Shown here in pieces: positions 1-64,000 of a stretch of 64,000 nucleotides of DNA. The notes below the pieces were generated by a model. It ran no database searches and was not told the DNA's origin. It saw only the letters and a list, made by a program, of their open reading frames with translations. Each line of letters starts with the position of its first letter. The first letter of the stretch is position 1. Location: NCBI GenBank assembly GCA_050692195.1, contig JBOGVA010000056.1, positions 6,700 through 70,699 of the forward strand. Reading direction: 5' to 3'. The stretch is from Actinomycetota bacterium (GTDB lineage Bacteria; Actinomycetota; UBA4738). The position numbers were made by a program, and so were the translations under genes.

Positions 1-302
1 TGGGCTTCGCCAAGACCACGGACCAGAGCCTCCTGCTGATGAAGGAGATAGACGCGCTCGCCGACCTCGGCCGGCCCGTGTTGGTGGGCCCCTCCAGGAA
101 GTCGTTCATCGGAGACGTCCTGGGGACAGAGGTCGGCCAGCGGATGGAGGGAACGGCGGGGGCCGTTGCCTGGATGGCGGCTCGTGGAGCCCACGTGGTG
201 CGGGTTCACGACGTCAAGGAGATGGTCCGGGTGGTGCGGGTCGTCGATGCGATCCGCCGGGCCGGCAAGGGAGATCCGTCGGGAGAGGGACCCGCTCGAT
301 GA
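1..302 (+). CDS. folP: dihydropteroate synthase, C-terminal fragment (5' end lies upstream of the window)
   Basis: The frame is open from base 3 (GFAKTTDQSLLLMKE...). It continues GRPVLVGPSRKSFIG...GTAGAVAWMAARGAHVVRVHDV, a typical DHPS C-terminus. folB and folK follow downstream. Confidence 0.85.
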   Translation, partial: GFAKTTDQSLLLMKEIDALADLGRPVLVGPSRKSFIGDVLGTEVGQRMEGTAGAVAWMAARGAHVVRVHDVKEMVRVVRVVDAIRRAGKGDPSGEGPAR

Positions 303-1192
303 GCCTGGTTCCCGAACTGAAGCGCACCAAGGTGCTCGGCGGAGAGATCGCCTACCTCGACCTGGGGGAAGGTCCAGCGGTGCTCCTTCTCCACGGGTTC
401 CCCACGTCGTCGTTCCTGTGGCGTCGGGAGGCCTGGCTCCTGGCCCAGCGGATGAGGGTCATCGCTCCGGACCTCCTCGGCTACGGCGAGAGCGACAAGG
501 CGGGGGATGCCGACCTTTCGGAGCCGGCTCAGGTGGGTTACGTGCTGGAGCTCTTGGATCGCCTTGGGATCCGTGAGCTGGCCGTGGTGGGGCATGACCT
601 CGGCGGCGCCATCGCTCAGATGCTGGCCCTGGACGGCGGCGTGGAGGTGCAGGCGCTGATCCTCCTGGACGCGGCATGCTTCGATGCCTGGCCCACGGAA
701 CCGGCCAGGCGGCTCCGGGCCGTGCCACCCGACCGGCAGACGGCTGTCGTCGCGGAAAGGGCTGTGCGGCGGTCCTTCGCGCAGGGCGTTGCTCACCACG
801 AGCGTCTCGCGGATGATGCCGTCCACTCCTACGTTCGTCCGTGGCTGGCGAACCCCGCCGCCTTGTTCCGAGCGGCCCGCGCAGTCACCGGGAAGGGCCT
901 GGCCGGACGGGAGGCGGATCTGGCCGACCTCGACATGGCGACACTCGTCATATGGGGGGAGGAGGACCCCTTCCTCAGCGCGGATCTCGCAGAGCGTCTG
1001 GGCGAGGCGATTCTGGGCTCGGCGGTGGCCCTGCTCCCGGGGTGCTCGCACTTCGTCACCGAGGACGCTCCCCAGACCGTCGGTCCCTTGATCTACGAGT
1101 ATCTTCGGTCCCGCTACCTGCGCGAGACCCATGCACACGCCGAGCCTGCTCGGATGCTGCTGCAACCCCCAACCCGCGGCGGGCCGACCTGA
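299..1192 (+). CDS. alpha/beta-fold hydrolase (haloalkane dehalogenase/epoxide hydrolase-like)
   Basis: 297-aa ORF with LLLHGFPTSSFLWR and VVGHDLGG motifs and a C-terminal GCSHFVTEDAP histidine region. Its ATG overlaps the folP stop (ATGA). Confidence 0.8.
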   Translation: MSLVPELKRTKVLGGEIAYLDLGEGPAVLLLHGFPTSSFLWRREAWLLAQRMRVIAPDLLGYGESDKAGDADLSEPAQVGYVLELLDRLGIRELAVVGHDLGGAIAQMLALDGGVEVQALILLDAACFDAWPTEPARRLRAVPPDRQTAVVAERAVRRSFAQGVAHHERLADDAVHSYVRPWLANPAALFRAARAVTGKGLAGREADLADLDMATLVIWGEEDPFLSADLAERLGEAILGSAVALLPGCSHFVTEDAPQTVGPLIYEYLRSRYLRETHAHAEPARMLLQPPTRGGPT

Positions 1193-1193
1193 C

Positions 1194-1655
1194 ATGGTGA
1201 CGATGGACCTGTCGCTCACGGAAGAGGAGCTCGAGTCCTTCTTGTCCGCGGGGCGAACCCTCAGACTGGCCACGTCGGGATCGGAGGGGCTCCCGCACGT
1301 GGTTCCTCTCTGGTACGTGTGGTTCAACGGGACGATCTTCATGAACTCGACCCTCGGAAACGTGACCATCCGCAACCTGCACGCAAACCCGAGGGTGGCG
1401 GCGATCGTGGACGACGGAGAGGCGTACCAGGAGCTCCGAGGCGTCCTCCTGCACGGCAGGGTGGAGCCGGCCGGCGACGATCCCCGCCTGGATGAGGTCT
1501 CGGCGCGGTGGTCCGAGAAGTACATGGAAGGAGGCCCGCTGCCCTACGGGCGGTGGAAGAACCGGGTGTGGCTGCGCATGACGCCTGATCGGATCAAGTC
1601 CTGGGACTTCCGGAAGATCCCGGAGGCCAAGGCAAAAGGCCAGGGCGGCCGGTGA
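1194..1655 (+). CDS. pyridoxamine 5'-phosphate oxidase-family (PPOX / F420-dependent-like) protein
   Basis: An internal ATG at 1194, right after the upstream stop, gives MVTMDLSLTEEELESFL..RLATSGSEGLPHVVPLWYVW..., a PPOX split-barrel signature. The longer ORF-track start at 1131 would overlap the hydrolase. Confidence 0.7.
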   Translation: MVTMDLSLTEEELESFLSAGRTLRLATSGSEGLPHVVPLWYVWFNGTIFMNSTLGNVTIRNLHANPRVAAIVDDGEAYQELRGVLLHGRVEPAGDDPRLDEVSARWSEKYMEGGPLPYGRWKNRVWLRMTPDRIKSWDFRKIPEAKAKGQGGR

Positions 1656-2002
1656 GCAGCTCCCGCATCCAGCTCACCGGGATCCGAGCGGAGGGGCGGC
1701 ATGGCGCGAGTCCCGGCGAGAGAGACCGACCGCAGGAGTTCGTGGTGGACCTCGATGTCCAGGTCGAAGTGGCGGCAGACTCCCTGGCGGAGACGGCCGA
1801 TTACCGAGTGGTTGCCGACACCGCGAGGGCGGTCGTGAGCGGCAGGTCGCTGATCCTGCTGGAGTCCCTGGCCCAGGCGGTGGCGGAAGCGATCCAGGGG
1901 CTCGATTCGGTGCGCGTGGTGACCGTCGTCGTGCACAAACCTTCGGCCGCGGACAGGATGGGCGTGCGCGACGTCTCCGCTCGTTTCTCCCTTGGAGGCT
2001 GA
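1652..2002 (+). CDS. folB: dihydroneopterin aldolase
   Basis: 116 aa. IQLTGIRAEGRHGASPGERDRPQEFVVDLDV is typical of FolB. The GTG start overlaps the upstream stop, and the gene sits between folP and folK. Confidence 0.85.
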   Translation: MSSSRIQLTGIRAEGRHGASPGERDRPQEFVVDLDVQVEVAADSLAETADYRVVADTARAVVSGRSLILLESLAQAVAEAIQGLDSVRVVTVVVHKPSAADRMGVRDVSARFSLGG

Positions 2003-2549
2003 CCAGACGGAGCGCGGGTCTCACGCCGTGACGCCGGGGGGCGCCGACGGTCGGGTCCGGGCGTTCCTCGGGCTGGGCTCGAACCTGGGGGATCGGCTGG
2101 GCAACCTGCAGGGGGCGGTCGACCTGCTGGCCCGGAGGGATGGCCTGGCCGTCGTCCGCTCTTCGCGCGTCTACGAGACGGAGCCGGTAGGCCCGGCCCA
2201 GCCCGATTACCTGAACGCCGTCCTGGAGGTGTCGACCTCCTTGTCGGCGGCGCAGCTTCTGGAGTGCTGCATGGCCGTGGAGGACGAGATGGGCAGGCAG
2301 CGCGGAGAGCGGTGGGGGCCTCGCGTGATCGACGTCGACCTTCTCACCTACGGGCGAGAGGAGATCGACGAACCCGGACTCCTGGTACCTCACCCAAGGA
2401 TGCACGAGCGGCTCTTCGTGCTCGCGCCACTGTTGGAGCTGGAGCCCGATCCCCACCTGCCCGCGGGCAGGCGCGTATCCTCCCTGCGGCTCGGACCCAC
2501 CTCCTTCACCGCCGTCCGGCCGTTCGCCTCCGCCTTACGGGTTCCGTAG
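1992..2549 (+). CDS. folK: 2-amino-4-hydroxy-6-hydroxymethyldihydropteridine pyrophosphokinase
   Basis: AFLGLGSNLGDR, SRVYETEPVG, QPDYLNAVLEV, RWGPRVIDVDLL and HPRMHERLFVLAPL are HPPK motifs. The start is uncertain: TTG 1992 or GTG 2028. Confidence 0.9.
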   Translation: MEADQTERGSHAVTPGGADGRVRAFLGLGSNLGDRLGNLQGAVDLLARRDGLAVVRSSRVYETEPVGPAQPDYLNAVLEVSTSLSAAQLLECCMAVEDEMGRQRGERWGPRVIDVDLLTYGREEIDEPGLLVPHPRMHERLFVLAPLLELEPDPHLPAGRRVSSLRLGPTSFTAVRPFASALRVP

Positions 2550-2766
2550 GTCCTGGGCCTCACCCGCTCCAGGTCTAGGCCGTTCGGCCTGATCGTGCCG
2601 GCGGCGACGGTCTTTCGATCTGGATGCGGCATCACCCGCGGACCGGCAGGTTCCAGGTTCTTCGGGGGATCACTTCGAGCCTTCCGGGCGATGTTTCCTC
2701 CCCCCGTTCGTGTCACAACTGTGGCATGCAGGCGAAGGCCGGGTCGCCGAGCCAGGGGAGGTCCAT

Positions 2767-4467
2767 GTGACGGGTGAGCAAGTGAAGGCGGTCGCCACCC
2801 CGCCGACGGGCGTCAGGATCTTGGTCGGTCTGCTGACCGCGCTGACTCTCGTGGGCTGCAGTCTCGAGGTCGCCCCCAGCGTCTCAGTTCAGGTCAAGGC
2901 TCATCCCGCCCTTCTGCAAGACGCCGAAGACGGCGGTCGGGCAGCCTTCCCGCTGATCGTCCGAGAGTCCGATCCGTCAAGCCCCGACGCGGAAGGGGCG
3001 GTCGAGCGACTCGGAGGAACGGTCATCCACCAGCTCCCGATCGTGGGTGGCTTCTCCGCGCGGCTCCCGGGCGCATCGCTCCCCGGCCTTCTGAGCTCCC
3101 CGTCGGTCGCCCGGGTTTGGGGTGACGGCAGGGTCCACATGAGTGGCCACGACGACGAGGATCCGGACTCATGGACCGAGGCTTGGAAGAAGAGCATCCG
3201 GCTCCCCAGAGCGCGCAGGGGAGTGGACGGCTCGGGAGTGACGGTTGCGCTTCTGGACACGGGCATCACCCAGGTTGCCGACCTGGAGGACCGTGTGCTG
3301 GCCCGGGTGGACTTCACGCCCGATCAGGATGGCTACGACCGGTACGGCCACGGGACGCACATGGCCGGGATCATCGCAGGCGACGGGAGCCTCTCAGGCG
3401 GCACGCATGCAGGTGTTGCTCCAGGGGCCAGCCTGGTGTCGGTGAAGGTCGCATCGGCCGACGGAGCGACCGACGTGTCCGTCGTGATCGCCGGGATGCA
3501 GTGGATCCTGGCCCACCGATCCCAGTACGACATCCGGATCATGAACCTGTCGTTCGGGACGGACTCGACGCAGAGCTACCTGGTCGACCCACTCGACTTC
3601 GCGGTGGAGCAGATCTGGCTTGCCGGCATCTTCGTGGTGGTGGCGGCGGGCAACCGAGGACTCGCCGGCGTCTCCAAGCCCGCTGACGACCCATTCGTGG
3701 TGACGGTCGGGGCCGCGGATGTGGGCGACACCAAGGAGACCCGTGACGACGTGGTCGCGAGCTTCTCCGGCCGCGGGCCGACGCAGGATGCCGTGGCCAA
3801 GCCGGACCTCGTCGCCCCGGGCGTGGGGATCGTCTCCAACCGTGCCGCCGGAAGCACCCTGGACGGGCGATTCCCGGCAGCCCGGATCGGGGACGACTAC
3901 TTCAGGGGCACCGGCACGTCCCAGGCTTCCGCCGTCGTCTCGGGGGTGGCCGCCCTCATGCTCGACGCCGAGCCGACGGCGACGCCCGACGTGCTCAAGG
4001 CGGCCCTCGTGGGTACGGCGGGTGGTCGGATCGCCAGGTTCGACGGAGCCGGGGCCGGCATGGTGGACGCGCAGGAGGCGGTCAAGCGCGCGGACACCGG
4101 TTTCTTCAGGAGGCACCCGGCCAATCGAGGTATCGTGCCGTCCACCGGCCTGGGGTCGCTCGAGTTGAGCCGTGGCTCGCTCCACGTCCGCGCCGACCTG
4201 GACGGCGACGACGTCATGGACGTCGTGAGCGGAGAGATCGACGTCCTCGGAAACCCATGGTCTCCGAGCTCCTGGCTGGCCCCCTGGTCGGCGAACTCGT
4301 GGTCCATGTACGTGTCCGTGGCCGAGGGATGGGGTGGCAACTCCTGGAGCGGCGATTCCTGGAGCGGCGATTCCTGGAGCGGGAACTCCTGGAACGGTAA
4401 CTCCTGGGGTGTGGCCGAGCTCGGCCTGGACACCCTGGTCTTGCGGTACGGGAACTCCTGGAGCTGA
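2767..4467 (+). CDS. subtilisin-like S8 serine peptidase, lipoprotein, with a Trp-rich C-terminal repeat tail
   Basis: Asp/His/Ser triad motifs VALLDTGI, HGTHMAGIIAG and GTSQASAVVSGVAAL. Lipobox LLTALTLVGCS. GTG 2767 is preceded by GGGGAGG. The last ~75 aa carry about 9 [ND]SW motifs. Confidence 0.9.
   Translation: MTGEQVKAVATPPTGVRILVGLLTALTLVGCSLEVAPSVSVQVKAHPALLQDAEDGGRAAFPLIVRESDPSSPDAEGAVERLGGTVIHQLPIVGGFSARLPGASLPGLLSSPSVARVWGDGRVHMSGHDDEDPDSWTEAWKKSIRLPRARRGVDGSGVTVALLDTGITQVADLEDRVLARVDFTPDQDGYDRYGHGTHMAGIIAGDGSLSGGTHAGVAPGASLVSVKVASADGATDVSVVIAGMQWILAHRSQYDIRIMNLSFGTDSTQSYLVDPLDFAVEQIWLAGIFVVVAAGNRGLAGVSKPADDPFVVTVGAADVGDTKETRDDVVASFSGRGPTQDAVAKPDLVAPGVGIVSNRAAGSTLDGRFPAARIGDDYFRGTGTSQASAVVSGVAALMLDAEPTATPDVLKAALVGTAGGRIARFDGAGAGMVDAQEAVKRADTGFFRRHPANRGIVPSTGLGSLELSRGSLHVRADLDGDDVMDVVSGEIDVLGNPWSPSSWLAPWSANSWSMYVSVAEGWGGNSWSGDSWSGDSWSGNSWNGNSWGVAELGLDTLVLRYGNSWS
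4336..4410 (+). repeat. in-frame tandem repeat, 5 x 15 nt (GGCGATTCCTGGAGC-like) encoding G-[ND]-S-W-[SNG]
   Basis: Read directly: ggcaactcctggagc / ggcgattcctggagc / ggcgattcctggagc / gggaactcctggaac / ggtaactcctggggt. It lies inside the S8 peptidase C-terminus. Confidence 0.85.
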
Positions 4468-4473
4468 CGGGCA

Positions 4474-6237
4474 ATGGAGAGCAACCGTTCACTTCCGATG
4501 TCGGCCCGCTTCCTCATCGTGTCGATGGCGGCCGTCGGCGTGGCCATCGTCGCGAGCCGGCTTCCCGATGTCGCGCAGTGGGATCGAGCGGATCTGCTGG
4601 CGTGGGCGGCGCTCGCGGCGACCATCGCCGTCACCGAGCAGTTCCCCATCCCACTTCGCCACCGCACCGAGACCCTCAACTTCTCGATGACCGAGGCCGT
4701 GTGGGTGGGGGCGCTGATCCTGGCCCGGCCCAGCGCCCTCACCCTCGCCGTGGCGGTGGGGTTGCTGGTGGGACAGCTCATCAGGCGGTGGGCCCCCTAC
4801 AAAGTCGCCTTCAACGTGGGTCAGTTCCTGCTGGCCCTGACCGTCGCCCAGCTCGTCTACGACGCGATGAAGTCGGGGGGCACCCTCCACCCCAGGGCCT
4901 GGATGGCGGCCGCGGTGGCCATGGCGTGCTATGCGGTGGTCAACGCAGGACTCGTCGCCCTGATCATCTCTCGGGTCGAGCGGAAGTCCTTCAGGGAGGT
5001 GCTCGTTCCTCCGCTGCGGGTGAACGCCCTTCACTACGCCGCGAACACGGCCATCGGCCTCGAAGGCGCGGTCGTCTGGGCGGTCAGCCCGCTCGGGCTA
5101 CCCTTGCTGGTGATCCCGTTGATCCTGGCCTACGTGGCCTACCGGACCCTGGTACGAAGCCTGCGCGAAGGAGACCGCGTCCGGAACCTGATCATCGAGA
5201 ACGCCTCGGACGGGATCCTCCTCACCTCTTTGGACTACACCATCCTGTCGTGGAACCCCGCGATGGAGCGGATCACCGGCTTTCCAAAGGACGAGGCGAT
5301 CGGAGGAAACTGGAGAGACGTGCTGTGCTTGAGCGAGTCCAATGGGGATGCCCCCGAGCGCTCGGGTAACGGGCACGGGCCGCAGGCGGGCACGAGCGCA
5401 CGGATCCTCAGGAAGAACGGCACCGAGGGCTGGATCCAGTACTCGTCCAACACCATGAGCTCGCGAGACGGCAAGGTCAGCGCCATGGTCCTGGTCGTCC
5501 ACGACGTGACCGCCGAGCGCGAAGCGGATCAGCTCAAGTCGGACTTCGTGGCCACCATCTCCCACGAGCTACGAACACCCCTCACCCCGCTGAAGGGCTT
5601 CCTGTCCACCTTGCTCCAGGGCACCGTGGATGCCTCGGAGGAGGCGAGACAGGAGTACTACCAGATCATGCTGAAGCAGACGAACCGACTGGAGCGCTTG
5701 ATCACCGACCTGCTGGAGGTCTCGCGGGTCGAGTCCGCGGAACCCCTGATCGACTGTCACCCGGTGGAGCTCTCCGCTCCTATCTCCGAGCATATCCGCG
5801 CGTTCCTGGACCAGCACCCCGGCCGCATCATCCGGATGCACGTGCCTGCGCGTCCCATCATGGTGCAGGCTGACCCTTCTCCCCTGGGCCTGGTGGTGAG
5901 CAATCTCATCTCCAACGCTCTGAAGTACTCGCCACCGGACGCCCCGGTGGAGGTGACCGTGGCGGTCGGCCAGGACCGGGCGATCATCTCCGTGCACGAC
6001 CAAGGGGACGGCATCCCGCTGATCGAGCAGGGCAGGATCTTCGACCGCTTCTACCAGGTGGAGAGCGGGCACACCCGGAGCACCGGTGGGGCGGGACTGG
6101 GGCTGTACATCGCCAGGCGGCTGGTGGAGGCGATGTCGGGCCGGCTGTGGGTCGACTCCGAGCCGGGCCGCGGGTCCACCTTCTCCTTCAGCCTTCCCCT
6201 GGCACAGGAACGGTCCGCAACTCGCGTCGCGGTCTAG
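4474..6237 (+). CDS. sensor histidine kinase with multi-TM N-terminus and PAS domain (no adjacent response regulator)
   Basis: Hydrophobic N-terminal ~230 aa. PAS-like ENASDGILLTSLDYTILSWNPAMERITG. H-box SHELRTPLTPLKG. ATP-binding GGAGLGLYIARRLVEAMSGRLWVDSEPGRGSTFSF. Confidence 0.9.
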   Translation: MESNRSLPMSARFLIVSMAAVGVAIVASRLPDVAQWDRADLLAWAALAATIAVTEQFPIPLRHRTETLNFSMTEAVWVGALILARPSALTLAVAVGLLVGQLIRRWAPYKVAFNVGQFLLALTVAQLVYDAMKSGGTLHPRAWMAAAVAMACYAVVNAGLVALIISRVERKSFREVLVPPLRVNALHYAANTAIGLEGAVVWAVSPLGLPLLVIPLILAYVAYRTLVRSLREGDRVRNLIIENASDGILLTSLDYTILSWNPAMERITGFPKDEAIGGNWRDVLCLSESNGDAPERSGNGHGPQAGTSARILRKNGTEGWIQYSSNTMSSRDGKVSAMVLVVHDVTAEREADQLKSDFVATISHELRTPLTPLKGFLSTLLQGTVDASEEARQEYYQIMLKQTNRLERLITDLLEVSRVESAEPLIDCHPVELSAPISEHIRAFLDQHPGRIIRMHVPARPIMVQADPSPLGLVVSNLISNALKYSPPDAPVEVTVAVGQDRAIISVHDQGDGIPLIEQGRIFDRFYQVESGHTRSTGGAGLGLYIARRLVEAMSGRLWVDSEPGRGSTFSFSLPLAQERSATRVAV

Positions 6238-6383
6238 ACGCCACCCGTCGCCGCTCGCCCCGATCCCAGCTTCCGACGGCGCCGACGGGCGCGGTGGCTA
6301 TACTCGGCCGTCCGGTATCCGACCTGACACGAGGACCCGGAACGATCGATGCGAACCGTGCTCTCACGGCCCGCCCGACCTCG

Positions 6384-7250
6384 GTGGCCATCATCGGGGC
6401 GGGCAGGGTGGCCACCGCCCTCGCCGTCCTGCTCGAGCGAGCCGGTCACCGCGTGGTGGCCGCCAGCGGACGCGAGCGAACCAGGGACCGCGTCACCCGC
6501 TACCTGACGTCCACCCGTTTCCTTCCCGCCGAGGTGTCGCACCAGGCGGCCCGGGCCGGAACCGTGGTCATCCTGGGCGTACCGGACGACCTGATCGCCG
6601 GCGTTTGCGCCGAGATGGCGGGGATGGGAGCGTTCCTTCCCAGCCACCACGTCTTGCACCTGTCGGGATCCGTGGGGCTGGAGGCGCTGGCGCCGGCGCG
6701 AGAGCTGGGCGCAGAGGTGCTCTCCTTGCATCCTCTTCAGGCCTTCCCGAGCGTCTCCGACGGGGTCGAGCGATTACCTGGCAGCGCCATCGCCGTGACC
6801 GCCGAGGTGGAGTCCGGCTTCACCCTGGGTGAGGCGCTCGCCCGAGACGTCGGAGGGAGGCCGTTCCGCCTTCGTGATGAGGTGAAGCCTCTTTACCACG
6901 CCGCAGCCGTCTTCTGCTCGAACTACCTGGTGGTGGTGGAGGCCATGGCCGAGCGCCTCTTTCGCCTGGCGGGACTGGAGGAGCCGCTCCCGTTGTTCTC
7001 CCCCCTTGCTCGGTCGACCCTCGAGGCGACGCTCACCCGCGGTCCCGGGGAGGCCTTGACGGGACCGGCGGTCCGCGGAGACGTCGGGACCATCGCCCGG
7101 AACCTGGAGGCCCTGGCCGTCCGTGCTCCCTCCGCCGTGCCGCCGTACGTGGCGCTGGCCTCCGCGGCCGCCGGCCTGGCCTTCGAGCGCGGGCGCCTCT
7201 CGCCGGATGACATGGAGAGGTTGGACGAGGTGCTGAAGCGGTGGAGGTGA
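6384..7250 (+). CDS. Rossmann-fold / DUF2520-type oxidoreductase-like protein preceding panC
   Basis: VAIIGAGRVATALAVLLERAGHRVV dinucleotide-binding start, and a conserved position upstream of panC in actinobacteria. GTG 6384 is preferred over the ORF-track start 6147, which overlaps the kinase gene. Confidence 0.75.
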   Translation: MAIIGAGRVATALAVLLERAGHRVVAASGRERTRDRVTRYLTSTRFLPAEVSHQAARAGTVVILGVPDDLIAGVCAEMAGMGAFLPSHHVLHLSGSVGLEALAPARELGAEVLSLHPLQAFPSVSDGVERLPGSAIAVTAEVESGFTLGEALARDVGGRPFRLRDEVKPLYHAAAVFCSNYLVVVEAMAERLFRLAGLEEPLPLFSPLARSTLEATLTRGPGEALTGPAVRGDVGTIARNLEALAVRAPSAVPPYVALASAAAGLAFERGRLSPDDMERLDEVLKRWR

Positions 7251-8137
7251 CCACGTCCGCGCAGCGATTCCGGGAGGCGGCGGACGAAGCCAGAGGCCGA
7301 GGGCGGGACCTTGGGTTCGTCCCCACGATGGGCGCGCTTCATCAGGGCCACGGCCGGCTCCTCAAGAGCGCCCGGGACGAGTGTGGGTTCGTGGCGATGT
7401 CCATCTTCGTGAACCCCTTTCAGTTCGACTCCCAGGGCGACCTCGACACCTATCCGCGCAGGCTCCAGGCCGACAGCGCGGTGGGCGCCGCGCTCGGGTG
7501 CGACCTCGTGTTCGCCCCCGCAGAGGCCGAGATGTACCCTGCCGGCCGGTCGGAGGTCACCGTCGACCCCGGCCCGCTGGGCGACCGCCTGGAGGGGCGG
7601 TCCCGGCCCGGACACTTCCGGGGTGTCCTCACCGTGGTTGCCAAGCTGTTCAGCCTGGCCGGCCCGTGCCGGGCCTATTTTGGAGAGAAGGACGCCCAGC
7701 AGCTCGCGTTGGTGCGGCGGATGGTGGATGACCTGAACGCCCCCGTGACGGTGGTGGGGTGTCCCACCGTGCGCGAGATCGATGGCCTGGCCCTGTCCTC
7801 ACGCAACATGCTGCTGCCTCCGGAGGAGCGCCGCGCGGCGCCCGTCCTGTTCGAGGCCCTGTCGACCGCCGCCGGGTTGGTGCGGAAAGGAGAGCGCGGT
7901 GCCGACGTCATCCGGGCGACCATCGCCAGGCAGATCGGGGCGGAGCCGCTGGCCCGGCTGGATTACGTTGCCGTCGTGGACGATTCGAGCTGGGAGGAAG
8001 CCGCGGTGATCGAGGGGCCTGCCCGTGCCCTGGTGGCGGCGCGCTTCGGCGCCGTCAGGCTCATCGACAACCTGGTCCTACCGTGGGACGCGGGCGAGAG
8101 CAGGCACAATACGGGCGAGTCGCGAGGAGCCACTTGA
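7241..8137 (+). CDS. panC: pantoate--beta-alanine ligase
   Basis: GFVPTMGALHQGH and SIFVNPFQF motifs. The stop overlaps the coaX start (TGATG). Confidence 0.9.
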   Translation: MEVTTSAQRFREAADEARGRGRDLGFVPTMGALHQGHGRLLKSARDECGFVAMSIFVNPFQFDSQGDLDTYPRRLQADSAVGAALGCDLVFAPAEAEMYPAGRSEVTVDPGPLGDRLEGRSRPGHFRGVLTVVAKLFSLAGPCRAYFGEKDAQQLALVRRMVDDLNAPVTVVGCPTVREIDGLALSSRNMLLPPEERRAAPVLFEALSTAAGLVRKGERGADVIRATIARQIGAEPLARLDYVAVVDDSSWEEAAVIEGPARALVAARFGAVRLIDNLVLPWDAGESRHNTGESRGAT

Positions 8138-8916
8138 TGCTGTTGGCGGTCGACGTGGGCAATACGCAAACGATGCTGGGCGTCTTCGACGGTGATCGCC
8201 TCGCCTCGCACTGGCGGATTGCCACGCGGCGAGAACGGACCGCGGACGAGCTGGCGCTGCTGTTCGGCGGGTTCCTCCAACAGGAGAGCCTCTCGTTCTC
8301 GAAGCAGATCACGGGGGTGGTCATCGCGAGCGTGGTTCCCGACCAGACCCAGGCGCTGCGCGAGATGGTGCGCGACTATTTCCACTTCTCTCCCGTGATC
8401 GTGGAGCCAGGGATAAGGACGGGGATCCCCATCCTGACCGACAACCCGAAGGAGGTTGGCGCCGACCGCATCGTGAATGCGCTGGCGGCGTTCTCCAGAT
8501 ACGGCGGTCCATGCATCGTGGTGGACTTCGGGACGGCCACCACCTACGACGCGGTCTCGGGGGATGGGGAGTACCTGGGGGGGGCCATCGCCCCCGGGAT
8601 CCAGGTCTCCGGGGCCGCTCTGTTCGCCGCTGCCGCTCGCCTGCCTCGCGTGGAGATCAGGGTCCCCCGCTCCGTTATCGGCAAGAACACAGTGGAGAGC
8701 GTGCAGTCGGGCCTTCTGTTCGGCACTGCCGCGGAGGTGGACGGGATCGTGGAGCGTATGCAGAAGGAGCTCGGAGGGGGAGCCACCGTTGTGGCGACGG
8801 GGGGGCTGGCCGAGCCGGTCGTGTCCGCCTGTCACACTGTCCAGCACCACGAGCCCTGGCTCACCTTGGAGGGGCTGCGGCTCGTCTTCGAGAAGAACAC
8901 CACCCGGGATGACTGA
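8137..8916 (+). CDS. coaX: type III pantothenate kinase
   Basis: The internal ATG at 8137 gives MLLAVDVGNTQTMLGVF...GADRIVNA...VDFGTATT. The ORF-track extension back to 7759 overlaps panC. Confidence 0.9.
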   Translation: MLLAVDVGNTQTMLGVFDGDRLASHWRIATRRERTADELALLFGGFLQQESLSFSKQITGVVIASVVPDQTQALREMVRDYFHFSPVIVEPGIRTGIPILTDNPKEVGADRIVNALAAFSRYGGPCIVVDFGTATTYDAVSGDGEYLGGAIAPGIQVSGAALFAAAARLPRVEIRVPRSVIGKNTVESVQSGLLFGTAAEVDGIVERMQKELGGGATVVATGGLAEPVVSACHTVQHHEPWLTLEGLRLVFEKNTTRDD

Positions 8917-10417
8917 GCTGTCACCAAGCAAGCCGACAGTCGCGATGCGACAAAAGCTCGTGCGGCTCCGCAGCCTGGGGACTGAGCCGTTTGCACTTCG
9001 CTTCAAGCGCGCTCGGCCGGTTCACCACATCAAGCGCAAATTCGAGCATCTGATCCCTGGACAAGAAGATTCAAGCCGAATACGAGTGGCGGGCCGAATC
9101 CGCCAGATTAGGCTCCATGGCCGCCTCGCATTCGCGACGTTGCAGGATTCAAGTGAAGCTATTCAGCTTGTCTTCGAGGATTCATTCCTTCTCTCGCGAA
9201 CACCACGCTCGATACGCCGGCCCACCAAGGAGATTACGGAACTGCTCGATATCGGCGACATTGTGGGCGCGGATGGGGCGCCCATCCGAACCCGAAAGGG
9301 TGAGCTCTCAGTCAAGGTCCACAAGTTGACCCTGCTGACCAAGGCCCTCCGGCCGCTGCCCGAGAAGTGGCACGGCCTGCGCGACCCCGAGGCGAAGCAG
9401 CGCCGGCGCTACCTGGACCTGGCCTCGAGCCTGGAGAGCCGTCACGTCGTGTGGGTCCGGGCCAAGGTGCTCAAGGCGTTTCGGCGGATCCTCGAGGAGC
9501 GGGGGTTCGTGGAGGTCGAGACCCCTGTCCTTCAGGTGACCGCAGGCGGAGCCCTGGCTCGGCCCTTCACGACGCGCCATCACGTTCTGGACATCTCTCT
9601 CTATCTCAGGGTGGCCCCGGAGCTGTATCTCAAGCGGCTCCTGGTGGGAGGCCTGGAACGCGTCTACGAGATCGGGCGGAACTTCCGAAACGAGGGGATC
9701 GACCGGGACCACAACCCCGAGTTCACGATGCTCGAGGCCTATCAGGCCTACGGCGATTACGAGGACATGATGGACCTCGCCGAGACGCTGATCCGAGAAG
9801 CAGCGCTTGCGGTCCGCGGGTCGCTCCGATTCGAGTATCGGGGACGCCCGCTCGATCTGGAACCCTCGTGGCGACGGGCGTCCTTGCTCGATCTCCTCTC
9901 GGAGGTGCTCGGCGAAGCGGTCGAGCTCGATCAGCGGAGCCTGGAGTCCGCGGCCGCGCGACACGGGCTCGAGGTGGATCCGGCCTGGGGTCCGGGGAAG
10001 ATCGCGCTGGAGTTGTACGAGAAGAGGGTGGAGAGGACCGTGTGGGACCCCACGTTCGTGATCGATTTCCCTCGCGAGGTGTCGCCGCTGGCCCGGGCCC
10101 ACCGGTCGAAACCAGGCCTGACCGAGCAGTTCGACCTGGTCATCGCGGGCATGGAGATGGGACCGGCCTACTCGGAGCTGACCGACCCCGACGAGCAGCG
10201 GGATCGGTTCCTGGCCCAGCAGGATCTCAGGCGGCGAGGCGACGAGGAGGCCCACCCCCTGGACGAGGACTTCCTGGAGGCCCTGGAGCACGGCATGCCG
10301 CCCGCGGGGGGAATCGGGATCGGTGTCGACCGGGTGACGATGATCCTGGCGGACGAGCCTTCGATCCGGGACGTCATCCTCTTCCCCCACCTCCGCCCGG
10401 AAACCGGCAAGGCTTGA
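8909..10417 (+). CDS. lysS: lysine--tRNA ligase (class II)
   Basis: The ATG at 8909 gives MTELSPSKPTVAMRQKLVRLR... Class II motifs FRNEGID and GGIGIGVDRVTMIL are present. It overlaps the coaX 3' end by 8 nt. Confidence 0.9.
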   Translation: MTELSPSKPTVAMRQKLVRLRSLGTEPFALRFKRARPVHHIKRKFEHLIPGQEDSSRIRVAGRIRQIRLHGRLAFATLQDSSEAIQLVFEDSFLLSRTPRSIRRPTKEITELLDIGDIVGADGAPIRTRKGELSVKVHKLTLLTKALRPLPEKWHGLRDPEAKQRRRYLDLASSLESRHVVWVRAKVLKAFRRILEERGFVEVETPVLQVTAGGALARPFTTRHHVLDISLYLRVAPELYLKRLLVGGLERVYEIGRNFRNEGIDRDHNPEFTMLEAYQAYGDYEDMMDLAETLIREAALAVRGSLRFEYRGRPLDLEPSWRRASLLDLLSEVLGEAVELDQRSLESAAARHGLEVDPAWGPGKIALELYEKRVERTVWDPTFVIDFPREVSPLARAHRSKPGLTEQFDLVIAGMEMGPAYSELTDPDEQRDRFLAQQDLRRRGDEEAHPLDEDFLEALEHGMPPAGGIGIGVDRVTMILADEPSIRDVILFPHLRPETGKA

Positions 10418-10436
10418 GGTCCGTCGGTATCTTCGA

Positions 10437-11843
10437 GTGATGGTTCGCCGACCCGCGCCCGTGATCACCCTTCTCGTCCTGGCCGCCGCCTGTACGTCGG
10501 GCGAGATGGTCCCTCGAGCTTCGCCCAGCGTCCCCGCGGTTGGGTCACCGAACCTGACGCCTACGCCGGCCCCGACCCCCGCCGAGGACCCGGTCGTGCT
10601 CGACGTGGTGGCGGACCTCGCTCCGTCCCCTGGAGGGCTTGGATCGCTGGAGGTGGGAAACACCTACATCGAAGGGATGCAGCTGGCGGTGCAGGAGGTG
10701 AACGGGCGCGGTGGGGTGAGCGGCCGCCCCGTCGAGCTGGCTCTGCACGACGACGAAGGACACCCGGAGCTGTTCGCTGGACTGATCGGGAGCCTGTTGG
10801 AGCAGGATGCGACAGCCATCCTGTACGCAGGTCCGGGGCCTGCCTTGACCCCGCTCCGACCCCAGTTCGCGGCTACCGGCACCCCGGTGATCCTCCTTGA
10901 AGGCGATCTCTACACGAGCCGGGGACTGTTCCCTCAGGTCTTCCAGACGAGCATCCCTTGGGCCTGGCAGGCGCACGACATCGCCCGCTACGTGGTCCGG
11001 GACCGAAAAGCAGAGGACATCGTGTTCGTCGGGACGGGGCCGGAGGCGCCGGTGGCTCGCCGGGCGCTGCGGGGCGCGCTTGAGTACTGGGGCGGCCGCC
11101 TGGCAGCCGGGTTCGATGATCGGTCCCGTGACGAGCGAGGGCTTTCGAGGGCGTTCGAGCGCGCTGCCAGGGCTGATTGGGCTGTTGCATTCGGGCCGCA
11201 GGTCGATGCGCTCGAGGTGGTGAACGCGATCGAGGAGGCAGCGGAGGCCAAGCCAGGCATCACCGGCCCGGCGGCCCTGCTGATTTCCCATCCTGCTCTG
11301 GCCGATCCGGAACCCGGGACCAGTGCTTGCTACACGTACACCTGGGCCGGATGGGCAGACCCCATCCCGAGGGTAGGCAGGTTCCGGCGGCGCTTCGAGA
11401 GGTTTGCGGGACGCCTCCCGCAGGGCCTGGAACAGGAGGGGTACGACGCGATCCGTGCCCTGGTGGTGGCCCTTCGGAAGACGGGCGGCCGAGGGGGAGA
11501 CGAGCTGAGGAAGCAGCTCGAGCAGATCAAGGGGCGGCTGTTCTCGGGGTTCCCCGTGGACCTGGGACCTGACGACCACGTCTTCCCGCCGCGGGACGAG
11601 CTGGGACTGTTCGCCGTGGCCGGACCGGACGAACGGCTCGATCCGTGGCAGGCGCCCCCCACCGCGACAAAGGGTGTGTGGAGGGCGGTGATGCGAACCT
11701 TCACCTACGACGGTCAGCGCACCAATGTCCTCGACCGGGACCGGAGGGTCTTCTTCCCCTTCTGGAACAAGCGCGTCCCCGCCCCGGGGTACTGGCGGTC
11801 CCGCTTCGGGATCGTCACGCGTCCCAGGGACCCGCTGCACTAG
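10437..11843 (+). CDS. lipoprotein, type-1 periplasmic solute-binding protein (Leu/Ile/Val-binding-like); no permease genes nearby
   Basis: Signal/lipobox LLVLAAACTSG. GNTYIEGMQLAVQEVNGRGGVSGRPVEL resembles LivK-type binding proteins. Confidence 0.7.
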   Translation: MMVRRPAPVITLLVLAAACTSGEMVPRASPSVPAVGSPNLTPTPAPTPAEDPVVLDVVADLAPSPGGLGSLEVGNTYIEGMQLAVQEVNGRGGVSGRPVELALHDDEGHPELFAGLIGSLLEQDATAILYAGPGPALTPLRPQFAATGTPVILLEGDLYTSRGLFPQVFQTSIPWAWQAHDIARYVVRDRKAEDIVFVGTGPEAPVARRALRGALEYWGGRLAAGFDDRSRDERGLSRAFERAARADWAVAFGPQVDALEVVNAIEEAAEAKPGITGPAALLISHPALADPEPGTSACYTYTWAGWADPIPRVGRFRRRFERFAGRLPQGLEQEGYDAIRALVVALRKTGGRGGDELRKQLEQIKGRLFSGFPVDLGPDDHVFPPRDELGLFAVAGPDERLDPWQAPPTATKGVWRAVMRTFTYDGQRTNVLDRDRRVFFPFWNKRVPAPGYWRSRFGIVTRPRDPLH

Positions 11844-11994
11844 CCGGCACGAAACGAAGGCTCCCGCTAATCCTGGGGAAGGGACGGCCCGAATAACTTG
11901 TTGAGAGGAACTTGGCGCCGCCTTCCGTCGTCACAGAAAGAGGACGACCCAGACAGGGGCTAGGACGATCGGGGGGTTAGTCTGACCCCACGGG

Positions 11995-12000
11995 TATAAT
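11995..12000 (+). promoter_or_regulatory. possible -10 hexamer (TATAAT) for clpC, giving a ~125-nt leader
   Basis: Perfect TATAAT at 11995-12000 in the 282-nt intergenic region. No convincing -35. A CGCTCGGGGCG element at about 12013-12023 loosely resembles ClgR-type operators. Confidence 0.3.
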
Positions 12001-12124
12001 CGCTGTCGGAGGCGCTCGGGGCGCGGTACGCGCCACCAGGGCGCCTTCTTGGCCCGAGGGATGTGGGCCCGGATTTGCGGGGCAAGATCCAACGGGGCCG
12101 AGGGATCGGCCCGGAGGGAACGAG

Positions 12125-14599
<2,475 letters not shown>

Positions 14600-14621
14600 G
14601 GGGTACGCGAGCTTCCCCAGC

Positions 14622-14652
14622 CACGGAGGGAATGTAGCTAGGTCCCTCCGTG
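14622..14652 (+). terminator. stem-loop after clpC (10-bp perfect stem, no clear U-tract)
   Basis: CACGGAGGGA-atgtagctagg-TCCCTCCGTG, read directly 23 nt after the clpC stop. Confidence 0.4.
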
Positions 14653-14815
14653 ACGTCGCTGAGAGGGAAGCGGCAGGCCGGGACGCCGGCAGGCCGTCAA
14701 GGGCGGAGCCCAGTGGCCCACGGGTCACTGGGCTCTCGCCATTGCAGGCAAGAACCAGCGGTTACGCTAGCTTGGTCTGGCGCTGAATGGGCGGCGATCG
14801 CTACAGGGGCGATCG

Positions 14816-15070
14816 CTACAGCTTTGGGGCGTCGTCCTCTTCGTCGGACGTGTCCTGGCTCGACGTCTCCTCGTCGGTGGTGTCGGTGTCGTCGTCCCCG
14901 GTGTCTCCCGTCGTGGTCGGAGTGGGCGCGGGTGTGACGTCCCCCGTGGCGAAGGCGGGAGGAGCGACGGTCTGCACTATGGGCGCTGCCCACGCGGCGG
15001 CGAGTCCTGTCAGCGCTGCCTTGCGGAGGAACGTCCTGCGCTCGAGTCCGGTTGATTCCTCAGCATCCAT
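14816..15070 (-). CDS. small Tat-signal protein with a hyper-acidic Thr/Asp/Glu-rich mature part
   Basis: 84 aa. Twin-arginine motif ERRTFLRKAALTGLAAAWAAP, AFA-T cleavage-like site, then TGDTGDDDTDTTDEETSSQDTSDEEDD. Confidence 0.5.
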   Translation of the reverse strand: MDAEESTGLERRTFLRKAALTGLAAAWAAPIVQTVAPPAFATGDVTPAPTPTTTGDTGDDDTDTTDEETSSQDTSDEEDDAPKL

Positions 15071-15197
15071 GGCGGGCTCCTCTAGCTTGCTTTGGTTGTT
15101 GGCACAAGCGTAGTCCCGTGACAGATGGCGAGGCCATACGGCACAGCCCGTATCTTTTCCGGCCTAGTATCGGGTCCGACGTTCCCCGAGGTGGGTC

Positions 15198-16043
15198 ATG
15201 AGCCGAGACAAGTCGAGCTGGGGCTTCCGTCAGGGGGATGAGATCGCGCTCGGGCGGTATGCGCTTCAGCTGTTGGGCGATGGGGCCACGTCCGAGGTCT
15301 ACCTGGCCTGGGACGACCGACTGTTCTGTCTGGTGGTCGCCAAGGTGGTCCGTCCGGACCTGGTGGGCACGTCCAGAGGGGTTCGACGGCTTGCTCGGGA
15401 GGCCGAGGCACTGAGCAGACTTTCACATCCCCTGATCCTCCGTTGCTTCGAGGCCGTACTCGATGGCGACCGCCCCCACCTGGTGGAAGAGTTCGTCGAG
15501 GGAATGCCGCTTTGGGCTCGCGTGCGGCGGGCTGGCCTGGAGCTCGAGCAGCTGCTTCCACTCTTCCTTCGGCTCTGCTCTGCGCTGCACTACCTGGAGG
15601 GAGAGCGGATGGTCCACCTCGATGTGAAGCCCGGAAACATCATCCTGGGGGCTCAGCCCAGGCTCATCGACTTCAGCCTGGCCCGCACCGTGACAGAGGC
15701 CGGAACCATCTCGAGGCGAGTCGGCACCGACGCCTACATGGCCCCGGAGACCTGTGACCCGCCTGCACTGGGGCCGATCGGCACCCCTGCCGACGTGTGG
15801 GGGCTGGGCGCCACGATGTATCACGCGGTCGCGGGACGGGTCCCCTTCCCGCGGATCAAGGGCTTCGACGAACACGATCTCCCCGCGCGGTTTCCCCAGC
15901 TTGATCGGGGACCTGAGCCTCTGCCGGAGGGCCTCCCGGACCCGTTAGCTCCTTTGATCATGCGCTGCCTGAGCAAGGAGCCGAGCGACAGACCCTCTGC
16001 CTCCGAGGTCGGGCTGGCCCTGGAGCGATCGGTCGCCGGCTGA
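15198..16043 (+). CDS. Ser/Thr protein kinase (kinase domain only, 281 aa)
   Basis: VVAKVV Lys region, HLDVKPGNIIL catalytic loop, IDFSLA, GTDAYMAPE. Confidence 0.85.
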   Translation: MSRDKSSWGFRQGDEIALGRYALQLLGDGATSEVYLAWDDRLFCLVVAKVVRPDLVGTSRGVRRLAREAEALSRLSHPLILRCFEAVLDGDRPHLVEEFVEGMPLWARVRRAGLELEQLLPLFLRLCSALHYLEGERMVHLDVKPGNIILGAQPRLIDFSLARTVTEAGTISRRVGTDAYMAPETCDPPALGPIGTPADVWGLGATMYHAVAGRVPFPRIKGFDEHDLPARFPQLDRGPEPLPEGLPDPLAPLIMRCLSKEPSDRPSASEVGLALERSVAG

Positions 16044-16102
16044 GACGCTTCACCCACGGCCTTCGTTGAGGTCGTGTCACACCCCCGCGGTATGGTCGCG
16101 AC

Positions 16103-17578
16103 GTGGGCAAGGTCAAGCGGCTGTTCGTGTGCGGGAGCTGTCAGCGGCCCTCCGCGCAGTGGTCGGGGAAGTGCGCGGCCTGCGGGGGGTGGGGCACGGT
16201 GAACGAGCACCCCGTGGGAAGCGCCTCCCGTCCGCGTGCGGGGAGCGCCGTCTCGCCGGCAGTCCTGACCCTTGCCCCGGAACCCGAGGAGCACCGGATC
16301 TCCACCGGCTTCGCCAACGTCGATCGCGTGCTGGGCGGTGGGCTGGTCCCGGGTTCGGTGGTCCTCCTGGCAGGGGCGCCCGGCATCGGCAAGTCGACCC
16401 TTCTCCTCCAGCTGGCGTCGCACTTGGCTGCGGCCGGGCACCCCTGCCTCGTCGCATCCGGAGAGGAGTCCCGGCGGCAGGTCGCCGGCCGGGCCGACCG
16501 GCTTGGGATCGAAGGCGAGGGGATCGAATACGTATCCGGTCGCGATCTGGGGGAGGTGCTCGACGCGGCACGCGCCAGACGTCCGGCGGTGCTGATCGTG
16601 GACTCGATCCAGAGCATTCGGGATCAGGAGTCGGAGGCGTTGCCCGGAGGAGTGGCGCAGGTACGGACGTGCGCCGACGCGTTGATCTCCCTGGCCAAGG
16701 AGCACGACGTGACGGTCCTGCTCGTCGGTCACGTGACGAAGGAAGGGGACCTGGCGGGCCCGCGCACCCTGGAGCACGCCGTGGATGCCGTGCTCATCTT
16801 CGAAGGGGATCATCGATCCGGCCTTCGGATCCTGGCGGGAGGCAAGAACCGGTTCGGACCCGAGGGCGAGGTGGCCACGTACGAGATGACCGCCGCCGGG
16901 CTCATCCAGACGGAGGCGGGACCCCGTATCGGGGACGGGCGGCTCGAGCCCGGGTGCGCCACGGCTCTGGCGCTTGCCGGTAGGCGGGCATTTGCCGTAG
17001 ATGTCCAGGCCCTCGTGGTCTCCTCCGATGGCCCTCCAAGGCGCCAGGTATCCGGCCTCGACCCTCGACGCTTCCACATCGTGGCCGCCGTGGTCGACCG
17101 CGCGTTGCAGCTCGGACTGACCCGCTGCGAGCTCTACGGCGCGTCATCCGGGGGCTTTCGGCTCGACGACCCGGGCACGGACCTGGCCGTGGCAGCTGCG
17201 CTGGCGTCGGCAAGCACCGGCGTCCCTCCGCCGCCCGGCACGGGGTTCGTGGGGGAAGTCTCCTTGAGCGGATTGCTGCGGCCGGCTCCCGGGCTCGAGT
17301 ACCGGCTGTCGGCGGCCCTTGCGGCCGGCCTGGAGACGGTAGTCGTTCCGACCGGTGGGCCACCGACCGAGCGCTCGGCTCGTGGGCCGCGCGTGATCGA
17401 AGCCCGCCACTTGCGCGAGGCCCTCGGGTGGGCGGGAGGCCGAGCATGGGCCGAGCCCCAGGGAAGCGCCCCCGTCCCTCCGAGACGCGCTCGCCCTAGG
17501 AAGCCTCTCAAATCTTCAGGCGGTCCCCCTCATGCGGGCTCGATGACGATCATGGCGACGGGCTCGGTCCAGCCGTAG
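16103..17578 (+). CDS. radA: DNA repair protein RadA
   Basis: Zinc finger FVCGSCQRPSAQWSGKCAACGGWGT. Walker A GAPGIGKSTLLLQ. GGKNRFGP motif. Lon-like C-terminus. The 3' tail overlaps the convergent gene by ~49 nt. Confidence 0.9.
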   Translation: MGKVKRLFVCGSCQRPSAQWSGKCAACGGWGTVNEHPVGSASRPRAGSAVSPAVLTLAPEPEEHRISTGFANVDRVLGGGLVPGSVVLLAGAPGIGKSTLLLQLASHLAAAGHPCLVASGEESRRQVAGRADRLGIEGEGIEYVSGRDLGEVLDAARARRPAVLIVDSIQSIRDQESEALPGGVAQVRTCADALISLAKEHDVTVLLVGHVTKEGDLAGPRTLEHAVDAVLIFEGDHRSGLRILAGGKNRFGPEGEVATYEMTAAGLIQTEAGPRIGDGRLEPGCATALALAGRRAFAVDVQALVVSSDGPPRRQVSGLDPRRFHIVAAVVDRALQLGLTRCELYGASSGGFRLDDPGTDLAVAAALASASTGVPPPPGTGFVGEVSLSGLLRPAPGLEYRLSAALAAGLETVVVPTGGPPTERSARGPRVIEARHLREALGWAGGRAWAEPQGSAPVPPRRARPRKPLKSSGGPPHAGSMTIMATGSVQP

Positions 17579-18210
17579 AGATCCGGATCAAGGTCACCCA
17601 CGCCGAGGATCCCAGGGTGCGGCCTGATCAGCTCACCCTCGGGGTCACGCACGAACGGATTTCCGCAGCAGGGACCGGGGATGAACTCCATGAGTTCGTT
17701 GTTCTTCTCGCTCCCCGCATCGTAGGCCATGGTCCGGAGGGCCCCGACTCGCGATCGCACTTGGAGCGCGTCGGTGCCAGTGAACGCATCGTTCGTGTTG
17801 ACGAGCATGGTCAACACGGTCAGCCGGTCGAATCCTCCAACCGTCCGGACGAAGTATGTCCGTGACTCACCCGACGGGATGGGGCCTCCCTCGCCGGTGA
17901 ACACTTCCTTCACCCCTGGGAGCTGCGCCAGAGCGGACTCGGCCGGCGCGTTGATGGCGTCTTCGGCGATTCCGGCGACCACGTGGGTGGCGACATCGCC
18001 GACGCCCCACACATCGGCGCGGTTCGAGTGGATGACGAACAGCGGTGGCGAGAACGGCTGTGAGCCCGGCGGCCCCGGACCAGAGGGCGTCAGATTGGTG
18101 ATGGTGATCTTCCACTCGCTGACTTGCTCACCGATCGCGGCGGATCCGAATGCAGTGAGGAGCGCAACGAGCAGAGCTAACCCGAGCACGAGCGGGACGA
18201 TTCGTCGCAT
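17530..18210 (-). CDS. secreted spondin_N-like domain protein
   Basis: The ATG at 18210 is preceded by GGAGGA and gives signal peptide MRRIVPLVLGLALLVALLTAFGSAA. ITITNLTP...FSPPLFVIHS...MLVNTNDAF resembles spondin N-terminal domains. Confidence 0.6.
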   Translation of the reverse strand: MRRIVPLVLGLALLVALLTAFGSAAIGEQVSEWKITITNLTPSGPGPPGSQPFSPPLFVIHSNRADVWGVGDVATHVVAGIAEDAINAPAESALAQLPGVKEVFTGEGGPIPSGESRTYFVRTVGGFDRLTVLTMLVNTNDAFTGTDALQVRSRVGALRTMAYDAGSEKNNELMEFIPGPCCGNPFVRDPEGELIRPHPGILGVGDLDPDLYGWTEPVAMIVIEPA

Positions 18211-18453
18211 CCTGTCCTCCTTTTCTTCGACCTGGCAAGACCGTAACAAGCGGTCCTCGTTTCGGATGCCTCGTTCGCTTACAGGAGCCTTAAATCGCGG
18301 AGCCGGTCACCTGCCCCCCAATGCTGGCGATCGGGATCCCCTGCTCCCGAAGGAGCGCTTTCGGCGAAGCCGACGCATCGAAAGCCGCATGCGGTCGACA
18401 GCCGAAGAGAAGGGACGGGACGGCCAAATGCCCCGCTGACCAGCACTTTTGAG

Positions 18454-18483
18454 TTGCAGGGGCTGGCACTCGCATGCTATCCT
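18454..18483 (+). promoter_or_regulatory. candidate carD promoter (TTGCAG-18 nt-TATCCT)
   Basis: Hexamers read directly upstream of the carD start. Weak, unverified. Confidence 0.3.
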
Positions 18484-18505
18484 GGCTGTCTCGCACGTGA
18501 GTCCA

Positions 18506-19012
18506 ATGCGTACACGAGGGAGTCTTGTGTTCAACAAGGGAGACAAGGTCGTCTATCCGCATCACGGAGCGGCTGTAATCGAAGACCTCGTGGAACGGGA
18601 GATTCTCGGCGAAACCAGGACGTATTTCAAGCTTCGGCTGGCCCACGGCGACCTCACCCTGATGGTGCCAATCGACAACACCCGGGAAGTGGGCCTGCGA
18701 GGAGTGATCTCCAGGCGAGAGGTCCGGAAGGTGTTCGATCTCCTCCGGGAGGAGGAGGCCAGGATGCCCACGAACTGGAGCCGCCGCTACAAGACGAACC
18801 TGGCAAAGCTCAGCTCCGGCGATGTCTATCAGGTGGCGGAGGTGGTCAGGAACCTCTCCTGCCGCGAGAAGGAGAAGGGGCTTTCGGCCGGGGAGAAGCA
18901 CATGCTGGCAAAGGCCCGCCAGATCCTCATCTCCGAACTGACCTTCGCCTTCGACTCGACAGAGGAGAAGGCCGAGGCCATGCTCGACAAGGTTCTCGAA
19001 GAAGTTCACTGA
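18506..19012 (+). CDS. carD: CarD-family RNA polymerase-binding transcription regulator
   Basis: FNKGDKVVYPHHGAAVIEDL...TYFKL...LMVP is the CarD/CdnL N-domain. Start is ATG 18506 or GTG 18527. A hairpin CCGTCCG-cgcga-CGGACGG follows the stop. Confidence 0.9.
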   Translation: MRTRGSLVFNKGDKVVYPHHGAAVIEDLVEREILGETRTYFKLRLAHGDLTLMVPIDNTREVGLRGVISRREVRKVFDLLREEEARMPTNWSRRYKTNLAKLSSGDVYQVAEVVRNLSCREKEKGLSAGEKHMLAKARQILISELTFAFDSTEEKAEAMLDKVLEEVH

Positions 19013-19327
19013 ACCGCCGTCCGCGCGACGGACGGATCTCTCCCACCGGTCCCGCGCCGGCCGTGATCTCAAGCCTCATCTCCATCCTCCCGAAGAACGA
19101 ATCGGAGGCATGCCTCGCCGGCGCCTCGGGATCGCCGTGCCCGAAGATCCGCCGGCCGGGCTACCAAGGGTATGGGCAAGAAGCAGGTGGCGTCCGAGCT
19201 GGAGGATCTCCTCGTTCAGAAAGAGGGCCCTCGCCCGCTTCCACGAACTCACGCCATCCGCACCGAGCTCCAGGTCGCGCCGATCACGAGCTCGCCGCAG
19301 GATGGTGGCCTCGAGCAGAAGGACGGG

Positions 19328-20389
19328 ATGAGGGCATGGCATGCGCGGGGCCTTCTGATCGAGTCCGTGCGGTTGGTCGTCGTGGCGCTCTTCGCCGTCT
19401 TCGGCTGGGAGGTCACGTACCTGGTGAGCCCAAGCCCTCGGCAGCATCTGGTGGGCATCCTGCTCGGTTCGGCCGTCGGATACGTCCTGGGCGGTGTGTT
19501 CGGGCGTCAGACGGAGACGGCGGTCCGGCGATTCGAACGAGAGCTCAAGCGAGTACCCGCAGCGGAGATCCTGGCTGGAGGCATGGGCATGATCCTCGGC
19601 CTCGTTCTGGCCACCTTGCTGTCACTGCCCTTGTTCCATCTTCCGGCCACGGTCGCCTACCCCGCTGTGGCCTTCGCGTACGTGGTCACGGGATATCTCT
19701 GCTACCGGGTCGGGAGGTCCAAGAGCAACGAGCTGTTCGCCATGTTCGGGGTCAAGCCACGTGCCGCGGGGACCCGCCCCGGCGAGGTCGCCATCCTGGA
19801 CTCGAGCGCCATCCTGGACGGGCGGATCCTGCCGCTCATCCAGATGGGATTCCTGGGAGGCTCGCTGCTCGTCACCCGGAGCGTGCTCGGAGAGCTTCAC
19901 GCCGTCGCCGACTCCTCGAGCACCAGCCGCCGAGTTCGCGGACGCCGGGGCCTGGATCTGCTGGTCGCGCTGAACCGTGACCCCACCGTGGACATGGTGC
20001 TGATCGAGGACGAAGAGATCGTCCACGGCGAGGCGGTGGACGTGCAGCTCGTCCGCCTGGCGAAGGCGCGAGGGGCCACGCTGGTCACCAACGATGGAAA
20101 CCTGGGCAAGGTCGCCGCCGCCCTGGACGTACCGGTGCGCTCGATCCACGCCCTGGCGGAGGCACTTCGGCCCGAGGTGGTTTCCGGAGACCACGTCCAG
20201 GTACAACTGACTCGCCGGGGACGGGAAAGCGGCCAGGCCGTGGGATACCTGGAGGACGGAACGATGGTGGTCGTGGAGGAGGCCGACCATCTTCTCGGAG
20301 ATACGGTGAGCGCGACGGTCACGAACGCCCTGCAGACCTCTACGGGGCGCCTGATCTTCGCCAGGGTGACCGGAGATCAACAGGCCTGA
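19328..20389 (+). CDS. integral-membrane PIN/TRAM-domain protein (YacL-like)
   Basis: Four hydrophobic helices. PIN (VAILDSSAILDGRI...TNDGNL). C-terminal TRAM (GDHVQVQLTRRGRESGQAVGYLEDGTMVVVEEA). ATG 19328 is preferred, but the ORF is open from 19172. Confidence 0.8.
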   Translation: MRAWHARGLLIESVRLVVVALFAVFGWEVTYLVSPSPRQHLVGILLGSAVGYVLGGVFGRQTETAVRRFERELKRVPAAEILAGGMGMILGLVLATLLSLPLFHLPATVAYPAVAFAYVVTGYLCYRVGRSKSNELFAMFGVKPRAAGTRPGEVAILDSSAILDGRILPLIQMGFLGGSLLVTRSVLGELHAVADSSSTSRRVRGRRGLDLLVALNRDPTVDMVLIEDEEIVHGEAVDVQLVRLAKARGATLVTNDGNLGKVAAALDVPVRSIHALAEALRPEVVSGDHVQVQLTRRGRESGQAVGYLEDGTMVVVEEADHLLGDTVSATVTNALQTSTGRLIFARVTGDQQA

Positions 20390-20429
20390 TCCGTCCGGGC
20401 TGCGCCCTCGAAACCGATACGCTCCTTCA

Positions 20430-21143
20430 GTGATGAGCGAAAGCGTCTCCGTTCGAACCGTGGCGCTTCTCCTGGCCGCAGGTTCGGGAAGCCGGCTGGG
20501 TGGGCGGCCGAAAGCCTTCCTCGAGGTCGCCGGGGAACCCCTGTTCCTTCACTCCCTTCGCTCCTTGGTGGCCTGTTCCATGGTCCACGGGGTCGTGATG
20601 ATGGTTCCGGAAGGGTCCGCCGGCGCTGCCGAGAGGTCGGAGGAAGCGCTCCACCTGGCTCCGGGGTTCCTGACCGCTCGGGTGGGAGGGGTGAGCCGTC
20701 AGGACTCCGTCCGGCTGGGGCTCGCGGCCGTCCCGGCCGAGACCGAGGCCATCGTCTGTCACGACGCGGCCCGACCCTTCGCTAGCGCCGATCTGTTCCG
20801 GCGAGTCCTCGCCGGCCTGCAGTCGGCGGACGGAATCGTGCCCTTGATCCCTACCCCTGACACGGTCAAGCGGGTGAGGGAGGGCAGGATCATCGAAACC
20901 ATCCCCCGGAATGAGATCGGGCTCGCCCAAACTCCCCAAGCCTTCCGGGCGCGCGCACTAAAGCGAGCTCACGAGCTGGCCTCGAGGTCGGGGCTCGATG
21001 GAACTGACGATGCGGTACTGCTCGAGTCGGCCGGCTATCGGGTCGTGGCGGTGGAAGGAGAGCCCGACAACTTCAAGGTGACGACCCCCGAAGATCTCCT
21101 CCGGGCGGAAGCTATCCTGGCCGCACGGCACGGGGCCAGGTGA
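20430..21143 (+). CDS. ispD: 2-C-methyl-D-erythritol 4-phosphate cytidylyltransferase
   Basis: LLAAGSGSRLGG, VCHDAARPF and QTPQAF motifs. Confidence 0.9.
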   Translation: MMSESVSVRTVALLLAAGSGSRLGGRPKAFLEVAGEPLFLHSLRSLVACSMVHGVVMMVPEGSAGAAERSEEALHLAPGFLTARVGGVSRQDSVRLGLAAVPAETEAIVCHDAARPFASADLFRRVLAGLQSADGIVPLIPTPDTVKRVREGRIIETIPRNEIGLAQTPQAFRARALKRAHELASRSGLDGTDDAVLLESAGYRVVAVEGEPDNFKVTTPEDLLRAEAILAARHGAR

Positions 21144-21153
21144 AAGGCGCGCC

Positions 21154-21639
21154 ATGAGCGACCCGCGGGTCGGTCTCGGCATCGACATCCATCCACCGGC
21201 CGCGGATCGGACCCTCTTTCTTGGTGGAGCCCGATTCGATGGCGAGCCCGGACTCGCCGGTCACTCCGACGGTGACGTGGTGTGCCATGCGCTGGCTGAC
21301 TCCCTGCTCGGCGCTGCAGGCCTGGGGGATCTGGGCGATCACTTCCCAGATACGGACCCCCAGCACGAGGGCATCGCCGGGCTCGACCTGCTCGCTCGGG
21401 TCGTGGCCAAGCTCGCCGAGCGGGACCTAGCGCCGCGTCGGTGTGACCTCACCCTGTTGGCGGAGCGGCCTCGCATCGCGGACCGCAGGGATGAGATCCG
21501 GCGCAACCTGGCTGCCGCTCTGGCCGTGCCACTGGACGAGGTCTCCTTGAAGGCGACCAGGCCGGAGGGGTTGGGCCTGCTGGGGAACGGCGCCGGCTGC
21601 ATCGCCATCGCCACAGTGGTGCGGATCGCGGGACGTTGA
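21154..21639 (+). CDS. ispF: 2-C-methyl-D-erythritol 2,4-cyclodiphosphate synthase
   Basis: GLGIDIHP...GHSDGDVVCHAL..FPDTDP motifs. Immediately follows ispD. Confidence 0.9.
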   Translation: MSDPRVGLGIDIHPPAADRTLFLGGARFDGEPGLAGHSDGDVVCHALADSLLGAAGLGDLGDHFPDTDPQHEGIAGLDLLARVVAKLAERDLAPRRCDLTLLAERPRIADRRDEIRRNLAAALAVPLDEVSLKATRPEGLGLLGNGAGCIAIATVVRIAGR

Positions 21640-22418
21640 GCCGGCCCACCGCCCCTCGGGACGCCGGGGGCCGCGCCGGTGGAACTTCGCGCGTCTTCGC
21701 GGTCGGGGGCCGGCGGGCCGTCGCCGAAGCCGTTCGGGCGGGGCGAGCCCGGAGGGTGCTGGCGGTCCGTGGATCCCGCCGAACTCAGGCCTTGCGGGCA
21801 CTGCTCCAGGAGGCAGAAGCCACCGGCCTGACGATCGAATGGGCGGACCATCAGGGCCTCGATCAGCTCGGCCTGGCGGATCATCAGGGTGTGGCGGCGC
21901 TGGTCATGCCCCCTCCAGAGCTCGACGAGCGCGACCTCCACTCCCGGGCCTTCGACCGAGATGCACTGGTGGTCGTGCTGGACGGGATCACTGACCCCCA
22001 GAACCTGGGCGCCTGCGCCCGCTCGGCCGAAGGGGCCGGCGCCGCCCTGATGTTGGTCAGGAAGCGCCGAGCGGCTCCGTCCACGCCCGCAGCGGTTCGG
22101 GCGTCGGCCGGGGCGCTCCTTCACCTGCCGGTGGCTCGTGTCCCGAACCTTCCGAGGGTCCTCGAGCACCTGAAGGATCGCGGGTTCTTCGTGATGGGCC
22201 TGGACCACCGGGCGCCGGCCGATCTGTACGGGCCGCTACCTCCTCCAGGGCCGCTGGCGCTGGTGGTGGGATCGGAGGGAACGGGCATCTCCCGGCTGGT
22301 CCGCGAGTCGTGTGATCAGCTCGTCTCCATCCCGATGTTCGGCAGGACCTCATCGCTGAATGCCGCCGCCGCTCTCGCCGTGGCCTTGTTCGCGTACGTG
22401 CGCCGACCTCGAGGGTGA
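21636..22418 (+). CDS. rlmB: TrmH/SpoU-family 23S rRNA 2'-O-methyltransferase
   Basis: LDGITDPQNLGACARSAEGAGA, LVVGSEGTGIS and SLNAAAALAVALF are SpoU motifs. The start overlaps the ispF stop. Confidence 0.8.
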   Translation: MSRPTAPRDAGGRAGGTSRVFAVGGRRAVAEAVRAGRARRVLAVRGSRRTQALRALLQEAEATGLTIEWADHQGLDQLGLADHQGVAALVMPPPELDERDLHSRAFDRDALVVVLDGITDPQNLGACARSAEGAGAALMLVRKRRAAPSTPAAVRASAGALLHLPVARVPNLPRVLEHLKDRGFFVMGLDHRAPADLYGPLPPPGPLALVVGSEGTGISRLVRESCDQLVSIPMFGRTSSLNAAAALAVALFAYVRRPRG

Positions 22419-22456
22419 TGCGGCCATGGCACGCCGCGCTGCTACGATGCCATCAG

Positions 22457-22533
22457 GCTGGCGTGGCGCAGTCCGGTAGCGCAAGCGACTTGTAATCGCT
22501 AGGTCGTGGGTTCGAATCCCACCGCCAGCTCCA
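22457..22533 (+). tRNA. tRNA-Thr (anticodon UGU), CCA encoded
   Basis: Cloverleaf folded by hand. Acceptor GCTGGCG/CGCCAGC, D stem GCGC/GCGC, anticodon stem AGCGA/TCGCT with loop CTTGTAA, T arm GTGGG-TTCGAAT-CCCAC, then T-CCA. Confidence 0.9.
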
Positions 22534-22546
22534 TCCGACCCAGGGT

Positions 22547-23620
22547 TCATGGCGTGAGCAGCACGACGAGCTTGTCCGTGCCGGACTCGGCACCCCACAC
22601 CTCCCCCGGCCGGCCGAGCAGTTGCCGGACCTCGGCACCCGGACTGGGGAAGGGAAACGCGTCGAATCGCTCCGCTTGCGAGTCGAAGCGGACCAGCGCG
22701 TTGGAACCGAAGTCCGTGACCCAGACGATGTCCTCCTCGTCGACGTAGACCGCATAGGGCTGGGGAGTGCCCCCCGGCAGGGCCCACTCGCGCCACGACC
22801 GCCTCGTGGGGTCGTAGCGACCAAGCTTCCCGGCGAACCACTCCGTGACCCACAGTCGGCCTCGCGAGTCGCTCCAGACGCGCCGAGCCCCGCCTCCCGG
22901 CGTCGGCACGTCCACCACGGTGAGCCTGCCGTCGGGGGAGTCGATCCGAGCGATGTAGCTGCCCGCCAGCGAGGCCAGCCACACCGTGCCGTCGGGCGTC
23001 GCGGCGATGCCGTACGGGCCGCCACCCCGGGGCGCGTCGAAGACCTGGACCGTTCCTTCCCCCGGATCCACCCGCCCGTATACGCCGCTCTGGCCTGTGA
23101 ACCACAACACGCCATTTCCGTCGAATGTCGCCGTGTTGAGATTGGCGTGTCCCGCCCGCGGCAGAGGGAAGCTCGAGCCCTCGAAGCTCTCGGGATCGAC
23201 GCGTACGATCGCATTGAGGCCTCCGTCGGTGATCCAAGGTGCCCCGTCCGGTCCGACGATGACGCCGTGGGGGGACGATCCTTCTGCGAGCGGAACGTGA
23301 CGAGTGCGGCCACTGGCTACCTCGAGCACTCCCAGCTCGCCCGAACGCTGGGCCGTGTACCAGACGCGGCCGTCCTGCGCCGGGGCAACGTCGTGGGGGC
23401 GGGTACCCGCCGGCACCGAAAACTCGCGGAACGAGGGTTCGGTTGCCGGCCTCGGCGATGTGGTTTCTTGTGCCGGTTCGCTCGGCTGGATGACGGTGGG
23501 GTCCGGGGTCACCTGCCGGGCCGCCGAAGGCGACGAAGAAGTACAGGCGGCGGCGATCAGTAGGCCGACCGCGAGCGCCGGCAGCCCCCGGCCGGTCCGT
23601 GAAGGGACTCCCACTGGCAT
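22547..23620 (-). CDS. Vgb (streptogramin lyase)-like six-bladed beta-propeller lipoprotein
   Basis: Six repeats of the type G..P.G...G.DG..W.T......I.R.DP. Lipobox LLIAAACTSS after the internal ATG at 23620. Confidence 0.7.
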   Translation of the reverse strand: MPVGVPSRTGRGLPALAVGLLIAAACTSSSPSAARQVTPDPTVIQPSEPAQETTSPRPATEPSFREFSVPAGTRPHDVAPAQDGRVWYTAQRSGELGVLEVASGRTRHVPLAEGSSPHGVIVGPDGAPWITDGGLNAIVRVDPESFEGSSFPLPRAGHANLNTATFDGNGVLWFTGQSGVYGRVDPGEGTVQVFDAPRGGGPYGIAATPDGTVWLASLAGSYIARIDSPDGRLTVVDVPTPGGGARRVWSDSRGRLWVTEWFAGKLGRYDPTRRSWREWALPGGTPQPYAVYVDEEDIVWVTDFGSNALVRFDSQAERFDAFPFPSPGAEVRQLLGRPGEVWGAESGTDKLVVLLTP

Positions 23621-23699
23621 CAGGTCGGCAAGTCTGGCATGCCGTGGCGAAATGGGAGGGAGACAGGCCGTTGGAGCTCCGGCGTCGGAGAATCGCCAT

Positions 23700-25244
23700 G
23701 TGCTACTGGAAGAGATCGTCCGCACATCTGGGGCGGTGACAGAGGCCTCTGGCCGCCTGACGAAGATCGAGCGCCTGGCTGCGACGTTGCGGCGCCTCCG
23801 GCCGGAGGAGGTGCCCGTCGCCGTGGCCTATCTATCCGGCGTGCTTCCGCAGGGGACGATCGGGGTGGGCTGGGCCACCCTTCGAGACCTCCCATCCCCG
23901 GCTACGGCTCCATCCACGCTGGAGTTGTTACAGGTGGACGCGGCGCTGGCCCGGATCGGGGGAGCGGCTGGGCCGGGGTCGCAGGGCGCTCGCCGGCAGG
24001 AGCTCGCCGAGCTCTTCGGGCGGACAACGGAGCTCGAGCGGCAGTTCCTGATCGGGTTGCTGCAGGGAGAGTTGCGGCAGGGCGCCCTCGAAGGGGTGAT
24101 GGTCGAGGCGGTAGCTCGGGCGGCCGAGGTCCCCTCCTCTGAGGTTCGGCGGGCCCTGATGGTCGCCGGGGAGCTGGGCGTCGTGGCGGCGGCCGCCATC
24201 GCCGAGGGCCGAGATGGGCTGGCGCGGTTTCGCCTGGCCGTTCTGCGACCCATACAACCGATGCTTGCTCAGATTGCGGACGACCTCCACGGCGCGCTGG
24301 CCCGGATCCGACCGGCCGCGGTGGAGTGGAAACTGGACGGTGCGCGCATTCAGGTTCACCGCATGGGGGACGAAGTTCGGGCGTTCACCCGGAGGCTTGC
24401 CGACGTCACCGAGCGTATCCCCGAGATCGTCGAGGCGGTTCGCCGCCTTCCAGTCGAAGCGGTGGTCCTGGACGGCGAAGCCATCGCCCTCCAGGCGGAC
24501 GGACGACCTCACCCCTTTCAGCTGACGATGAGCCGGTTCGGGAGCCGGCTCCGGGTCGAACAGCACCGACACGCGCTGCCTCTTTCACCCTTCTTCTTCG
24601 ATTGCCTCCATCTGGACGGCGACGATCTCATCGACCGACCCACCGCGGAGCGCTTCGCTGCCCTGGCGGAACGAATCCCAGAGGCATTGCGAGTTCCGCG
24701 TGTGGTGGCCTCAGGGATCGAGGAGGCCGAGCCGCTCCTCGAAGCCGCACTGGAGCGCGGGCACGAGGGCGTGATGGTCAAGGCGCTCGGCGCGCCCTAT
24801 GAGGCAGGGAGAAGAGGAGCGAGCTGGCTCAAGGTGAAGAAAGCCCACACGCTCGACCTGGTGGTGCTGGCGGTTGAGTGGGGACACGGTCGGCGCCGAG
24901 GGTGGCTCAGCAACCTGCACCTCGGAGCCCGTGATCCCGACACGGGGGGGTTCGTGATGCTCGGCAAGACCTTCAAGGGCATGACCGACGAGATGCTCGC
25001 CTGGCAGACCGAACACTTGTTGCGGCTAGAGATTCGGCGCGACGACTACACGGTGTATGTGCGCCCCGAGCTGGTCGTCGAAGTGGCGTTCGACGGAGTT
25101 CAGGGGAGCGCTCGTTACCCGGCGGGCCTGGCCCTCCGGTTCGCCCGGGTGAAGGGCTACCGGCCGGACAAGCGCCCGGAGGAAGCGGACACGATCGACA
25201 CCGTGCACGCCATCCACGCCGGCTCGGCGGGTCCGAAGACGTAG
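23700..25244 (+). CDS. lig: ATP-dependent DNA ligase
   Basis: Adenylation motif EWKLDGARIQVH, EGVMVK, and an OB-fold region LVVEVAFDGVQ. Start reassigned to GTG 23700 (VLLEEIVRTSG...), because the ORF-track extension overlaps the divergent gene. Confidence 0.9.
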   Translation: MLLEEIVRTSGAVTEASGRLTKIERLAATLRRLRPEEVPVAVAYLSGVLPQGTIGVGWATLRDLPSPATAPSTLELLQVDAALARIGGAAGPGSQGARRQELAELFGRTTELERQFLIGLLQGELRQGALEGVMVEAVARAAEVPSSEVRRALMVAGELGVVAAAAIAEGRDGLARFRLAVLRPIQPMLAQIADDLHGALARIRPAAVEWKLDGARIQVHRMGDEVRAFTRRLADVTERIPEIVEAVRRLPVEAVVLDGEAIALQADGRPHPFQLTMSRFGSRLRVEQHRHALPLSPFFFDCLHLDGDDLIDRPTAERFAALAERIPEALRVPRVVASGIEEAEPLLEAALERGHEGVMVKALGAPYEAGRRGASWLKVKKAHTLDLVVLAVEWGHGRRRGWLSNLHLGARDPDTGGFVMLGKTFKGMTDEMLAWQTEHLLRLEIRRDDYTVYVRPELVVEVAFDGVQGSARYPAGLALRFARVKGYRPDKRPEEADTIDTVHAIHAGSAGPKT

Positions 25245-25261
25245 TCGCAGCCGAAATCTCG

Positions 25262-25681
25262 TTACGACAGCGCGGGCGCGGCCTGGTACGTGTCGGGGAG
25301 CGCGGTCCCGGTATCTGCCGTCTCCACCTCCACGATCTCTCCTCTCATCGCAGCCAAGGCACCGAGGAGCTCGCCCTGTTCGGCCTTCGGGATGTTGAAG
25401 TGGTCGAGGGCGGCCACGAGGTCCTCCACGAGGGCATCGAACTCGCCGGCGGTGACCCCCATCCCCGTGTGAGTCTGCTTCATGCTCCGACCCGTGTAAG
25501 TGCATGGGCCACCGGTCGCCTCGCAGACTTGGTCGACGAGCATCTTCTTCAGCCGGGGGATGTCAGTCCGGGCGAATTTCGCATTGATGCGGTCGTCGTT
25601 CGCGCACCTCGCCACCAGCTCGTCCACGACCGCGACGATGGCGTCTTTGCCACCTAGACGCTCGTACAGGGACTGTGCCAT
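25262..25681 (-). CDS. glbN: group I truncated haemoglobin (trHbN)
   Basis: SLYERLGGKDAIVAVVDELVARCANDDRINAKF...MLVDQVCEATGGPCTYTGRSMKQTHTGMGVT is a trHb group I pattern. Confidence 0.85.
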   Translation of the reverse strand: MAQSLYERLGGKDAIVAVVDELVARCANDDRINAKFARTDIPRLKKMLVDQVCEATGGPCTYTGRSMKQTHTGMGVTAGEFDALVEDLVAALDHFNIPKAEQGELLGALAAMRGEIVEVETADTGTALPDTYQAAPALS

Positions 25682-25719
25682 CGCGTCTCACCTCCCAGGG
25701 ATCCGGGTCCGCCGGATGG

Positions 25720-25756
25720 AACCTACAAATGTCGCGATTATCCCCTTGACGCACGG
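25720..25756 (+). repeat. left terminal inverted repeat of the IS element
   Basis: aacctacaaaTGTCGCGATTATCCCctTGAcGCACGG. The core at 25730-25744 is the exact reverse complement of 27816-27830. Confidence 0.65.
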
Positions 25757-25942
25757 ACACCCTTGTGATACGCTCGGGGTGAGATGGGTCATTTCTTTCT
25801 TCTGACCGGGGGTTTTGGCGGATTCGAGGCCGCTTCCTTGGCCCGTTCCCTGATCTTTTTTGGGAACAGTCGTTCCATGGCTTCCTCGGTGGTCCACTCC
25901 TTCGGGTCTTTCTTCTTCGGTCTAGGCAGGGGGGCCTCCTAG

Positions 25943-26929
25943 ATGGACACCAGCAAGGGACACAACGTCAAGGTCAATCGCGAGCGGCAGAACATGAACC
26001 TCGTCAAGCTCATCGAACGGTTCGGCTCCGAGGATCGCTGCCGCGCCTACCTCGAAACGCTCCGCTGGCCCGAGGGGATTCGGTGCCCTCAGTGTGGCTC
26101 CCAATCCATCTCTCGTATCAAGACCCGCAACCAACTCGATTGCAATAACTGCCGCACTCGCTTCTCGGTCAAGTCGGGGACCGTATTCCACGACTCCCAC
26201 CTTCCCCTCTGGAAGTGGTTCCTCGCCACCTACCTCATCACCGAGGCCAGGAAGGGCATCAGCGCCAACCAGCTCAAGCGCACCCTCGGAGTCTCCTACA
26301 AGACCGCTTGGTATCTCTGCCATCGAATCAGGTCGGCCATGGTTGACGGAGCCATGGAACCGCTGACGGGGATCGTAGAAGCCGATGAAACCTACATCGG
26401 CGGGAAGCTCAGGAAGAAGTTCAAGACCAAGAAGGAAGCTGCCATCGGAAGGCTTGCCAACAAAACCGTTGTTCTCGGAGCCATCGAGCGCGGCGGGAAG
26501 GTCCGGCTCCGTGCCGTTGAGGATGTTGGCCAGGACATCGTTCACGGTTTCATCCGTGAGACTGTTGGGGACGATGCCGACGCTGTCTACACCGATTCCC
26601 ACCGTTCGTATCGAGGGGTTGGAGACCATAACACCCGGCACGAGTGGGTTGACCACTCGGCCGATGAATGGGTCCGCGGGGACGTTCACACCAACAGCAT
26701 CGAGAACGTTTGGAGCCTGTTCGACCGCGCCGTGATTGGGAGCTATCACAAGCTCAGCAGGAAGCATCTTCCCGCCTACCTCAAGGAATTCGAGTTCCGG
26801 TTCAACGGTCGGGAGAACCGCTACCTGTTCCGGGACACGCTCCGGGCGCTGGTCAGAGCAGATGCGCTGACCTACTCCGATCTCACCGGGCAAGGCGGCC
26901 CCCCTCGACGACGAACAGGTCGTGCTTGA
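25943..26929 (+). CDS. IS1595-family (ISXO2-like) transposase
   Basis: N-terminal zinc ribbon CRAYLETLRWPEGIRCPQCGS...CNNCRTRFSVKSGTVFHDSHLPLWKWF, followed by a DDE-type domain with VEADETYIGGK. An alternative start is ATG 25994. Confidence 0.85.
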   Translation: MDTSKGHNVKVNRERQNMNLVKLIERFGSEDRCRAYLETLRWPEGIRCPQCGSQSISRIKTRNQLDCNNCRTRFSVKSGTVFHDSHLPLWKWFLATYLITEARKGISANQLKRTLGVSYKTAWYLCHRIRSAMVDGAMEPLTGIVEADETYIGGKLRKKFKTKKEAAIGRLANKTVVLGAIERGGKVRLRAVEDVGQDIVHGFIRETVGDDADAVYTDSHRSYRGVGDHNTRHEWVDHSADEWVRGDVHTNSIENVWSLFDRAVIGSYHKLSRKHLPAYLKEFEFRFNGRENRYLFRDTLRALVRADALTYSDLTGQGGPPRRRTGRA

Positions 26930-27710
26930 CGGGGAGATCAAACCCGTTGTTATCGGCGAACCATTCCACGTCGTACTCGCCAGCCTTGAGAGGAAGTCCG
27001 GGAGCGTCCTTCCAAAGCTTGTCAGGGAACAAGCATCCCCGACTCGGTTCGAGTGGAACCGCCAGCCCAAAACTGTTGTTTGCTTGATTCCAGATCGCTT
27101 CCCCGAATGGACCAGTTACCTTGCAGAGATATACGGCAAGCTTGCTGTCATCGAGACTCTTTACCCCGAGCCACACGCCTTTCATACCGACCTCGGGGAG
27201 GGGACTCCAAGCATGCCACGCGGCCCAGTTCGGGAGCCCCAGTTCGAGACGTTTCTTGTCTGCGGCCTTCACCACGACCTGTGCGCCGCACTCGGTACAA
27301 CGCGTCACCGTGACCTTGTCACCTTCGACGGAAGTCTTTTCTTCTACTTCTATGTAAGTGTTCGGACACTCGGGTTTGTGGACAATCCGGCTTGGGGCTG
27401 AGGGGTACCGAGGCGCGGCGACGGCCAATAGACGGTCCCCCACCGTCCGATTGACGGCACGCTGTCCGATCTCGGGAGGGAAGTGGCTGCTTTGGACCTT
27501 ACTTCGCTGCTCACGCCATACAGGCAGGACCACGAACAGCACGAACACCGCGAGACCTGCGAGGACGAATAGCCATGCCACGAGGTCCGCATCGATCCAG
27601 CCGAGGATGGACCACCAACCAGCGAGATCATCGCGAATCCCACCAATCCCGATGATAGCCAGCACGGCAGTCAAGACCGACCATCCGACTCGCCGCTTGT
27701 CCCAGCCCAT
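26883..27710 (-). CDS. hypothetical membrane protein with CxxxxxC...CxxC zinc-ribbon-like motif (IS passenger gene)
   Basis: The ATG at 27710 is preceded by GGGGGAAG. Two TM helices (WSVLTAVLAIIGIGGI, LVAWLFVLAGLAVFVLFVVLPVW). ECPNTYIEVE...CTECGAQVV. No family recognised. The 3' end overlaps the transposase 3' end by 47 nt. Confidence 0.5.
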   Translation of the reverse strand: MGWDKRRVGWSVLTAVLAIIGIGGIRDDLAGWWSILGWIDADLVAWLFVLAGLAVFVLFVVLPVWREQRSKVQSSHFPPEIGQRAVNRTVGDRLLAVAAPRYPSAPSRIVHKPECPNTYIEVEEKTSVEGDKVTVTRCTECGAQVVVKAADKKRLELGLPNWAAWHAWSPLPEVGMKGVWLGVKSLDDSKLAVYLCKVTGPFGEAIWNQANNSFGLAVPLEPSRGCLFPDKLWKDAPGLPLKAGEYDVEWFADNNGFDLPVKHDLFVVEGGRLAR

Positions 27711-27803
27711 CTGCTTCCCCCTTCTTCGGGTCCGCGACTCTTTTTTTTGTTCGTCGCGAACGTCGAAGAACGGCGGCATCGTAGCACGGAACAGCCCCGC
27801 CTG

Positions 27804-27836
27804 CCGTGCATCAGAGGGATAATCGCGACAAATGTT
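27804..27836 (-). repeat. right terminal inverted repeat of the IS element
   Basis: Its reverse complement reads aacatttGTCGCGATTATCCCtcTGAtGCACGG and matches the left end. Confidence 0.65.
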
Positions 27837-27903
27837 GATGGGAGCAGGTCAAGCCCCGGGTGGTTCCAAGCGTCGGCGCCCTCGACCCTGTTGCCCCCGC
27901 CGC

Positions 27904-30399
27904 ATGGCCTCCGCTCTCCGACAGGTCCGGGCTGCTCATCTAAGGAATGCTGATCAAGTTGCCGAACTCTCATTCGTGGGGGTGCAGCAGGGACTGGGCG
28001 GACCCGAGGCTCGAGAAGCGCCCCATCCCCTGGGAGAGATTCCCTGTGATTGGTGTGGGCTGTTCTCGCGCCCTGGTCCCGCATGCGAAGTTTGCGGCTC
28101 GCCCTTGCCCGATCTCGGGCGTCCTGTTGAGCCGGTCCTGAGGGTCGAGAGACCGGAACAGCCGCCAGAACCTGTCGAGACGGCAGAGCAGGTGCCATCT
28201 ACGCCTGCGATGGAGACCGCTTCCCAGGTCGAGACTGCGCCTCCTGCTGAGCCTGTTCCCGCCCAGGTCGAGCCCGATGCCCCGCTCGACTCCGTTTGGC
28301 GGGCGCTGTGGCTGGAGGAAGCTGCAGAGCCGGAACAGAAGGCTCCTGACGAGGCCACTCCTCCGGAACCACCCGCCGAAGTGGGCCTAGCCGAAGTCGC
28401 CGAAGCGAGGCAGCTCGAGGCAGCCGAGGCGTCCGCGGAGCCCGTCGGCGAGATTGTCACGGCCGCAGAGCGCTCTCAATTCGAGGAGCCTTCACCGGAG
28501 CCAGCCGTGGACTCGACGGCCGTTTCCGCAGATGCTGCAGTTCCCCGGCCGGAGCCCCCTCACGTCGACCCCGTCCTCGATGTGCTCCCAAGCGAGCCAG
28601 CCATCGAGCCCCCTATAGCCGAGCCCAAGGTGGAAGCTCCCCCGGCCCCACCCGAGCCCAAGGTGGAAGCTCCTGACCTGGAGACAGCGCCGGTACCGGC
28701 GCCCGCGGAACCCTCAGTTGAGAGCGCCGCGCCTGCGCCGGCTGCCGCTACCTTGGTCACGCCGGATCAGGTGGAGACCGAGGGGGAGGTGAGACCTCCG
28801 GAGGATCTCTCGGCCCGGCATGGCAAGAGGCTCCAGAAATGGGCATGGCCAAGGAGGCGGCCTCGCGGCCGGCCCGAAGAAGAGACCCCGCCGGCCGAAG
28901 AGCTGCCACCCCCGCCGGCTGAAGAAGCCGGTGAGCAACAGGAGCCCGAGGCCGCTCCCGTCGCGGCCGCCCAGGAATCCACTCCTCCCGCCTCGGTCGA
29001 GGAGGCTCCTCCGCAGGCGGTGGAAGAGGGGTCGCTTCCCCCGGTAGAAGAGGCCGCCGCCCCCGCTCCGAAGGAGCCGGTACCGCCAGAGGTGGAAGAG
29101 GCCGCTTCGTCAGCCGGTGAGGCCCCGGCCAGAACCGACCGGAGGCCCTCGCTGTGGAGACGGCAGGCCAGGCGCCCTCGGAGTGAACCAATGGAGTCCC
29201 CAGCGGCCTCTGAGGCTGTGGAGCAGCCTGCTGAGCCGTTGGAGGCAACAGCCCACGGTCCGGCCGAAGAGCCAGCTCCGCGGCCGGCGGAACCCCCGCC
29301 GCGGGAAACCAGCCAGAAGCTCGCCCCGGCACCTTCTCAGGCTCCAGCCGACGACGCTCCCGCAGAGAAAAAAGCCTCTCTCTGGAAGTGGCCCTCCAAG
29401 CGACCGTCCCGGCGGCCGGAGATTGAGCCCACACCAGAGGAGGAAGCGAAGAGACCTCCCTCGGTGGCCCCCGAACTGCCGGCCGAGTCACCGAAGCAGG
29501 CCGCGTCCGAGCCTTCAACGGCCGAGGCCAGCGAGCCCTCCGCACCAGAGTTCCCCAAGTCCGAGCTCCCTGGTCCGATCCCGGAGCCTCCCAGGCGGGT
29601 TGCTGCCAGGGTGGAGCCATCCGTCCCGGAGCTCCCCAAGCGTGAGCCGCGCACGACCGAGCCCACCCGTGTCGAGTCGCGGCCGGCCAAACCTCGTGGG
29701 CCTGAGGTCAGAAAGACTCAGCCGCCTGAGGAAGAGGCCCCTCCCCCAGCCCGGCCGGCCGGGAGCGTGGAGGCTCCGGCCCGTAAGTCAGAGGTGACAG
29801 CGGCGCAGGTACCCGAGGAAGCACCCTCCGGACCACGACCCGACGGGTCCTCGAGCGCTCAGGCTGCGGCCCGGAGGCTCCAGCGGTTCAAGATGCAAAA
29901 GAGAGACGCGTCCAAGGGGGAGGCCCTTCGAACGAAGACGACGGAAGATCGCGGCGAAGCACCACGGCCGGCTCGAGACAAAGGGCCATTGCCCGAACAG
30001 CGCGCCGTCGAAAGGCCGAAGCGGAGGCCGAAGCCCCCGGCGGCACGAGTGGTCCTCCCCGAACAGCCGAAGCCGACCGAGCCCGCATTTCCGGAAGTGG
30101 AGGCCAAGTCCCCGGCGAAGGAGCCACGGTTCGTCGCCTGGGTCGATCAGCCCGCCTCAGCGGGGAAGGGCCCCGTTCAGGGGCCGGAGGTACTTCGCAC
30201 TGAGGACGAGACCTCAACGCCCGTGCCTGCCGCAGCACCGTTCGCGGCCGCCTCGTCTCAAGGACCCGCCGCTTCGTCGACCGTCCTCGAGGGCCTGTGC
30301 TCTCGGTGCGGCCAGCCGTCCCGGAGAGGGCTATGCGACACCTGCGAGGACGCCTTCAAGGAGCTCAGACAGCTCAGCTTCGGCGCCGAGGAGTTCTAG
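27904..30399 (+). CDS. large Pro/Glu/Ala-rich, predicted-disordered protein flanked by N- and C-terminal zinc ribbons
   Basis: Single long ORF. N-terminal CDWCG-x9-CEVCG (28045-28098). C-terminal CSRCG-x7-CDTCEDAF (30298-30345). About 730 aa of PEPA-rich sequence lie between, with four basic/aromatic islands. The first ORF-track Met (27832) lies inside the IS inverted repeat, so ATG 27904 or a later start is preferred. Confidence 0.6.
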   Translation: MASALRQVRAAHLRNADQVAELSFVGVQQGLGGPEAREAPHPLGEIPCDWCGLFSRPGPACEVCGSPLPDLGRPVEPVLRVERPEQPPEPVETAEQVPSTPAMETASQVETAPPAEPVPAQVEPDAPLDSVWRALWLEEAAEPEQKAPDEATPPEPPAEVGLAEVAEARQLEAAEASAEPVGEIVTAAERSQFEEPSPEPAVDSTAVSADAAVPRPEPPHVDPVLDVLPSEPAIEPPIAEPKVEAPPAPPEPKVEAPDLETAPVPAPAEPSVESAAPAPAAATLVTPDQVETEGEVRPPEDLSARHGKRLQKWAWPRRRPRGRPEEETPPAEELPPPPAEEAGEQQEPEAAPVAAAQESTPPASVEEAPPQAVEEGSLPPVEEAAAPAPKEPVPPEVEEAASSAGEAPARTDRRPSLWRRQARRPRSEPMESPAASEAVEQPAEPLEATAHGPAEEPAPRPAEPPPRETSQKLAPAPSQAPADDAPAEKKASLWKWPSKRPSRRPEIEPTPEEEAKRPPSVAPELPAESPKQAASEPSTAEASEPSAPEFPKSELPGPIPEPPRRVAARVEPSVPELPKREPRTTEPTRVESRPAKPRGPEVRKTQPPEEEAPPPARPAGSVEAPARKSEVTAAQVPEEAPSGPRPDGSSSAQAAARRLQRFKMQKRDASKGEALRTKTTEDRGEAPRPARDKGPLPEQRAVERPKRRPKPPAARVVLPEQPKPTEPAFPEVEAKSPAKEPRFVAWVDQPASAGKGPVQGPEVLRTEDETSTPVPAAAPFAAASSQGPAASSTVLEGLCSRCGQPSRRGLCDTCEDAFKELRQLSFGAEEF

Positions 30400-30478
30400 G
30401 TGGCCGGTTCAAGCGGGCCGATGTGACCGCCGCCGACGTACTTCGGACCCCTTCTGGTCATCGCGTGGGAGAAGCCTG

Positions 30479-31558
30479 ATGCTCGACCTCACCGGCTTGC
30501 TTCAGAAGCTGGCCGAAGACTCCGGATCCGATCTCCATCTGGTCGTCGGATCACCACCCTTGATCCGTGTGGACGGGCAGCTTCAGAGGCTGGAGGGCAA
30601 GCCCCTGACGCCGGATGACACGGAGCTGATCGCGTACACGATCATGCCCCCCGAGCGTCGGGAGCGCCTGGAAGAACGGAAGGAGGCCGACTTCGCCCAC
30701 TCGCTCGCCGGGGTGGGGCGGTTCCGGGTGAACGTGTTCCAGCAGCGCGGGTCGATCAGCTTGGTCCTCCGCAGGGTTCGCGTGGGAAGCCCGTCGTACG
30801 AAGAGCTTGGGCTGCCCTCGTCGGTCAGCCAGTTGGCGGACGCTCCCAGGGGGCTCGTGCTGGTCACCGGACCGACGGGATCGGGGAAGACCACCACCCT
30901 TGCCGCCATGATCGACCAGATCAATGCGACGAAGGCAGTCCACATCCTCACGATCGAGGATCCCATCGAGGTGCTCCACCGCCATCAGAAGGCGAGCGTG
31001 TCCCAACGCGAAGTAGGCGTGGATACGGACAGCTACGTCGACGCCATGCGTGCGGCCATGCGCCAGGATCCAGACGTCATCTTGATCGGGGAGATGCGGG
31101 ACCCGGAGACGGTGGGCGCCGCCCTGGCCGCCGCCGAGACGGGCCACCTCGTGCTCTCGACGCTGCACACGACCGACGCGGTCGAAACCATGAACCGCGT
31201 GGTGGACTTCTTCCCGCCCTTCCAGCAGCACCAGGTGCGAGTCACGCTGGCCAGCGTCCTACGGGGGGTGATCTGCCAGCGATTGGCCAGACGGATAGGG
31301 GGAGGTCGGATCCCGGTTCTGGAGATCATGGTGAACAACGGTCGGATCGCCGAGAGGATCGTGGATCCGAATCGAACCTCGGAGATCACGGGGATCATCG
31401 CGGAAGGCGAGTTCTACGGCATGCAGACCTTCGATCAATCCATCCTGACCCACATCAAGAACAACCTGGTCTCCATCGAAGACGCGATGGAAGCCGCGTC
31501 GAGTCCGCACGACCTGGGCCTGATGCTCGAGCAGGCAGGCGTCCGAGTCGGAACCTGA
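30479..31558 (+). CDS. pilT: type IV pilus retraction ATPase PilT-family protein
   Basis: Walker A GPTGSGKTTTLAAMI, Asp box ILTIEDPIE, Walker B/His box ILIGEMRD...GHLVLSTLHT. 359 aa. Confidence 0.9.
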   Translation: MLDLTGLLQKLAEDSGSDLHLVVGSPPLIRVDGQLQRLEGKPLTPDDTELIAYTIMPPERRERLEERKEADFAHSLAGVGRFRVNVFQQRGSISLVLRRVRVGSPSYEELGLPSSVSQLADAPRGLVLVTGPTGSGKTTTLAAMIDQINATKAVHILTIEDPIEVLHRHQKASVSQREVGVDTDSYVDAMRAAMRQDPDVILIGEMRDPETVGAALAAAETGHLVLSTLHTTDAVETMNRVVDFFPPFQQHQVRVTLASVLRGVICQRLARRIGGGRIPVLEIMVNNGRIAERIVDPNRTSEITGIIAEGEFYGMQTFDQSILTHIKNNLVSIEDAMEAASSPHDLGLMLEQAGVRVGT

Positions 31559-31655
31559 GGGGGCCTGTCTCTCGCCGCCCCCTCCGCCGCCCAATGCGAG
31601 GAACGCAGGTCGCGGGTACTAGGCTGAGGAGCGCACGCACCCCCGGAGGAGACAC

Positions 31656-32900
31656 GTGAGCAGCTCTGCCTGGACGAGCGCCCTCAAGCAACTGGATGAA
31701 GCCGCCCGGATCATGAACCTCGACCAGGCGGTTCACGAGGTTCTGAGGAGCCCACGGCGGGCACTGGAGGTATCGGTCCCAACCCGTATGGACGACGAGA
31801 GCATCACGGTCTTCACCGGATATCGGGTGCACCACAACACATCTCGAGGGCCGTCCAAGGGAGGCATTCGATACCACCCGGCCGTGACCCTCGAGGAGGT
31901 CAAGGCCCTGGCCAGGTGGATGACCTGGAAGTGCGCGGTCGTGGGCATCCCCTTCGGCGGGGCAAAGGGTGGGGTCGTCGTGGATCCCTCGGAGCTGTCG
32001 AGGAAAGAGCTGGAGCGTATGTCCCGTCGCTACGCGTACGAGATCATCCCGCTTATCGGACCCGAGCGCGATATCCCCGCCCCTGACCTTGGAACGGACG
32101 AACAGGTGATGGCGTGGATCATGGACACATATTCGACCCGCGAAGGGTTCTCCGTGCCCGGCGTGGTCACGGGCAAGCCGCTCGCCATCGGCGGTTCGGC
32201 CGGCCGTCCTCGGGCCACGTCGCGTGGGGTCATGTACATCACACTGGCCACCCTCAAGCACCTTGGCATGTCCGTGGAGGATGCGAGGATCGTGGTCCAG
32301 GGGTTCGGCAACGTTGGCGGGGGCACGGTTGACTTCCTGCACCAGGCGGGCTGCAAGATCATCGGGGTGTCCGACGAGCGGGGCGGCGTGTACAACCCGG
32401 AGGGTTTGTCACCGACCGGTCTGCGCGCGTACGACCAGGAGACCGGAACGATCTTCGGGTACGAGGGCGGCGAGCGCATCTCGAACGCAGCGCTGCTGGA
32501 GCTGGATTGCGACGTGCTGATCCCGGCGGCCATCGAGGGCCAGCTCACGGAGGCCAACGCAGAAAGGGTGAGAGCCTCGGTGATCGTGGAGGCGGCGAAC
32601 GGCCCCACCACTCCGGAGGCGGACGAGATATTCCAGGAACGTGGCATCCCCGTGGTGCCGGACATCCTCGCCAACGCAGGCGGGGTGACGGTGTCTTACT
32701 TCGAGTGGGTCCAGGACCTCCAGGCCTACTACTGGCAAGAGGACGAGGTCAACGACCGCCTCAGGATGATCATGGAGAAGGCATACGTCGACGTGCTGGC
32801 CCTGGCGGAGGATCGAAAGGTGCCCATGAGGACCGCGGCAACCATCCTGGGCGTGGGCCGCGTAGCCGAGGCCCACACCACTCGGGGGCTGTACCCGTAG
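31656..32900 (+). CDS. gdh: Glu/Leu/Phe/Val-family (glutamate) dehydrogenase
   Basis: SKGGIRYHP, IPFGGAKGGV and QGFGNVGG motifs. Confidence 0.9.
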   Translation: MSSSAWTSALKQLDEAARIMNLDQAVHEVLRSPRRALEVSVPTRMDDESITVFTGYRVHHNTSRGPSKGGIRYHPAVTLEEVKALARWMTWKCAVVGIPFGGAKGGVVVDPSELSRKELERMSRRYAYEIIPLIGPERDIPAPDLGTDEQVMAWIMDTYSTREGFSVPGVVTGKPLAIGGSAGRPRATSRGVMYITLATLKHLGMSVEDARIVVQGFGNVGGGTVDFLHQAGCKIIGVSDERGGVYNPEGLSPTGLRAYDQETGTIFGYEGGERISNAALLELDCDVLIPAAIEGQLTEANAERVRASVIVEAANGPTTPEADEIFQERGIPVVPDILANAGGVTVSYFEWVQDLQAYYWQEDEVNDRLRMIMEKAYVDVLALAEDRKVPMRTAATILGVGRVAEAHTTRGLYP

Positions 32901-32973
32901 CGTGTTCCTGTCGGCGCGCCTCCCACATCTTGTGCTAGTCTTCGCGCGGCGCACAACATATTGGGGGGAAGGC

Positions 32974-33237
32974 ATGACCGGCGAATCCACGGCGGATGCC
33001 GGCTGGAAGGATCTCCTCGAGTTCGAGCGAAGCTGGGGAAAGCTCTCGGTTCGAAAGGAGCTGGCGGTTCGGCGGCGATTTGGTCTGTCCCCGGCACGGT
33101 ATTATCAGCTGCTGAACCGGCTCATCGATCGGCCGGAGGCGCTCGAGTACGACCCCATGCTGGTCCGGCGACTCCGACGCCTCCGGGAGGCTCGGCGGAG
33201 CAAGCGGTTCGCCCGCAGGCTCGGCCTGGGGGGATGA
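32974..33237 (+). CDS. DUF3263-like small protein
   Basis: LLEFERSWGK..VRKELAVRRRFGLSPARYYQLLNRLIDRPEALEYDPMLVRRLRRLR. The ATG at 32974 is preceded by GGGGGGAAGG. Confidence 0.7.
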   Translation: MTGESTADAGWKDLLEFERSWGKLSVRKELAVRRRFGLSPARYYQLLNRLIDRPEALEYDPMLVRRLRRLREARRSKRFARRLGLGG

Positions 33238-33253
33238 CGGCGAAGCGAGCGAC

Positions 33254-33781
33254 TTGGCTGGCAGGCATGAACCGACCAAGAGGAGCCTGTATCTCTCCGT
33301 GACGACCTGGACGCTGAAGAGGTTGCTGATCCTGGCCGCGGCCGTCGTGCTCGGCCTGGTCGTCCTCAGGAACGGATTCCCCAGCAACGCCAGCCAGGGC
33401 ATCACGGGGGCTCCTCCCACCACGCCGGCAACGACGGTGTCTCCGCCTCCACCGAGCCCTTCACCCAGCCCGACGAGCTCGCCGCGGGTCGAAGGCGTGG
33501 TGGTCCAAGTGCTGAACGGGACGTCCCAGACCGGGCTCGCCGCCAACGTGTCCCAAACGCTCGAGGGGGAGGGATATTCCGTAAGGGCCCCCGACAACGC
33601 CCCCAGCAGGCAAAGGACCATCATCTTCTACAGAGAGGAGTTCCTCCTCGAGGCGCAGCACATGCAGCAGCAATTCTTCCCTGAGGCGCGTCTCAGACCG
33701 GCCGGGACGTCGGTCCCCCGGAACGTCAATCTCATGGTGGTCCTGGGAGCGGACTTCTTGGGCGGCTCGCCCACTCCGTAG
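33254..33781 (+). CDS. LytR_C (LytR/CpsA/Psr C-terminal) domain membrane protein
   Basis: TM helix, Pro/Ser/Thr linker, then VVVQVLNGTSQTGLAANVSQTLEGEGYSV...VVLGADF. Confidence 0.7.
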   Translation: MAGRHEPTKRSLYLSVTTWTLKRLLILAAAVVLGLVVLRNGFPSNASQGITGAPPTTPATTVSPPPPSPSPSPTSSPRVEGVVVQVLNGTSQTGLAANVSQTLEGEGYSVRAPDNAPSRQRTIIFYREEFLLEAQHMQQQFFPEARLRPAGTSVPRNVNLMVVLGADFLGGSPTP

Positions 33782-33824
33782 CCAACCCTGAGCGGCGTCC
33801 CTCCTGCCGGAATCCGATCTCCCG

Positions 33825-34562
33825 ATGTCCACCTCGGCCCACCTCGACAGGTTTCGATCTCTCAGGGACCGGGCGGGCATCTTCCTGGACTTCGACGGCA
33901 CACTGGCCGACATCGTCGCTCGTCCGGAGCTGGCCCGGGCCCACCCCGAGTCGTCTGCGGTGCTGGCGAGGCTTGCCGGCCAGTACGCGCTCGTGGCTGT
34001 GGTGTCTGGCCGCCCCCCGAGCCAGGTACTGGAGCTGATCGACGTCCCCGGGATCGAGGTGTTCGGGCTCTATGGCCTGTCGGAGGCGCGGGATTCGGCC
34101 GTCCGCGCCGCGCTGCCCGAGGTGGAACGCGCCATCCGGCGGGTCGCTGGGGCATGGATCGAGGACAAGGGCCCCTCTCTGGCGGTCCACTACCGTGGGG
34201 CTCGGGATCCTGCGACCGCCGAACGCGAACTGACCCACGGCCTGACCGACATCGCCGGGCGCTTCGGACTCTCGGTCCTGCCGGGAAAGATGGTGCTGGA
34301 GCTTGCCCCTCGGGACACGCCGGGGAAGGGGGCCGTGGTCCTGCGGGAATGCCGGTCCAGAGGCCTCGAGGGATGCCTCTACGCCGGCGACGACCGGGCC
34401 GACCTCGAGGCGTTCGCCGCCCTCGACCGGCTTCAGGCGGAGGGGATGCGGACGTTGAAGCTGGCCGTTCGATCCGAGGGTACTCCGGCCGAGCTGGCGG
34501 CTTCCGCCGATCTGGTGGTCGAGGGCCCCGCGGCGCTTGTGGCGCTGCTCCGCGAGCTGTAA
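33825..34562 (+). CDS. otsB: trehalose-6-phosphate phosphatase
   Basis: HAD motif IFLDFDGTLADIV, GKMVLELAP..PGKG and YAGDDRADLEAF. Confidence 0.85.
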   Translation: MSTSAHLDRFRSLRDRAGIFLDFDGTLADIVARPELARAHPESSAVLARLAGQYALVAVVSGRPPSQVLELIDVPGIEVFGLYGLSEARDSAVRAALPEVERAIRRVAGAWIEDKGPSLAVHYRGARDPATAERELTHGLTDIAGRFGLSVLPGKMVLELAPRDTPGKGAVVLRECRSRGLEGCLYAGDDRADLEAFAALDRLQAEGMRTLKLAVRSEGTPAELAASADLVVEGPAALVALLREL

Positions 34563-34575
34563 GGACCTGCGTCCA

Positions 34576-36066
34576 TCACGCGGAAGGCTCCGCGCGCAAG
34601 TCCTCGAGCTGAGCTCCGACCCATCGGTCCACGCTGCCGCGTCGCACCGCCCTGCGCAGGCCCAAGGCCCGCCTGTTTCGTTCCGCCGGACCCATGTCGA
34701 GCGCGGTCGCGATCGCCTCTGCCGTCGCCCCGACGTCGAAGGGGTTGATGCCGATGGCGTGTCGTCCGAGCTCCTCGTGTGCCCCGGCGTTCTCGGACAG
34801 GATGAGCACCCCCCGGCGGCGGTTCAGCGACGGTCCCTCCTTCGCCACCAGATTCATTCCATCGTAGACAGGGTTGACCAACAGCACGTCGTACATGCCG
34901 AATGCGGCGACCGACAGGTCGTGGTCGTCCTCCAGCGAGACCTCGACGGGCTGCCAGTTCTCCTCTCCGAGCTCGCGATTGATCCGCGCGGCCTCGTCGA
35001 GGCACTCCCGAATGTAGTCCGCGTACTCGGGCAGGTCCGTTCGCGACGGGTTGAGCAGGGCCAGGAACCGCACTCGGCGCCGCCACTCCGGGTGCTCCAC
35101 CAGGAAGGCCCCGTAGGCCTGGAACCCTCGAAGGATGTTCTTCGAGAGCTCGGCCCGATCCACCCGCAGCAGGAGCTTGGCGTTGCCCACCACCCGGCGG
35201 AGACGGCGTCGGGCCCGGGCGACCTCCGGCGTCCCTGCCCTCGCTTTGAGCGCTTCGACGTCGATGGAGATGGGATAGAGGCGCACCTTGATCTGTCTGT
35301 CCTGCCATCGAACCAACCGGCGCTTGAGGTCGACGCGCGCTTCGGGGAGCGCGCGACAGCACAGAAGGAAGTTGTCGGCCCACGCCCCCGCCTGGAAGCC
35401 CACGACGTCGGCTCCCAGGAGGCCGGTCAGGAGCTCCCACCGGATCGATGCGGGCAGGATCCGGAAATAGCTCGGCCCGGCGAAAGGGATGTGAGAGAAG
35501 TGGGCGATTCGGGCCTCAGGTCGCCGCCGGCGGAGCAACTCGGGAGCCAGGGCCAGGTGGTAGTCCTGGATCAGGTAGGCGGGCGCATCCGGCAGACCAG
35601 CTCCTTCCTCGTCCAGCGCATTGGCGAAGGACTCGTTCACTGCTCGGTACGCCGCCCAGTCCAGGGAAGATTCTGCGTCGAAGCGCGGCCTTCTGGGGAT
35701 GTCCCACAGGTAGTGATGCAGGAACCACAGCACCGAGTTGGAGACTCGGTTGTAGAAGCGCTCGTAGGTCTCCGGCTCGAAGGCCAGGTACCGAACGCTG
35801 TACCTGCCTTCGGGCATGGACACGTCGATGCGCCCCGCCGTGGCCTGTCTCCGGTCTTCGTCCGTCATCGCGCTGGCGATCCACAGCCCGCCGGAGTGTT
35901 GGAGAGCCCCGGTCAGGGCCGTCACGAGCCCGCCGGTCCCACGTTTCGGCATGACCTGGTCGTTCTCGTTCCGGGCGAACGAGACGGGCCCGCGGTTCGA
36001 GGCGATGAGGATCTGCTTGTTCGCCACCCCGACGTCGTTGCCTCGCCCAGAGCGCCCTACGCGCAT
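34576..36066 (-). CDS. otsA: alpha,alpha-trehalose-phosphate synthase (GT20)
   Basis: The internal ATG at 36066 gives ...ILIASNRGPVSF...GTGGLVTALTG..., with the GT20 core through NPVYDGMNLVAKE. The ORF-track extension to 36576 overlaps the upstream GT4 gene in another frame. Confidence 0.9.
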   Translation of the reverse strand: MRVGRSGRGNDVGVANKQILIASNRGPVSFARNENDQVMPKRGTGGLVTALTGALQHSGGLWIASAMTDEDRRQATAGRIDVSMPEGRYSVRYLAFEPETYERFYNRVSNSVLWFLHHYLWDIPRRPRFDAESSLDWAAYRAVNESFANALDEEGAGLPDAPAYLIQDYHLALAPELLRRRRPEARIAHFSHIPFAGPSYFRILPASIRWELLTGLLGADVVGFQAGAWADNFLLCCRALPEARVDLKRRLVRWQDRQIKVRLYPISIDVEALKARAGTPEVARARRRLRRVVGNAKLLLRVDRAELSKNILRGFQAYGAFLVEHPEWRRRVRFLALLNPSRTDLPEYADYIRECLDEAARINRELGEENWQPVEVSLEDDHDLSVAAFGMYDVLLVNPVYDGMNLVAKEGPSLNRRRGVLILSENAGAHEELGRHAIGINPFDVGATAEAIATALDMGPAERNRRALGLRRAVRRGSVDRWVGAQLEDLRAEPSA

Positions 36067-36070
36067 GCAG

Positions 36071-37309
36071 TCACAGCGAGGCGAGCAGCAGCAGGTGGTC
36101 CTCGATCTCCCGGAGGGTGAGGAACCGCTGGCGCACGCGCTCCCGTCCGGCCTTGCCCATCTCTGTCCGCAGGTGGTCATCACCCAGCAGCCCGACGATC
36201 CGCTCGGCGCACTCATCGACGGAGTTGACCAGGTACCCGCTGACTCCGTCCTCGATCTGGAGCCTGATCCCGCCGACGTTCCCCGCGACGACGGGTGTCT
36301 CCTTCCACATCGCCTCGGACACGACCAGCCCGAACCCTTCGCGAAGCGACTTCTGGACCACCACCGTCGAGGCACGCTGGAATGCGTTGACCTCCAGGTT
36401 CCCCACCTCCTGGATGTTCGACAGGAGATAGATGTCGGGATCGCCGTCGCGATGTGCTTCCGTGACCTCCAGGTAGTGCCACCCCTCCGGGTCGTCGTGG
36501 GCCATCGAGCCCACCAGCAGGAGCTGGAGATCGGGGAAATCCTGCTTGGCCAACCGGTAGGCATCGATGACGCCAACGGGATCCTTCCACGGGTCGAACC
36601 GGGAGACCTGGGTCACGATGGGCCTGGTTCGATCCACTCCGTACCGGTTGAGCACGTCATACACGGTGTCGTGGCTCACCCATCCGTTCTTGAGCGACAG
36701 TGGATCGATGGACGGGGCGATCGTGACGATCCGCGGTCCTTCCAACCTTGCCGGAACGAATTCCTCCAGCGTGAAGATGGCCGCGTCGTAGCCGGCGACT
36801 TGGCCGATGAAGAAATCCAGGATCGGCCGATGAGGAGCGGAGAGGTCGATATGGCAACGCCATAGCCACGTGCCCTTCCGGCTCCCTTCCGCCTCGAGGA
36901 TGGGCAGGATTCCAGCGGGCTGGGGGTCGTGGATCAGGACATAGTCATAGCCTTCGGCGATCCCTGCAGCATTGGCCCGACAGCGATCGAAGTAGATGGT
37001 CTCCATGTCCTCGGTCCAGGGCACCTGGGCGCCCTGGAGCCCGTTGTGGGCGAACTTGGTCACCGTGAAGAAGTCGTCGGTCCCCTCGATGACCTGCCAG
37101 GCCGTCTCGATCCCCAGGTCGTTCAGCAGCGCCACCTGGGTGAAGAGCAGCTCGGCCACCCCTCCACCGAAGGCGGTGGAGTTGACGTGGAGGATCCGTG
37201 CACCCGAGAGCTTCTCTGCTGCCGCTCGGACGCGTTCCTCGGCTTCCTCGCCGGCGGGTTCACGATACTCGTCGACGCCACGGGAGGGAACAGGGACGAA
37301 AGGCAGCAT
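36071..37309 (-). CDS. treT: GT4 glycosyltransferase resembling trehalose glycosyltransferring synthase (TreT)
   Basis: N-terminus VDEYREPAGEE...ILHVNSTAFGGGVAELL...FFTVTKFAHNGLQG matches my recollection of TreT-type synthases. The C-terminal GT1 motif is REGFGLVVSEAMWK. The stop is 4 nt from the otsA start. Confidence 0.65.
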   Translation of the reverse strand: MLPFVPVPSRGVDEYREPAGEEAEERVRAAAEKLSGARILHVNSTAFGGGVAELLFTQVALLNDLGIETAWQVIEGTDDFFTVTKFAHNGLQGAQVPWTEDMETIYFDRCRANAAGIAEGYDYVLIHDPQPAGILPILEAEGSRKGTWLWRCHIDLSAPHRPILDFFIGQVAGYDAAIFTLEEFVPARLEGPRIVTIAPSIDPLSLKNGWVSHDTVYDVLNRYGVDRTRPIVTQVSRFDPWKDPVGVIDAYRLAKQDFPDLQLLLVGSMAHDDPEGWHYLEVTEAHRDGDPDIYLLSNIQEVGNLEVNAFQRASTVVVQKSLREGFGLVVSEAMWKETPVVAGNVGGIRLQIEDGVSGYLVNSVDECAERIVGLLGDDHLRTEMGKAGRERVRQRFLTLREIEDHLLLLASL

Positions 37310-37465
37310 TTAGCGAAAGTGTACCCAGCCTTGATACGTCGGCGTGGCCATCTGTCCCGGCTATCATTACCTTATGTCCGAGGCGCGTTCTCTCTTGGTG
37401 CCGTTCCTACACTGACTTCGTCCGCGGGCATCCGTCATACGGAGTGACCTCTCCTTTGAGTAGCA

Positions 37466-37939
37466 TTGGGGCGTGAATTGAACAGACGACTGTTTGTGCT
37501 GGTGGGGGTGGCAGTGGTAGCTGTGGTCGTAGGGCTGATCACTGTCGCTGCGGTCCTTAGTTCCACCCCAAGCGGTGCTCGGGAGGTTGACGCCCGCGCC
37601 ACTTGCTTCGGTCAGCCAGCCCATGTGGGAAATGACCAGGACAACACGATGAAGGGAAGTGTGGGCGACGACGTCCTTCATAGACAGACCGGCAACGACG
37701 CGATCAGTGGAGATGGGGGCGAGGACCTACTCTGTGGAGGAACCGGCCACGATGGTCTTCATGGCGGAGAAGAGAGCGACTGGTTGCGAGGTAACTCGGG
37801 GAACGACACGTTGCTGGGCGGAGCGGGTGACGACGTGCTGGTGGGCGACTCGGGGATTGATGAGCTCCATGGCGGGCCGGGATTCGACGTCTGCATCGGC
37901 GGAGAAGAGCACTCAGGCTGCGAGATCATCAGTCCGTAA
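37466..37939 (+). CDS. membrane-anchored hemolysin-type (RTX) calcium-binding repeat protein
   Basis: N-terminal TM LFVLVGVAVVAVVVGLITVAAVL. At least 5 GGxGxD nonapeptides (GGTGHDGLH, GNSGNDTLL, GGAGDDVLV, GDSGIDELH, GGPGFDVCI). TTG start. Confidence 0.6.
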   Translation: MGRELNRRLFVLVGVAVVAVVVGLITVAAVLSSTPSGAREVDARATCFGQPAHVGNDQDNTMKGSVGDDVLHRQTGNDAISGDGGEDLLCGGTGHDGLHGGEESDWLRGNSGNDTLLGGAGDDVLVGDSGIDELHGGPGFDVCIGGEEHSGCEIISP

Positions 37940-38018
37940 CCGACCGGCGAGGCCGCCCCTGCAAGCCGTTGACGATGCCACTCCCCGGAGCTACCTTGGT
38001 CATTGGACGGAGTCACGG

Positions 38019-38495
38019 ATGCTCAAGGTCTCTCAGAAAACCGAGTACGCCATGCGAGCCCTGGTGGAGCTGGCGATGCGCAGGTCGAAGCTCGGTGACG
38101 CGCTGGTTCCGGCCCGGACTCTGGCCGAAGCCCAGCACATCCCCCTGCGCTTTCTCGAGCAGCAACTCGGAGTGCTGCACAAGGCCGGGCTGGTCGAGAG
38201 CTTCCGCGGTGCGGGAGGGGGATGCCGGTTGGCCAGGGACCCTTCGGAGATCCGAGTGGCCGAGGTGGTGGACGCCATCGAGGGGCCCATGTACCCCATG
38301 TACTGCCTGAACGAGGAGGATCACACCTGCTTCGCCGACGGGCGGTGCGGGCTCCAGGAGCTATGGGGGGATGTTCATCTGGCGATTAGGCGTGTGTTCG
38401 AGACGACCACTCTGGCGGATCTGGCCGACCGGCACCGCAAGCTCGCTGTGCCTCCCGTCTGGACACCCAGCGAGTTGCTTCGTCCCAGGGGCTGA
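38019..38495 (+). CDS. Rrf2-family transcriptional regulator with a three-Cys cluster
   Basis: MLKVSQKTEYAMRALVELA...IPLRFLEQQLGVLHKAGLVESFRGAGGGCRLA, plus C-x7-C-x5-C (CLNEEDHTCFADGRC). Start at the internal ATG 38019. Confidence 0.85.
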   Translation: MLKVSQKTEYAMRALVELAMRRSKLGDALVPARTLAEAQHIPLRFLEQQLGVLHKAGLVESFRGAGGGCRLARDPSEIRVAEVVDAIEGPMYPMYCLNEEDHTCFADGRCGLQELWGDVHLAIRRVFETTTLADLADRHRKLAVPPVWTPSELLRPRG

Positions 38496-38517
38496 CGCTT
38501 CCTGGTGGCGCTCCGGG

Positions 38518-38673
38518 CTAGGATGCGGCCTTGCCCAGGATGCGCATGACGGTCGTGCCGCACACCGGACACTTGCCCTTCGCGGCCCTCCGCCCGTTCT
38601 TCAGGGTGGTTTCCTCGCCCTCGAACTGGCGCTTCGCTTTGCACTTCACGCAGTAGGCCTCGTACTGAGCCAT
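38518..38673 (-). CDS. 51-aa zinc-ribbon protein (DUF5679-like); below the ORF-track length cut-off
   Basis: Hand translation: MAQYEAYCVKCKAKRQFEGEETTLKNGRRAAKGKCPVCGTTVMRILGKAAS. Strong SD GAGGAGGTG lies 6 nt upstream of the ATG. It has CxxC...CxxC. Confidence 0.65.
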   Translation of the reverse strand: MAQYEAYCVKCKAKRQFEGEETTLKNGRRAAKGKCPVCGTTVMRILGKAAS

Positions 38674-38853
38674 CGGTCACCTCCTCTCTTCTGTCCCCGC
38701 CGGCCTGAGGCCTGGTCCGCCCTCAGACAGGCTTCGAGGCCGCCCCCACGGCGGCCTCGTGCTCAATTCTCGGCTTCGAGGACGACTTCTTCAAGCACGC
38801 TGGAGCATGAGGTCCGTTCACAAGCGCACAAGCTCGCACGAGCGCCCGCCCCC

Positions 38854-39585
38854 TCAGGCTGCCTGGAGGACTCCTATGAGGTTGGCTCGAAGGTCCTTGA
38901 GACGGTCGAACCTGCGTACGAGGCGCTGGTAGGAGATCCCAGCCCGATATGCCAGTGGATGAAACGCCAGGTACGCGGGTTTCGGCTCGAATAGCTCCAG
39001 CTCCTGGATGCGAAAGCCGGTCGACGCGGCGATGCGGGTGAGTGAACGGCGATCGTTTGCCCTGTAGAAGGTCTCGAACGCGTGCTCCTGGACACCCCTT
39101 TGCCGGTTGAACCACACGTGGAACCGATGAGGCGTGAGCTTGGCGGCGAGAGGAACATAGTGGAAGCGATTCGGTGTATGGAACACGAGATGTCCACCGC
39201 CTTTCAGGATTCGCCTGAGCTCCGAGAAGACCTCTTCGGGCCGCTCGAGGTGCTCGAATACGTATTTGGCGGCCACCAGGTCGAACGTCGAATCTGCGAA
39301 GGGCAGCCTGGCGAGGTCTCCGAGCACGGCATGGTCGAGAAGCGTGTTCTCCCTGATGCCGGCGTCCAGGTCGATCCCGACCACGAGCCTCGAATGGCGC
39401 TTGTAGTCGTGATGAAACGCGCTTCCTCGGCCCGCTCCGGCATCCAATAGGAGGTGTTGGCTCTCGAGGTATCGCCGGACCGCTCGGTCGAACCTTGCGT
39501 GCTCGTCGACGAAGTCTCGGTAGAACTCTCTGTCCAGCTCGGCGATCGTGGTCATGAGCCAAGCGTTGCCTTTCCAGAATAACAT
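38854..39585 (-). CDS. class I SAM-dependent methyltransferase
   Basis: Motif I LLDAGAGRGS and motif FDLVAAKYVFEHL. An alternative start is ATG 39555. Confidence 0.8.
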   Translation of the reverse strand: MLFWKGNAWLMTTIAELDREFYRDFVDEHARFDRAVRRYLESQHLLLDAGAGRGSAFHHDYKRHSRLVVGIDLDAGIRENTLLDHAVLGDLARLPFADSTFDLVAAKYVFEHLERPEEVFSELRRILKGGGHLVFHTPNRFHYVPLAAKLTPHRFHVWFNRQRGVQEHAFETFYRANDRRSLTRIAASTGFRIQELELFEPKPAYLAFHPLAYRAGISYQRLVRRFDRLKDLRANLIGVLQAA

Positions 39586-39624
39586 TGACCGGTTCCGGGC
39601 CCTTCTGACGACAGGAGAACGTGC

Positions 39625-41586
39625 ATGAGCGAAGTGGAAGCGACCATCGACGCCCTTCTATCGGAGAAGCGCGTGTTCGAGCCCTCGGCTGATTTCCGCA
39701 GCCGGGCCTTGTGGAGGGACCCGGCCATCCACGATCGGGCCGCGAAGGACCCCGAGGGGTTCTGGGCCGAGCAGGCCGAGCACCTCGACTGGTTCCAGGA
39801 GTGGGATCAGGTGATGGAGTGGAACCCTCCGTGGGTGAAGTGGTTCCTCGGGGGCAAGCTCAACGTGGCTTACAACTGCCTGGATCGTCACGTCAACTCG
39901 GGCGGTGGCGACAAGGTCGCCTACTTCTGGGAGGGCGAGCCCGGCGACGAGCGGGTCATCACCTATCGGGAGCTGTACGAGGAAGTGTGTCGGTTCGCCA
40001 ACGGCCTTAAGTCGCTGGACGTCCGGAGGGGGGATCGGGTCGCCATCTACCTCGGGATGATCCCGGAGCTCCCCGTGGCCATGCTGGCCTGCGCCCGGGT
40101 CGGCGCCGCACATTCCGTTGTGTTCGGAGGCTTCGCCGCCGCGGCGCTGAGGGACCGGATCAACGACGCCGAGGCGAAGGTCCTGATCACTGCCGACGGC
40201 GGATACCGGCGAGGCCAGGTCGTGCCGCTCAAGCAGAACGCCGAGGAGGCCCTGGCGGAATGCCCCACCATCGAGCATGTCGTGACGGTCAAGCGGACGG
40301 GAGGCGATCACCCCTTCACCCAGGGCCGGGACGTCTGGTACCACGATCTGGTCGAGGGCCAGTCGGCGGAGTGCCCTGCCGAGGACATGGATGCGGAGGA
40401 CATGCTGTACATCCTCTACACATCAGGGACGACGGGGAAGCCCAAGGGGATCGTCCACACCACCGGCGGCTACTTGACCGGGGTAGCCGCGACCCACAAG
40501 TACATCTTCGACATCCACGACGACGACGTGTTCTGGTGCGCGGCCGACATCGGCTGGGTGACCGGGCACTCCTACATCGTGTACGGGCCGCTCGCCAACC
40601 ACACCACCGGGATCATCTACGAGGGAGCTCCCGACTGGCCAGACAAAGATCGGTGGTGGTCGATCGTCGAGAAGCGAAAGGCGACCATTCTGTACACGGC
40701 CCCGACCGCCATCCGAGCCTTCACGAGGTGGGGAACGGACTATCCGCAGAAGCACGACCTGTCCTCGCTTCGCCTGTTGGGAACGGTGGGGGAGCCGATC
40801 AACCCCGAGGCATGGGTCTGGTACTGGGAGTACATCGGCACCGAGCGCTGCCCCATCGTCGATACGTGGTGGCAGACGGAGACCGGCCAGATCCTGATCA
40901 CGCCGCTCCCGGGTATCACTCCGCTCAAGCCCGGGTCGGCCACCAGGCCGTTTCCCGGAGTGGACGCAGACATCTACGACGAGCAGGGCAATCCCGTTCC
41001 GGCCGGACGGGGCGGCTATCTCGTGCTCAAGCGACCGTGGCCGGCGCAGTTCCGCACGATCTACAAAGATCCAGACCGGTACGTGCAGACATACTTCTCC
41101 CGCTACGGCGAGTCGACATACCTGACCGGTGACGGGGCGAAGCGAGACGAGGACGGTTACTTCTGGCTCCTCGGACGCATCGACGACGTCATGAACGTGG
41201 CCGGCCATCGAATATCCACGTACGAGGTCGAGTCTGCCCTGGTCGACAACGAAAGAGTGGCCGAGGCCGCGGTCGTGGGGAAGTCCGACCCGGACGTCGG
41301 TCAGGCGATCGTGGCGTTTGTGACCCTCAAGGGTGGATACGTGGGGGACGAATCGGTCGCCGCCCAGCTCAGGGAGCACGTGGCGAAGCTGATCGGCAAG
41401 ATCGCCCGGCCCCACTCGATCATCTTCACCGAGGACCTGCCCAAGACTCGCTCCGGCAAGATCATGCGGAGGCTGCTGCGGGATGTCGCGGAGGACCGCT
41501 CGCTGGGGGACGTCACCACGCTCGCCAATGCCGAGATCGTCGACCAGATCCGGGAGTTGTCGGTGGCCCGCGCAGGAGAGGAGTAG
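39625..41586 (+). CDS. acs: acetyl-coenzyme A synthetase
   Basis: 653 aa. YTSGTTGKPKG, WWQTETG and PKTRSGKIMRR motifs. SD AGGAGA upstream. Confidence 0.95.
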   Translation: MSEVEATIDALLSEKRVFEPSADFRSRALWRDPAIHDRAAKDPEGFWAEQAEHLDWFQEWDQVMEWNPPWVKWFLGGKLNVAYNCLDRHVNSGGGDKVAYFWEGEPGDERVITYRELYEEVCRFANGLKSLDVRRGDRVAIYLGMIPELPVAMLACARVGAAHSVVFGGFAAAALRDRINDAEAKVLITADGGYRRGQVVPLKQNAEEALAECPTIEHVVTVKRTGGDHPFTQGRDVWYHDLVEGQSAECPAEDMDAEDMLYILYTSGTTGKPKGIVHTTGGYLTGVAATHKYIFDIHDDDVFWCAADIGWVTGHSYIVYGPLANHTTGIIYEGAPDWPDKDRWWSIVEKRKATILYTAPTAIRAFTRWGTDYPQKHDLSSLRLLGTVGEPINPEAWVWYWEYIGTERCPIVDTWWQTETGQILITPLPGITPLKPGSATRPFPGVDADIYDEQGNPVPAGRGGYLVLKRPWPAQFRTIYKDPDRYVQTYFSRYGESTYLTGDGAKRDEDGYFWLLGRIDDVMNVAGHRISTYEVESALVDNERVAEAAVVGKSDPDVGQAIVAFVTLKGGYVGDESVAAQLREHVAKLIGKIARPHSIIFTEDLPKTRSGKIMRRLLRDVAEDRSLGDVTTLANAEIVDQIRELSVARAGEE

Positions 41587-41589
41587 GAC

Positions 41590-42066
41590 TCAGAGACCGA
41601 GCTGCTCCAGCGCGGCGGCGATGAGGCGGTCGTGCTCGCGCCCGTAACGCGGCTCGCGCCCTTCTCGAAGTCTGGCCAGAGCCTCGTGGGGGCCGTACCA
41701 CGTCGGTGAGCGGTGGTTCTCGTGGGTGCCCGGTGGGCTATCCGGGAGAACCTCCATCAGGTAGGCCTCCACGCACACCTCCTGGGGCGTCTGTAAGGGG
41801 CCCCAGGCTGGATAGCGATACCGGGTGAGCGGGCCGCCCGCCACACACCCGGTGACCCCTGCCTCCTCCCGCGCCTCCCGGGAGGCGGCCTCGCCGGGCG
41901 ACTCCCCGGGCTTGATCTTCCCCTTAGGGAAGGTCCACGTGCGGCGGGACTTCGTCCTGACCAAGAGGAACTGCACGCCGTTGGCGCCTCCCCGGAAACA
42001 GATCGCCGCCGCTCTCAGAGGGAGGCGAGGCGGGCTCTCTGTGTCGGTCGGGCAGTCGTCCATCAC
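41590..42066 (-). CDS. NUDIX hydrolase
   Basis: Nudix box GKIKPGESPGEAASREAREEAGV. Confidence 0.85.
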   Translation of the reverse strand: MMDDCPTDTESPPRLPLRAAAICFRGGANGVQFLLVRTKSRRTWTFPKGKIKPGESPGEAASREAREEAGVTGCVAGGPLTRYRYPAWGPLQTPQEVCVEAYLMEVLPDSPPGTHENHRSPTWYGPHEALARLREGREPRYGREHDRLIAAALEQLGL

Positions 42067-42112
42067 AACTCTCCACTGTTCCAGGGCGGCGTTCGGCCGT
42101 ACACTCCTGAGT

Positions 42113-42757
42113 ATGCGAGTTCTGAACGGACGACGACTACGGGAGCTGGACGTAGGTTAGTTCGCCGAGCTGACCGCCCGGTGCGCCGGAACCGCGCTCG
42201 ACCTGGGGACGGGGGACGGCGCGTTCGTCCTGCGCCGGGCGGGCACCGATCCTGATCTCTTCGTAGTGGGGGTCGACGCGAACGCTGCGTCGATGCGTGA
42301 GGCATCGCGCCGCGCCGCCGGCCCTCCGCGTGGTGGCGGACTCCCGAACGCCCTGTTCGTGGTGGCCGCGGCCGAGTCCCTGCCCGCTGAGCTGCGGGGC
42401 TTCGCGGACGAGGTGACCGTGCATTTTCCCTGGGGCTCGCTTCTTCGCGGCGTTGTCCAAGCCGAACCGTCGATCGTTGACGGATTGCTCCGGGTGACCC
42501 GTCCCGGAGGAAGCATCTCGATGCTGCTATCGGTCACTGAGAACGACCGTGAGTCCGGCGTTGCCCCCCTGGACGGTGCTGCCGTCGAGGCGCTCGCTCC
42601 TCGATATGCCGAGCACGGGCTGGGATTGGCCGAGGGCCGGTCGGCCACCTCGCGTGAGATCGCCGAAGCCCATTCCACTTGGGCCAAGCGGCTCGCCGCC
42701 GGCCCGCGGCGAGAGGTCTGGCTGCTGCGATTCAGGCGGAGCCGAGATCGTTCTTAA
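42113..42757 (+). pseudogene. KamB/NpmA-family 16S rRNA (adenine1408-N1)-methyltransferase homologue interrupted by an in-frame TAG at codon 16
   Basis: ATG 42113 gives MRVLNGRRLRELDVG, then TAG (42158-42160), then FAELTARCAGTALDLGTGDG...GGLPNALFVVAAAESLP...HFPWGSLLRGV...TWAKRLAAG, all in the same frame. No ATG/GTG/TTG lies between the TAG and GTG 42266, which is downstream of the SAM-binding GxGxG. Confidence 0.6.
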
Positions 42758-43940
42758 GGATCGCGCCGCCCTTCATGACGAAGGCGACCCGGGTCAGCTC
42801 GCGGACGTCCTCCAGGGGGTTTCCCCGGCAGCCGATGACGTCGGCGTACTTCCCGGGCTCGAGGGTCCCCAGGTTCCCGTCCTGACGAAGGAGCATCGCC
42901 GCGTTCAAGGTCGCCGCCCGGATGCTGGCCGCCGGGCTCATCCCGGCCTCCTCGACCATGCGAACGCACTCATCGGCGTTGCCGCCGTGATGGTTGCCCG
43001 GGGTTCCGGCATCCGTTCCCATGGCGACGGGGACCCCCAGCCGGTGGGCGTCTCGGACCATCTGGATGTGAACACCCTGAGTGCGCTCCAAGCGATCGCG
43101 GATGTGCGCAGGCATGGCCTCCAGCAGCGCCGCGTCTCGCTCCGCCGACGGCGACGCGCAGAGGGTGGGGACCAGGAACGTTCCACGATCGGCCATCTCT
43201 CTGAGAACGGGCTCGTCGGCAAAGGTCCCGTGCTCGATGCTGCTCACCCCGGCCCGGACCGCGTTCTCGATCCCCTCACGGGCATGCGCGTGCGCCGCCA
43301 CGTGCACGCCCTTTCCTTCGGCCGTCTCCACCAGCACACGGAGCTCATCCGGCGTGAACTGGGCCTCGCCGGCGTCTTCGTCCTCCGGCGAGAGCATCGC
43401 CCCGGTAGCCATCACCTTGATGAGGTCGGCGCCCCGATCGATCTGTTGCTTCACGGCGGCTCGCACGTCGTTCGAGCCCCGCACGACCTCGTACATGCCC
43501 GGGTAGTAACGGTCGGCGGGCGTGGGGACCGAGAGCAATCGGCCGGCCAGGAACATCCGCGGTCCGGATCGATGACCACCCTCGATCCGCGTACGCAGGT
43601 CCATCTCTATGTAGTTCCAGCCACCCACGTCGCGGACGGTGGTGACCCCTGCGAACAGGGTTCGCTCAGCTGCCCCTTCGGCGTACCGTGCAATCTCGCC
43701 GTCGTTTCTGGAAGCGTTCAGCGACGGGTCGGCTTCCTCAGACCGTGCGACCAGATGGACGTGGCAGTCGATGAGCCCCGGGAGCAGATACAGGCCAGCG
43801 GCGTGGATGACCTCATCCCCGCCGGCAGGCTTGCCGGCGGGAGGAGCCTCCGCGATCCGCTCGCCCTGGATCGCGACGTCGGCCCGCCGGAATGTCCCGG
43901 CCTCCATGTCGTACACCGAGCCGTCGAGGATCCACTTCAT
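42732..43940 (-). CDS. metal-dependent amidohydrolase-family protein
   Basis: MKWILDGSVYD..., LLPGLIDCHVHL and further His/Asp ligand regions. ATG 43940 is preferred, because the ORF-track start 44012 would be encoded by the operator palindrome. Confidence 0.85.
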   Translation of the reverse strand: MKWILDGSVYDMEAGTFRRADVAIQGERIAEAPPAGKPAGGDEVIHAAGLYLLPGLIDCHVHLVARSEEADPSLNASRNDGEIARYAEGAAERTLFAGVTTVRDVGGWNYIEMDLRTRIEGGHRSGPRMFLAGRLLSVPTPADRYYPGMYEVVRGSNDVRAAVKQQIDRGADLIKVMATGAMLSPEDEDAGEAQFTPDELRVLVETAEGKGVHVAAHAHAREGIENAVRAGVSSIEHGTFADEPVLREMADRGTFLVPTLCASPSAERDAALLEAMPAHIRDRLERTQGVHIQMVRDAHRLGVPVAMGTDAGTPGNHHGGNADECVRMVEEAGMSPAASIRAATLNAAMLLRQDGNLGTLEPGKYADVIGCRGNPLEDVRELTRVAFVMKGGAILKNDLGSA

Positions 43941-43992
43941 GAAGACGTCGGGAGGATACGTGAAGGGTCCTCGGCGAGGCCCTGCGACCTTA

Positions 43993-44010
43993 GATAGCAA
44001 ACTTGCTATC
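43993..44010 (+). promoter_or_regulatory. palindromic operator candidate (GATAGCAA-AC-TTGCTATC) immediately upstream of the XRE-family gene
   Basis: Perfect 8+8 inverted repeat read directly. It ends 3 nt before the ATG at 44013. Confidence 0.45.
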
Positions 44011-44012
44011 AT

Positions 44013-44330
44013 ATGCCCACGATGAACGCCGACCGGGTGCTCTTGCAGGCGAGGAAGCGGGCAGGTCTCAGCCAGCGCGACCTAGCCGCCCGTGCCGGGA
44101 TGCCTCAGTCGGCTATCGCCAGGATCGAGAAGGGCGTCGTCCTACCGAGGGTCGACACGCTCGATCGGCTACTCGCTGGATGCAACGAGGCTCTCGAGAG
44201 CCGGCCAAGGCTCGGCCGAGGGGTGGATCGGACCGCCATCCGACAGCTACTTCGCTTGACGCCCGGGGAGCGCGCTCGTCTGGCCGCCGCGGAAGCGGCG
44301 AACCTGGTGAGAGCTCTCGCAAGAAGGTGA
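44013..44330 (+). CDS. XRE-family helix-turn-helix protein (antitoxin-like)
   Basis: LLQARKRAGLSQRDLAARAGMPQSAIARIEKGVVLPRVDTLDRLL is a Cro/C1-type HTH. 105 aa. The stop lies 1 nt from the next start. Confidence 0.8.
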   Translation: MPTMNADRVLLQARKRAGLSQRDLAARAGMPQSAIARIEKGVVLPRVDTLDRLLAGCNEALESRPRLGRGVDRTAIRQLLRLTPGERARLAAAEAANLVRALARR

Positions 44331-44331
44331 G

Positions 44332-44862
44332 ATGAGTCGCGAGGCGATCCGGCCCTTCGACCCCCTCAAAGCCCTTCGGAGCCTCGTCGAGCATCGCGTG
44401 CGGTTCGTCCTGATCGGTGGGTTCGGTGCACGCTTGCATGGATCCCCGACGGTAACCAACGAGCTCGATCTCTGCTACGCGAGAGAAGTGGACAATCTCG
44501 AGGCGCTTGCTGCGGCCCTCCTCGAGCTGGAGGCGCGTCTTCCGGGAGCGCCTCCAGACGCTCCCTTCCTGCTCGATGCCAAGACACTGAAGGCGGGAGA
44601 CCGCTTCACGTTCACGACCAGCGCCGGAAGCCTGGACGTCCTCGGCACGCCATCGGGAGTGTCGGGATTCGACGAGCTTGATCGTGCAGCGACAGAGATG
44701 GATCTGGACGGACTCCGTGTTCGCGTCGCCTCGATCGACGACCTGATCCGGATGAAGCAAGCGGCCGCCCGCCCAAAGGACTTGATCGAGGTGGAGGTCT
44801 TGGGCGCGCTCCGCGAGGAGATCGACGCGGCAGGAGCGAGGGGGCGCCGCCGTCCACCGTAA
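44332..44862 (+). CDS. putative minimal nucleotidyltransferase-fold protein (toxin-like partner of the XRE gene)
   Basis: 176 aa. FVLIGGFGARLHGSPTVTNELDL resembles the hG[GS]-x9-13-[DE]hDh NTase signature. Family not identified by eye. Confidence 0.45.
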   Translation: MSREAIRPFDPLKALRSLVEHRVRFVLIGGFGARLHGSPTVTNELDLCYAREVDNLEALAAALLELEARLPGAPPDAPFLLDAKTLKAGDRFTFTTSAGSLDVLGTPSGVSGFDELDRAATEMDLDGLRVRVASIDDLIRMKQAAARPKDLIEVEVLGALREEIDAAGARGRRRPP

Positions 44863-44888
44863 CGCCGCTGCGTGTCCGATGCCCTCTT

Positions 44889-45278
44889 TCAGGCGTTGGT
44901 ATCGGCGCCCGGGTTGTCCTTGGATGGATCGGTGCTCGAATCCCGTCGACCGGTGCGCTTCCGGATCCCCTCACCAAGCGCTCCGAAGGTTGTGTCCAGG
45001 GCTTGCCCCAGCGAGCGCGTCGCGCGATTCAAGGTCTTCTTCGTCTCTGGATCGCGAAGCGCATTCCCCAGGCCAGTGAAGGCTTGGTCGAGCTGATCGA
45101 CCGCTTTCCTGACAGCCTCGGTGGCCGTCTGGCGCTGGGCGGCTCCCGCCGACCTCGTGTCCTCGCCCAACTTGCGATAGTGCTCTCCGATGCGACGCCC
45201 GACGTCCGAGAAGTCCTTCCCGACTTCGTCCCAGGCCTTCCGGGTTTCTTTGTCGTCCTGTCCTGATGTCTCGCCCAT
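44889..45278 (-). CDS. hypothetical helical, charged small protein
   Basis: 129 aa. SD GAGGTGG upstream of the ATG. No family recognised. Confidence 0.5.
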   Translation of the reverse strand: MGETSGQDDKETRKAWDEVGKDFSDVGRRIGEHYRKLGEDTRSAGAAQRQTATEAVRKAVDQLDQAFTGLGNALRDPETKKTLNRATRSLGQALDTTFGALGEGIRKRTGRRDSSTDPSKDNPGADTNA

Positions 45279-45336
45279 CTGTGGCCCACCTCTCGGCGTT
45301 GACTCAGTCTCTCAAGATGTGGCTCCTCAACGAGCT

Positions 45337-47967
45337 TCAAGCGAACGGGTCGGCGTCCTCCAGGGCGTAGGCGACCGCTTGCTCCAGGGTCATGGCCTCT
45401 CCTTCGGCCCGGGCCCGGGCGATCTCCTCCTCCGAGAGCCCGTGTTCCGGCCGCTCGCGGAGCCCTCTTTCCTCCTCGACGAGCTCGGCGCCGGTCTCTG
45501 CCTTGAGGGCCTGAGCGGCAGCCGAAAGCCGGATAGCGCGCTCTGCGTTTCCGTTGGCAAGCGCCACATCGGCCAGCCCATCCACGTTGAACAGGATCCC
45601 GGTGAGGTCGCGGGCCTCCGCGAAGAGCCGGAGCGACTCTCGCCACGGCTCCTCCGCTTCCTTCCACCGTTCCAGGCGCGCCAGGGCGGCGCCTTTCATG
45701 AAGAGCGACCACCCCGTCAAGAAGTCTTCTTCCAGCTCCCGAGCCTCGGCCAGGCTCTGCGAGGTCCGCGCCACCGCTCGTTCGTAGTCATGTTGCCCGT
45801 ATGCCAGGTTGCCGAGTCCCCAGTGGGTGTTCGCGATGCCGGCACGGTCGCCGAGTTGCTCGTAGAGGGCCATGGCACGGTCGAGGAGCGCTTTCAGCTG
45901 GTCGAAGCTGTGGCTCCACTTCCCCGGGTCGAACGAGAAGGCGTAGTTGTACAGCTCGTCGGCAAGCAGCTTCCGGTCGCCCAACCCCTCCGCGATCTCG
46001 ACCGCCTCTCCATACCAGGCCATCGCTGCGGGGGGGTCCGACTGCCAGTACGCGATGCCTCCGGCCGCCTCGAGAGCCCGTGCTCGATCGGCTGGATGGT
46101 CGTGAGTGCCGGGCATCGCCAGGACCCGTTCGACCCACGCTCGCCCCTCCTGGAGGTGGCCGCGCATCTGCCAGAACCGCCACAGTGCGAAGGTCAACCG
46201 GAGCGCGATGGCCGCCTCACCGCCGGCGATGGCCCAATCGAGCGCCGCCCGCATGTTGTCGTGCTCGGGCTCCAGGCGGTCCAGCCAATACTTCCGCTCC
46301 CGCCGCATGTATGCCGGCGCCGCTCGCTGCGCCAAGCTCAGATAGGCGAGGGCGTGCCGGCGCCGGATGTCCACCTCTTCGCCACTCTCCCCGAGGCGCT
46401 CGATGGCGAATTCCCGGATCGTCTCGAGCATCCCGAATCTCGCCTCCGGGGCTCCACCCTCTTGGCGGACGATCAACAGGCTCTTCTCCGCAAGGGAGGA
46501 CAAACCCTCGAGCAGGTCTATGCCCAGCTCCTCCGGCGGACCGCACACCGCCTCGGCTTGCTCGAGCGCCCAGCCGCCCATGAACACGGCGAGGCGGGCG
46601 AACCCCCGCTGCTCCGACGGCTCCAGGAGGTCGTAGCTCCACGCGATGGCCGTCCGGAGCGTGCGCTGCCTGTCGGGGACGTCGCGTGGACCGCCCGAGA
46701 GAAGTGCCAGCCGGTCGCTCATCCGGGCGAGCATGGCGTCAGGCGTGAGCAGGCGGATCCGGGCCGCGGCCAGCTCGATCGCCAGGGGAAGCCCGTCGAG
46801 CCGCGCGCAGATCTCCGCTACGGCCGGAGCGTTCTCGTTCGTTACCTCGAAGTCCGGCTTCACCCCGCGAGCCCTGTCGATGAACAGGGCAACGGCCTCG
46901 TACTGGGGGAGCGCGGCAGGATCGGGGAGATGCCGGGGGTCGGGGAGCCGGAGGGGAGGAACGGGAAACTCGCGCTCGCCGTACACCCTGAGCACGGCGC
47001 GGCTGGTCACGACGATCCGGATCATCGGCGCCTCCCGGAGCAGCTCCGTAACCACGTCCGCGGCAGGGATGACTTGCTCGAAGTTGTCCAGAACGAGCAA
47101 CACCTCCCGCTTCCGGACGTGGTCGATGACCCGCTGCAGAGGACGACGACCGTCGCCCTGGACGTCCGACAGACCGAGCGCCTCCGCGATTCCGGTCGGC
47201 ACGAGCCCGGGATCGGTGATGGTGGCGAGGGGGACGAACCACGCCCCGCCGGGGAAGCGACCCCGCACGGACGAAGCGAGTTGGACCGACAGGCGAGTCT
47301 TTCCGGTCCCACCCGGCCCTGTCAGGGTGAGCAGGCGGGTGTCGGCGAGCAGGTGCCCCGCCTCCTCGAGCTCCCGCTCACGGCCGATGAAGCTGGTGAG
47401 CTCGGTGGGCAGGTTGCCCGCCTCGCCCTCGACGCCCCGCAGGGGCGGGAACTCCGCCGCCAAGCCTTCCACGTTGAGCTGGAAGATGTGCTCCGGCCGT
47501 CTCAGGTCCTTCAGACGGTGCTCACCGAGGTCACGGAGGGTGGTGCCGGGCGGCAGGCCACCCACTATGAGGGAGCGCGCGGCGCCCGAAAGAAGGATCT
47601 GGCCCCCGTGTCCCGCCGCGGCGATTCGGGCCACCCGGTGGACGTCGAGCCCCACGTAATCGCCGTCCCGGAGGAACCCCTCGCCGGTGTGGATCCCCAT
47701 GCGAACGCGAAGCTCACTCTCGGCCACCCGGCGCTGGATGTCGGCACCGGCCCGGACCGCAGCCGGGGCGGAGTCGAAGACCAGGAACAAGGCGTCTCCT
47801 TCGGTCCCGAACTCATGCCCGCCTTGCTGAGCCACGACCTCCCGAACGATTCGCCGGTGCCGATCCAGCACGTCGCCGTACGAGGACCCGAGTTCGTCGA
47901 CCAGCCGCGTCGACCCCTCGATGTCGGTGAACAGAAACGTGACCGTCCCAATGGGCAGCTCCGGCAT
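45337..47967 (-). CDS. class III adenylate/guanylate cyclase fused to a STAND/AAA NTPase and TPR-like repeats
   Basis: N-terminus VTFLFTDIEGSTRL...GDALFLVF...VRMGIHTGEG. Walker A LTGPGGTGKTRL. About 450 aa of helical-repeat C-terminus. 876 aa. Confidence 0.85.
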   Translation of the reverse strand: MPELPIGTVTFLFTDIEGSTRLVDELGSSYGDVLDRHRRIVREVVAQQGGHEFGTEGDALFLVFDSAPAAVRAGADIQRRVAESELRVRMGIHTGEGFLRDGDYVGLDVHRVARIAAAGHGGQILLSGAARSLIVGGLPPGTTLRDLGEHRLKDLRRPEHIFQLNVEGLAAEFPPLRGVEGEAGNLPTELTSFIGRERELEEAGHLLADTRLLTLTGPGGTGKTRLSVQLASSVRGRFPGGAWFVPLATITDPGLVPTGIAEALGLSDVQGDGRRPLQRVIDHVRKREVLLVLDNFEQVIPAADVVTELLREAPMIRIVVTSRAVLRVYGEREFPVPPLRLPDPRHLPDPAALPQYEAVALFIDRARGVKPDFEVTNENAPAVAEICARLDGLPLAIELAAARIRLLTPDAMLARMSDRLALLSGGPRDVPDRQRTLRTAIAWSYDLLEPSEQRGFARLAVFMGGWALEQAEAVCGPPEELGIDLLEGLSSLAEKSLLIVRQEGGAPEARFGMLETIREFAIERLGESGEEVDIRRRHALAYLSLAQRAAPAYMRRERKYWLDRLEPEHDNMRAALDWAIAGGEAAIALRLTFALWRFWQMRGHLQEGRAWVERVLAMPGTHDHPADRARALEAAGGIAYWQSDPPAAMAWYGEAVEIAEGLGDRKLLADELYNYAFSFDPGKWSHSFDQLKALLDRAMALYEQLGDRAGIANTHWGLGNLAYGQHDYERAVARTSQSLAEARELEEDFLTGWSLFMKGAALARLERWKEAEEPWRESLRLFAEARDLTGILFNVDGLADVALANGNAERAIRLSAAAQALKAETGAELVEEERGLRERPEHGLSEEEIARARAEGEAMTLEQAVAYALEDADPFA

Positions 47968-48017
47968 GTGGTCCTTACTGTACCGGCGAGGGAAAGCCCG
48001 CCACCAGATCTACTGGC

Positions 48018-48572
48018 TCAGGGACGAAGCGGCCTTGCGACGACGACCGTGAGACGCGCACCCAGGTGCATCAGCGTTCCCGCGGAAGGGACCTGGCTGA
48101 GAACGGTTCCTTCGCGTTGATCGGACTCGCGGCTGTTGATGATCAGCCGCCACCCGGCCTCGTGAGCCAGGGCCTCGACGTCTTCCTGAGTCGTTCCCCT
48201 GAGCTCTGGAATCGGTCGCTTGGCCCTGAGCTGTGCAATGAGACTGCTGATCTGGCCGGCCAACTCGGCGTTGTCCGCCTCCAAGCCCTCGACCTGCTGC
48301 TGGAGGAAGCCGGCCACAGCCTGCCACCCTCTCAGGTCCGATCGGACTCCTTCGAGCTCAGGCCGTAAGGAGCTGGCGTTGAAGGCGACCCCGCCGATGG
48401 CCAGACCGACGCCGAGAGCCACCAGGACCGCCCACGTGGGTCGACTGCCTCCGCGCACCCAGGCCGCCAGGCGACCCATTCGCCCTAGGCGCGTCTCGGG
48501 GGGGATCCAGGCGTACCGCGCAGCAGACGGTGTCTCTTTCATGGTTCTGATTCGACGCCGGCTGCTACCCAT
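48018..48572 (-). CDS. single-pass membrane protein with coiled coil and a C-terminal PASTA-like domain
   Basis: TM WAVLVALGVGLAIGGVAF. Heptad-like QQQVEGLEADNAELAGQISSLIAQL. PELRGTTQEDVEALAHEAGWRLIINSRESDQREGTVLSQVPSAGT resembles PASTA. Confidence 0.6.
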   Translation of the reverse strand: MGSSRRRIRTMKETPSAARYAWIPPETRLGRMGRLAAWVRGGSRPTWAVLVALGVGLAIGGVAFNASSLRPELEGVRSDLRGWQAVAGFLQQQVEGLEADNAELAGQISSLIAQLRAKRPIPELRGTTQEDVEALAHEAGWRLIINSRESDQREGTVLSQVPSAGTLMHLGARLTVVVARPLRP

Positions 48573-48684
48573 CGGTCGCGGCGAGGAAGGATCACGCCAC
48601 CCATCCCGTAGATAGTAGCCACTGGATCTGTTGTTCGAGGCTGCCGCCGGGCTTGCTTCCGATGGCCGGCAGGCGAACCAGGAA

Positions 48685-48711
48685 TTAGCACTCCTTGACC
48701 GAGAGTGCTAG
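48685..48711 (+). promoter_or_regulatory. CIRCE operator (HrcA binding site) upstream of groEL
   Basis: TTAGCACTC-cttgaccga-GAGTGCTAG, against the consensus TTAGCACTC-N9-GAGTGCTAA. Confidence 0.85.
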
Positions 48712-50391
<1,680 letters not shown>

Positions 50392-50417
50392 GTCCAGTTC
50401 ACCGGCACAAGCCCACT

Positions 50418-50451
50418 GAGGGAGCCCCAGCTGGGGCTCCCTCTCTCTTTT
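50418..50451 (+). terminator. rho-independent terminator after groEL
   Basis: GAGGGAGCCCCA-gc-TGGGGCTCCCTC followed by TCTCTTTT. Confidence 0.8.
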
Positions 50452-50475
50452 CGACCCAGCCGGCCGCGATGGCCT

Positions 50476-51363
50476 TCACAGCTCAGCGAACAGGTACCGG
50501 TGCCAGAGCGAGTCGGCTAGGCGGCGGGCGTCCCGCTTGATCCCGTGCCGCGCGAAGTACCCGCAGAGATGCTGCAGATCTCGCTCCAGCAGGACGTGCG
50601 CGTTGCGGTTGGTCCGTGCGTCAACCGCCTGGGGCAAATCGATGATCACCGGCCGCCCTTCCCACACCAGCACGTTGTACGGGGACAGGTCGCCATGGAC
50701 CAGGTGGAGGGCAAGCATGACCTCCACGTTCTCGATGAGGCGATCGAACATCTCCCGCGCCTGGTCGGGCTCCAGCCGCACATCCTTGAGCTGAGGCGCA
50801 GGAACGTATTCGTCGCCGATGTACTCCATCAGGATCCCCCAGGCGCCCAGGCGCGCCGGCCTCGGGACGTCGATCCCCGCGCCGTGGAGCAGCTCCAGGT
50901 GCTCATGCTCCCGTGCCATCCACATTGCCTGCTCGACCTGCCGGCCGAAGCCGGTCTTCTTCAGCACCGCCCGGCGGATCTGCCCGTTCAGGATGACCCG
51001 GCCGTGGGTGTACATCGAATCGTCCTGGAATCTTCGAACGGCCCGAGGCCGATAGGCCTTGAGCACCAACAGGTCGGGACCCTTGTCCGGATTCCCCCGG
51101 CAGAGGAACACGGACGCCTCCTTGCCGCTCTTCAGCTGCCGTACGATCCCGGTGATCAGCCCCTCGGCGAAGAACTCGTCGAACCAGGCCTCGCCGGCGG
51201 TGTCCTGGTCTTCGTCAATTGCTTCTTCGATGGCCGGCCGATGGGCTCCCGCTCGCCCGGTGCGGCCACGGCGACGGGCAGGCTTCGACCACGGCTCGTC
51301 GTCCAGCCAGTCCTCGTACAGATCGTCGTCGTACACGTCGTCCTCCACGGATGCCTTTGGCAA
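50476..51363 (-). CDS. RIO1-family atypical serine protein kinase
   Basis: SGKEASVFLC, W..REHEHLELLHGAGIDVP, ILMEYIG, LVHGDLSPYNVLV, IIDLPQAV and LERDLQHLCGYF are RIO motifs. The start is uncertain: the TTG at 51363 lies inside a terminator T-tract. Confidence 0.8.
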   Translation of the reverse strand: MPKASVEDDVYDDDLYEDWLDDEPWSKPARRRGRTGRAGAHRPAIEEAIDEDQDTAGEAWFDEFFAEGLITGIVRQLKSGKEASVFLCRGNPDKGPDLLVLKAYRPRAVRRFQDDSMYTHGRVILNGQIRRAVLKKTGFGRQVEQAMWMAREHEHLELLHGAGIDVPRPARLGAWGILMEYIGDEYVPAPQLKDVRLEPDQAREMFDRLIENVEVMLALHLVHGDLSPYNVLVWEGRPVIIDLPQAVDARTNRNAHVLLERDLQHLCGYFARHGIKRDARRLADSLWHRYLFAEL

Positions 51364-51370
51364 ACGAAAC

Positions 51371-51393
51371 GGCGCCGTCCCGCGGACGGCGCC
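51371..51393 (-). terminator. GC-rich hairpin plus T-tract on the minus strand, directly 5' of the RIO kinase ORF
   Basis: GGCGCCGTCC-gcg-GGACGGCGCC followed on the minus strand by GTTTCGTTTG. Confidence 0.4.
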
Positions 51394-51579
51394 GAGAGGA
51401 AGCGACGCGGAGGTCGACTAGGTGGCGGCCACCGAGGGACGAATGCTGCAGACTTCCACCAGTTCAAAGGTCATGCGCTCATCCCTCCCTTCGATGTCCG
51501 CGGTCAAGTGAAGCTCGCGACAGTATAGCCAGCACGGGTCGATTTGCTAGGGTCGATCCGGACAGGAGGAGGGAACTGG

Positions 51580-52041
51580 ATGGAATATGAGTTCGAGATC
51601 AAACAGATCGAGGAGCAGCGCGTGGTGGCCATTCGAGCCGAGACGAAGCCCGAGAGCCTCGGTTCGCTGATGGGGGAGCTGTTCCCCCAGGTGAACGCCT
51701 ACCTCGAGGAGATCGGCGTCCAGCTGGCCGGCCCCGGCTTCGCCCGGTACTTCGAGTACCGCCCCGACTTCGTCGACATGCAGGCAGGCTTGCCTGTCTC
51801 CCTGCCCGTGACCGGTCGTGACCGCATCAAACCGGACGAGCTCCCCGGCGGCCAGGTGGCCGTGACCTGGCACGTCGGTCCCTACGACACCATCTCGCAG
51901 GCCCTCAACGCACTGCACGAGTGGATCCACGAGTCGGGAAGGGAAGAGGGCAGCGCTCCATGGGAGGTCTACTGGACGCGTCCCCAGGTGGAACCATACC
52001 CTTCCAAGTGGAGAACGGAGATCTGCTGGCCGGTTAAGTAA
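51580..52041 (+). CDS. GyrI-like small-molecule-binding domain protein
   Basis: The ATG at 51580 is preceded by AGGAGGAGG. MEYEFEIKQIEEQRVVAIRAETKPE...GGQVAVTWHVGPYD has the GyrI-like/SOUL-type layout. Confidence 0.75.
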   Translation: MEYEFEIKQIEEQRVVAIRAETKPESLGSLMGELFPQVNAYLEEIGVQLAGPGFARYFEYRPDFVDMQAGLPVSLPVTGRDRIKPDELPGGQVAVTWHVGPYDTISQALNALHEWIHESGREEGSAPWEVYWTRPQVEPYPSKWRTEICWPVK

Positions 52042-52057
52042 GCCTCAGGCAGTCGGA

Positions 52058-53170
52058 CTAGGCGCCGGGACGGCCGGCACCCACGTACACGCCCCACCAG
52101 TAGTCCGTGATGACGTCCACCCCCACCTCTTTGCCCTGGCCGCGAGCGTGGATCATCTTGTTCCCGCCGACGTACATGGACACGTGGTGGATGGGCCGGT
52201 AGAAGAACAACAGGTCGCCGGGCCTCAAGTTGCCGCGGGACACGCGCGGCGTCGCCGCGTACTGCGCCGCCGAGGAATGAGGGAGGTTAACCCCTCCGTG
52301 GCGCCATGCCCACATCGTGAGCCCCGAGCAGTCGAAGCCTTCCTCAGGGTCGTCGCCGCCCCACCTGTACTTGACCCCGATCACCGAGTACGCGGCGGAC
52401 ACCGCGGCGGCGGCCCCCGGTCCGGGTCGGGGGTCGGGGTCGGGCTTCGGTTTCGGTTCCGGCTGCGGCTTGGGCGCTGGATCGTCCGACCCGCCGCCTG
52501 GGGGAGTGTCCGATCTGCTCGACGATTCTCTCCGAGCCTCGGCCCGGGCTCGAGCGGCTCGCTCCGCCCTGGCCAGCTCCTCCTCGAGCTGATCGACCAG
52601 CCTTTCCTGCTCGGCGATGCCCATCTCGATGGAGGTTTTGCGCTCGTCGAGGGTTCGCAGCAGCGAGGTCCGCTCACGGGCCACCTGGGCGAATCGCAGC
52701 GCGGCTCGGCGGGCATCTTGCCTCCTGACTTCCGCCTGGGCGATCGCGTCGGCGTCCTGCTCCGCGACCCGATTCAGGAACTCCAGCCTGTAGGTGAACT
52801 CGCTCAGTGATCCCGAGCCGAGCAGAGCGTCGAACTCCGAGCCGGCGCTCCGATAGGCCTGAGCGGCCCGCGCCGACAGGTAGACCCTGGCCCGCTCGGC
52901 CTCAGCCCGTGCGCGCGAGGCTTCACGGTGGGAGGCCCGCAACCTCTCCTCCGTCCGGTCCAGCGCCAGCCTGGTCTGGTTGTACCGCTCCACCAGGAGA
53001 GACACCTCTTCGTTCAGGGAATCGAGGCGGGCCTTGGCCGACCGCAGGTCCTCGGCCGAAGGAGCGGCCGAGGAAAGGGGGGTAGATCCGACCGAGAGCG
53101 AGATCATGAGCATCACCGCTCCGACCAGCCGCACCGTGGATCGGCGAGCTCTTCCGTGTGTGCTCGGCAT
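52058..53170 (-). CDS. secreted NlpC/P60 (C40) peptidoglycan endopeptidase with a long N-terminal coiled coil (RipA-like)
   Basis: Signal peptide, ~180 aa coiled coil, Pro-rich linker (PKPQPEPKPKPDPDPRP), GFDCSGLTMWAWR catalytic Cys and HHVSMYVGGNKMIHA. Confidence 0.85.
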   Translation of the reverse strand: MPSTHGRARRSTVRLVGAVMLMISLSVGSTPLSSAAPSAEDLRSAKARLDSLNEEVSLLVERYNQTRLALDRTEERLRASHREASRARAEAERARVYLSARAAQAYRSAGSEFDALLGSGSLSEFTYRLEFLNRVAEQDADAIAQAEVRRQDARRAALRFAQVARERTSLLRTLDERKTSIEMGIAEQERLVDQLEEELARAERAARARAEARRESSSRSDTPPGGGSDDPAPKPQPEPKPKPDPDPRPGPGAAAAVSAAYSVIGVKYRWGGDDPEEGFDCSGLTMWAWRHGGVNLPHSSAAQYAATPRVSRGNLRPGDLLFFYRPIHHVSMYVGGNKMIHARGQGKEVGVDVITDYWWGVYVGAGRPGA

Positions 53171-53179
53171 GACAGCTCC

Positions 53180-53698
53180 TTAACGGGGACGGCCGGCGCC
53201 CACGTACACGCTCCACCAGTAGGAGGTGATCCTGTCCACGCGGACCACGCTCCCGGAACGGCGAGCGTGGATCATCTTGTTGCCCCCCACGTACATGGCG
53301 ACGTGCGAGATCGGCCGGTAGAAGAAGAGCAGATCACCGGGCCGCAGATTGGCGCGGGACACGCGCCGCGTGGCCGTGTACTGGGCGGCCGATGAATGGG
53401 GGAGATCGACCCCTCCATGCCGCCATGACCACATGGTCAGGCCGGAGCAGTCGAACCCCTCCTTCGGATGGTCGCCCCCCCACTTGTACTTGACGCCGAT
53501 CGCCGAATATGCGGCGGCCACGGCGGCCTTGGCTCCACGCCTCGGTCGAGGTTCGGACCTTTCCGGGTAGGGATACCGGTCGGGCGGAGAATATGCGAGA
53601 GAGGCGGGAGCCGAGGCGACGAACATGCCGATCACGAGCAACGCGGCCCCGATCAGCCGCGCCGTCGACCTGCGGGCGCTCCTTTGCAATCTCTGCAT
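53180..53698 (-). CDS. secreted NlpC/P60 (C40) peptidase (RipB-like)
   Basis: The internal ATG at 53698 gives signal peptide MQRLQRSARRSTARLIGAALLVIGMFVASAPASLA. The C40 core is nearly identical in motif order to the upstream paralogue (GFDCSGLTMWSWR, SHVAMYVGGNKMIHA). Confidence 0.85.
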   Translation of the reverse strand: MQRLQRSARRSTARLIGAALLVIGMFVASAPASLAYSPPDRYPYPERSEPRPRRGAKAAVAAAYSAIGVKYKWGGDHPKEGFDCSGLTMWSWRHGGVDLPHSSAAQYTATRRVSRANLRPGDLLFFYRPISHVAMYVGGNKMIHARRSGSVVRVDRITSYWWSVYVGAGRPR

Positions 53699-53773
53699 AA
53701 CAAATGGGCTGCGGTAGCAGCCCGCAGGAAGGCTATTCGGGGAGGAGGAACCTGTCAAACTCCTGAGACGGCC

Positions 53774-54142
53774 ATGGCGAAGAAACGGATCCTGTTCATC
53801 GACAACCGTCCGGAGCATCTTCGGCAGCCTGTGCTGCGGCTCCAGCTCGCCGGCTACGAGGTCGACGAGGCGGCCAGCGGAGCATCGGGCCTGGCGGCGC
53901 TACTGTCCAAGCGGTACGACCTCCTGATCCTGGACGCTCAGCTACCGGACGAGGACGGATGGGACGTGCTCAAGAAGGTGCGGGGGAGCCCCAAGCTGTC
54001 GGATCTGAAGGTGATCGTGTTCATGGCCGGATCCGGGGAGACGGGCAAGCTCGTCCTGGTACCCGTCGATGCGGAGCTGCGGCGTCCGTTCAGTCTCGGG
54101 GCGATGCTGGAGGCCGTGCACAAGGTGATCGGGAAGCCGTAG
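53774..54142 (+). CDS. stand-alone CheY-like receiver domain protein
   Basis: MAKKRILFIDN...YDLLILDAQLPDEDGW..KVIVF has the REC fold acidic pocket and phospho-acceptor Asp. No output domain. Confidence 0.8.
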   Translation: MAKKRILFIDNRPEHLRQPVLRLQLAGYEVDEAASGASGLAALLSKRYDLLILDAQLPDEDGWDVLKKVRGSPKLSDLKVIVFMAGSGETGKLVLVPVDAELRRPFSLGAMLEAVHKVIGKP

Positions 54143-54144
54143 GC

Positions 54145-55383
54145 TCACGGGGCGATCGCGTACTCGCCGGCGGTGGCGCCGCTGGATGTGACGTCGGCCC
54201 CGGGCGCGTACTGCTCGGGACCGGAGTTCTTGTTGGTCAGTCGGCGTCCCCATACGAAGTGCTCCCGATACCAGCCGTCTCCGACCCACTGGAGCTGCGG
54301 TCCGCCGCCGGTGGAGTGCACCATCCAGTTGTTGCCGAGATAGATCCCCATGTGGCTGACGTCTTCCCATCTGTCGCCTCCGTTGGAGGCGAAGAACATG
54401 AGATTCCCGATGTCGAGCTCTTCGTACGAGCGCTGATAGTTCGTGGCTTTGGCCATGTAGCGGCTGACTCTCTCCCGGAGGGACCACCCCGGATAGTTCC
54501 GGAACTGGGCGCTGTCGTAGCCGCTCTCGCTCCTCTTCAACACCCACCAGGCGAAGCCCGAGCAGTCGAATCCGCCCTGAGGCTGGAACCCGCAGCAATA
54601 GCCGGGTGGCGACTTCCGGTGCCACTCGCCGGCGAAGATGTACGGGTATCCCACCTGGTTCAGTGAGTACTGCGTCAGTCGTCGCTTGTACCTGTGCACG
54701 TTCGCAGGAAGGGTCACGTCGTTGAAGATGCTGGCGGCCTCGAGCCGATGTGATGGCATGGTCGTCGCCTTCCACAGGGAGTAGGCCACCTCGTCGCGGG
54801 CAATCCGGGTGTCCCGCTGGAGGTCCTGGCGCTCGTCGTCGTGGTCGTAGTGGAGGTCGAGCCAGCGAGCGAGCTGCATGTGCGGGAATCGCCGGTCCAC
54901 CACGTAGGGGGTGCCATCTTCCTGGCGGATGTTGGCCAGTCCCGCGACCGGATCGGCCAGCCCCAGGGCCAGGACGATGGCCTGATCGAAGGAGTCGACT
55001 CGCACCGGGCGCCCGCCGTTCCAGTTGCCGTTCTGATAGGTGTTCATCCACCCGAGCTTCACGGCTACGTTCGCGAAAGGGTAGAACGGGTCGTCGGCGG
55101 GGAGGTCGGGAAACGTGATCGAAGGATCGGCCGGCTCGGTCGGCGCGTACACGGTCACCAAGGTCCGGGCCAGGAAGCTCCGGGTCTCCCTGGCGTCCGG
55201 CCGGAACGAGTCCGGGCCATAGTCCTGCATCCAGGTGTTCTCAGATGCGACGTACTGGATGGCTTCATAAGCCCAGTGGCCGCGGGGGACATCGCTGAAG
55301 GCAAATGCTTGCTGTGCTGGCAAGAACAGAAGGGCGGCCACAAGCGAAAGGGGAAGCAAGATGCGTGGAGGGAGCGGCCGCAT
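54145..55383 (-). CDS. secreted SLH-like repeat plus NlpC/P60 (C40) domain protein
   Basis: Signal peptide after ATG 55383. FSDVPRGHWAYEAIQYV and a second degenerate SLH-like repeat. C-terminal GFDCSGFAWWVLK and SHMGIYLGNNWMVHS. Confidence 0.8.
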   Translation of the reverse strand: MRPLPPRILLPLSLVAALLFLPAQQAFAFSDVPRGHWAYEAIQYVASENTWMQDYGPDSFRPDARETRSFLARTLVTVYAPTEPADPSITFPDLPADDPFYPFANVAVKLGWMNTYQNGNWNGGRPVRVDSFDQAIVLALGLADPVAGLANIRQEDGTPYVVDRRFPHMQLARWLDLHYDHDDERQDLQRDTRIARDEVAYSLWKATTMPSHRLEAASIFNDVTLPANVHRYKRRLTQYSLNQVGYPYIFAGEWHRKSPPGYCCGFQPQGGFDCSGFAWWVLKRSESGYDSAQFRNYPGWSLRERVSRYMAKATNYQRSYEELDIGNLMFFASNGGDRWEDVSHMGIYLGNNWMVHSTGGGPQLQWVGDGWYREHFVWGRRLTNKNSGPEQYAPGADVTSSGATAGEYAIAP

Positions 55384-55445
55384 GACTCTTCTATCGTCGC
55401 GGTGCCCGGGGCCCTTGAGCACTGCGACACTTTACACTCGGGCTC

Positions 55446-56279
55446 GTGCCCGAACTTCCCGAGGTCCAGGCGCTGGCAGAACGGATCCACGCCAGCCTGG
55501 CCGGTGCACGGTTCCTGCGGGCGGAGCCTCTCTCCTTCTCTGCCCTCAAGACGGTGACGCCTCCGCCGGAGATCCTGCAGGGGAAGCGGCTGGACGAGGT
55601 CGGCCGGCGGGGGAAGTACCTGGTGTTCACATTCGGGAGCGTGCGCCTGCTGGTGCACCTGTCTCAGGGTGGGCGGGTCGCGTTCCAGCCGACCGACGCC
55701 ACGTCCCGTCCCAGGGGGGGCGTGGTCCGCCTTCGGTTCGATCGTGACCCGTCCCTCCTCTTCCGAGAGTTCGGCACGGAGCGGAAGGCCGGGTGGTGGA
55801 TCCTCGCCCCCGGGGACGAAGGGCCTCTTGCCAAGCTCGGGCCGGAGCCCTTCTCGGATGAGTTCCGCACCCTCGTGTTGACCGGAACCGACTCCGGTCG
55901 GCTCCACGCGATGTTGCGCGACCAGCGCCAGGTGGCCGGGATCGGGCGCGGCTATGCGGACGACATCCTCCATCGAGCCCGGCTGTCGCCGTACCGGTCG
56001 CCGGCGTCGCTGGACGTGGAGGAGCGCGAGCGGCTGCTCGGAGCGGTTCACGAGATCCTCACGGAGGCCACGAACGCCGAGCGCCGTCGATCCGATGGAT
56101 TGCCGGCCAAGCTCGGTGATCACTTCGCCGTCCACGGGCGATTCGGCACCCCGTGTCCCGTGTGCGGGTCAGACCTCCGGCGCGTGTACTACCAATCCCA
56201 TGAGGTGACGTACTGTCCCAGCTGCCAGACGGGAGGACGGGTACTGGCCGATCGCCGCCTCTCCCGGTTGGTCAAATAG
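55446..56279 (+). CDS. fpg: formamidopyrimidine-DNA glycosylase / endonuclease VIII family
   Basis: N-terminal (M)PELPEV. C-terminal zinc finger CPVCGSDLRRVYYQSHEVTYCPSCQ. Confidence 0.9.
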   Translation: MPELPEVQALAERIHASLAGARFLRAEPLSFSALKTVTPPPEILQGKRLDEVGRRGKYLVFTFGSVRLLVHLSQGGRVAFQPTDATSRPRGGVVRLRFDRDPSLLFREFGTERKAGWWILAPGDEGPLAKLGPEPFSDEFRTLVLTGTDSGRLHAMLRDQRQVAGIGRGYADDILHRARLSPYRSPASLDVEERERLLGAVHEILTEATNAERRRSDGLPAKLGDHFAVHGRFGTPCPVCGSDLRRVYYQSHEVTYCPSCQTGGRVLADRRLSRLVK

Positions 56280-56289
56280 GAGCGGTCGG

Positions 56290-56487
56290 ATGTTCGCCTG
56301 GCGCTTCCTGGATGGGAACGGCGAGGAAGTGGGAACCTCGGAGCGCTTTCCCGACAGAGAGCGTGCCGAGGCCTGGATGGGCGAGGCCTGGTCCGGCCTG
56401 CTCGAGCGGGGGATCGAGGAGGTCATCCTGGTCGATGAGGATCGGGGTCACATCTTCCGCATGGGTCTCGAAGAAGAAGGGGCCTAG
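56290..56487 (+). CDS. hypothetical 65-aa acidic protein
   Basis: The ORF sits 11 nt after fpg. No family recognised. Confidence 0.4.
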   Translation: MFAWRFLDGNGEEVGTSERFPDRERAEAWMGEAWSGLLERGIEEVILVDEDRGHIFRMGLEEEGA

Positions 56488-56509
56488 TCCGAGGCCGGCT
56501 GGCCGGGGC

Positions 56510-56875
56510 TCAGAGGTACTGCCCGGACTGGGGATCGATCCGGTCGGAGGCCACTGCCTGCACGTCGCGCTCTCGAAGCAGCAGGAAGATCTCTCCGCGG
56601 ACGTCCACCTCCAGACCGCTCTGCGGGATGAACAAGACCTGATCGCCGATCCTCACGTTCCTGGTGTCCGGTCCTACCAGGATCACCTCTGACCAAACGC
56701 ATCGCTTGACGGGAGGCGTCGCCGTGGCGGGGATGACCAGGCCCCCCTTCGACCTTCGCTCTGAGTCGTCGGGCACGCGAACGAGGAGCCTGTCGGCCGT
56801 GAGCCGGATCTTGTCTCCCGGATCCAGGCCGTGGCTCGGATGCTTCACGGATCGAAGCTTGGGTCGCTGGGTCAT
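56510..56875 (-). CDS. divergent GroES/Cpn10-like protein
   Basis: LLVRVPDDSERRSKGGLVIPATA...VGPDTRNVRIGDQVLF follows the GroES pattern (mobile loop, then GD.V.F). Start at the internal ATG 56875. Confidence 0.55.
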   Translation of the reverse strand: MTQRPKLRSVKHPSHGLDPGDKIRLTADRLLVRVPDDSERRSKGGLVIPATATPPVKRCVWSEVILVGPDTRNVRIGDQVLFIPQSGLEVDVRGEIFLLLRERDVQAVASDRIDPQSGQYL

Positions 56876-56921
56876 CGCCCTCGATTGTAGGGTCTCTTCG
56901 CCCCTGGCCGAGCCTCTTATC

Positions 56922-57788
56922 ATGCACGCCGTGGCGACGGCCCGGGAAGTCCTGCGCGAGGCTGAGCGGAAGTTGAAGGCCTCCCCCGCAATCGAGCACC
57001 CCCACGCGGGAAAGGAGCGCTACGACGCCGAGCAGCTGCTCGCGGTCGTCCTCGGCCGCGAGCCGGATGGGGAAGAAGAGGTCGTCGGGCCCGCCCTCAC
57101 CCGGTTTCGCAGAATGATCGCCCGCAGGGAATCCGGTGTGCCCCTGGCTTACCTCACGGGTCGGACCACGTTCCTCGAGCTCACGTTGGAGGTGCGGCCG
57201 GGAGCATTCATTCCCCGAGAGTCGAGCGAGTTCCTGGCGGAACAGGCCATCCGACGTCTACGGGGACGTCGCAGGCCCGTACACCTCGACCTGGCGACCG
57301 GGATGGGGCCGGTGGCACTGGCGGTCGCGAGCGCCCTCCCCCGAGCGAAGGTCTTGGGCGTCGACGTGGCCGGCCGTCCGGTGGAGCTGGCCCGTCACAA
57401 CGCGGTGCGGCTGAGAATCCGGAACGTGACCTTTCGCCGGGGCGATCTGTTCGACCCGGTGCCGCGCCGCCTGAAAGGATTGGTGGACGTGATCACCCTG
57501 CATCCACCCTACGTGGGGCGCCGGGAGATGAAGGAGCTGCCCGACGAGATTCGAGGGTTCGAGCCGGAGGAGTCCCTGACCGACCGCTCCCCCAGGGGCC
57601 TGGGGCTCCTGGGAAGGGCCGCGAACGAGGCACCGGAATGGCTTCGCTCTGGCGGATGGCTGCTGGTCGAGGTCAGCCCGGATCGGTCCCGGGCAGTGGC
57701 GCAGGTGTTGAGGCAAACGGGCTTTCGAGGCGTGAGGAGCACGAAGGGCGGAGTCGAGGTGAGCCGGGTCGTGGTGGGCCGGATCTGA
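56922..57788 (+). CDS. PrmC/HemK-related N5-glutamine-type methyltransferase (HPPY variant)
   Basis: LDLATGMGPVALA is SAM motif I. ITLHPPYVG replaces the usual NPPY. Start at the internal ATG 56922. Confidence 0.7.
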   Translation: MHAVATAREVLREAERKLKASPAIEHPHAGKERYDAEQLLAVVLGREPDGEEEVVGPALTRFRRMIARRESGVPLAYLTGRTTFLELTLEVRPGAFIPRESSEFLAEQAIRRLRGRRRPVHLDLATGMGPVALAVASALPRAKVLGVDVAGRPVELARHNAVRLRIRNVTFRRGDLFDPVPRRLKGLVDVITLHPPYVGRREMKELPDEIRGFEPEESLTDRSPRGLGLLGRAANEAPEWLRSGGWLLVEVSPDRSRAVAQVLRQTGFRGVRSTKGGVEVSRVVVGRI

Positions 57789-57816
57789 GCGCTCCCTCAG
57801 TCGGTAGCATGGCCGG

Positions 57817-58335
57817 GTGGTGCCGCAGCGAACACCCGCTCCGAAGCCTGGGAGGCCCCGTGACCCCGACGCGCCTCCCAAGCCCGAACGCCCCCGAGAC
57901 GAGCTCGGACGCCCCCTCCCGCGGGACGCGGAGAACAAGCTCCGCATGGAGGATTATGACTCCCTGACGGTGTCGGAAAACCATAGGCTCGGGATCGAAC
58001 ACTTCAACGCCGGGAACTTCTTTCCCGCGCACGAGGCCTGGGAGACCTGCTGGAAGCAGGCGAAATCCACGGGAGATGCCGAGTTCTTCAAGGGGCTGTC
58101 GCAGCTCGGCGCCGGATACGTGCACCTGCTGAGGCACAACTCCCACGGGGCACACACGCTCCTTCGACGAGGAGCGGGCAGGATGGAGCGGTACGGCGAG
58201 GAGCACTATGGGGTAGAAGCGCGGGCGCTGGCGCGTTCGGCGCTGGCTCATGCAAAGGCCATCGAGCGAGCTGAGCAGGCCGGTGACCCCCCGCCGCGCA
58301 TCCGGTTCCCGAGGATCACCCTCCATCACCCGTAG
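57817..58335 (+). CDS. DUF309-like protein
   Basis: GIEHFNAGNFFPAHEAWETCW....FFKGLSQLGAGYVHL pattern. Confidence 0.65.
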   Translation: MVPQRTPAPKPGRPRDPDAPPKPERPRDELGRPLPRDAENKLRMEDYDSLTVSENHRLGIEHFNAGNFFPAHEAWETCWKQAKSTGDAEFFKGLSQLGAGYVHLLRHNSHGAHTLLRRGAGRMERYGEEHYGVEARALARSALAHAKAIERAEQAGDPPPRIRFPRITLHHP

Positions 58336-58353
58336 GCTTGACCTTGACGGCGC

Positions 58354-58815
58354 TCAGTCGTCTTCGTCTTTGCCGGGCCCGGAGTTGTCGTCTGATTTGT
58401 CGTCCTCGTCGTCGTGGTCCCGGTTGCGAGACCCGGAGCTGTCGTCCGAGTCGTCGTCGTTCCCGGTCCCCGGGCCTGAGTTGTCGTTGTCCCGGTTGCC
58501 GGGGCCGGAGTCATCCGACCGCCCGGATTCGTCGTCGTTCGGGAGGCCGGTACAGCGCGGGTCGTTGGCGTGCTCGGCCTCGTCGCACGGACCGCTGATG
58601 TCCACCCGCAGGCCGTCGTTGCGGTCCCCAGCCGCCGGCACGGCGACTCCGGCGCAACGCGGGTCGTTTGCGTGCTCGGCCTCGTCGCACGGACCGCTGA
58701 TGTCCACCACGCCCGGCGAGTCGTTGCTCCCGGCGGCCGTAGCCAGGATGTTCGCCCCCGTTCCGAGCATCAGGATCGCGGCGGTCGCGATCAGCACCTG
58801 CTTCCAGATCTTCAT
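58354..58815 (-). CDS. secreted protein with a duplicated Cys motif (VDISGPCDEAEHANDPRC x2) and a hyper-acidic DNSGPG-repeat tail
   Basis: The ATG at 58815 is preceded by GGGAGGAAG. Signal peptide MKIWKQVLIATAAILMLGTGANILATAAG. The tail is ...DDSGPGNRDNDNSGPGTGNDDDSDD...DDNSGPGKDEDD. Confidence 0.6.
   Translation of the reverse strand: MKIWKQVLIATAAILMLGTGANILATAAGSNDSPGVVDISGPCDEAEHANDPRCAGVAVPAAGDRNDGLRVDISGPCDEAEHANDPRCTGLPNDDESGRSDDSGPGNRDNDNSGPGTGNDDDSDDSSGSRNRDHDDEDDKSDDNSGPGKDEDD
58556..58707 (-). repeat. two 50-nt direct repeats (1 mismatch) 102 nt apart, in frame within the secreted protein gene
   Basis: 58556-58605 against 58658-58707: cgcgggtcgtt[g/t]gcgtgctcggcctcgtcgcacggaccgctgatgtccac. 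Confidence 0.9.
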
Positions 58816-58970
58816 TGCTTCCTCCCTTTCGCGTCCGGCTGCTGGGCTTACACCTCGACGATAGGAGAGGTGGAGCAAGGAGCTTTTCAGTGTCCGATGA
58901 GGCGGTGGTGAGGGGTCGGTTAGGAAGTGATCAAGGGGTCGGGGTCGTCGCGGAGGCGGAGCTTGGCTCG

Positions 58971-59339
58971 CTAGTCGTCGCCTCCGCCGGGTCCGCTGTT
59001 GTCATCGGAGTCGTCGTCTCTGTTGCCGGGCCCGGAGTTGTCGTCCGACTCATCGTCGTCGTCGTTTCCGGGGCCAGAGTTATCCGAGCGTCCCGAGTTG
59101 TCGTCGTCATCGTCCGTCCTGCGGCGGTCGTTGGCCGATTCGTCTTCTTTGTCGGATGGTCCTCGATTGTCGTCAGAGGAACCGCGCGAGTCATCAGTTT
59201 CGAACACGACGTCGTGGGAGTCGGGGATGACCGAGGCGATCCCGATGGAGCTCGAAGAGATCGCGCCCGCCGCGAGGGCGACAGTCACCGGCAGCACGAT
59301 AGCGCCGATGCCCATCAAAGCGGCCTTGATCCGTCTCAT
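58971..59339 (-). CDS. secreted hyper-acidic DNSGPG-repeat protein (paralogue of the downstream gene's tail)
   Basis: Signal peptide MRRIKAALMGIGAIVLPVTVALAAGA. Tail DDDDDNSGRSDNSGPGNDDDDESDDNSGPGNRDDDSDDNSGPGGGDD. It shares the identical 22-mer TGCCGGGCCCGGAGTTGTCGTC (59024-59045) with 58371-58392. Confidence 0.6.
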   Translation of the reverse strand: MRRIKAALMGIGAIVLPVTVALAAGAISSSSIGIASVIPDSHDVVFETDDSRGSSDDNRGPSDKEDESANDRRRTDDDDDNSGRSDNSGPGNDDDDESDDNSGPGNRDDDSDDNSGPGGGDD

Positions 59340-59406
59340 GAGTTGAAGGTACCAGCCACTCGGTCAGTCAAGGCAGCACGTGGCTCAACTGTCCCCAAGC
59401 AGGAGG

Positions 59407-60825
59407 TTAAGAAAGGGTAGGCGCCCTGGGGAAGGTTGCCTCCACCGATGTTCCCTGCCCATTCGCCAGCCGGATCTCCCCATCCCATCGCCGGACGAGC
59501 TCCGCCGCCACTGCCAGGCCCAGGCCCGTTCCGGGCCCCGCTCGGCGGCCGGTGGATCCCCTGTAGAAGCGCTCGAAGATGCGATGCCGGTCTTCGCGAG
59601 GGACGCCCGGGCCCGTGTCGGAGACGACCAGGGTGGGGCGGCCCGAGTCGGCCCTGGTCTCAACCGTGATATCGGTTCCATCCGGGCAATACCGGATGCT
59701 GTTCTCGATGAGGTTGTCCAGAACGTGTCCGAGGTCCTCGGCGTTTCCCCAGATCATGCACGGTCCGTCGACCCGCTGGAGTATGCGCTTGCCGGCTTGC
59801 GCAGCCGGTCCGCGCCAGCGGTCGACGGCGGCCCGGGCCACCTCGACCAGATCGACCCGACCCCCGGTGGACTCGACGGAGGATGCCCTGGCCAGCTCGA
59901 GCAGGTCTTCGACCAGCTCGCCCAGGCGGTTCACCTCTACCTGCGCCTTTCGGGCCTGAGCGCCGGCGGACCCTCCTTCCCCCTCGATGGCCTCCAGGCG
60001 GAGCTTGATGCCGGTCAGTGGCGTGCGGAGCTGATGGGAGGCATTCGCCAGGAAGTCGCGCTGGGCGGTGATGTTCGCGGCGAGGGCCCCGGCCATCCGA
60101 TTGAACGACCGGGCCAGGGTAGCCACTTCCTTCGGTCCTTCTTCCGGCGCGCGAGTCTCCAGGTCGCCCTTCCCCAGCCGCCTCGCGGCTTCCTCCAGCC
60201 GTCGCACGGGTCGCGCCAGCGAGGTGGCCAGCACCCACGCCAAGGCCAGGCCGACGGCGATCACTCCGAGCCCGATGAGGGCCAGGCCCAGCCATCGGCG
60301 CTGGACGCCCGCGGTGATCTCGTCCTGGGGAAGGGAGAAGCGCACGGCGCCCACCACCGCTCCGTTGTCCACCACAGGGACCGCGACCATGAGCAGGTCG
60401 TCGCCTACCGTGTCGCTGAAGCGGCCCCGGATGTTGATCTGGCCCCCCAGCGCCACCGCGAATTCCGGTCGCTCCGAGGTGGCGAACGGGCCGCCCCTCT
60501 CGGCCGAACCGGAGCTGTCCGAGATCAGCAACCCCTCCGCGTCGACCACGACGATGCGACTGCCTTGGGTTCTCCCGGCGAGATCCGTGATGCGAGCATC
60601 GATCGCCCCGACCGCCGCCGTCTCGCCGGTCGCCACGTCCTGCTGGGCTTCCGCCACGTCGTCGGAGATGCGGGAGGCCAGGAGTGCGGCGCTGCCCAGC
60701 GTCTTCACCTGGAACTCGGTGGCAGCGCGCTGCGAAATGGTTCGAGCGAGAGGGACCTCGAGGGCAATGACCACGACGGCCAGCAGGTATGCCGCGGCCA
60801 GCACGACCCTGGTTCGCAGACTCAC
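59407..60825 (-). CDS. sensor histidine kinase (2 TM, HAMP, HisKA, HATPase_c)
   Basis: H-box ASHQLRTPLTGIKLRLEA, N box LDNLIENSIRY and G boxes DTGPGV / GTGLGLAV. The start overlaps the upstream regulator stop by 4 nt. Confidence 0.9.
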   Translation of the reverse strand: MSLRTRVVLAAAYLLAVVVIALEVPLARTISQRAATEFQVKTLGSAALLASRISDDVAEAQQDVATGETAAVGAIDARITDLAGRTQGSRIVVVDAEGLLISDSSGSAERGGPFATSERPEFAVALGGQINIRGRFSDTVGDDLLMVAVPVVDNGAVVGAVRFSLPQDEITAGVQRRWLGLALIGLGVIAVGLALAWVLATSLARPVRRLEEAARRLGKGDLETRAPEEGPKEVATLARSFNRMAGALAANITAQRDFLANASHQLRTPLTGIKLRLEAIEGEGGSAGAQARKAQVEVNRLGELVEDLLELARASSVESTGGRVDLVEVARAAVDRWRGPAAQAGKRILQRVDGPCMIWGNAEDLGHVLDNLIENSIRYCPDGTDITVETRADSGRPTLVVSDTGPGVPREDRHRIFERFYRGSTGRRAGPGTGLGLAVAAELVRRWDGEIRLANGQGTSVEATFPRAPTLS

Positions 60826-61526
60826 CCCGCCAGCTCCTCGGCCGAGGCGAACCGGAATCCCACCCCCCTCACCGTGTGGATGTACCGCGGCGAGGCAGGG
60901 TCGTCCTCGAGCTTCTTGCGCAGCGAGCTCACGTGGACGTCAAGGGTCTTCGTCGATCCGTACCAGTTCGGGTCCCACACCTCGTCCATGAGCTCTGTCC
61001 GCCGCACGACCTTGCCGGCTTCCTCCATCAACCGGCGCAGCAGCTCGAACTCTTTGAGGGTGAGCTGGAGTGGCCGGCCCCCTCTGGTCACCTCACGCGT
61101 GTCGAGGCTCATCCGTATGTCTCCCATCTCGAGCGACGACGCGCCGGTCGGGGCGGGCTCCGCGGTGCGACGAAGGACCGCCCGGATGCGAGCGATCAGC
61201 TCGGCTCCGCTGAAAGGCTTGGCCACGTAGTCGTCGGCCCCCAGCTCCAGGCCGATCACCCGGTCCATCTCCTCCCCCCTGGCGGTGAGCATCACGACGG
61301 GGGTCCGCGATGAGCGTCGAATCTGTCGAAGAACGTCTCTGCCGTCTCCGTCGGGGAGCATGATGTCCAGCAGGATCAGATCCGGAGGCCGGGTGCGAAA
61401 GGCCTCCAAGCCCGATTCGGCGGTGGCGGCGACGACCGCCGAGAAGCCCTCTCGCTCCAGGGCGGCAGCGAGCGGCTCCGAGATGGACTCCTCGTCCTCG
61501 ATCAGAAGGATGCGTCGTCTGGGCAT
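60822..61526 (-). CDS. OmpR/PhoB-family response regulator
   Basis: REC (RILLIEDEE...LILLDIMLPDGDG). Winged helix (LTLKEFELLRRL...IHTVRGVGFRF). Confidence 0.9.
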   Translation of the reverse strand: MPRRRILLIEDEESISEPLAAALEREGFSAVVAATAESGLEAFRTRPPDLILLDIMLPDGDGRDVLRQIRRSSRTPVVMLTARGEEMDRVIGLELGADDYVAKPFSGAELIARIRAVLRRTAEPAPTGASSLEMGDIRMSLDTREVTRGGRPLQLTLKEFELLRRLMEEAGKVVRRTELMDEVWDPNWYGSTKTLDVHVSSLRKKLEDDPASPRYIHTVRGVGFRFASAEELAG

Positions 61527-61554
61527 CGCGATGGGCGCCTGAACACTTTACCCA

Positions 61555-62823
61555 TCAGCCAACGACTCGGTACGCCTCCACCGGCTCCACGCGCCCCTTT
61601 ACCTGTTTCGGCCCCACCGACTCCGCCGCCATCCCGGGAGCGGCGGTGACTGTCGCCGCGGTGGCCAGGACCTCCCCGGCCCCGGCCTCGGACTGCAGTC
61701 GCTGGGCCAGGTTCACCGCGTCCCCGACCACCGTGTACTCGAGCCGCCCTCCCCCTCCGACGGTGCCCGCGATGACGGTGCCCGTGTTCACGCCGACGCC
61801 CATCTTCAGAGCTGGGACCCCCTCGGTTGCCGTCTCGTTGTTCAGCTCCCGCTGGCGTGCCTGCATGGCCAGCGCGCAGCGCAGCGCTCGCTCGGCGTGA
61901 TCGGGAATCGGATCGGGAGCCCCGAACACTGCCATGACCCCGTCGCCTGAGAACTTGTCGATCGTCCCTCCGTGTTCCAGAACCACCTCAGCCATCGCCG
62001 ACAGGTGTCGGGCGAGGATGTCGGCAACCTCCCGGGCGGGGAGCTGCTCGGCGATGGTCGAGAAGCCGCGAATGTCCGAGAAGAGGATGGTCGCCTCCAC
62101 CTCCACCTGGGCACCCGCGGCCGACGGCGCGGCCGCCAGCCGGTCTGCGAACTGGGAGGGGACGAATGAGCGGAGAGCCCGGGCGGACGTGGCCGCGGCA
62201 TGGAGCCGCTTGATCTCATCCACGGCCGTGCTGGCCCCCCGGCCGGCCTCGACCGAGAGACGTTGGAAGAGGCTCGTCACCTTCCTGTCGATGGCCTCCT
62301 GGCTGGTATGGAGCGCCTCGGCCATCTCCACGTAGCCATACCCCTGGGCCATGAGGTCCAGGATGGCGCGGTCCTCCTCCGAACCCTGCTTCCGGTCGGA
62401 GAGGCGGGCGGCGATCGTGGGGTCGATCGACGACCCACCCGCGGCCACCTCCCGGATCGCCCGGGCCAGCTCGTCTCCCTGGCCCAGCCGATCCTTGAGC
62501 AGGTACGCCAGGCCACTGTCGCCTCCTCCCAGCAGAGCCAGCGCATATGCCTCGTCGTCGTGCGCGGAGAGAACGACCACGCCTGTGCCGGGGTGCCGCC
62601 GGCGGATCTCATGGGCGGCCTCGATCCCCTCGAGCTGGAAGTTGGGAGGCATCTTGATGTCTGTGACCACGACGTCCGGCCGGTGCTCCCCGGCGGCGGC
62701 CAGGAGCGTAGGCGCATCCTCGGCCACGCCCACCACCTCGATGCCCTCGCTGGCGCCGAGGAGGGCCCGCACGCCCTCTCGAACCAGCACGTTGTCGTCT
62801 CCTAGGACAACCCGGATCGTCAC
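61555..62823 (-). CDS. response-regulator receiver + LuxR-type HTH + class III adenylate/guanylate cyclase fusion protein
   Basis: REC (IRVVLGDDNVLVREG...VVVTDIKMPP). HTH (EDRAILDLMAQGYGYVEMAEALHTSQEAIDRKVTSLFQRL). Cyclase (ATILFSDIRGFS...GDGVMAVFGAP...MGVGVNTGTVIAG...VGDAVNLAQRL). Confidence 0.85.
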   Translation of the reverse strand: MTIRVVLGDDNVLVREGVRALLGASEGIEVVGVAEDAPTLLAAAGEHRPDVVVTDIKMPPNFQLEGIEAAHEIRRRHPGTGVVVLSAHDDEAYALALLGGGDSGLAYLLKDRLGQGDELARAIREVAAGGSSIDPTIAARLSDRKQGSEEDRAILDLMAQGYGYVEMAEALHTSQEAIDRKVTSLFQRLSVEAGRGASTAVDEIKRLHAAATSARALRSFVPSQFADRLAAAPSAAGAQVEVEATILFSDIRGFSTIAEQLPAREVADILARHLSAMAEVVLEHGGTIDKFSGDGVMAVFGAPDPIPDHAERALRCALAMQARQRELNNETATEGVPALKMGVGVNTGTVIAGTVGGGGRLEYTVVGDAVNLAQRLQSEAGAGEVLATAATVTAAPGMAAESVGPKQVKGRVEPVEAYRVVG

Positions 62824-62870
62824 CGCTCTTCCTTCGAACTTCGCCGCGGCCGCCTGTATACCATCCTGAT

Positions 62871-63551
62871 GTGCCGCTACGCGTCGTCTTTGCCGAGGAC
62901 AACTACCTGGTCCGCGAAGGCACCGCCGCGCTGCTGGCAGGCGTCGAGGAGCTGGACCTGGTAGCCACCGTCTCCGACCGCGACGCCTTGCTCGGGGCGG
63001 TCGAGGAATACCTCCCCGACGCAGTCCTCACGGACATCCGCATGCCGCCCACCCACACCACCGAAGGCATCGAAGCGGCGCGGAAGATCCGCTCGGATCA
63101 TCCCCACATCGGAGTGGTGGTCCTGTCTCAGTACTCGGAGGAGGACTACGCCTACGAGCTCCTGAAGGACGGCGCGGCGGGCCTCGGCTACCTGCTGAAG
63201 GAACGGATCGCCGATGTCGACGAGCTGGTCCGGGCGATCCGCGAGGTCGCCCGGGGCGGCTCCGTCCTGGACCCGAAGGTCGTGGAGGGCCTGGTCGCCC
63301 GACAGGACCGGCTGGCTCACTCGCCCCTCGCCCAGTTGACCGAGCGGGAACGCGAGGTCTTGGGGCAAATGGCCCAGGGGAAGAACAACGCAGCTATCGC
63401 CAGGGCGCTGTTCCTCACCGAGCGAGCGATCGAGAAGCACATCAACTCGCTCTTCCACAAGCTCGGCTTGACCGAGGAGGCGGAGGCCCATCGCCGGGTG
63501 ATGGCCGTCCTGGCCTTCCTCCGTGAGGGAGGCCTCCCCGCGTCCGGCTGA
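62871..63551 (+). CDS. NarL/FixJ-family response regulator (REC + LuxR HTH)
   Basis: LRVVFAEDNYLVREG...AVLTDIRMPP. LTEREREVLGQMAQGKNNAAIARALFLTERAIEKHINSLFHKL. Confidence 0.9.
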   Translation: MPLRVVFAEDNYLVREGTAALLAGVEELDLVATVSDRDALLGAVEEYLPDAVLTDIRMPPTHTTEGIEAARKIRSDHPHIGVVVLSQYSEEDYAYELLKDGAAGLGYLLKERIADVDELVRAIREVARGGSVLDPKVVEGLVARQDRLAHSPLAQLTEREREVLGQMAQGKNNAAIARALFLTERAIEKHINSLFHKLGLTEEAEAHRRVMAVLAFLREGGLPASG

Positions 63552-63564
63552 GGGAAAACACGGC

Positions 63565-64000
63565 TCACGCAGGGGTGGGCACCCGCTCCTCGGGACGCGA
63601 AGCCTCGGCCTCGAGAGAAAACTTGGGGAGGGCGCGGTCCAACCATCCGGGAAGCCACCAATTCCACTTCCCCATCAGCCGCATGGTCGCCGGAACCAGC
63701 ACGATTCGAATGATCGTTGCGTCGAGGAGGACGGCGGCCGCCAGGCCGAAACCGATCTGCTTGATGGGCAGCAGGCTGGCGAAGGCGAACGCCCCGAACA
63801 CCGTGACCATGATGGCCGCAGCGCTGGTGATGATCCGGGCAGTGTGCTCGAGTCCCCACCCCACTGCCTCCGCGTTGTCACCGGTCCTCAGGTACTCCTC
63901 CCGGATGCGAGCCAGCAGGAACACCTCGTAGTCCATGGACAGCCCGAACAGGATGCAGAACAGGAACAGCGGGATGAACGAGTCGACGATCCCGTTCGAC
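63565..64000 (-). CDS. MMPL/RND-superfamily membrane transporter, C-terminal fragment (5' end beyond the window)
   Basis: The frame is open to base 64000 (…FGLSMDYEVFLLARIREEY...). The last TM bundle and LMGKWNWWLPGWL are typical of MMPL C-termini. Confidence 0.85.
   Translation of the reverse strand, partial: SNGIVDSFIPLFLFCILFGLSMDYEVFLLARIREEYLRTGDNAEAVGWGLEHTARIITSAAAIMVTVFGAFAFASLLPIKQIGFGLAAAVLLDATIIRIVLVPATMRLMGKWNWWLPGWLDRALPKFSLEAEASRPEERVPTPA

Follow-up and report, generated by a model that had tools for sequence, protein, structure and literature searches.

Two Exported Acidic Proteins Encoded Beside an OmpR-Type Two-Component System in Uncultured Soil Actinomycetota

Introduction

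Several described two-component systems are accompanied by an exported or membrane-anchored protein. CpxP, Spy and ZraP, associated with CpxAR and ZraSR, are folded helical LTXXQ proteins, in which the exported protein is the main local target of the regulator and also modulates the kinase; ZraP binds zinc, and CpxP is output and inhibitor at once. The WalRK-YycHI and MtrAB-LpqB systems comprise a regulator, a kinase and then one or more exported or anchored accessory proteins, with YycH, YycI and LpqB displaying folded domains. In Streptomyces, HbpS is exported by the Tat pathway. This actinobacterial secreted protein is encoded next to the kinase SenS and the regulator SenR, functions in redox and metal sensing and contains D/ExxE-type acidic motifs (PMC4991794, PMC3754957); it forms a folded octamer and belongs to Pfam family PF03928, and iron is bound by D/ExxE motifs in this protein as well as in Ftr1p and PmrB (PMC3754957). 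In Enterobacteria, SilE, expressed from an inducible promoter of its own next to silRS, acts as a disordered metal sponge in the periplasm, and CusRS controls PcoE (PMC5008109). Finally, the bufferins (BufA) are small Cys-containing proteins with Sec signals that bind envelope copper under metal stress and need the adjacent MNIO (DUF692) and DUF2063 genes for the conversion of Cys to thiooxazole (PMC11626156).

The window analyzed here, a stretch of 64,000 nucleotides from an Actinomycetota MAG (contig JBOGVA010000056.1, positions 6,700 to 70,699), comprises the following four genes:

60822-61526, minus strand: OmpR/PhoB-type response regulator (Pfam Response_reg and Trans_reg_C)
59407-60825, minus strand: sensor histidine kinase (Pfam HAMP, HisKA and HATPase; weak Cache match)
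58971-59339, minus strand: gene A, 122 aa; hydrophobic N-terminus (residues 1-27), then an Asp-rich tail with three DNSGPG repeats
58354-58815, minus strand: gene B, 153 aa; signal peptide, two Cys motifs and an Asp-rich tail with three D[DN]SGPG repeats

A sequence-only reading of this stretch had described two minus-strand acidic genes following a regulator and a kinase, and the ORFs and their neighbors are present as described. The gaps, given there as 68 and 156 nt, are indeed both short, each being one nucleotide less, with 67 nt between the kinase and A and 155 nt between A and B.

SilE and PcoE resemble the products of this locus in being small (~140 aa), Sec-exported and disordered, with repeated short metal-ligand motifs, and in being encoded beside an OmpR-type two-component system with a promoter of their own, inducible in SilE/PcoE and represented in B by a predicted operator and a -10 element. 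In contrast, they show no sequence similarity to A or B, use His/Met ligands in place of the candidate Cys, His, Asp and Glu ligands of A/B, and occur outside the Actinomycetota host of A/B, whose locus lacks an efflux pump or ATPase and includes an extra, possibly membrane-anchored partner, A. HbpS-SenS-SenR shares with A/B the arrangement of an actinobacterial secreted protein adjoining a kinase and a regulator and the acidic motifs, and a likeness in redox and metal sensing is proposed; A/B differ in their predicted disorder, their Sec-type signals and the lack of any Pfam match, including PF03928 (GlcG/HbpS domain). The feedback proposed for A/B parallels that of the CpxP/Spy/ZraP group, but, unlike these helical proteins, A/B have no Pfam match and no PDB relative (E <= 10). 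For the regulator and kinase of the window, the nearest NCBIfam models include MtrA/MtrB and YycF/WalK, at scores well under cut-off, and the folded accessory domains of those systems differ from the acidic, predicted disordered A/B. As to the bufferins, no MNIO (DUF692), DUF2063 or other conserved enzyme gene is found near A/B; a RiPP/bufferin-like pathway was rejected, there being no further conserved neighbor and no DUF2282 or BUF_6/12Cys Pfam match.

Composition, Motif and Coding Frame of A and B

Past their N-termini, A and B are polyanions, with mature A comprising 34% Asp plus Glu, a net charge of about -24 and no Cys, and mature B comprising 30% Asp plus Glu, a net charge of about -27, four Cys and three His. 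Both contain very few hydrophobic residues, and the only Met of B is the initiator. The D[DN]SGPG motif, previously counted at least three times per protein, occurs exactly three times in each, and the proposal of exported polyanions with Cys/His motifs is supported. A classical signal peptide had been assigned to both proteins. In B this assignment holds, with a signal peptide at residues 1-29 that ends in ATA-AG; in A, the N-terminus displays a 22-residue hydrophobic segment, conserved among relatives, that may remain uncut as a membrane anchor instead of being removed as a signal peptide. Tat export was rejected for both proteins, the N-termini being very short and the RR of A lacking a Tat-like consensus after it.

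The Cys motif that had been noticed in two copies in the distal protein, VDISGPCDEAEHANDPRC, is indeed present twice in B, the copies differing at 3 of 54 nt, and forms part of a longer element:

58648-58704, minus strand: motif copy 1, B residues 38-56, DISGPCDEAEHANDPRCAG; invariant alignment columns
58546-58602, minus strand: motif copy 2, B residues 72-90, DISGPCDEAEHANDPRCTG

B belongs to an unnamed family of 497 clusters at 50% identity, with 352 loci in species-representative genomes; the 80 loci listed all derive from uncultured soil Actinomycetota MAGs (Thermoleophilia, Acidimicrobiia and related groups). The family architecture comprises (i) a signal peptide, (ii) an almost invariant motif of 19 residues, D-[IV]-SGPCDEAEHANDPRC-[TA]-G, in one to four copies separated by unconserved linkers, and (iii) an Asp-rich tail with SGxG repeats, all three of which are displayed by B from the window. 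Eight motif positions are invariant in all 171 copies, namely two Asp, Gly, Pro, both Cys and two Glu; another Asp is kept in 170 copies and the His in 162, and each loop holds a DxxE and an ExxH pattern. No conserved cleavage site flanks the motif in the 171 copies, positions -8 to -6 and +14 to +16 being variable. The A protein of the window contains the N-terminal hydrophobic segment and the tail and lacks the motif; its relatives often carry one canonical or degenerate copy, DDLPGKCDEPEHxxDPDCDP, and in the lineage of this A, which has no Cys, the motif has been lost.

The motif is under protein-level selection. Its near-invariance across orders, amid an otherwise unconserved and predicted disordered protein, speaks for a strong constraint of a chemical kind, a metal site being the likeliest, and we infer metal binding from the identity of the residues. 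Orphan B genes without an adjacent two-component system retain the canonical motif, so the constraint is not recognition by the kinase.

Two observations would suit the view that the A/B ORFs are a wrong frame or non-coding low-complexity DNA: long Ser-rich ORFs on the opposite strand of the same DNA, and the failure to find the exact A/B sequences in a 15-billion-protein collection in which the kinase and regulator of the window are present. This view retains practically no probability and is already refuted by the motif codons, the signal peptides and GC3. Across the 171 motif copies, which come from 80 other genomes, the motif Ser is encoded by AGC (64), TCC (59) or TCG (31), a synonymous variation that includes AGC to TCN switching, and one motif Asp by GAC (113) or GAT (57), under an invariant motif at the protein level. 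The combination of near-invariant residues and variable codons shows, far beyond chance, that the A/B reading frame is correct, which answers the doubt about the coding frame that the earlier reading had raised against itself. In addition, signal peptides are kept in 77/77 B genes with an assignable start, a Shine-Dalgarno-like sequence is found in 60 of these 77 (in the window, GGGAGG at 58826-58821 precedes the B ATG), the GC3 values of 0.78 (A) and 0.88 (B) resemble those of neighboring genes, and the promoters are conserved. The long Ser-rich plus-strand ORFs are mirror artefacts, and the absence of the exact A/B of this MAG from the large protein collection, with its kinase and regulator present, suggests that gene callers may miss acidic low-complexity genes.

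Database Searches and Structural Prediction

The B family is widespread yet has no relative in Pfam, NCBIfam, PADLOC or the PDB, in line with the earlier failure to place either protein in a characterized family. A shows no Pfam or NCBIfam family at E <= 1 and B only noise-level matches to these collections; scans of A, B, A-type relatives and longer family members against Pfam, NCBIfam and PADLOC gave nothing significant, a PDB profile search disclosed no relative at E <= 10, and a full-text search of the paper library used gave no match to the motif strings. The only recurrent weak match, of the motif to the Prp protease model, scored about 12-16 bits, far short of the cut-off of 201, and was dismissed as noise. 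The Ca-binding modules EF-hand, Excalibur, RTX and thrombospondin type 3 were likewise rejected, with no Pfam profile match at E <= 1. The AlphaFold2 model of B, computed with 18 sequences, displays a mean pLDDT of 54.9, with the motif at about 58-66 and no confident fold; it comprises no helix of at least four residues and no strand outside the signal peptide, and B is accordingly predicted to be intrinsically disordered.

The Four-Gene Module and Its Two-Component System

The regulator, the kinase, A and B constitute a conserved four-gene module. Same-strand orthologues of the regulator and kinase flank B in at least 63 of 77 loci from other species, so the neighborhood check proposed earlier comes out in favor of a conserved pairing of A/B with the OmpR-type system. 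Regulator orthologues (58-77% identity) adjoin B-type genes in most loci, with kinase orthologues (38-63% identity) adjacent at other loci. Two gene orders occur, regulator-kinase-A-B, as in the window, and B-regulator-kinase-A', and in Acidimicrobiia B lies directly before a different system, comprising a HisKA_3 kinase and a NarL-type regulator.

A homologue search with A alone returned 11 weak matches because of its low complexity, and the A family was defined instead by its position after the kinase. An A-type gene always lies directly after the kinase, 10-70 nt past its stop codon. The features sought in the ORF at this position were a hydrophobic N-terminus, an acidic tail and SGxG repeats; all three are present in 29 of 50 loci and two of them in 20 more.

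ORF clustering of 80 loci disclosed no other conserved neighbor, the next cluster occurring in at most 16 loci, and no conserved protease, exporter, cell-wall or phosphate gene near A/B. Metal-handling genes (efflux pump, P-type ATPase, multicopper oxidase) are likewise not conserved nearby, in the annotated neighborhoods or in the 80-locus clustering. Two flanking genes were rejected as parts of the module, namely the DUF309 gene (57817-58335), syntenic only in the closest relatives L001, L002 and L003, and the receiver-cyclase gene (61555-62823), syntenic only in L001 and L003.

The kinase comprises two transmembrane segments with a Cache/PDC-like outer domain, the sensor domain (residues ~30-180) being its least conserved part. 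Against the NCBIfam equivalogs, all scores fall under cut-off, both for the regulator (MtrA, the best, 227/300 bits; PhoB 221/296; YycF 217/340) and for the kinase (MtrB 177/450; WalK 184/725; CreC 171/356), and identity with MtrAB, WalRK, PhoBR or CreBC was therefore rejected. An Agr/Com-type pheromone system was also discarded, as no further conserved gene lies nearby and the kinase displays two transmembrane segments followed by Cache-like, HAMP and HisKA domains.

Operators and Promoters

Putative regulatory elements, with the promoters identified by comparison between loci, lie upstream of both A and B:

59405-59422, minus strand: operator upstream of A, half-sites CTACC (59420-59416) and TTAACC (59410-59405), 11 bp apart
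59346-59351, minus strand: -10-like hexamer of A, TACCTT, ending 6 nt before the A ATG
58907-58934, minus strand: operator upstream of B, half-sites TGATC (58933-58929), TAACC (58922-58918) and TCACC (58911-58907), 11 bp apart
58858-58863, minus strand: -10-like hexamer of the B promoter, TATCGT

The OmpR-type regulator is the presumed binder of these direct repeats, whose half-sites, TTTACC/TTAACC spaced by 11 bp, presumably resemble Gram-positive Pho boxes. In most loci, matrix sites are located 27-128 nt ahead of the assigned B start (-124 in the window). The operator is present in 63/63 loci with an OmpR-type system versus 0/12 without (Fisher p = 2.5e-12), a comparison that sets aside two operator-bearing loci ending less than 200 nt after B at a contig end, that overstates independence because the loci are phylogenetically related, and that is partly circular because the matrix was trained only on B-upstream sites. 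The sole independent test is therefore provided by the A-upstream sites, which reach at least the 99th percentile of background in 20/20 loci with the window gene order and in 21/30 with the other order; in the window, this operator overlaps the kinase stop codon (59409-59407).

In 26 of 28 loci, the A start codon is preceded by a TAnnnT hexamer whose end lies 6-10 nt away, and no Shine-Dalgarno sequence precedes A in 11/11 loci of the window gene order, a pattern suggesting that A is probably translated from a leaderless mRNA. At B, a TAnnnT lies 53-55 nt past the operator in 23 loci, essentially all with the window gene order. No consistent -35 element could be defined, a generic sigma-70 scan gave no promoter-like site and two terminator-like sites, both on the plus strand, and an Rfam scan of 57500-62000 gave no match at E <= 0.1. 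The comparison indicates that A and B each have their own conserved promoter and direct-repeat operator and are thus more than the end of the kinase operon. The operon proposed earlier thus stands as to linkage with the two-component system, kept in at least 63/77 loci, and is amended in that each gene has a predicted promoter of its own. Autoregulation of the two-component system was dropped for the window gene order, where no operator precedes the regulator gene. The fixed pairing and the recognizable operator together outline a complete predicted circuit, from the sensor and regulator to the DNA site and the exported products, in organisms without genetics.

Functional Interpretation

We tentatively favor, at somewhat below an even chance, the interpretation that A and B are the local regulon of the regulator and constitute an exported polyanionic binder of metals or other cations, possibly feeding back on the kinase. 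The mechanism that we infer, involving regulator binding, induction, metal binding and kinase feedback, would proceed as follows: (i) the kinase would detect a cue outside the cytoplasm; (ii) the phosphorylated regulator would bind the 11-bp-spaced direct repeats before A and B and turn on their separate promoters, although regulation could be repression instead of activation; (iii) A, from a leaderless mRNA, would remain at the membrane and B would be released via the Sec pathway; (iv) the Asp-rich SGxG tails of these disordered polyanions would bind cations at low affinity, whereas the two invariant CDEAEHANDPRC loops of B would form specific metal sites, the Cys pair of each loop acting as a disulfide staple or as thiolate ligands; and (v) at the cell surface, the pair would buffer or capture a metal or multivalent cation, with possible feedback on the kinase, in the manner of SilE/PcoE with SilRS/CusRS. 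The invariance of the motif residues, set against the poorly conserved kinase sensor domain, counts for a metal binder; the lack of a conserved metal-handling gene nearby and of the motif in A of the window counts against it. Among the three roles proposed by the sequence-only reading, the regulator-controlled cation/metal binder comes first, the accessory of the kinase second and the processed precursor last, the latter because no processing or export gene is conserved and because the motif is invariant across orders and the sensor domain is not.

A possible but unlikely alternative makes A/B accessory co-sensors that feed signal into the kinase instead of being its output, in a three- or four-component system resembling HbpS-SenS-SenR, CpxP-CpxA or YycH/YycI-WalK, with the membrane helix of A contacting the kinase and loaded or oxidized B binding the sensor domain and altering kinase activity. 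The constant position of the A-type gene after the kinase, the conservation of its membrane helix and of the segment just outside the membrane, the match to the walR-walK-yycH-yycI order, and the pairing of B with a second, unrelated kinase type all agree with such a partner, as does the precedent of HbpS as a secreted redox/iron-sensing partner of SenS (PMC4991794, PMC3754957). Yet the motif is invariant where the kinase sensor domain is weakly conserved, orphan B genes exist, and separate regulated promoters suit an inducible output better than a kinase partner in fixed ratio. The dual behavior of CpxP means that this alternative overlaps with the favored metal binder. In a related and rather improbable scenario, the Cys/His/acidic loop would be a new free-standing extracytoplasmic metal- or redox-responsive module with A/B as kinase input, or else the loops would be a peptide signal shared across orders; if true, it would establish a "four-component" pathway in which a loaded or oxidized disordered secreted protein reports to a Cache-type kinase (HisKA_3 in Acidimicrobiia).

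A purely structural role, in which A/B are cell-surface polyanions (diverting cationic antimicrobials as a decoy, replacing anionic wall polymers without the use of phosphate, or retaining water as a hydrophilin) and the Cys loop does no more than anchor or cross-link, is doubtful. It accommodates the net charges of both proteins and their scarcity of hydrophobic residues, the predicted disorder of B, the division into one membrane-anchored and one free partner, and the presumed likeness of the half-sites to Pho boxes, but it does not account for the loop His and five acidic residues being conserved to the same degree as the cysteines, and no cell-wall or phosphate genes are conserved nearby. 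Very unlikely is a peptide signal, with B as a multi-copy precursor from which the 19-residue loops would be excised, ringed by a disulfide and sensed by the adjacent kinase, the operator giving positive feedback. The one to four near-identical copies with unconserved linkers, and a gene that adjoins a kinase and regulator with an operator upstream, as autoinducer genes do, fit this proposal; against it, pheromones normally diversify, yet this motif does not vary between Thermoleophilia, Acidimicrobiia and other classes, no protease or exporter is conserved nearby, the motif flanks lack conserved cleavage sites, the kinase has a poorly conserved Cache domain sensor instead of a multi-pass pheromone receptor, and the proposal accounts for neither the long acidic tail nor gene A.

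A third acidic protein of the window, at 14816-15070, had been regarded as part of a lineage-specific theme. It contains neither the SGPG repeat nor the Cys motif and is therefore unrelated to A/B, displaying instead a twin-arginine signal, RRTFLRKAAL, followed by a Thr/Asp/Glu-rich tail.

Architecture of the locus and of its two acidic proteins

The family of ORF B is new, widespread and unnamed, and lies inside a conserved four-gene signalling module, comprising an OmpR-type regulator, a histidine kinase and two ORFs, A and B, all co-directional on the minus strand of the window:

60822-61526, minus strand: OmpR-type response regulator (Pfam domain match)
59407-60825, minus strand: histidine kinase; HAMP, HisKA and HATPase matched in Pfam, plus a weak match to Cache in the outer domain
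58971-59339, minus strand: ORF A, 122 aa (ORF calling)
58354-58815, minus strand: ORF B, 153 aa (ORF calling)

Recomputation of ORFs, composition and motif counts recovers the tandem acidic DNSGPG-repeat ORFs that the sequence-only reading had placed beside the two-component system, with intergenic gaps as short as claimed, although of 67 nt (kinase-A) and 155 nt (A-B) and not 68 and 156 nt. The D-[DN]-S-G-P-G repeat, noted at least three times per protein in that reading, occurs exactly three times in A and exactly three times in B, and the two Cys-motif copies of the distal protein B were found as VDISGPCDEAEHANDPRC, diverging from each other at 3/54 nt. The mature proteins carry a net charge of about -24 (A) and about -27 (B), Asp and Glu accounting for 30-34% of the residues, and hydrophobic residues are very scarce.

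Family extent and coding status

Querying with B retrieved 1342 homologous proteins (E ≤ 0.01); the named matches are annotated as 'hypothetical protein' or, once, 'uncharacterized membrane protein', and the organism-labelled ones come from Actinomycetota metagenome bins. When 1.84 billion representatives were searched with a motif-only profile, the matches amounted to 497 clusters (50% identity), every one of small proteins of 67-400 aa. In species-representative genomes, B relatives are encoded at 352 loci, 80 of which were listed; these 80 all belong to MAGs, assigned to Thermoleophilaceae, Gaiellaceae, Solirubrobacterales, Acidimicrobiales and 'uncultured Actinomycetes'.

The 171 motif copies of the 80 listed loci define the consensus D-[IV]-S-G-P-C-D-E-A-E-H-A-N-D-P-R-C-[TA]-G, with eight invariant positions whose codons are free to vary, one Ser being written AGC 64, TCC 59 and TCG 31 times and one Asp GAC 113 and GAT 57 times. 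Invariant residues under synonymous variation indicate protein-level selection in the frame as called. A signal-peptide-like start is present in 77/77 B genes with an assignable start, and GC3 (0.78 in A, 0.88 in B) matches the values typical of neighbouring genes. An artefactual ORF or wrong reading frame is excluded by this evidence, and A and B are judged to be genuine genes. The kinase (MGH2573224.1) and regulator (MGH2573225.1) of the window MAG are present in a 15-billion-protein collection where the exact A and B sequences were not found, whether B was taken from its ATG or from a longer TTG start; the source annotation or gene callers thus probably skipped these low-complexity ORFs.

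As the sequence-only reading had anticipated, neither protein falls in a characterised family: Pfam, NCBIfam and PADLOC returned none for A, B, the A-type relatives or the family's longest members, PDB sequences searched with a profile gave zero matches at E ≤ 10, and the motif strings were not found in papers by full-text literature search. AlphaFold2 modelling of B (18 sequences) predicts disorder (mean pLDDT 54.9), the signal peptide being the only helix of at least four residues, with the motifs forming short helical turns at pLDDT of about 58-66.

Gene orders of the module

The suggested association with an OmpR/histidine kinase pair is conserved. A tblastn search of the 80 loci with the regulator and kinase of the window shows that their same-strand orthologues directly adjoin B at most of these loci. 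Two gene orders occur: (i) regulator-kinase-A-B, as in the window, with identities of 68-85% (regulator) and 52-63% (kinase), and (ii) B-regulator-kinase-A', with about 58-65% and about 38-43%, respectively. Wherever the kinase gene is complete (50 loci), an ORF follows it; a hydrophobic N-terminus, an acidic tail and SGxG repeats are all present in 29/50, two of the three in 20/50, and one only in a single locus (L004). Order-1 A-type proteins share the anchor MxRARxLLLAxxGLAxPVxLALAVY and often carry a single motif, in canonical (SGPCDEAEHADDPRC) or degenerate (DDLPGKCDEPEHxxDPDCDP) form, which has been lost from A in the window and in its closest relative, L001. In most order-2 loci, A' begins about 10-14 nt past the stop codon of the kinase; the protein combines an Arg-rich stretch and an acidic tail with the conserved segment AAVGIGLLANTISGDSVGLSAxPLSAG. 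In loci L005-L063 (e.g. L040, 10645-11172) a 30-40-residue Arg/Ala/Glu-rich stretch (RRAERRRAARRRAAERRR) lies between anchor and tail, so that this exported protein joins a strongly basic and a strongly acidic block.

In two Acidimicrobiia loci, B instead stands directly upstream of a HisKA_3 kinase and a NarL-type regulator. A locus in a Microthrixaceae MAG (L084; 9443-9883, minus strand, and 10001-12594, plus strand), where B is followed by such a kinase and regulator, applies the logic of the window module to a different two-component family; a further anchored protein ending in an acidic SGxG tail is the product of a divergent gene of 146 aa. A few orphan B loci, mostly in Ilumatobacteraceae, retain the canonical motif. 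ORF clustering across the 80 loci found no other conserved neighbour gene, the next cluster occurring in at most 16 loci, and hence no conserved maturase, protease, exporter or metal pump.

In the window, the gene at 61555-62823 (minus strand), which joins a receiver domain to an adenylate/guanylate cyclase and has weak helix-turn-helix matches in between, stops 28 nt ahead of the downstream regulator gene; it was rejected as a module member, its synteny extending to the closest relatives L001 and L003 only. Among metagenome proteins, P0031 and P0041 are single ORFs with a receiver N-terminus followed by motifs, and P0192 has motifs followed by a regulator; deletion, frameshift or chimeric assembly may explain them, and they are an independent sign that regulator and Cys-motif genes adjoin.

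Predicted operators and promoters

Upstream of B, conserved direct repeats with 11-bp spacing (consensus about CTTTACC-N4-CTTAACC) were identified. Direct repeats spaced by 11 bp are the usual site type of OmpR/PhoB-family regulators, and the neighbouring regulator would bind those of A and B. The window contains the following candidate elements:

58933, 58922 and 58911, minus strand: B operator half-sites TGATC, TAACC and TCACC (sequence and cross-locus comparison)
58863-58858, minus strand: B -10-like hexamer TATCGT (cross-locus spacing)
59420-59405, minus strand: A operator CTACC-N6-TTAACC, overlapping the kinase stop codon
59351-59346, minus strand: A -10-like hexamer TACCTT (cross-locus spacing)

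A position matrix built from the B-upstream sites yields 84 sites above its 14-bit threshold on both strands of 2.1 Mb, most within about 130 nt of an assigned B start. The B operator is present in 63/63 loci with an adjacent OmpR-type system vs 0/12 without (Fisher p = 2.5e-12, inflated by the relatedness of the loci); two extra loci with the operator, whose contigs stop <200 nt past B, lie outside this comparison. As an independent test of the matrix trained at B, the kinase-stop region before A reaches or exceeds the 99th percentile of background in 20/20 order-1 and 21/30 order-2 loci. In order 1, a TAnnnT -10 hexamer lies 53-55 nt past the B operator. Before A, such a hexamer ends 6-10 nt ahead of the start codon in 26/28 loci, and none of 11/11 order-1 loci displays a Shine-Dalgarno sequence, a combination that makes translation of A from a leaderless mRNA very probable; in the window, the Shine-Dalgarno is likewise absent before A, and GGGAGG precedes the ATG of B. 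No operator was found before the regulator gene in the window's gene order. The operon proposed by the sequence-only reading therefore stands as a link to the two-component system, but not as one transcript: from their own operators and -10 hexamers, A and B are predicted to be separate units, each probably controlled by the neighbouring regulator and not the tail of its operon.

Comparison with known systems and proposed function

The module is of a known sort, the two-component system with dedicated exported partners. In its proposed working it comes nearest to SilE/PcoE: these metal sponges of the periplasm are disordered and about 140 aa long, SilE with an inducible promoter of its own next to silRS and PcoE under CusRS control (PMC5008109). 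The module is likened in working to SilE/PcoE-SilRS or CpxP-CpxAR and in gene order to WalRK-YycHI or MtrAB-LpqB; as judged by sequence it belongs to none of them, since Pfam gave no match to their accessory proteins and the regulator and kinase score under every NCBIfam equivalog cut-off. Bufferins share a Sec signal and, as proposed for A and B, Cys-based metal binding, and need adjacent MNIO and DUF2063 genes (PMC11626156); bufferin identity was rejected, both genes being absent near A/B in the ORF clustering of the 80 loci.

The SilE/PcoE analogy leads us to propose, tentatively, that A and B form a sensor-controlled surface metal or cation binder, possibly with feedback on the kinase as in CpxP. 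The regulator would switch on A and B, of which A would remain at the membrane and B would be released. The kinase sensor domain is the least conserved part of the kinase; this variability, the pairing with an unrelated kinase and the motif-keeping orphans imply that kinase recognition cannot be the motif's constraint. A chemical constraint appears to fit better, given a loop in which two Cys stand 10 residues apart, Asp-Glu-x-Glu is invariant and His nearly so, and the patterns DxxE and ExxH fall in a short helical turn between prolines; D/ExxE motifs are iron binders in HbpS, Ftr1p and PmrB (PMC3754957).

A co-sensor role of the HbpS-SenS-SenR or YycHI-WalK type, which overlaps the metal-binder proposal, is unlikely, even with the fixed place of A after the kinase and its conserved anchor in its favour. 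That the proteins act as a structural polyanion or decoy would account for the tails but leaves the loop's conserved His and acidic residues unaccounted for, and seems quite doubtful. The repeat architecture is also compatible with a multi-copy peptide signal precursor, a highly improbable reading considering that the motif is invariant across taxonomic orders, that its flanks vary, that processing and export genes are absent from the neighbourhood, and that the kinase is Cache-type. Far greater confidence attaches to the module and its regulation than to the ligand, and the earlier interpretation is, overall, partly supported.

Other acidic and tail-bearing sequences

The ORF at 14816-15070 (minus strand, 84 aa), previously counted as a third member of the acidic theme, combines the twin-arginine signal RRTFLRKAAL with a tail rich in Thr, Asp and Glu; with both the SGPG repeat and the Cys motif absent, it is, for all its acidity, unrelated to A and B. 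Three metagenome variants of the B family (P0190, P0164 and P0191; 267-302 aa, two or three motifs) display an additional conserved segment of ~90 aa (…GSVAYSFDG…VEVxFxxGTxRVDVxVE…VRERVRTRD…), without a match in Pfam, ahead of the acidic tail. The consensus for glycosaminoglycan attachment in eukaryotes is acidic residues followed by SGxG, and the tail unit (acidic residues)-x-S-G-x-G of B (58357-58539) and A (58974-59198) fits it. The metagenome protein P0124 carries the same DDDDNSGPGNANDD tail on an unrelated N-terminal domain without a significant Pfam match, and the acidic SGPG tail thus appears to be a module used also on other exported proteins.
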